Source of the DNA: a virus
Taxonomy: Duplodnaviria; Heunggongvirae; Uroviricota; Caudoviricetes
Length of the DNA stretch: 4,421 bases
Virus record (IMG/VR): IMGVR_UViG_2537562020_000009
Strand: one strand, 5' to 3'
Positions 1-4,421 of the stretch are shown here, one piece after another. The notes beneath the pieces were generated by a model. That model had not been told where the DNA came from. It saw only the letters and a program-made list of their open reading frames with translations, and did not search any database. A program made the position numbers and the translations under genes. Positions within the stretch are counted from its first letter, which is position 1; every line of letters starts with the position of its first letter.

Positions 1-1
1 A

Positions 2-307
2 CGGAGGACAGTTGTGGCGCACGTTTTCGGTGAACGCACTCTGGCCACACTGGCGCGTCTTCTGAGCCTGCTGTCGGCCTTTGAGGTCGTGGTATGGATG
101 ACGGATGGCTGGCCGCTGTATGAATCACGCCTGAAGGGAAAGCTGCACGTTATCAGCAAGCGTTACACTCAGCGCATTGAGCGACATAATCTGAATCTGA
201 GACAACATCTGGCAAGGCTGGGACGGAAGTCACTGTCGTTCTCAAAATCGGTGGAGCTGCATGACAAGGTCATCGGGCATTATCTGAACATAAAACACTA
301 TCAGTAA
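2..307 (+). CDS. insB: IS1 transposase InsB, C-terminal part (5' end outside window)
   Basis: The translation (...[70 protein letters not shown]) is the recognisable InsB C-terminus. The frame is open from the window edge and the TAA stop at 305-307 lies inside the terminal repeat, as in IS1. Confidence 0.9.
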
Positions 308-322
308 GTTGGAGTCACTACC
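300..322. repeat. IS1 terminal inverted repeat (insB-proximal end) of the left copy
   Basis: The reverse complement ggtagtgactccaacttactgat matches the IS1 end motif and pairs with 4101-4123 (ggtaatgactccaacttattgat) in inverted orientation. Confidence 0.85.
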
Positions 323-343
323 CCGCGATTTGAACGAGAAGGT

Positions 344-1393
344 TTGCTGATTGAAGGACAGAGAACAAACTATTTCAGAAATTCAAATACACCAGAAGCA
401 TGGAATAACACGGGTAGTGTGTCTGTTGAGTCGTTCGACAGTGATAAGGGGTTTAACTATGGAAGGATAACTGTTATTAATGAAAATCCGACAGCACAAG
501 GATATCAGGCAATTGCTGTAAACACGAATGATGCTTACACCTGCCCGGCAGGTTCTTATACGACGATATCGTGTCTGACGAAAAGTGATAATTCCCGGTG
601 TCGTGCAAGGTTCGGAAAAATGTCTGATAATGGTGCGTTTGTTTTTCATTCAGATGCAGTTCTGGATCCTGTTACGGGAAATGTTGTTCATGGAAATAAT
701 GTGACGGTGACGGCAGAAAGAGTCGGTGAATGGTGGTTGTTTACCGCCACTCTTTTTGCAGATGCGGAAATGATAATCAGCTCAAGATTTGAAATCCTGG
801 CGATGCCTGGAATCAGTATTATCCCCAATGGCTCTACGTTAGATATTGCGATGCCTCAGGCGGAGATTGGGTCGTACAGGACGTCATTTATCATTACTGA
901 AGGGGCTCCTGGCACTCGCTCCAGCGACATGGTGACAATACCTGTAAGAAACAATATTCACCGATTACCATTCAGTGCTCTTGTTGAAGTTAATAAAAAC
1001 TGGGATATCCCTCCCAGCAAATCACCATTAATCTTTAATGTTAAAGATTATCAGGAAAATGGTCTGTTCACGCATGGATTCCGTGGTAATAATTTCTCTG
1101 ATGCCGGTTCTCCTTTTATTTCTATGGGAGGGTGTAATAAATATGTGGCAACAACCCAGAGGAAAATCATTTCAGGCTTCCGTTGTGGCGCTGATGGAGA
1201 TGTTCAGGCCGTATGTAATGGTGAATTATCTGTTGCGGCAAAAACAACATGGACTTCAATTGTTCCACGGGCAGTATTGCGAATTGGAGGGCAGGGCACT
1301 AATGGGGAGTATCATCTTTTTGGTCATATCCGTAATCTGCGTATCTGGCATAAAGAATTAACTGATGCGCAAATGGGGGAGAGTATTAAATGA
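344..1393 (+). CDS. Putative phage tail-fibre / receptor-binding protein, C-terminal portion; 5' end apparently truncated by the IS1 insertion (frame open back to 323, first usable start is TTG at 344)
   Basis: The 349-aa ORF is in frame with no stop all the way back to the IS1 boundary at 323, has no ATG near its 5' end, and its N-terminal sequence reads like protein interior. Its C-terminus (...LRIGGQGTNGEYHLFGHIRNLRIWHKELTDAQMGE) resembles a lectin-like (LamG / concanavalin-A-type) distal domain as found in phage receptor-binding proteins. It is followed by translationally coupled tail-fibre-type genes. The family assignment is from pattern recognition only. Confidence 0.5.
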   Translation: MLIEGQRTNYFRNSNTPEAWNNTGSVSVESFDSDKGFNYGRITVINENPTAQGYQAIAVNTNDAYTCPAGSYTTISCLTKSDNSRCRARFGKMSDNGAFVFHSDAVLDPVTGNVVHGNNVTVTAERVGEWWLFTATLFADAEMIISSRFEILAMPGISIIPNGSTLDIAMPQAEIGSYRTSFIITEGAPGTRSSDMVTIPVRNNIHRLPFSALVEVNKNWDIPPSKSPLIFNVKDYQENGLFTHGFRGNNFSDAGSPFISMGGCNKYVATTQRKIISGFRCGADGDVQAVCNGELSVAAKTTWTSIVPRAVLRIGGQGTNGEYHLFGHIRNLRIWHKELTDAQMGESIK

Positions 1394-1671
1394 AAGATTT
1401 AACACTCAAATTTGCAGACAGGGCCGACTTTTCGGCCTTTATGGAGAGTATTGGCTATTATGATGACGAGTCGATGCAGGATGATATTCTTATTGACGTG
1501 ATAGGTAACGTGTACAAAGAAACCGGAGAACTGACTGAAGATGGCGAACCGGTATGTGTTAAGGAAGACGGATATTTTGTAAACGTGCGCATCATTAATG
1601 ATGTAAAAAAATCGTCAATATTCGATAAATACGCGGTTGTTGTTGAGCATCAACTTCGTGGCTGGATGTGA
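1390..1671 (+). CDS. Small acidic hypothetical protein (93 aa), phage-associated
   Basis: Its ATG overlaps the upstream stop (ATGA at 1390-1393) and a G-rich Shine-Dalgarno (gggggag, 1376-1383) precedes it. Composition is strongly acidic (about 20 D/E against 10 K/R by count). I recognise no family. Confidence 0.55.
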   Translation: MKDLTLKFADRADFSAFMESIGYYDDESMQDDILIDVIGNVYKETGELTEDGEPVCVKEDGYFVNVRIINDVKKSSIFDKYAVVVEHQLRGWM

Positions 1672-1680
1672 GGGAGACAA

Positions 1681-2385
1681 ATGGCTACATCGACAGTAAT
1701 TCCAGGAGATATCACCACGCTAAAGGGAGATGTCAGTAAAACTAAGGAAGATATTTCCTCAATTAACGGAAAAGTATCAACGCTTCAGACTGATATGACC
1801 AGTGCAAAGCAGGATATCAGCACCAGATACACAAAAACTGAAGTTGATAATAAGCTGAAAAACAAACTGGAAGTGAACGATCTGGAAAGCGGTCGTTATG
1901 GTGGAGATTTTTACCCGTTGACTGGCCGTGAAGCGTTTTATATGTGGGGATTGGGCACGACTACAGCGGCGGCAAACCTTTATCTTAATCCTGACCCTGC
2001 AATTTCGTCTGTACTGCGGTCAACATCGTCTATTCGCTATAAACATTCAGTAGAGACGATAGATTCAGAGCACGCCGATCTCATTTTCAGGATGCGCCCT
2101 GTGTGGTACAGGTCGCAATGCGAAAATGACAGGCGTGACTGGGGATTCTACGGATTGATTGCCGAGGAAGTAGGAGAAATTGCCCCTCAGTTTGTACACT
2201 GGCGACCAGCTAACGAAGATGATGCTCCTGAAGCTATTTCCAGCAATGGCCTTGTTGCCGAAGGTGTAATGTACGAACGTCTGGTTGTTCCACTGATTCA
2301 CCATATCCAGAAGCTGACTGAAAGAGTTGATGAACTTGAGTCAGAATTAAAGTTGTTATCCGTTTCCCGAAGCGATATCGGATAA
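1681..2385 (+). CDS. Short tail-fibre-domain protein with C-terminal intramolecular chaperone / autoproteolytic domain (peptidase S74-like)
   Basis: The C-terminal ~120 aa show the characteristic pattern of endosialidase / T5 L-shaped-fibre chaperone domains: S-I-R-Y-K-H-S-V-E-T-I-D (Ser/Lys region), then DLIFRMRPVWYR, then GLIAEEVGEIAPQFV, then GVMYERLVVPLIHHIQKLTERVDELESEL. The N-terminal ~60 aa are a low-complexity repetitive S/T/K/D segment (DITTLKGDVSKTKEDISSINGKVSTLQTDMTSAKQDIS). An AGGGAG Shine-Dalgarno lies at 1671-1676. Confidence 0.7.
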   Translation: MATSTVIPGDITTLKGDVSKTKEDISSINGKVSTLQTDMTSAKQDISTRYTKTEVDNKLKNKLEVNDLESGRYGGDFYPLTGREAFYMWGLGTTTAAANLYLNPDPAISSVLRSTSSIRYKHSVETIDSEHADLIFRMRPVWYRSQCENDRRDWGFYGLIAEEVGEIAPQFVHWRPANEDDAPEAISSNGLVAEGVMYERLVVPLIHHIQKLTERVDELESELKLLSVSRSDIG

Positions 2386-2395
2386 AGGAGGAGTA

Positions 2396-2689
2396 ATGGA
2401 TATAACACCTTTCCTTCATGCGCTTTGTGCTGTGGCTGCGCAGCTACTGATTGGTCTTTTTACCGGGAACTGGGCTTACGGGGCGATAGCCGGTTGTACG
2501 TTCTTCATTGCGCGTGAACACACCCAGGCAGAATATCGCTGGATCGAAATGTTCGGGCATGGCAAGCGAATGAATATGCCGTGGTGGGGCGGTTTTGATA
2601 CACGTGCATGGGATGTGGCAAGCCTGATGGATTTTGCTGTGCCGGTGGTGGCGTGTCTGCTGGTCTGGCTGTTGGTTAATCGTGGGTGA
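2396..2689 (+). CDS. Small hydrophobic (2-3 predicted transmembrane segments) membrane protein, 97 aa; function unknown
   Basis: A strong Shine-Dalgarno (AAGGAGG, 2385-2391) sits 4 nt upstream of the ATG. Two long hydrophobic stretches (LHALCAVAAQLLIGLFTGNWAYGAIAGCTFFIA and VASLMDFAVPVVACLLVWLLV) flank a charged, aromatic-rich loop. It is preferred over the antisense ORFs at 2444-2790, which lack such signals. Confidence 0.6.
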   Translation: MDITPFLHALCAVAAQLLIGLFTGNWAYGAIAGCTFFIAREHTQAEYRWIEMFGHGKRMNMPWWGGFDTRAWDVASLMDFAVPVVACLLVWLLVNRG

Positions 2690-2820
2690 AAAAAGGTGAG
2701 CTGTATATGCAACGGAGGAAGAAAACTCGTTGCTGGAAGCCTGGAAAAAGTATCGGGTGCTGCTAAACCGTGTGGACACTTCCGTAGCACCAGATATCGA
2801 GTGGCTTATTCAACCATAAT

Positions 2821-3364
2821 AAACAGTATGTATATCATAGGTTATTAATTGTGAGTTTTTTCGGTGTGTTATTTGTTTGTTTGATGTTATGCTTTTGCGC
2901 CCCAAAAGGTTGTTTAGATGTATTTTATCAATTGATTTTCAATGTCGTTTAATAAAGAAAAATTAAGCAAGCTGGATGTTGGTTTTTTGTTAATTGAATG
3001 GTTCTAATAATGTTTTTTTACTGTTGTTGAATGTGACTTGATAAGAAATGCAAGTAAAAATGATACTCTTTTTATTTTAAATTCAAACGGTTGACATATA
3101 TATAGCAAGAGGTTTCAGGTGCGTTGTAGTGAGTTTATGTTAATAAAAAGTATAGTAAGCGTTGAAAAATGTAACTTTGAAATACGTTAGAATAAAAAAC
3201 AATATACATATAATAATTTAATCTTAAATGAAATTTATTAAAATTTGCAAACTATAATTTTGTGTATAAAAATATAAATGCACATCATCCTGATTATGAT
3301 TGTGTATTTAATTGGTTGTTATTTGACTGCTATCAACTTGTTTTAATTTTATGATAGGTGCAAG
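2821..3364 (+). promoter_or_regulatory. Extremely AT-rich intergenic regulatory tract upstream of the AraC-family regulator (candidate promoter and nucleoid-protein binding region)
   Basis: Hand count gives 136 G+C in 540 bases (about 25%), with many A/T tracts. Contains a perfect TATAAT at 3209-3214 (weak -35 candidates only), a TTGACA at 3091-3096 without a good -10, an ArcA-box-like 15-mer at 3139-3153 (11/15 to GTTAATTAAATGTTA), and an AGGTG Shine-Dalgarno at 3356-3360 for the downstream gene. Exact promoter positions are not determinable from sequence alone. Confidence 0.45.
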
Positions 3365-4105
3365 ATGGATTATGTTTGCTCCGTAGTTTTCATCTGTCAA
3401 TCATTTGATTTAATTATAAACAGGAGAGTTATCTCGTTCAAAAAAAATTCATTGTTTATTGTAAGCGACAAAATTAGAAGGGAGTTACCAGTATGCCCCT
3501 CTAAACTAAGAATTGTTGATATAGATAAGAAAACATGTTTATCCTTTTTTATCGACGTGAATAATGAGCTGCCTGGCAAATTTACTCTTGATAAGAATGG
3601 CTATATTGCTGAAGAGGAACCTCCATTATCGCTTGTTTTTTCTCTGTTTGAAGGGATTAAAATAGCAGACTCACACTCCCTTTGGTTAAAAGAAAGACTA
3701 TGTATATCCTTACTTGCCATGTTCAAAAAACGCGAAAGTGTAAATTCATTTATACTAACAAATATAAATACATTTACCTGTAAAATTACTGGAATAATCA
3801 GTTTTAATATTGAGCGGCAATGGCATTTAAAAGATATTGCGGAATTGATTTATACGAGTGAAAGTTTAATAAAAAAAAGATTAAGGGATGAAGGAACGTC
3901 ATTTACTGAAATATTGAGAGATACTAGGATGAGGTATGCAAAAAAACTCATAACTTCAAACTCTTATTCTATCAATGTCGTAGCCCAGAAATGTGGCTAT
4001 AACAGTACTTCATATTTCATATGTGCATTTAAAGATTATTATGGTGTCACGCCATCTCATTATTTTGAGAAAATAATCGGCGTCACAGATGGAATAAACA
4101 GGTAA
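3365..4105 (+). CDS. appY: AraC/XylS-family transcriptional activator, AppY-like; the final codon and stop codon are supplied by the adjacent IS1 end
   Basis: The C-terminal ~100 aa form a typical AraC-type double helix-turn-helix region ([44 protein letters not shown]...[29 protein letters not shown]). The N-terminus [21 protein letters not shown] matches my recollection of E. coli AppY. The gene is low-GC with an AGGTG Shine-Dalgarno, and the ORF ends ...GINR-stop, where the AGG codon spans the junction (4100-4102) and TAA (4103-4105) lies inside the IS1 end. Confidence 0.7.
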
Positions 4106-4123
4106 TGACTCCAACTTATTGAT
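4101..4123. repeat. IS1 terminal inverted repeat (insB-proximal end) of the right copy
   Basis: ggtaatgactccaacttattgat is the canonical IS1 end sequence, inverted relative to 300-322. Confidence 0.85.
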
Positions 4124-4421
4124 AGTGTTTTATGTTCAGATAATGCCCGATGACTTTGTCATGCAGCTCCACCGATTTTGAGAACGACAGCGACTTCCGT
4201 CCCAGCCGTGCCAGGTGCTGCCTCAGATTCAGGTTATGCCGCTCAATTCGCTGCGTATATCGCTTGCTGATTGCGTGCAGCTTTCCCTTCAGGCGGGATT
4301 CATACAGCGGCCAGCCATCCGTCATCCATATCACCACGTCAAAGGGTGACAGCAGGCTCATAAGACGCCCCAGCGTCGCCATAGTGCGTTCACCGAATAC
4401 GTGCGCAACAACCGTCTTCCG
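4116..4421 (-). CDS. insB: IS1 transposase InsB, C-terminal part (5' end outside window)
   Basis: The minus-strand translation (...[68 protein letters not shown]...NIKHYQ) is InsB. The frame is open to the window edge and the stop lies at 4116-4118. Confidence 0.9.

Follow-up and report, generated by a model that had tools for sequence, protein, structure and literature searches.

Composite transposons bounded by IS1 are known in two geometries: Tn9 carries its IS1 copies in direct orientation, and in Tn1681 inverted copies surround a heat-stable enterotoxin gene. Our literature search found no primary source on Tn1681. IS1 is also a routine sight in cryptic prophages, as are contigs that end in insertion sequences. 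The DLP12 prophage of Escherichia coli K-12, whose right part runs from nohD to tfaX'-appY-ompT-envY, has the inducible relatives PhiR68_2 and Kati.

Here, we describe a 4,421-bp stretch of DNA, in the following referred to as the window, which corresponds in full to contig AQCZ01000139.1 of the draft E. coli assembly GCA_000354315.2. In the initial annotation, its inverted IS1 pair and the 3.78 kb in between were read as an IS1 composite transposon, or else as a segment deleted or rearranged at its borders by IS1 activity. We consider it very likely that the window is instead a contig from a degraded DLP12-family right arm, which broke in two IS1 copies stemming from two independent events.

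Structure and gene content of the window

The two inverted arms (positions 2-322 and 4101-4421) are 321 nt each, 90% complementary to one another and separated by 3,778 nt. Each contains the coding sequence for an InsB C-terminus (Pfam DDE_Tnp_IS1, E = 6e-51 on the left and 3e-47 on the right), and since the insB stop codons lie at 305-307 on the plus strand and at 4116-4118 on the minus strand, the insB-proximal IRR ends point inward. The terminal inverted repeats (left ...AAGTTGGAGTCACTACC, right ...AAGTTGGAGTCATTACC) coincide in alignment with the termini of full-length 768-bp IS1 elements, which places the boundaries exactly at 322/323 and 4100/4101. Inverted-repeat analysis, Pfam and full-copy alignment thereby confirm the inverted IS1 ends, their inward-facing insB sides and both borders as initially annotated. 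The two copies represent different variants, which differ by 10% across the arms and by 5.9% across the full elements (45 of 768 positions): the left arm is an exact match to coordinates 447-768 of a full, divergent IS1 copy in FORC_082, and the right arm agrees letter for letter with the IS1 that ETEC 2014EL-1346-6 carries at this site.

In the alignment to full copies, the arms end at IS1 coordinates 447 (left) and 448 (right), and these positions are at the same time the contig ends. The ends of the window are therefore assembly breaks within a repeat, and as the window spans the entire draft contig, no more than 321-322 nt of each IS1 are visible. Likewise, the contigs of other draft genomes carrying the right junction break 27-172 nt into the right-hand IS1. 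The shared stop at 447/448 is not obviously a simple k-mer merge of the two variants, as identical runs of 34-35 nt are also found within the arms. A scan of the whole window against Rfam gave zero matches.

Table 1. Features of the window, with positions, strand and supporting detail (a slash marks a junction)
Feature	Position	Strand	Detail
Left IS1, 3' part (IS1 coordinates 447-768)	1..322	+	InsB C-terminus ORF 14-307; IRR end at 322
CCGCGATTT, 9 bp beside left IS1	323..331		uninterrupted site in L002: ...gttgacgaa/ccgcgatttgaacg
stf, 5'-truncated side tail fibre, codons 426-781	323..1393	+	phrog_1419 positions 426-793 of 793, E = 2e-106
93-aa phage ORF, phrog_1361	1390..1671	+	relatives keep same gene order
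234-aa tail-fibre-domain protein, Peptidase_S74 intramolecular chaperone domain	1681..2385	+	PF13884 E = 5e-6; phrog_3299, phrog_454
97-aa phage ORF	2396..2689	+	phrog_1443
tfa (tail fibre assembly) remnant	2709..2819	+	phrog_105, phrog_188, phrog_136; tfa pseudogene annotation in relatives
AT-rich tract upstream of appY	2820..3364		GC 0.22-0.29 over about 2800-3400
appY, AraC-family activator, 246-aa allele	3365..4105	+	Pfam HTH_18, HTH_AraC; RefSeq AppY WP_001393528.1
GAATAAACA, inner copy of right IS1's 9-bp target-site duplication	4092..4100		repeated past outer IS1 end in relatives
Right IS1, 3' part (IS1 coordinates 448-768)	4101..4421	-	IS1A/IS1B-type; IRR end at 4101

The content initially assigned to the region between the arms, that is, tail-fibre genes, an AT-rich tract and a regulator, holds with three refinements (Table 1): stf is truncated at its 5' end, a tfa gene is present as a remnant, and the stop codon of appY is supplied by IS1. 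What appears as the first gene is the remainder of a 781-codon stf, namely its last 356 codons, with window position 323 corresponding to codon 426 of the intact gene in 20AR0300 and EC24. An insB stop codon lies in frame upstream of this remainder, and the annotated 349-aa ORF starting from TTG at 344, which lies within the truncated stf, is a gene-caller product. In general, the N-terminal region of stf is repetitive and highly variable between strains. At the other end, the regulator can be assigned to AppY by sequence, with an HTH_18 domain at residues 159-235 and 99.4% identity to K-12 DNA over 2709-4100; position 2709 is where the K-12 homology (tfaX'-appY) begins.

As for the arrangement of these genes, the full 3,778-nt interior is 99.89% identical to 20AR0300, and 100% identical to EC24 after removal of an IS3 and an IS1 that EC24 has acquired on its own. 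The intact phage PhiR68_2 displays a right arm of the order stf-tfa-...-tfa'-appY-ompT. The comparison with related genomes suggested by the initial annotation thus yields an interior that is colinear with uninterrupted relatives and intact phages (99.9-100%). The stf cassette is common to 20AR0300, EC24, some phage-like plasmids and other phages, and among the records searched, the interior occurs solely as prophage or phage right-arm sequence; we did not find it between IS1 copies in another context in complete E. coli genomes, plasmid records or phage records. Judged by these alignments, the interior is a native DLP12-family right arm, consisting of stf, small ORFs, a tfa remnant, the AT-rich tract and appY. 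The enclosed genes would then stand in native phage order, having been neither assembled nor delivered by IS1.

The right-hand IS1 in appY

The right junction is found as one continuous match in 28 complete ETEC-type genomes, all of which share the context intD...nohD-stf'-appY-IS1-ompT-envY. In the initial annotation, it was proposed to look for target-site duplications around each IS1, and for the right copy, relatives provide the answer: an individual 9-bp duplication, GAATAAACA, is present on both sides of the IS1 at this site in eight loci (L001, L003, L010 and L012-L016). Full 768-bp IS1 elements occupy this site in relatives, as does an internally deleted copy of 566 bp in L015; every complete copy read shows the duplication and has ompT-envY directly beyond the IS1. 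Empty sites are available as well: the site is contiguous in 20AR0300 (L002), and K-12 has an intact appY-ompT without IS1. In uninterrupted sequence, the native end of appY (...aataaac aaa aca att gac tga) is visible, and the K-12 protein has 249 aa (750-nt CDS). In the window, the translation ends in ...TDGINR*, so that the native C-terminus ...NKTID has become ...NR, with the stop codon taken from the IRR of IS1.

By comparison with these relatives, the right IS1 is to be regarded as a simple insertion that replaced the last four residues of AppY. An IS1A/B-type element would have transposed in the ordinary manner into the last codons of appY, duplicating GAATAAACA and leaving ompT-envY just beyond. 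Most likely, this was the same ancestral event as in the ETEC (O6:H16-type) genome group. All carriers of the right junction that were read also have a deletion that fuses terminase' to stf' at window position 467. As the window does not have this deletion, its source must belong to a sister lineage outside that ETEC clade, and an independent IS1 insertion at the same appY site in the source lineage is possible. Given that relatives share the junction at 100% identity, we infer that the window's own strain probably has a full-length right IS1 with the GAATAAACA duplication and ompT beyond it. The insertion is of a known kind, already annotated by RefSeq in many genomes.

The surrounding region has been hit by IS1 repeatedly. 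In other lineages, we found eight other IS1 insertions, each with its own duplication and at a distinct site, and at least five distinct IS1 sites, from different lineages, are spread from window position 3529 to roughly 115 bp beyond the appY stop. The ETEC appY allele is maintained in its clonal group. It is conceivable, albeit unlikely, that the recurrent insertions reflect selection on appY/ompT expression and not only a preference for AT-rich DNA, and that the inverted pair in the source strain could invert or mobilise the appY segment. A literature search found no work combining appY, DLP12 and IS1.

The left-hand IS1 in stf and competing explanations

The left IS1 adjoins stf codon 426 in a junction that is confined to one assembly lineage. 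None of 5,426 complete E. coli genomes contains it (megablast across the junction), nor was it found in exact-pattern scans of GTDB species representatives, metagenome contigs and IMG/VR. Some megablast hits that seemed to continue for roughly 20 nt beyond the IS1 border turned out to have unrelated flanks at narP, fucA and rsmC and represent chance extensions. By simple insertion, the outer end should read ...GTTGACGAA CCGCGATTT/GGTGATGCTGCC, that is, ...GTTGACGAACCGCGATTT/GGTGATGCTGCC (slash, junction), with stf codons 1-428 joined to the left end of IS1. This predicted junction of stf...CCGCGATTT with the IS1 left end was not found in the scanned genome, metagenome and viral contigs, and the N-terminal stf fragment of 436 aa that an insertion would leave, built on the backbones of EC24 and 20AR0300, had no exact match in the protein collection. 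The latter result carries little weight, as one differing residue would be enough to hide a match.

The divergent IS1 variant may have entered stf at codon 426 by simple insertion, or a deletion or IS-IS recombination may have removed upstream prophage DNA; we think that the left IS1 probably arose by simple insertion. It is nonetheless quite possible, if short of probable, that the left border was produced by an IS1-mediated adjacent deletion or by IS1-IS1 recombination, which would have taken away the 5' portion of stf together with the prophage genes upstream and left no duplication, independently of the right IS1. Deletions have commonly eroded the prophage at this locus, as illustrated by the terminase'-stf' fusion of the ETEC genomes at 467 and by truncations in K-12, EC24 and 20AR0300. 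Furthermore, of four copies of the left-type variant that were surveyed, two have no duplication and adjoin truncated genes (yejO and fucP), and in the literature, adjacent deletion or IS-IS recombination is given as the cause of a missing target duplication (PMC11708052). Neither trace that a simple insertion should leave, the N-terminal fragment or the outer junction, turned up in the collections searched, but these negative searches weigh little, given that the DNA collections do not include the source assembly and that the protein look-up needs a perfect match. Against a deletion, every one of the eight IS1 copies in this prophage region of complete genomes is a simple insertion and has its duplication. 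Of the initial proposal that IS1 deleted or rearranged the borders, the part concerning the right border fails on the duplication and the contiguous empty site, while a simple insertion stays our preferred reading of the left border, where such an event is possible.

The inverted IS1 ends around a 3.78-kb segment do resemble a genuine composite of the Tn1681 type, which arrived or later moved as a unit, and both outer IRL ends could in principle serve as substrates for IS1 transposase. Yet the right IS1 is flanked by a duplication of its own, and genomes with the empty site have the DNA from either side of it joined without a break, an outcome that the insertion of a unit cannot yield; moreover, the interior is in native phage order, the bracketing IS1 copies belong to separate variants, and no more than one assembly lineage shows the left junction. 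Two IS1 copies around a cargo are present, whereas a unit-level duplication, foreign cargo and, in the records searched, a second context are not, and we consider a composite transposon extremely improbable. An individual duplication for each IS1 and a colinear interior had been named at the outset as evidence for separate insertions, and this is what we observe for the interior and, in relatives, for the right-hand IS1. Nor do we expect the IS1 ends to have been wrongly joined to the contig by the assembler. It is true that the window, a short contig of a draft assembly, runs into a repeat at either end and that both arms stop at the same IS1 coordinate, but 28 closed genomes have exactly this right junction, the left junction consists of a clean IS1 terminus (...GAGTCACTACC) adjoining in-frame stf, and the contig is listed under three samples, which makes such an artefact very improbable.

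Relation to known systems

The biological weight of two independent IS1 copies in a degraded prophage arm is small. Of minor local interest are the ETEC-type appY allele, which ends in a codon and a stop supplied by IS1, and the several independent IS1 hits in the appY-ompT interval. The lesson is rather a methodological one, in that a repeat-bounded contig with inverted IS ends can mimic a composite transposon, and the question can be resolved fast by looking for the empty site and the duplication in closed relatives.

In this respect, the window resembles repeat-bounded short-read contigs, which likewise have a multi-copy IS at each end and, in further draft genomes with the right junction, are cut within this IS1; it differs in running 321-322 nt into each copy and stopping at one IS1 coordinate. 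With Tn9 and Tn1681, it has in common two IS1 copies around a cargo of a few kb, inverted as in Tn1681, but it shows no unit-level duplication, its right copy has its own duplication, its cargo is native, its IS1 variants differ and no second location was found among the records searched. It also resembles simple insertions of IS1A/IS1B and of divergent E. coli variants, with which it shares the termini, the InsB coding sequence, the 768-bp size in relatives and the 9-bp duplication of the right copy, despite the short portion of each copy within the window. Finally, positions 2709-4100 are 99.3-99.6% identical to DLP12 of K-12 and its inducible relatives, and stf, small ORFs, tfa' and appY, with ompT next in line, are the native right-arm order, whereas the stf cassette is unlike that of K-12 and IS1 interrupts the window at both ends.

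The segment between the IS1 arms

The initial annotation correctly described an inverted IS1 pair that encloses tail-fibre genes, an AT-rich tract and a regulator gene, appY. Alignment to relatives without these IS1 copies, as it had proposed, finds the enclosed 3,778 nt colinear with strain 20AR0300 (99.89% identity) and, after removal of its own IS3 and IS1, with EC24 (100%). The EC24 IS3 (L009:8554-9810) lies within the gene for the 234-aa tail-fibre-domain protein, at window 1872-1875. The match to DLP12, the cryptic lambdoid prophage of K-12, spans window 2709-4100, the right arm of the complete phage genome PhiR68_2 reads stf-tfa-...-tfa'-appY-ompT, and the appY segment also occurs in phage Kati (H58). 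The supposed mosaic module is therefore native to DLP12-family lambdoid phages, as their right arm with one of several stf cassettes, and was not assembled by IS1. Since PhiR68_2 carries appY and ompT at its right end and Kati the appY segment, the two genes travel as phage cargo; in PhiR68_2 (L020, record 47294-49246), ompT follows appY immediately, at the right end of the genome.

The tfa'-appY part (window 2709-4100) is also found at 99.2-99.4% identity on H50 (NZ_CP110860.1, 113 kb) and H51 (NZ_OY754386.1, 42.7 kb), two records filed as non-mobilizable plasmids; these may represent phage-plasmids, prophages that have excised, or contigs assigned wrongly. At the left border, the stf remnant shares its reading frame with the insB stop codon (305-307), after which there is no ATG; the 349-aa ORF annotated as 'phage head spike fiber domain-containing protein' (TTG start at 344) is probably a gene-caller product that is not expressed.

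Features between the IS1 arms, and IS1 insertion sites in related loci
Feature	Position	Remark
stf, 3' part	323-1393	356 codons
ORF	after stf remnant	93 aa
Tail-fibre-domain protein	after 93-aa ORF	234 aa, with S74 chaperone domain
ORF	after 234-aa protein gene	97 aa
Tail-fibre-assembly remnant	2709-2819	
AT-rich tract	before appY	GC 0.22-0.29
appY	3365-4105	
IS1 sites around appY	window 3529, 4056, 4092	
IS1 site, WP2-S18-ESBL-07	between appY and ompT	
IS1 site, 20AR0300 (L002)	~115 bp past appY stop	L002:9894-10661
Loci entered for appY-region IS1 hits		L002:9894-10661; L022:2732-3499; L009; L023
Further IS1 hit, PKF8	stf, window 1126	
Further IS1 hit, 99-3165	envY	
Further IS1 hit, E1535	between iss and ylcI	

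The IS1 arms and the ends of the contig

The arms (2-322 and 4101-4421) form an inverted repeat of 321 nt with 90% complementarity and a spacing of 3,778 nt, and both encode the C-terminal part of InsB (Pfam DDE_Tnp_IS1, E = 6e-51 left, 3e-47 right). Alignment to full IS1 copies sets the element termini precisely at positions 322 and 4101 and shows both IRR (insB-proximal) ends pointing inward, which bears out the proposed orientation and the borders at 322/323 and 4100/4101. When the truncated tail-fibre product was looked up by exact match, the window proved to be all of AQCZ01000139.1 (4,421 bp) from draft assembly GCA_000354315.2; the two arms are thus ends of the contig. The left arm is identical to a common divergent IS1 variant over coordinates 447-768 and the right arm to an IS1A/B-type copy over coordinates 448-768, and this shared stop points to an assembly break within the repeat. 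Draft contigs of other strains with the identical appY-IS1 junction also stop 27-172 nt into IS1. Window ends 1 and 4421 (IS1 coordinates 447 and 448) share their stop despite the two different variants; a simple k-mer merge of these does not obviously explain it, given that identical runs of 34-35 nt also occur within the arms. Full-length left-type and right-type IS1 differ at 45 of 768 positions, 32 of them in the arm region, and the two copies are not sisters.

Origin of the right and left IS1 copies

The appY-IS1 junction recurs in 28 complete genomes, each time as an unbroken match at 100% identity; most are from human ETEC isolates, including O6:H16 strains. Every right-junction carrier read has the context intD...nohD-stf'-appY-IS1-ompT-envY-ybcH-nfrA. 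In eight carrier loci, the 9 bp GAATAAACA stand on each side of this IS1, which is 768 bp long in all but one, an internally deleted copy of 566 bp (L015, JAWXVY010000001.1). The empty site in 20AR0300 reads ...GATGGAATAAACAAAACAATTGACTGA... without interruption, and in K-12 an intact appY is followed by ompT with no IS1 between them. Its own duplication and the contiguous empty site make the right copy a textbook simple insertion, and exclude the border deletion by IS1 that had been considered for this side. The insertion changes the AppY C-terminus from ...NKTID to ...NR, with the stop codon within the IS1 end, and leaves the HTH domain (residues 159-235) unaffected. In 99-3165 (L014:10737-11504), the IS1 at this site, with the same duplication as in other carriers, is a hybrid of the two variants, 95.6% identical to the right arm and 94.7% to the left; this copy and the shortened one in L015 suggest that IS1 variants exchange sequence and that the element decays where it was inserted.

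On the left, codon 426 of the 781-codon stf begins at window 323, and the phrog_1419 match to the remnant begins at profile position 426. This junction is absent from 5,426 complete E. coli genomes and from the species-representative genomes, metagenome contigs and IMG/VR records searched; the only records of the 349-aa product are the window's own NCBI contig and a single short contig in Logan. The left junction is the only part specific to the source assembly. We lean towards a simple insertion here too. The outer junction that it predicts was not found, a weak negative given that the source assembly's other contigs lie outside the DNA collections searched, nor was the predicted stf N-terminal fragment, also weak because the look-up needs a perfect match and the region is variable and repetitive. 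It is possible that IS1-mediated adjacent deletion or IS-IS recombination made this border instead: an IS copy without duplication next to a truncated gene is the signature of such events (PMC11708052), and two of the four left-type copies surveyed lack duplications and adjoin truncated yejO and fucP. By contrast, each of the eight IS1 copies found within this prophage region in closed genomes is flanked by a duplication of its own, at a separate site, so the base rates cut both ways.

The two duplication-free copies (L004:3353-4120 in FORC_082, yejO'/narP; L005:3353-4120 in FORC_031, fucP'/fucA) adjoin genes annotated as lacking the N-terminus, as would fit IS1-associated deletions. One of the two strains, FORC_031, is itself among those with the window's right junction. 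Carriers of this junction have a common clean terminase'-stf' deletion with its right end at window 467 and no IS at the joint; in L003, one such carrier, a terminase large-subunit fragment is fused directly to stf (L003:5921-6040). The window retains 323-466, missing from the carriers; its strain is therefore a sister of the ETEC group rather than a member, and the left boundaries of the two are separate events.

IS1 around appY and the comparison with composite transposons

Different lineages carry at least five independent IS1 insertions within appY or up to ~115 bp past its end, all flanked by 9-bp duplications of their own. These hits were found with IS1-containing queries, so that the count is biased by ascertainment and does not yet justify a claim of a hotspot; their number is the one mildly interesting pattern. 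Otherwise the IS1 events are of a known kind and the locus is well known, with RefSeq genomes already annotating the right-hand insertion.

The inverted copies, 94% identical, could in principle recombine and invert the enclosed segment; given the hybrid in 99-3165, IS1 variants do appear to exchange sequence. For two independent insertions, the initial annotation had expected a duplication for each IS1 and an interior colinear with an uninterrupted prophage in relatives: the duplication was found for the right copy, and the colinearity for the interior. Its reading as an IS1 composite transposon fails on three defining features, and the likeness is one of architecture only. A composite transposon has a duplication around the whole unit, whereas here there is none, because the right IS1 has its own; it occurs in more than one location, whereas the interior was not found between IS1 copies in any other context in the plasmids, phages and E. 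coli genomes searched; and its cargo is foreign to the locus, whereas here it is native.

Follow-up and report, generated by a model that had tools for sequence, protein, structure and literature searches.

Four genes packed end to end at positions 323 to 2689 of a prophage sequence raise the question of whether they make up one operon-like tail-fibre module, and what each member contributes to it. The window (the whole stretch of 4,421 nucleotides that was analysed) is, as read from its sequence, a decayed remnant of a DLP12-type prophage of E. coli bounded by two inverted IS1 copies. Megablast comparison places it between nohD and appY-ompT of the DLP12-type prophage at tRNA-Arg. Its features are as follows.

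2..322, plus strand: 3' part of an IS1 copy, which truncates the fibre gene (PF03400 DDE_Tnp_IS1, E = 6e-51)
14-307, plus strand: insB, C-terminal 97 codons, within the IS1 arm 2-322
323..1393, plus strand: gene 1, 3' fragment of stf (lambda-type side tail fibre), 356 codons and stop
1390..1671, plus strand: gene 2, 93-aa acidic protein (phrog_1361, full length, E = 2e-46)
1681..2385, plus strand: gene 3, putative minimal distal fibre of 234 aa (PF13884, phrog_3299)
2396..2689, plus strand: gene 4, predicted three-helix membrane protein of 97 aa (phrog_1443, E = 3e-58)
2709..2822, plus strand: 3' remnant of tfa, 36 codons and stop ("tfaX"-like pseudogene; RefSeq annotation)
3365..4105, plus strand: appY, AraC-family activator (HTH_18 and HTH_AraC; annotated appY), outside the module
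4101..4421, minus strand: 3' part of a second, divergent IS1 copy, forming an inverted-repeat arm in inverted orientation
4116..4382, minus strand: ORF of the InsB C-terminus, inside the second IS1 copy

The two inverted-repeat arms (2-322 and 4101-4421) are 90% complementary. The appY gene takes its final codons from the IS1 end and encodes 246 aa ending in GINR, compared with 249 aa in strain PKF8. We consider it probable that the late (virion) operon of a lambdoid DLP12-type prophage has its distal end in 323-2689, a segment composed of a two-part fibre cassette and a passenger gene.

Gene junctions and the operon question

The ORF list places four frames on the plus strand (344, open from 308, to 1393; 1390 to 1671; 1681 to 2385; 2396 to 2689), and a Shine-Dalgarno sequence is present at each of the three junctions. 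Genes 1 and 2 overlap in ATGA at 1390-1393, with GGGGGAGAG upstream at 1375-1383. The gene 2 stop (TGA, 1669-1671) runs into GAGGGAG (1670-1676), and the ATG of gene 3 follows at 1681 after a gap of 9 nt. The gene 3 stop (TAA, 2383-2385) is succeeded by AAGGAGG (2385-2391) and, after a gap of 10 nt, by the ATG of gene 4 at 2396. The initial annotation had given these last two spacings as 10 and 11 nt, counted from stop to start, which is equivalent; its description of four co-directional genes with coupling signals agrees with both the ORF coordinates and the junction letters. It had also seen no terminator between the genes, and a consensus scan of the plus strand from 1393 to 2689 finds no promoter-like or terminator-like site there. 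The sole plus-strand terminator-like matches in the module are weak and lie inside gene 1 (667-751).

All 72 IMG/VR prophage loci that could be evaluated, and cultured phages too, have the same gene order and spacing. Median dN/dS values of the three complete genes (2, 3 and 4) are 0.26, 0.14 and 0.13, which indicates purifying selection in a comparison of phage alleles, as distinct from selection inside the remnant. The arrangement is, by these comparisons, beyond chance; it is real but ordinary. The genes lie on one strand with short or overlapping junctions and no internal promoter or terminator, in an order conserved across genomes. An operon reading is thus supported, on the basis of spacing and of the synteny and junctions conserved in active phages. 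It is for those phages that the proposal of a single operon-like unit stands; the window itself holds a dead remnant with no late promoter. Because 425 N-terminal codons were lost and the genes were cut from the late promoter, "one transcriptional unit" is a description of the ancestral phage that does not demonstrably extend to the window locus.

A truncated side tail fibre and its small acidic partner

The label of fibre fragment given to 323-1393 is right, and the ORF carrying it was opened by the IS1 insertion. The terminal inverted repeat of the first IS1 ends at 322, so that 323 is the first base after the element and gene 1 has no authentic start; the TTG at 344 is merely the first start-like codon of the opened frame. 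The fragment is 100% identical to residues 426-781 of an intact 781-aa protein in strain 20AR0300 (L003:10726-13071) and matches positions 433-793 of 793 of the phrog_1419 "tail protein" profile (E = 5e-100). Residues 2-193 of the fragment correspond to positions 1-181 of 182 of NF048003 (GTA_spike_fiber; 69.3 bits against a cut-off of 36), and a weak match to Laminin_G_3 (16.5 bits against a gathering score of 27.6) covers the last 57 residues only. Homology thus points to a GTA-head-spike-fibre-like domain and, C-terminal to it, a putative concanavalin/LamG-like domain, the latter probably glycan-binding. The tail-anchoring N-terminal domain is absent from the window copy, which begins at residue 426. 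In the intact allele, which sits after a J remnant, residues 1-94 match the lambda-type tail-fibre anchor PDB 9e7m (E = 5e-47).

A Pfam search finds no S74 domain in Stf, and no intact Tfa partner lies downstream, just the 36-codon remnant, which RefSeq labels "tail fiber assembly protein, incomplete, missing N-terminus". The remnant is found about 22 nt 3' of gene 4 in many other prophage loci too, and is the right-hand scar of a cassette replacement.

The gene 2 family, phrog_1361, carries no functional annotation in PHROG. With tblastn, gene 2 is found in 183 phage records, each time adjoining a (lateral) tail fibre gene. Its AF2 model (pLDDT 81) has an alpha/beta fold with no informative structural neighbour, and there is no match in Pfam or NCBIfam, the Tfa-type tail-fibre assembly family included. 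We infer that gene 2 encodes a conserved small partner of this fibre type, either an assembly factor or a connector. It cannot be solely a connector, because phage 21 and PhiR41_1 have a 92-aa protein without gene 3.

A short S74-domain protein as probable distal fibre

The gene 3 product starts with a conserved N-terminus (MATSTVIPGDITTLK), continues in a coiled-coil segment and ends in an S74 intramolecular chaperone domain. Residues 116-172 match positions 1-57 of 58 of PF13884 Peptidase_S74 (27.1 bits against a cut-off of 22), and the Ser-Lys dyad S-x-x-x-x-K is intact as S116-S-I-R-Y-K121. In an alignment with the homologues from Bas05, ESCO3, Bas32 and PhiR49_1, S116, K121 and G158-x-IA are invariant across alleles of 231-574 aa, and SSIRYK is found in every 234-aa allele. 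The protein covers positions 1147-1384 of 1385 of phrog_3299 (E = 2e-140), and its N-terminal 32 aa match positions 1-32 of phrog_4563, "tail fiber protein". Since these residues are common to other annotated tail-fibre families, a docking module is suggested. The dyad predicts cleavage to a mature product of residues 1-115, which is hardly long enough to include a receptor-binding domain and may therefore be a cap or a vestige. The alleles of 231, 234, 346/351 and 574 aa have in common the N-terminal M.T.TVIP.DI..LK, the S-x-x-x-x-K dyad and G-x-IA-E/Q, and differ in an inserted middle part.

The labels first given to the three downstream products all hold: small and acidic for gene 2 (pI 4.31), S74 for gene 3 (PF13884), and membrane protein for gene 4 (three helices, hydropathy). 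The further description of gene 3 as a short fibre is better replaced by that of the distal half of a two-part fibre. Searches that might have assigned the two small ORFs to unrelated, well-characterised families placed both in unannotated PHROGs that are syntenic with tail fibres.

A probable two-part fibre cassette shared among phages

The module shows the gene order of a two-part lateral fibre: a fibre with a lectin-like end, a gene of about 92 aa and an MxTxTVIP plus S74 gene, joined by coupled junctions. The cassette of genes 1-3 occurs in lambdoid, T1-like, Nonagvirus, T5-like and rV5-like phages. In the cultured phage PhiR49_1 the order is J-lom-stf(812 aa)-93-234-97, and the junctions are those of the window. 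Bas32 (T5-like), Bas05 (T1-like) and ESCO3 (Nonagvirus) carry genes 1-3 at the same spacing, that is, an ATGA or 0-2 nt junction followed by a gap of 9-12 nt, and in an rV5-like myovirus both the fibre end and the small protein are present. As a best explanation of the whole, we favour a horizontally mobile cassette that took the place of both the 3' half of stf and the 5' part of tfa, and regard this as likely.

One close likeness is to gp22/gp23/gp24 of the Escherichia phage IrisVonRoten (Bas32, Tequintavirus), which have the same order with a 4-nt overlap and then a 9-nt gap. The C-terminal ~430 residues of gp22, the proximal lateral fibre, are homologous to the Stf end (43% identity over the length of gene 1). 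Its gp23, of 92 aa, is homologous to the 93-aa protein (38%), and gp24 has the N-terminal MxTxTVIPxDIxxLK and S74 domain of gene 3. In AlphaFold-Multimer models, gp24 is predicted to be a T-shaped distal fibre attached to gp22, whose C-terminal domain has a galectin-like predicted structure (PMC11990801). Unlike the window prophage, Bas32 is virulent and T5-like, with a T5-type rather than a lambda-type anchor; its gp24 has 574 aa and two receptor-binding domains, compared with the 234-aa stub of gene 3, and no membrane-protein gene comes next.

A second parallel is DT57C, where excerpts of the published accounts present the branched, L-shaped fibres of LtfA and LtfB as genetically established, with two separately encoded proteins of which the second is attached through the first (PMC4728585; PMC10713586). 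The S74 domain of gene 3 aligns to LtfA 952-1068 (PDB 8hqz_d, E = 1.6e-7), and its coiled-coil repeats to LtfA 444-506. However, sequence identity is low outside the chaperone domain, both DT57C proteins are long receptor-binding fibres, and the same excerpts describe no 92-aa partner.

Lambda Stf and Tfa resemble the module in their position after J/lom, in the N-terminal anchoring domain (of the intact allele) and in the tfa 3' remnant downstream. In contrast to lambda, the GTA-spike-like and LamG-like end stands in place of the receptor-binding half of Stf, and the 93-aa and S74-domain proteins stand in place of Tfa. As in endosialidases and T5 pb1, the S74 domain of gene 3 scores above the Pfam cut-off, is C-terminal and keeps its Ser-(x4)-Lys dyad, whereas its passenger, largely a coiled coil, has just 115 residues where those proteins have a long beta-helical fibre or spike.

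A membrane-protein gene behind the fibre genes

Gene 4 belongs to phrog_1443, an unnamed family without functional annotation in PHROG, and has no match in Pfam, NCBIfam, PADLOC or the PDB. Its AF2 model (pLDDT 92) has helices at 4-23, 26-53 and 74-96, and hydropathy agrees with a membrane protein. Alignment of 29 sequences, with identity down to 55%, gives 27 invariant columns and an invariant loop of about 35 residues, REHTQAEYRWI…MPWWGGFD (aa 40-68). The distribution of K+R predicts a cytoplasmic location for this loop, which argues against masking of a surface receptor. A library search yields 432 representatives of clusters at 50% identity; members of the family range from Escherichia to Comamonas, Aeromonas and Sphingomonas.

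Gene 4 follows gene 3 in all 72 evaluable prophage loci. In 48 of these, and in the window, it is coupled to gene 3 by a gap of 10-25 nt with a strong Shine-Dalgarno sequence, like a bona fide late gene; in 23, an intrinsic terminator lies between gene 4 and the fibre gene, and with the 346-aa gene 3 allele a hairpin terminator parts the two. In phage 21 and PhiR41_1, gene 4 comes after Stf and the 92-aa gene. Homologues follow tfa in Hapunavirus phiHAP-1, an S74 tail fibre in an Aeromonas P2/HP1-like prophage and gpJ in Comamonas. In Gally (P22-like) the homologue stands alone after the tailspike and its terminator, and the AT-rich spacer there has a weak promoter-like match (9/12), no more than shuffled sequence yields. 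Distant homologues are found away from fibres, beside a helicase/terminase-like gene in the jumbo Aeromonas phage PS1 and beside ligA-like genes in alphaproteobacterial MAGs. Overall, gene 4 is best described from its contexts as an accessory passenger behind the receptor-binding-protein genes of temperate phages.

The initial annotation had likened gene 4 to a moron, for example a superinfection-exclusion factor, and this reading is plausible. Its presence is patchy: PhiR49_1, phage 21 and PhiR41_1 have it, and the virulent carriers of the same fibre cassette, Bas05, Bas32 and ESCO3, do not. Its base composition also deviates (GC 0.534 and GC3 0.54, against GC 0.40-0.45 and GC3 0.35-0.41 in genes 1-3). 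Deviant GC3, absence from virulent carriers and terminators in homologues thus give the moron reading comparative support. In the window, a consensus scan finds no promoter-like site upstream of gene 4 and no terminator-like site from 2689 to appY, and no described superinfection-exclusion or defence family matches the protein.

Alternatively, gene 4 could be a true late-operon gene needed in lytic growth and not a moron expressed in lysogeny, for example a membrane factor that handles new fibres or protects the infected cell or progeny. The 10-nt gap with AAGGAGG and the lack of an upstream promoter-like site fit this, as do the ATGA-type overlaps that precede homologues in phiHAP-1 and in Aeromonas and Chelativorans prophages, the homologues in virulent jumbo Aeromonas phages, and the strong purifying selection (dN/dS 0.13). 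We nevertheless hold a late-gene role to be possible but doubtful: virulent phages with the same fibre cassette lack gene 4, a terminator precedes it in the 23 loci and in Gally, its GC3 is unlike that of its neighbours, and it stands behind three structurally unrelated kinds of receptor-binding protein.

On the passenger reading, the 97-aa protein would not be a fibre part and would most likely act at the inner membrane, in the lysogen or in the infected cell, where it might for example exclude superinfecting phage. HK97 gp15, T4 Imm and P22 SieA are likewise small helical membrane proteins, and gene 4 resembles excluding prophage membrane proteins in lying inside or at the end of a temperate virion block and in varying in presence between related phages. 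The annotation of HK97 gp15 reads "moron product", and its gene sits inside the tail operon with its own terminator; gene 4 shows no sequence relationship to gp15 (hhalign probability 0.2%; no PADLOC match) and has no promoter or terminator of its own in the window. Gene 4 lies directly beside a receptor-binding protein gene, as do Cor (phi80/N15) and Llp (T5), and the BASEL paper remarks that cognate exclusion genes adjoin the RBP loci of small siphoviruses (PMC8594841). Cor and Llp, however, are outer-membrane lipoproteins that mask a porin-type receptor, whereas the gene 4 model has no lipobox or cleavable signal, is predicted to span the membrane three times and has its conserved loop on the predicted cytoplasmic side.

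More tentatively, the 97-aa protein might represent an undescribed, widespread family of small, stand-alone, lysogen-protecting membrane proteins and, independently, the 93-aa protein an unrecognised universal assembly factor or connector of lateral fibres. If so, temperate phages of the sipho-, myo- and podovirus types would carry the 97-aa family directly behind their receptor-binding genes, with a new inner-membrane mechanism of superinfection exclusion or envelope modification acting through the conserved loop, and the 93-aa protein would serve lateral fibres with lectin ends in five or more groups of coliphages.

Folding and assembly of the proposed two-part fibre

The S74 domain also raises the possibility that gene 3 is no fibre subunit, and that its product acts in trans as a stand-alone chaperone which folds the Stf trimer and is then discarded. 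The Bas05 homologue is labelled "putative lateral tail fiber chaperone" in GenBank, the 231-234-aa alleles consist of little beyond the coiled coil and the chaperone domain, and a folding aid is to be expected because Stf lacks an S74 domain and no intact tfa lies downstream. S74 domains are, however, described as intramolecular, acting on their own upstream polypeptide (Pfam description of PF13884). Moreover, the 346/351- and 574-aa alleles at the same position add a middle domain between the same N-terminus and chaperone, and the first 32 residues, common to annotated tail-fibre families, suggest docking. It is the 574-aa allele that has been modelled as a distal fibre that binds receptors (PMC11990801). 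Stf can also fold without gene 3, since phage 21 has the same type of Stf but no gene 3. We therefore regard a trans-acting chaperone as unlikely.

Under the two-part fibre reading, which we hold to be the most likely one, the intact phage would anchor an Stf trimer to its tail by the lambda-type N-terminal domain (present in the intact allele, lost here), with the GTA-head-spike-like and LamG-like end, probably glycan-binding, as its far part. The 93-aa protein would be made by translational coupling right after Stf and, given its invariable adjacency in at least five phage groups, would act as an assembly factor or connector for the Stf C-terminal end. The 234-aa protein would trimerise through its own S74 domain and then self-cleave before Ser116, leaving a 115-residue coiled-coil stub whose invariant N-terminus, by analogy with the literature models of Bas32, would dock on the proximal fibre.

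Decay and retention in the remnant

The window copy cannot make a fibre. Removal of the first 425 stf codons by IS1 and severance of the late promoter have left the cassette non-functional as a fibre here, and present-day transcription of the module would have to read out of IS1. It is conceivable that genes 2-4 were retained because they are now useful to the bacterium, for instance in phage resistance through the gene 4 membrane protein, with IS1 or some fortuitous promoter driving their transcription. In favour of this, all three genes are intact, whereas at least two independent events have truncated gene 1: the IS1 insertion at 323 here and, in ETEC strains, a fusion to a terminase fragment at window position 467. 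The insB frame runs into the module on the same strand, with its stop in frame with the fibre fragment, and at least 80% of the window is kept in 80 complete genomes (megablast). Yet the kept copies are 99.6-100% identical, so that intactness may reflect recent common descent; the dN/dS values compare phage alleles and not selection in the remnant; no known defence family is matched; E. coli strains without these genes at the locus are common, PKF8 with its further IS1 disruption being an example. We judge a present service to the bacterium to be very unlikely.

That the small ORFs are chance frames with coincidental coupling signals, as 93- and 97-codon ORFs without a Pfam or NCBIfam match can be, is refuted by their full-length PHROG matches (E = 2e-46 and 3e-58), 227-453 database homologues, confident AF2 models, dN/dS of 0.26 and 0.13, and positions conserved in dozens of phages.

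Gene array and truncated fibre gene

The four genes that the initial annotation had grouped as one operon-like tail-fibre module are all co-directional, as ORF listing confirmed:

323-1393, + strand, gene 1, 3' fragment of the side tail fibre gene stf
1390-1671, + strand, gene 2, 93-aa acidic protein
1681-2385, + strand, gene 3, 234-aa S74-domain protein
2396-2689, + strand, gene 4, 97-aa membrane protein

The tight junctions reported between them can be read directly from the sequence. The ATGA at 1390-1393 carries both the gene 1 stop and the gene 2 start, with GGGGGAGAG located 7-15 nt upstream. The gene 2 stop (1669-1671) lies within GAGGGAG and gene 3 starts at 1681, after a 9-nt gap; the gene 3 stop occupies 2383-2385, AAGGAGG 2385-2391, and gene 4 starts at 2396, after a 10-nt gap. 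A consensus scan of the + strand from 1393 to 2689 found no promoter-like or terminator-like sites, in agreement with the claim that terminators are absent between the genes. The three complete genes (2, 3 and 4) are real. Full-length PHROG matches (E = 2e-46, 2e-140 and 3e-58, respectively) and low median dN/dS (0.26, 0.14 and 0.13, from 21-41 distinct alleles) rule out that the small ORFs arose by chance.

For gene 1, the ORF stands and its own start codon does not. Position 323, where it had been taken to begin, is exactly the first base past the left IS1 end. The frame does not open before 308, the in-frame insB stop (TAA, 305-307) standing five codons ahead of the ORF; the TTG at 344 is incidental. 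This stop and the truncated fibre ORF share one frame and one strand, and the fragment could therefore be expressed via IS1 read-out transcription or even stop-codon read-through. The description as one operon-like module is fair for the ancestral phage locus, given its conservation. It is not measurable at the window locus, where IS1 removed the anchor half of the fibre and the upstream promoter context.

An intact gene 1 in strain 20AR0300 encodes 781 aa immediately downstream of a remnant of the tail-tip gene J. Residues 1-94 of its product match the lambda-type tail-fibre anchor (PDB 9e7m, E = 5e-47), and residues 426-781 are retained in the window. In ETEC strains, stf carries another truncation, with a terminase fragment joined on at window position 467; as this differs from the IS1 truncation, stf has been broken independently at least twice. 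Strain PKF8 has a further IS1 in stf, in the opposite orientation (L004:12828-13525), another independent disruption.

A probable two-part fibre cassette in temperate and virulent phages

The retained gene 1 fragment hits phrog_1419 (“tail protein”, E = 5e-100) and, in NCBIfam, the “GTA head spike fiber” domain (69.3 bits, cut-off 36), with a weak Laminin_G_3 match at the extreme C-terminus (16.5 bits, cut-off 27.6). Its full length shows homology to the Stf end of phage 21, to the end of Bas32 gp22, the proximal lateral fibre (43% identity), to the fibre ends of Bas05 and ESCO3, and, in an rV5-like myovirus, to the end of a lateral fibre of 1,479 aa (34%). Bas32 (gp22/23/24), Bas05 and ESCO3 share the order fibre gene, ~92-aa gene, S74-ended gene, and their junctions are of the window's type: the first two genes overlap or abut (0-4 nt), and 9-12 nt separate the second from the third.

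Aligned gene 3 products of 231, 234, 351 and 574 aa have an invariant N-terminus (M.T.TVIP.DI..LK), an invariant S74 dyad (Ser116 and Lys121) and an invariant G-x-IA-E/Q motif; all length differences fall between the N-terminus and the chaperone domain. The S74 domain scores above the Pfam threshold and aligns to the C-terminus of DT57C LtfA (PDB 8hqz_d), and the first 32 residues of the protein are matched by N-termini in other PHROGs annotated as tail fibres. In the BASEL follow-up paper (PMC11990801), Bas32 gp24 is modelled as a distal fibre on the proximal gp22, whose C-terminus has a “galectin-like” domain. Two-protein branched fibres are established for DT57C (PMC4728585; PMC10713586). 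From the conserved order and junctions, the gene 3 alignment, the S74 match, the Bas32 model and the DT57C precedent, we therefore read genes 1-3 as a probable two-part side tail fibre, with the gene 3 product as its putative minimal distal subunit. Predicted self-cleavage before Ser116 would leave a 115-residue, mostly coiled-coil stub. The gene 3 product could instead be a trans-acting chaperone, which we consider improbable.

A tblastn search found the 93-aa protein in 183 phage records, comprising lambdoid phages, Drexlerviridae, Dhillonvirus, Queuovirinae, and T5-like and rV5-like phages, and in these its gene always adjoins a (lateral) tail fibre gene. The comparison shows a single cassette, composed of a putatively lectin-ended proximal fibre, the ~92-aa protein and a probable distal fibre capped by S74, circulating between temperate lambdoid phages and virulent ones of the T1-, T5-, Nonagvirus- and rV5-like groups. 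Such circulation bears on host-range engineering and on the interpretation of prophage fibre loci. The cassette type itself is already known and has been drawn in phage genomics papers.

The receptor-binding end is swapped independently of its downstream partner genes. In 57 of 75 IMG/VR prophage loci (L014-L093, ~3880-5000 in locus coordinates), identity to the window's Stf C-terminal domain is only 34-41%, against at least 87% for the adjacent genes for the 93-aa, S74 and membrane proteins.

Two small conserved proteins

What remains of interest are two small, uncharacterised proteins that the comparison brought out, both of them strongly conserved. Neither belongs to a well-characterised family: searches of Pfam, NCBIfam, PHROGs and PADLOC gave only PHROGs of unknown function, and PDB sequence and profile searches with the 93-aa and 97-aa proteins returned nothing. 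Literature searches turned up general accounts of lateral tail fibre loci and two-part fibres, and no description of the 92-aa or 97-aa protein.

The 93-aa protein (pI 4.3) is modelled as a confident alpha/beta fold (pLDDT 81), for which we found no informative structural or sequence neighbours. Going only by its position, it may be an assembly factor or connector. Two observations constrain its role: it is retained in phage 21 and PhiR41_1, both without gene 3, and it is at least 91% identical across loci in which the Stf end is only 34-41% identical. Longer relatives, ORFs of 171-188 aa, occur directly upstream of the gene 4 homologue in Pantoea (L117:4484-4999) and Comamonas (L122:4432-4998). 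Their N-terminal ~90 residues match phrog_18574, the second PHROG matched by the 93-aa protein.

Foremost of the two is the membrane protein, for its invariant loop and its place behind receptor-binding genes of unrelated temperate phages. It is predicted to form three helices (4-23, 26-53 and 74-96; pLDDT 92). Among 29 homologues down to 55% identity, 27 positions are invariant, clustered in the loop REHTQAEYRWI…MPWWGGFD, which is predicted to be cytoplasmic from the distribution of K+R (5.5 in the loop versus at most 0.6 on the other side). The initial annotation had proposed, speculatively, a moron acting in exclusion or receptor masking. With the conserved loop predicted to be cytoplasmic, surface receptor masking is disfavoured and was rejected as the specific mechanism. 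We found no Pfam, NCBIfam, PADLOC or PDB match for the gene 4 product, and no relationship to HK97 gp15. An exhaustive profile search of 1.84 billion representatives, run with the membrane-protein alignment, yielded 432 matching representatives; the 150 of them that were listed are all stand-alone proteins of ~58-142 aa. As the matches listed are small stand-alone proteins, no domain fusion suggests a function.

We retrieved 80 IMG/VR loci with the 93-aa protein, 72 of which extend far enough for gene 4 to be evaluated. It lies downstream of gene 3 in all 72.

Table. Gene 3 alleles and spacing to gene 4 in the 72 evaluable IMG/VR loci.
Loci; gene 3 allele; gap to gene 4
48/72; 227-234 aa; 10-25 nt
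23/72; 345/346 aa; 42-45 nt, with a perfect hairpin terminator (GGGGCCGAGCGCCCC then TTTTATT)
1/72; 346 aa, disrupted (prematurely terminated)

The loci with the 345/346-aa allele (L038, L040, L056 and 20 others, ~6330-6375 in locus coordinates) combine the terminator and another ribosome-binding site with the same membrane gene. The boundary between genes 3 and 4 is therefore a recombination joint.

In phage 21 and the 108-kb PhiR41_1, gene 4 comes after Stf and the 92-aa gene. The P22-like Gally has it between the tailspike gene with its terminator and int. It is found after tfa (the tail-fibre assembly gene) in Hapunavirus phiHAP-1, after a tail fibre with an S74 end in an Aeromonas P2/HP1-like prophage, after gpJ in Comamonas, and in enteric prophages after a 555-aa protein that itself follows gpJ. 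Among its upstream neighbours in species-representative genomes are further fibres with a C-terminus of the same type (Comamonas, Chelativorans) and 93-aa-like proteins (Pantoea, Comamonas). Upstream ORFs at 48 genome loci were picked by a crude script that served only to choose 20 proteins for PHROG scans, and no percentages are drawn from them. Distant homologues, mainly loop matches, lack fibre neighbours in Aeromonas jumbo phage PS1 (L100:3429-3692) and alphaproteobacterial MAGs (L142, L148), where a helicase/terminase-like gene or genes for NAD-dependent DNA ligase adjoin them. Fibre linkage is therefore not universal in the family.

The best available reading, which within the overall model we put at about an even chance, is that gene 4 is a putative moron-like passenger, possibly an exclusion factor. 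It is absent from virulent phages with the same fibre cassette, and its GC3 is 0.54 versus 0.35-0.41 for genes 1-3. Against a strict moron reading, gene 4 is Shine-Dalgarno-coupled to gene 3 in the window, the consensus scan found no promoter or terminator of its own there, and distant homologues occur away from fibres. Gene 4 could alternatively be a genuine late gene, as that coupling would allow; beside its absence from the virulent phages, this seems rather unlikely. Domestication of genes 2-4 by the host is very unlikely. If the moron-like passenger is an exclusion or conversion factor, it would be a common, easily recognised new marker among prophage-encoded resistance genes in enterobacteria.

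Genomic setting of the locus

In a megablast comparison with 5,426 complete E. coli genomes, the window falls between nohD and appY-ompT-envY, within the DLP12-type prophage at the tRNA-Arg site, and is 99.4-100% identical to ETEC O6:H16 and other strains. The locus itself carries little weight, being another decayed copy of the cassette in a cryptic prophage unable to build tails; it is useful as a pointer, via comparison. Partial IS1 copies in inverted orientation lie at both window ends, with arms (2-322 and 4101-4421) only 90% alike. The bracketing may reflect a short-read contig that terminates in repeats, or a segment resembling a composite transposon that carries appY and the fibre remnant. 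The exact IS1/stf junction (window 273-372) had no matches in the 5,426 complete E. coli genomes or in GTDB species representatives, and an Rfam scan of the window gave no matches.

The right-hand IS1 is inserted at the extreme end of appY (4092-4105). AppY here ends in …GINR (246 aa), with a stop from the IS1 inverted repeat; in strain PKF8, it ends in …GINK plus three further residues (249 aa). The 540 bp upstream of appY (2823-3364) have a G+C content of only 25%, far below that of any other part of the window, with several promoter-like matches on both strands. Downstream of gene 4 is a 36-codon 3' remnant of tfa (2709-2822), which shows the point at which the cassette took the place of the 3' half of the original stf and the 5' part of tfa. 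The same remnant is also found ~22 nt downstream of gene 4 in many prophages.

Follow-up and report, generated by a model that had tools for sequence, protein, structure and literature searches.

Among the closest described systems, T5 pb1 and the DT57C proteins LtfA and LtfB end in a C-terminal S74 chaperone with a Ser-x4-Lys dyad; these fibres measure ~1,000–1,400 aa and display large receptor-binding domains. The DT57C lateral fibre is branched and made of two proteins, the second being attached via the first (PMC10713586). The chaperones of K1F endoNF (3gw6) and of the GA-1 neck appendage (3gud) fold the long triple beta-helix stalk of a large enzyme and carry a C-terminal trimeric coiled-coil helix. 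The ICA domain of MyRF (7dc3), a eukaryotic membrane-bound transcription factor, also uses a Ser-Lys dyad and is cleaved in a trimer-dependent manner. The dyad is indispensable in both MyRF and endoNF and, among the MyRF residues tested, only the Ser and the Lys were indispensable (PMC8326128).

The window analysed here is the whole 4,421-nt stretch of the Caudoviricetes record IMGVR_UViG_2537562020_000009, and it displays the following features:

1–322, plus strand: IS1 end with the 3' part of the transposase (ORF 14–307; Pfam DDE_Tnp_IS1, E = 6e-51)
323–1393, plus strand: 3' remnant of a lambda-type Stf gene, ~356 codons, with a variable distal lectin-type domain and without the N-terminal virion anchor
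1390–1671, plus strand: gene of the 93-aa constant Stf partner, a compact alpha/beta protein, its start overlapping the Stf stop (ATGA)
1681–2385, plus strand: gene of the small putative tail-fibre protein, 234 aa, 26.2-kDa precursor, with a C-terminal intramolecular chaperone
2396–2689, plus strand: gene of a 97-aa membrane protein, the last block gene in temperate phages (phrog_1443, E = 3e-58)
2709–2819: separate Tfa C-terminal remnant

The order side or lateral tail fibre, 93-aa protein, small S74 protein and 97-aa membrane protein is conserved as a block in lambdoid prophages, T1-like Drexlerviridae and Queuovirinae, the 97-aa gene being missing from the T1-like and Queuovirinae versions. 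The block has an operon layout, with genes that overlap or are closely spaced and a Shine-Dalgarno sequence for each; internal promoters or terminators in the block gave no signal above chance, and PADLOC gave no hits pointing to a defence role of the 93-, 234- or 97-aa proteins. The 97-aa protein is 87–100% identical across prophage loci; the phage 21 copy, at 95% identity, bears the annotation of a membrane protein and has two TMDs. Its gene is likely a lysogen-expressed accessory gene.

The 234-aa ORF starts with an ATG located 5 nt downstream of the Shine-Dalgarno sequence GGGAG. Intact ORFs of 221–241 aa were found in 83 of 83 related loci, with a stop codon 9 nt ahead of the start codon in 78 of them, and dN/dS across the 83 loci is 0.14 overall and 0.11–0.22 per segment. 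The gene is intact and under purifying selection. The first-pass annotation had itself named a frameshifted 3' part of a longer gene as the finding that would undo its reading; this was ruled out, the upstream frame being closed in the 78 loci and no longer ORF being present. The 93-aa and 234-aa ORFs lie in one frame within the window. TGA readthrough joining the two was ruled out as well, by KarlJaspers, in which the two genes overlap in different frames.

The protein aligns to positions 1147–1384 of a 1385-column PHROG profile, because long Stf proteins have only the C-terminal ~190 residues in common with it. An exhaustive HMMER scan of 1.84 billion representatives found 3,614 relatives, in which the match lies nearly always at the C-terminal end of the protein. 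About one sixth of the best 150 of these relatives are shorter than 300 aa, several being apparently complete at 221–242 aa, and orthologues range from 221 to 269 aa; to that extent the initial description of the protein as unusually short has to be relaxed, while otherwise it stands. Searches of Pfam, NCBIfam and PHROG gave no match of the 234-aa protein to assembly families of the Tfa, gp38 or Mu-U type.

The C-terminal half contains two of the features on which our reading depends:

2026–2382, plus strand: Peptidase_S74 intramolecular chaperone, residues 116–234, a predicted 13.8-kDa fragment with a coiled-coil helix at residues 198–233
2023–2043, plus strand: predicted autocleavage site between Thr115 and Ser116 (ACA/TCG, 2023–2028), with Lys121 (AAA, 2041–2043) as general base

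Profile, fold and invariant dyad all identify residues 116–234 as a true intramolecular chaperone of the Peptidase_S74 type. Pfam Peptidase_S74 (PF13884) matches residues 116–172 with 27.1 bits (E = 5e-6; gathering cut-off 22 bits) over profile positions 1–57 of 58, Ser116 being aligned with position 1. The first-pass annotation, which had recognised an S74-type domain in this half of the protein and proposed such a search, with the lack of a profile hit as grounds against it, was correct in this respect. In the AlphaFold2 monomer pLDDT is ~90 across residues 121–230, and the only significant Foldseek matches in the PDB were MyRF 7dc3 (the best structural match, with E = 1e-5, probability 1.00 and 26% identity across 122 columns) and two intramolecular chaperones of phages, 3gud and 3gw6. 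By sequence, phmmer ranked DT57C LtfA first among solved structures, with a match to residues 952–1068 of the L-shaped tail fibre chain 8hqz_d (1076 aa; E = 1.6e-7). Heptad a/d positions are 90% hydrophobic over residues 198–230, against 22% for the other positions, and the domain ends at the C-terminus of the protein.

Ser116 and Lys121 stand five positions apart where the domain begins, in the motif S116-S-I-R-Y-K121, which had been read accurately at first pass as lacking the Asp that often follows the catalytic Ser. Both residues are invariant in 33 homologues and correspond to S587/K592 of MyRF and S911/K916 of endoNF (PMC8326128). S117, R119 and Y120 are nearly invariant in the same homologues, long fibres included, and therefore the absence of the Asp is a trait of the subfamily; judged from this alignment, SSIRYK is a conserved subfamily signature rather than decay. 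The concern that catalysis was lost with the Asp proved unfounded, since the solved lateral fibre 8hqz_d has a Gly at this position, the subfamily has Ser throughout and, of the residues tested in MyRF, only the Ser and Lys could not be dispensed with. We predict that the 234-aa protein cleaves itself between Thr115 and Ser116, in which case the 26.2-kDa precursor would yield products with computed masses of 12.5 and 13.8 kDa.

Exactly 115 residues precede Ser116, in which we distinguish:

1681–1728, plus strand: conserved N-terminal segment, residues 1–16 (MATSTVIPGDITTLKG), a putative docking element
1702–1878, plus strand: heptad-repeat coiled-coil stalk, residues 8–66, by heptad pattern and predicted helices
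1876–2025, plus strand: small pre-cleavage tip, residues 66–115, with a conserved TTTxxAN...RSTS motif, the distal end of the putative mature fibre

Between lambdoid and T1-like orthologues, residues 1–16 are 75% identical and the catalytic core 72%, while the figure falls to 30% in the stalk (residues 17–65). Residues 1–16 also match the N-termini of phrog_4563 and phrog_19752, and this segment may act as a docking element; N-terminal conservation between alleles could also come in part from a recombination breakpoint rather than from docking. In residues 8–66, heptad a/d positions are 69% hydrophobic versus 9% elsewhere, and the AlphaFold2 monomer has helices at residues 11–47 and 52–62. This stalk resembles the coiled coils of trimeric fibres as well as the trimeric one of the tail needle gp26 (4lin). 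Its length differs by whole repeats among orthologues, as in fibre shafts, which accounts for the spread of orthologue lengths. The tip has a dN/dS of 0.11, an invariant N99 and nearly invariant T94 and R113, and its homologue in long fibres is the stretch of ~30 residues just ahead of the cleavage site, matches starting at query residue ~80–93. AlphaFold2 confidence in the monomer is low over residues 62–113, as would be expected of an intertwined trimer.

The third slot of the block is optional and exchangeable. The full-length 234-aa allele is present in 739 of 5,426 complete E. coli genomes (14%), and the viable temperate phages PhiR49_1, PhiR55_1 and IdasGreatGrand carry the small S74 gene, as do ~45 Drexlerviridae. 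The comparison of neighbours in intact phages that had been suggested at first pass finds the same fibre/93-aa/S74 block beside homologues in viable phages. In phage 21, Lambda_ev203 and 4A7 the slot is empty, while Stf, a 92-aa gene and the 97-aa gene are kept. In PhiR63_1, HannyBb, ESCO3 and JenP1 exactly the same slot holds a 343–351-aa 'tail fiber protein' or 'endosialidase chaperone' (phrog_4563), an allele that is near full length in 9% of complete E. coli genomes. It has the first ~30 residues in common with the 234-aa form (66% identity over residues 1–32), followed by an unrelated globular head of ~195–200 aa, in place of the coiled coil and ~50-residue tip, and by a canonical C-terminal S74 domain of another subfamily (Pfam 52.8 bits) with the motif S-D-R-D-L-K. 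It is flanked by the same 93-aa gene, and in temperate phages by the 97-aa gene too, these flanking genes being 90–100% identical across slot alleles. An N-terminus conserved among alleles that are otherwise unrelated up to the S74 domain, the mark of a branching receptor-binding protein, is what the slot displays; secondary receptor-binding proteins are described as docking on a primary fibre by a conserved N-terminal peptide (PMC13352976). The notion of a domain-donor cassette for fibre exchange survives in a different sense, as the whole gene is exchangeable and long Stf genes have recombined with its 3' part, the one coding for the chaperone (P0185, P0186).

The partner fibre is far more variable. 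The Stf remnant matches phrog_1419 'tail protein' at profile positions 433–793 of 793 (E = 5e-100) and the NCBIfam GTA_spike_fiber domain (E = 6e-19), and it shares 100% identity with the 3' end of the Stf gene that locus L004 has kept intact, which encodes 781 aa counted from the lambda-type N-terminus MAVQISG.... BLASTN against the intact loci L004 and L005 places the IS1/stf junction at 322/323, IS1 having removed the first ~425 codons, and the N-terminus of an intact Stf relative matches the solved lambda Stf anchor 9e7m (E = 1e-50). The Stf distal domain occurs as 14 types in 81 loci, only 33–40% identical to one another, with a variable centre between the conserved edges EPRFEKEGLLIEGQRTNY and LFGHxRNLRxWHKELTDxQ. 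The 93-aa protein tracks the Stf C-terminus, while the small S74 protein is 93–100% identical next to the 14 types. Such conservation beside a hypervariable Stf is unlike that of most receptor-binding proteins, and a structural or assembly role would fit it too.

We consider with moderate confidence that the 234-aa protein is a small trimeric accessory fibre, which would dock by its N-terminus, carry its own chaperone and cleave itself to a 12.5-kDa coiled-coil stub. It would represent the smallest allele of an optional accessory-fibre gene following Stf/LTF and the constant 93-aa gene. In this model, three chains would join via the C-terminal S74 chaperone, the last helix forming a trimeric coiled coil; the S74 trimer would then template the folding of the tip and zip the heptad stalk. 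Once the trimer has formed, the Ser116/Lys121 dyad would cut the Thr115-Ser116 bond and free the 13.8-kDa chaperone fragment. What is left would be the mature form, three 12.5-kDa chains wound into a coiled-coil rod ~8 nm long that ends in a very small beta tip. The first ~16 residues would attach to a constant site on the Stf/93-aa assembly and give a branched or extended fibre. From these features we infer, rather than observe, that the chains trimerise and cleave themselves, that the product reaches the virion, where it docks and that it may bind a receptor.

A fibre, and not a chaperone only, is suggested because the slot alleles keep their N-terminus and change head and S74 subfamily, because residues 1–16 are as conserved as the catalytic core while the stalk varies by repeats, and because complete lambda-type Stfs such as P0185 carry a related chaperone in cis. 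Stf itself does not need the S74 protein, given the empty slot of phage 21, Lambda_ev203 and 4A7 and the near-constancy of the S74 protein beside 14 divergent Stf distal-domain types. Hence, among the three readings offered at first pass, the minimal fibre is the best supported, by an intact gene under purifying selection, carriage by viable phages and an N-terminus in common with the larger fibre allele. A broader possibility, which we put forward only tentatively, is that the lectin-type Stf and LTF of lambdoids, Drexlerviridae and Queuovirinae, coliphages unrelated to one another, offer a universal 'socket', perhaps with the 93-aa protein, into which small self-cleaving secondary fibres would plug by a ~16-residue peptide; the socket might then be found empty (phage 21), with a headed fibre (343–351 aa) or with the 234-aa form.

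The accessory-fibre model has to be weighed against an assembly chaperone that acts in trans and never enters the virion, the S74 domain or the coiled coil aiding trimerisation of Stf or LTF. Orthologues in KarlJaspers, PeterMerian, KurtStettler and HMD-P4 are labelled 'putative lateral tail fiber chaperone' in GenBank, a label given by the depositors of several BASEL phages, the gene in every case directly follows a fibre gene without an S74 domain of its own, and its conservation beside a hypervariable Stf is what a general assembly factor might show. Moreover, the mature part is tiny and has no obvious receptor-binding domain; a tip of ~50 residues per chain is very small for such a domain and counts against an accessory fibre. 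Phage 21 and its relatives, however, do without an S74 gene although their Stf is of the same family and the 92-aa gene is present, and the slot alleles conserve the N-terminus rather than the chaperone, while the ~195-aa head of the larger allele would be superfluous for a pure chaperone. Purifying selection on the dyad and on the pre-cleavage tip is sensible only if cleavage in cis gives a product that is used. In addition, the Stfs here end lectin-like and not in the beta-helical end known as an S74 substrate, and the 93-aa protein is a better candidate for a Stf-specific helper. Endosialidase chaperone domains have been reported as inactive in trans, which we also count against this explanation. 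Altogether, a chaperone acting in trans appears unlikely and the label 'lateral tail fiber chaperone' poorly supported. Annotations of the small S74 proteins disagree, calling them fibre, chaperone or hypothetical protein.

A structural filler or cap differs from the accessory fibre in the final role only: the mature 12.5-kDa trimer would be a 'blank' stub that stabilises or masks the Stf/93-aa docking site and binds no receptor. The very small mature tip agrees with this, as does its conservation across hosts and Stf types, which the dN/dS of the tip reflects and which is unlike typical receptor-binding tips; the larger-headed allele can fill the same place, and transient chaperone 'caps' are described on fibres of other phages (PMC10579305). 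Yet phages with a null slot leave the site empty without apparent harm, and strong conservation could equally mean binding to a conserved receptor, so that we regard the filler as rather improbable. Direct data on the small protein did not appear in the BASEL papers, the SH6, Sfin-1, swan01 and KMI8 proteomics, the Gifsy-1 Stf paper and the RBPseg atlas. Virion proteomics of swan01, the one carrier of the small S74 gene for which such data came up, detected five proteins in all; the S74 protein is not among them, an absence that is uninformative.

The copy in the window is a separate matter. It is stranded and cannot act, because IS1 took the anchor half of its Stf and the element that hosts it, a defective prophage of the DLP12 type, has no tail genes. 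This agrees with the view that this copy is functionless as a protein, a passive remnant relevant only as a recombination substrate for incoming phages; lambda takes up DNA from defective prophages, DLP12 included, by homologous recombination (PMC3945230), and P0186 shows an exchange between the 3' end of the small gene and a long Stf gene. While true of the locus, this does not describe a family that is intact, selected and carried by viable phages, and the copy in the window is 100% identical to the copies beside intact Stf genes (L004–L009), so decay has not begun. As an explanation of the gene we find it very unlikely, and the decayed remnant proposed at first pass applies to the locus but not to the ORF.

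For the window itself there is only a modest practical lesson: the gene is intact, yet it is a passenger left stranded in a defective prophage. For the family, the small S74 gene is the optional third member of a module for host recognition, one that passes between temperate and virulent phages. Host ranges of T1-like, Queuovirinae and lambdoid phages would be better predicted once it is clear whether its product acts as a second adhesin, as a structural stub or in assembly. The putative docking peptide, together with a folding domain that removes itself, would also offer a compact base on which to engineer the tropism of phages or phagemids. If the socket exists, the 234-aa form after cleavage would rank with the smallest of known tail fibres, as a coiled-coil rod of 3 x 12.5 kDa with its ~50-residue tip; it would serve either as a new minimal adhesin that recognises some conserved surface structure or as a 'blank' by design, and siphovirus fibres would then have a natural plug-and-play route to a second specificity.

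S74 domains are familiar from large tailspikes and fibres, and the small family is a pared-down design of docking peptide, coiled coil, ~50-residue tip and chaperone. The contrast with the T5 and DT57C fibres lies in a predicted mature part of 115 aa, in a primary fibre (Stf/LTF) that lacks an S74 domain and in the gene of the 93-aa protein placed between the two fibre genes. The endoNF and GA-1 chaperones are alike in fold by Foldseek at ~15% sequence identity; both have the same Ser/Lys spacing and a like C-terminal helix, whereas here only ~50 non-helical residues lie upstream and the residue after the catalytic Ser is Ser, not Asp, throughout the 234-aa subfamily. MyRF serves as a model for the cleavage chemistry only. 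The lambda-type Stfs are closer in sequence, with 56–59% identity over query residues ~37–234, including the RSTSSxRYK site. P0185, a full Stf of 735 aa, has a chaperone of the same subfamily in cis, and the last 24 residues of P0186 are identical to those of the 234-aa protein. P0185-like Stfs combine the lambda Stf N-terminal anchor and a long shaft in one polypeptide, while the 234-aa protein lacks the anchor and has a short conserved N-terminus of its own; BLASTP gave no similarity of the 234-aa protein to PhiR49_1 Stf or KarlJaspers LTF, the Stf anchor being found only in the upstream Stf. Class TC7 of the RBPseg atlas combines an N-terminal coiled coil with a C-terminal S74 domain. Finally, the branched systems of the Klebsiella phages KP32, K11 and KP34 are described as placing a short conserved N-terminal peptide on interchangeable secondary fibres (PMC13352976). 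These are podoviruses with depolymerase tailspikes and the likeness is one of logic only, but it is by such a peptide that the 234-aa protein would dock.

The window is the distal end of an E. coli DLP12-type defective prophage and aligns at 100% identity to strain E1535 in the nohD-ompT interval, with the following features:

1-322 (+), IS1 end
323-1393 (+), Stf (side tail fibre) gene, last ~356 codons
1390-1671 (+), 93-aa ORF
1681-2385 (+), 234-aa ORF with the S74 domain
2396-2689 (+), 97-aa membrane-protein ORF
2709-2819 (+), 37-codon remnant of the Tfa tail-fibre assembly gene
between the Tfa remnant and appY, AT-rich spacer
3365-4105 (+), appY
4101-4421 (-), second IS1 end

Lying on either side of the fibre remnant and appY, the two IS1 ends are inverted and ~90% identical to each other. 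The match to E1535 comes in two pieces, the left IS1 of that strain being placed ~1.6 kb further upstream, ahead of ylcI and nohD; thus, the window's genome seems to differ from E1535 by an IS1-associated deletion or rearrangement. The Tfa remnant, a pseudogene in the E1535 annotation, retains the last ~36 residues of a lambda-type Tfa and shows that an older stf-tfa module occupied the site before the present Stf/93/234/97 block. The long, very AT-rich non-coding stretch upstream of appY (2850-3364) displays several weak promoter-like matches on both strands, none above chance.

The first-pass annotation had described an S74-type chaperone domain preceded by only ~110 residues, ~60 of them repetitive, and this architecture, with ~115 residues before the domain, was borne out by Pfam, structure prediction and heptad analysis. 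Peptidase_S74 matched residues 116-172 from profile position 1, with 27.1 bits (gathering cut-off 22). The AlphaFold2 model, computed from an alignment of 33 homologues, has a pLDDT of ~90 across residues 121-230. A Foldseek search of the PDB gave only three significant matches, the MyRF ICA domain (7dc3, E = 1e-5) and two phage intramolecular chaperones, 3gud and 3gw6. Among solved structures, chain 8hqz_d of an L-shaped tail fibre is the closest by sequence (E = 1.6e-7). HMMER retrieved 3,614 relatives from 1.84 billion representative proteins, and among the best 150 the match almost always lies at the C-terminal end of the protein. Residues 8-66 are predicted to be helical and resemble the trimeric coiled coil of the tail needle gp26, with a strong heptad repeat whose a/d positions are 69% hydrophobic, compared to 9% at the others. 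The chaperone domain is a clear S74/ICA family member with all four defining features, and self-cleavage is predicted.

Replacement of the Asp next to the catalytic Ser had been raised as a possible defect, an idea that did not hold. Ser116 and Lys121 are invariant among the 33 homologues, which include 350-410-aa proteins with lambda-Stf/T4-gp37-type repeats, while Ser117, Arg119 and Tyr120 are nearly so; therefore, RSTSSxRYK is a signature shared by a large subfamily and not a lesion. The solved DT57C-type fibre has a Gly after its catalytic Ser. In MyRF, the Ser and Lys equivalent to endoNF Ser911/Lys916 were the only mutated residues indispensable for cleavage (PMC8326128).

The ORF is neither a decayed or frameshifted remnant nor the 3' part of a disrupted longer gene: it is intact in 83/83 related loci (221-241 aa), with an in-frame stop 9 nt 5' of the ATG in 78 of them, and 33 alleles give a pS of 0.127 and a dN/dS of 0.14 (stalk, residues 8-66, 0.22; tip, 66-115, 0.11; chaperone, 116-234, 0.12). 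Full-length homologues were found by tblastn in the viable temperate phages PhiR49_1, PhiR55_1 and IdasGreatGrand (93-96% identical) and in ~45 T1-like Drexlerviridae (57-61%), while 739 of 5,426 complete E. coli genomes carry the gene full length. Long Stf proteins have the last ~190 residues in common with the 234-aa protein, which explains why the PHROG match falls at the end of a profile of 1,385 columns. One HMMER relative, P0185 (735 aa), is a complete lambda-type Stf that carries the same chaperone in cis; in another, P0186, the final 24 residues are identical to those of the 234-aa protein, which is a recombination trace. At 1669-1683 the 93-aa and 234-aa ORFs are in one frame, separated by TGA plus 9 nt. 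A readthrough fusion was rejected, as this arrangement is not conserved and the genes of the T1-like phage KarlJaspers overlap in different frames.

The gene order is J, lom, Stf (812 aa), 93 aa, 234 aa and 97 aa in PhiR49_1, and LTF (lateral tail fibre, 651 aa), 92 aa and 225 aa in KarlJaspers. Genes of the block overlap or lie 9-12 nt apart, each with a Shine-Dalgarno sequence, and no internal promoter or terminator signal above chance was detected in the block. Intact Stf starts with the lambda Stf anchor (9e7m, E = 1e-50), and the profiles matched by its distal ~350 residues are "head spike fiber" and concanavalin-like. Among 81 loci this variable distal domain falls into 14 types (<80% identity); its edges are conserved while its centre varies, and the other types share only 33-40% identity with that of the window. 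The genes that follow stay constant across loci (93 aa, 84-100% identity; 234 aa, 93-100%; 97 aa, 87-100%). In three loci (L080, L082, L083) the Stf C terminus and the 93-aa gene diverge together while the S74 gene does not; the 93-aa protein thus tracks Stf, unlike the S74 protein.

The 97-aa membrane protein (2396-2689; 3792-4085 in locus L086) is 95-100% identical in temperate phages whatever fills the slot between the 93-aa and 97-aa genes, phage 21 included, and the virulent T1-like and Queuovirinae blocks lack it, a distribution suggestive of an accessory gene expressed in the lysogen, e.g. for superinfection exclusion; PADLOC gives no match for it. Directly after the Stf/92/97 block, phage 21 and lambda-like gut phages related to it (L086, L087, L089) have the iron/manganese transporter operon sitABCD on the opposite strand (4177-7273, -), as cargo at the position taken here by appY/ompT.

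Searching with residues 1-70 alone retrieved PhiR63_1 and HannyBb, which encode a 346/343-aa protein in exactly the same slot, flanked by 93-aa and 97-aa genes 90-91% and 99-100% identical to the window's. This protein starts MATSTVIPDDIKTLKSDVSK and its residues 1-32 are 66% identical to the window protein; an unrelated ~195-aa region follows, then a terminal canonical S74 domain (Pfam 52.8 bits, motif S-D-R-D-L-K), with the S16 long tail fibre (6f45) as closest solved relative. The larger allele and its relatives occur in 18 phage records (coverage of at least 80%), including the virulent Queuovirinae ESCO3, JenP1/2, ChristophMerian and KurtStettler, and 512 E. coli genomes carry it near full length. 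The 93-aa family spans 183 phage records; in phage 21, Lambda_ev203 and 4A7 the 97-aa gene directly follows a gene of this family and the S74 gene is absent. Lambdoid and T1-like orthologues are 75% identical over residues 1-16, 72% in the catalytic core and 30% in the stalk, whose length differs by whole repeats. The slot is both exchangeable and optional.

In ESCO3 (L088, a Nonagvirus; 3501-4847), the 93-aa gene and the slot-3 fibre are, respectively, 92.5% identical to their counterpart in the E. coli prophage and 92% identical to that of PhiR63_1, which indicates that the module has recently passed between temperate and virulent phages.

The slot is optional, and its alleles keep the N terminus, differ in the middle and carry a chaperone of one or the other subfamily in cis; this is the pattern of small, interchangeable fibres with a common attachment peptide, presumably for docking, and the window's protein is the minimal allele. 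The earlier minimal-fibre proposal gains from a gene that is intact, selected, found in viable phages and shares its N terminus with the larger same-slot allele, although the fibre role itself is one we infer. A predicted cut at Thr115/Ser116 would convert the 26.2-kDa precursor into a 12.5-kDa mature chain and a 13.8-kDa chaperone fragment; the protein would trimerise, be cleaved, enter the virion, attach to a putative docking partner and perhaps bind a receptor. We found no proteomic or genetic data on the small S74 protein in the literature. Several GenBank records label it "lateral tail fiber chaperone", a role that is poorly supported: the Stf family functions without an S74 gene in phage 21, the part conserved between slot alleles is not the chaperone, selection acts on the Ser116/Lys121 dyad and on the tip before the cleavage site, and a helper specific to Stf would more likely be the 93-aa protein. 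Given the strong conservation and the tiny tip, the mature stub may be structural and not an adhesin.

In the window, IS1 borders the Stf gene at 322/323 and has removed its anchor and shaft, and the DLP12-type prophage lacks tail genes, so that the notion of a decayed remnant applies to the locus but not to the ORF. The latter is still 100% identical to copies beside intact Stf (L004-L009), and the window copy is thus recently stranded and non-decayed. Its only plausible relevance is as a recombination substrate, a role demonstrated for DLP12 with lambda (PMC3945230). The suggested domain-donor cassette is partly right, in a sense other than the original one: the 3' end has been exchanged with a long Stf (P0186) and the gene is exchangeable as a whole.

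Seven other proteins of 221-242 aa (P0211, P0212, P0258, P0259, P0286, P0206, P0323), which seem complete and stem from unrelated metagenomic lineages, carry a chaperone of the same RSTSS(L/I)RYK subfamily after only ~80-105 beta-rich residues with no coiled coil; very short S74 fibres may therefore have originated repeatedly. Coiled coil plus S74 is already a structural class in a fibre atlas, and the 234-aa family is named in databases, with no study of it found. By analogy, the protein may work like the secondary LtfB carried on LtfA in the branched lateral fibre of DT57C or like secondary receptor-binding proteins with docking peptides, but it is not homologous to such partners, to Stf anchors or to Tfa-type chaperones. 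Altogether, the 234-aa protein is an unusually reduced, stand-alone and optional form of a well-known fibre design.

Follow-up and report, generated by a model that had tools for sequence, protein, structure and literature searches.

When a regulator gene runs straight into an IS1 element at the end of a draft contig, does the junction record the loss of the gene's function and of its chromosomal neighbours, or a simple insertion? The window, that is, the whole stretch of DNA analyzed here, is the complete 4421-bp draft contig AQCZ01000139.1 (assembly GCA_000354315.2), and both of its ends lie inside IS1. On the basis of the evidence described below, we consider it highly likely that its right-hand junction represents a simple IS1 insertion in codon 246 of appY, that this allele belongs to a group of ETEC strains, and that the AppY protein is most likely still active.

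The contig carries the end of a defective prophage between two IS1 copies

The segment between the two elements (positions 323 to 4100) is the tail end of a DLP12-like defective prophage, where, as we presume, appY stands convergent with ompT, followed by envY. This middle part holds the 3' part of a tail-fibre gene, three small open reading frames (ORFs) of the fibre cluster, a tail-fibre-assembly (tfa) remnant, a spacer, and appY. The features of the window are as follows.

1 to 322, plus strand: left IS1, of another isoform, last 322 bp up to its IRR end (IRR variant at 296-322; InsB C-terminal part at 14-307)
323 to 1393, plus strand: 3' part of a prophage tail-fibre gene, cut by the left IS1 at 322/323 (residual ORF at 344-1393)
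2821 to 3364, no strand: A+T-rich spacer upstream of appY, 25% G+C by base composition
3365 to 4105, plus strand: hybrid appY::IS1 ORF of 246 amino acids, native AppY through residue 245, with codon 246 (Arg) and the stop contributed by the IS1 end
4092 to 4100, no strand: GAATAAACA, the 9-bp target-site duplication of IS1, left copy; its right-hand partner lies outside the contig
4100 to 4105, plus strand: junction codon AGG followed by TAA, by direct reading of the sequence
4101 to 4421, minus strand: right IS1 (IS1A/B type), of which the contig includes the 321 bp nearest the IRR end before breaking off within the element

The genome of E. coli B strain REL606 is 100% identical to positions 323 to 4100 over all 3778 bases, and the counterpart of the fibre part there lies within an intact 2346-bp tail-fibre gene; the NF048003 spike-fibre domain was matched in the tail-fibre ORF of the window. 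K-12 aligns with the window at 99.4% DNA identity from position 2709 onward only, and upstream of that point it has different DNA (tfaD, ybcY, and tfaX). The ORFs at 1390-1671 (93 amino acids) and 2396-2689 (97 amino acids) are small and conserved and travel with the fibre cluster. No NCBIfam family was found for either of them, and the 97-amino-acid product looks hydrophobic.

IS1 supplies the last codon and the stop codon of appY

The junction reads GAT GGA ATA AAC A/GG TAA TGA CTCC, where the stroke marks the boundary at 4100/4101. The codon AGG (4100-4102) is made of one A from the appY flank and bases 1 and 2 of IS1 (GG), and the stop codon TAA (4103-4105) is made of IS1 bases 3 to 5. Such an immediate stop is provided by the IRR end in this reading frame only, one of three; the other two frames would add 7 or 26 codons. 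A sequence-only reading of this DNA had already described an ORF ending in DGINR and a stop, with AGG and TAA built from the IS1 end, and direct reading gives the same result. It had also stated that the native C terminus after GIN was replaced and that K-12 AppY has 249 amino acids, leaving about four residues exchanged. The translation of K-12 AppY (b0564) indeed has 249 amino acids and ends in GVTDGINKTID, and not natively in GINR; the window protein is identical to it at 245/245 residues, followed by K246R and the stop. Exactly four residues (K-T-I-D) have thus been swapped for one Arg, giving the C terminus DGINR*.

K-12 AppY is an activator of the AraC/XylS family that acts on the hya and appCBA operons, and its gene lies in the cryptic prophage DLP12. 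The window form shares with K-12 AppY residues 1 to 245, the HTH_18 and HTH_AraC domains, the position at the end of a DLP12-like prophage, and the A+T-rich upstream region. It differs in having 246 rather than 249 amino acids, in its IS1-templated last codon and stop, and in the displacement of the native 3' untranslated region by 777 bp (768 bp of IS1 plus the 9-bp duplication). No AppY-specific NCBIfam model was among the matches, the best of which were GadX, YdeO, and HilD, all far below their cut-offs; the name AppY therefore rests on the identity to b0564. In addition, the 246-amino-acid form and K-12 AppY share one 90% cluster, the sources name the 246-amino-acid form AppY, and the same protein is annotated in strain TW10598 as appY (WP_001393528.1). 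Judged by this identity at the sequence level, the regulator gene, which had previously been called AppY-like, is appY itself.

On the other side of the junction, the IS1 terminal inverted repeat GGTAATGACTCCAACTTATTGATAGTG begins at 4101 (IRR match at 4101-4127), and the C-terminal coding part of InsB occupies 4116-4382 on the minus strand. The coding part was matched, as a partial hit, by the NCBIfam IS1 family transposase model NF033558 (E value of 9.7e-19). Positions 4101 to 4421 are identical to the corresponding part of the IS1 adjacent to appY in TW10598, which is annotated as IS1A, and the identity is 100% over 3300-4421. We regard this match as one that is not due to chance resemblance. 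The target DNA of the element has a G+C content of 32%. IS1 prefers A+T-rich targets.

The insertion is shared with human ETEC isolates, in which ompT and envY are in place

In 28 complete E. coli genomes, junction queries with about 100 to 110 bases on each side matched the near-side junction in one piece, and the same 28 of 28 also gave a single uninterrupted match to the far-side junction. These carriers are mostly human ETEC isolates, several of them typed O6:H16, and include TW10598, B2C, FORC_031, the E-series strains, 99-3165, and F5656C1. The allele annotated as WP_001393528.1 in human ETEC (TW10598, B2C, FORC_031, and the E series) has the same junction and the same 246-amino-acid protein as the window. 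Of the 836 complete genomes in which this part of appY is present, 806 have the site uninterrupted, and the exact 246-amino-acid protein occurs on 130 public contigs, versus at least 1000 for the K-12 form.

The four IS1 copies that were measured are 768 bp long and are flanked by the 9-bp duplication GAATAAACA; these 9 bp bracket the element in TW10598, 99-3165, and F5656C1 and are present as a single copy in K-12. In TW10598, the element is followed by the second copy of the duplication and then by AAACAATTGACTGA, exactly as in K-12, and further downstream by the rest of the appY 3' end, ompT, envY, ybcH, nfrA, and nfrB in the K-12 order. As a 768-bp IS1 with a 9-bp duplication is followed directly by K-12-like DNA in this strain, the event was a simple insertion in which nothing was lost. 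Every annotated locus examined that has DNA beyond the element carries ompT and envY after IS1. Of the genomic context expected for appY, the upstream part (fibre genes and tfa remnant) is thus seen in the window and the downstream part (ompT and envY) in all relatives examined, the source contig itself stopping inside IS1. The marks of an adjacent deletion (missing DNA and no duplication) were absent in the relatives with the identical junction. The element conforms to a simple IS1 insertion in that the terminal inverted repeat, InsB, the 768-bp length, and the 9-bp duplication are all seen in the relatives; nothing about it is unusual, and its first 321 bp are on the window contig. The order appY-ompT-envY, which the sequence-only reading had given for K-12, is borne out in the K-12 genome. 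Its suggestion that these neighbours were deleted or displaced found no support for this allele, as 28/28 relatives carry both junctions and the genes are in place where examined.

We turn from the relatives to a proposed mechanism. A single 768-bp IS1 would have transposed into codon 246 of appY, duplicating the 9-bp target GAATAAACA. Its IRR end (beginning with GGTAATGA) would provide the GG that completes an Arg codon and then an immediate TAA, and the predicted product would be AppY 1-245 plus R rather than AppY 1-249 (ending in KTID). This would be a plain insertion with no deletion; beyond the element, the relatives have the remainder of the appY 3' end, then the intergenic region, ompT, and envY. 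The allele would mark a group of human ETEC isolates (several of them O6:H16), with the source strain lying within or close to this group, and the truncated AppY would most likely keep its DNA-binding and activator function.

Two side observations concern the IS1 copies in these genomes. Strain 99-3165 has a second IS1 inside envY (locus L007, 13476-14243) with the duplication TGAGCAGGC, indicating that the neighbourhood accumulates IS1 copies. Further, the IS1 copies at the same appY site differ between genomes by 28 substitutions, located at IS1 positions 231 to 642, while their ends are identical (locus L001, 9802-10569, versus locus L007, 10737-11504). These differences look like a conversion patch between IS1 isoforms, which would have formed after a single insertion.

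The source strain differs from the ETEC genomes on the left side

The ETEC complete genomes match the window only from position 467 on, with one mismatch in 3955 bases (467-4421), which lies outside IS1. At window position 467 (locus L001, 6168), a deletion in these genomes has joined a terminase fragment to the fibre gene. In contrast, the source keeps positions 323 to 466 and has an extra IS1X2-like element at 322/323 that is absent from the ETEC genomes. Because it retains this segment and carries an extra inverted IS1 at the left, the source is not simply one of the 28 genomes. The left junction (322/323) was found in 0 of 5426 complete genomes and was seen only in the source assembly and in the Logan run SRR10664611.

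The left IS1 is inverted relative to the right copy, with both IRR ends facing inward. Its isoform is annotated as IS1X2-like in one genome, and 100% identical copies of it occur elsewhere in ETEC O6:H16 genomes. The left and right copies are 90.3% identical, a divergence that speaks against either having arisen by duplication of the other.

The truncated AppY probably remains functional

Pfam HTH_18 was matched at AppY residues 159-235 (59.4 bits, with a cut-off of 33.6) and HTH_AraC at residues 198-233. The scores of these helix-turn-helix (HTH) models are equal for the 246- and 249-amino-acid forms; the double helix-turn-helix domain is intact, and the lost residues lie at least 10 positions beyond the end of the AraC-type HTH domain. 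In alignments with homologues of solved structure, the position matching AppY residue 235 is followed by 5 more residues in Rns (265 amino acids) and CsvR (267 amino acids), and the position matching residue 241 by 2 more in ToxT. As these proteins end sooner, AppY-246 is still longer than the equivalents of complete functional homologues.

Derdouri et al. found that a 3Flag tag at the C terminus leaves AppY able to induce appC and hyaA (PMC10057817), which shows tolerance of an addition only. The activity of this tagged form thus suggests that the extreme C terminus of AppY tolerates modification (PMC10057817). Activation of the hya and appCBA promoters is known for K-12 AppY and its C-terminally tagged form only (PMC10057817). 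Taken together, the domain limits, the ends of the homologues, and the tagged protein suggest that AppY-246 probably keeps its DNA-binding and activator function, in line with the proposal of the sequence-only reading that the protein still works.

With the insertion, appY is no longer joined to its native 3' untranslated region. When the stretch between appY and ompT was scanned for promoter and terminator consensus sequences, both with IS1 and without it, no signal exceeded the level expected from shuffled sequence, and no terminator call for appY was usable. Rfam, searched with the window and with an intact appY-IS1-ompT locus, returned no RNA family, so there is no known 3' untranslated element for the insertion to remove.

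Comparison with E. coli B

E. coli B offers a second case of change at the same prophage end. The idea that ompT was lost in E. coli B through an IS1 at appY proved wrong, as REL606 has intact appY and ompT. The deletion in BL21(DE3) (locus L020, 2551-3268) extends from the N-terminal part of the same fibre gene to near cusS and removes appY, ompT, envY, ybcH, and nfrAB, with no IS1 annotated at the joint. The ompT-minus state of BL21(DE3) involves the same neighbourhood and is an example of the loss of ompT and envY; unlike the change in the window, however, it is a large deletion from which appY is gone as well, and it is not the mechanism at work here.

Alternative explanations

The simple insertion has to be weighed against explanations in which the two IS1 copies of the window did more. 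In the source strain, the IS1 at appY could mark an adjacent deletion, inversion, or other rearrangement mediated by IS1, by which ompT and envY were lost or moved. The far side of the element lies outside the source contig, the second, inverted IS1 3.8 kb upstream, which only the source has, would allow inversion by recombination, and BL21(DE3), which is without appY, ompT, envY, and nfrAB owing to a deletion starting in the same fibre gene, demonstrates that the region can be lost. However, both junctions of a simple insertion are present in each of the 28 complete genomes that share this junction, and the loci examined have the duplication, ompT, and envY. In addition, the 90.3% identity of the two elements disfavours both homologous recombination and duplicative intramolecular transposition, while the BL21 deletion, lacking an annotated IS1 at its joint, takes appY too. 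We consider such a rearrangement very unlikely. The two inverted elements and the 3.8 kb between them might also be read as a composite transposon with appY as its cargo, for which Tn1681 and Tn9 serve as comparisons in style. Apart from two IS1 copies in inverted orientation flanking a segment, the features of the locus point the other way: the right junction is an ordinary chromosomal insertion in appY that is common to genomes without the left IS1, the left junction is in no complete genome, and the segment sits in its native prophage context at 100% identity to REL606. This reading is extremely improbable, and it was dropped when a plasmid search for the IS1-flanked segment gave no record with at least 80% of it.

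Two further alternatives accept the insertion and differ from our reading in its history or its effect. The IS1 in appY of the source could be a separate gain at a hot-spot target, not inherited in common with the ETEC complete genomes. The area around appY is a repeated IS1 target, with five sites within about 1.4 kb in complete genomes, and the left flank of the source is structurally unlike that of the ETEC genomes, but the other four insertions are each at different sites, whereas the source and the ETEC genomes share the same nucleotide, the same orientation, and a visible IS1 identical to that of TW10598, with one mismatch in 3955 shared bases, of which 3634 are flank. An independent gain is accordingly improbable in our judgment. 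It is also unlikely that AppY is inactivated or strongly lowered, whether by being cut short or because its transcript lacks the native 3' end, in which case the allele would be a knock-out on its way to becoming a pseudogene. The surrounding prophage region is visibly decaying, as seen in the fibre gene cut by IS1, in deletions, and in a frameshifted rzpD in TW10598; worse lesions of appY occur elsewhere, namely, the frameshifted gene of 20AR0300 and the AppY of AF46 that another IS1 cuts to 234 amino acids; and IS1 now lies between appY and its native downstream sequence. Against inactivation, the loss amounts to just four residues, which lie well away from the HTH domain and past the C termini of functional homologues, the remaining 245 codons are without change relative to K-12, the allele persists unchanged on 130 contigs, and C-terminally tagged AppY works (PMC10057817). 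Simple insertion in a gene that still encodes an active regulator thus remains our preferred explanation.

Significance of the allele

The allele is already known in the sense that RefSeq genomes carry it as an annotated appY (WP_001393528.1) beside an IS1 transposase; no paper describing it emerged from a literature search on appY together with IS1. Nothing about it is new in kind, as it is an ordinary IS1 in an ordinary simple insertion and a routine lineage marker. In itself, the event matters little: it is a textbook insertion of an IS1 whose terminal bases, by chance, include a stop codon. Its practical use is as a clean marker by which a group of human ETEC isolates can be typed by PCR. 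Further, it reminds annotators that a C terminus can be templated by an IS element, and it corrects the assumption that a gene next to an IS1 must have lost its neighbours.

Other IS1 insertions around appY

Four further independent IS1 insertions were observed within about 1.4 kb of this one in other complete genomes, namely, in AF46, WP2-S18-ESBL-07, 20AR0300, and STEC346 (IS1 coordinates: L014, 3393-4160; L015, 2501-3268; L016, 3266-4033; L017, 3417-4184). In AF46, the shortened AppY of 234 amino acids ends in SHYW*. In WP2-S18-ESBL-07 and 20AR0300, the element lies in the appY-ompT spacer, and in STEC346, it lies in the A+T-rich upstream spacer, at window positions 2834-2842, with the duplication ATCATAGGT. 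The window-equivalent sites of the four include, besides this one, 4056-4064.

The five appY-area sites could reflect a target hot region in DNA of 25 to 32% G+C, or they could reflect selection. The AppY regulon includes hya, appCBA, and RpoS stabilisation. We see a very slim chance that the ETEC allele changes the dosage of AppY, through loss of the 3' untranslated region or terminator or through antisense transcription from IS1, and so retunes this regulon in the lineage. Each of the four other insertions has its own 9-bp duplication, and all five elements have the same orientation, with the IRR towards the 5' side of appY; in this common orientation, the insA promoter reads towards appY.
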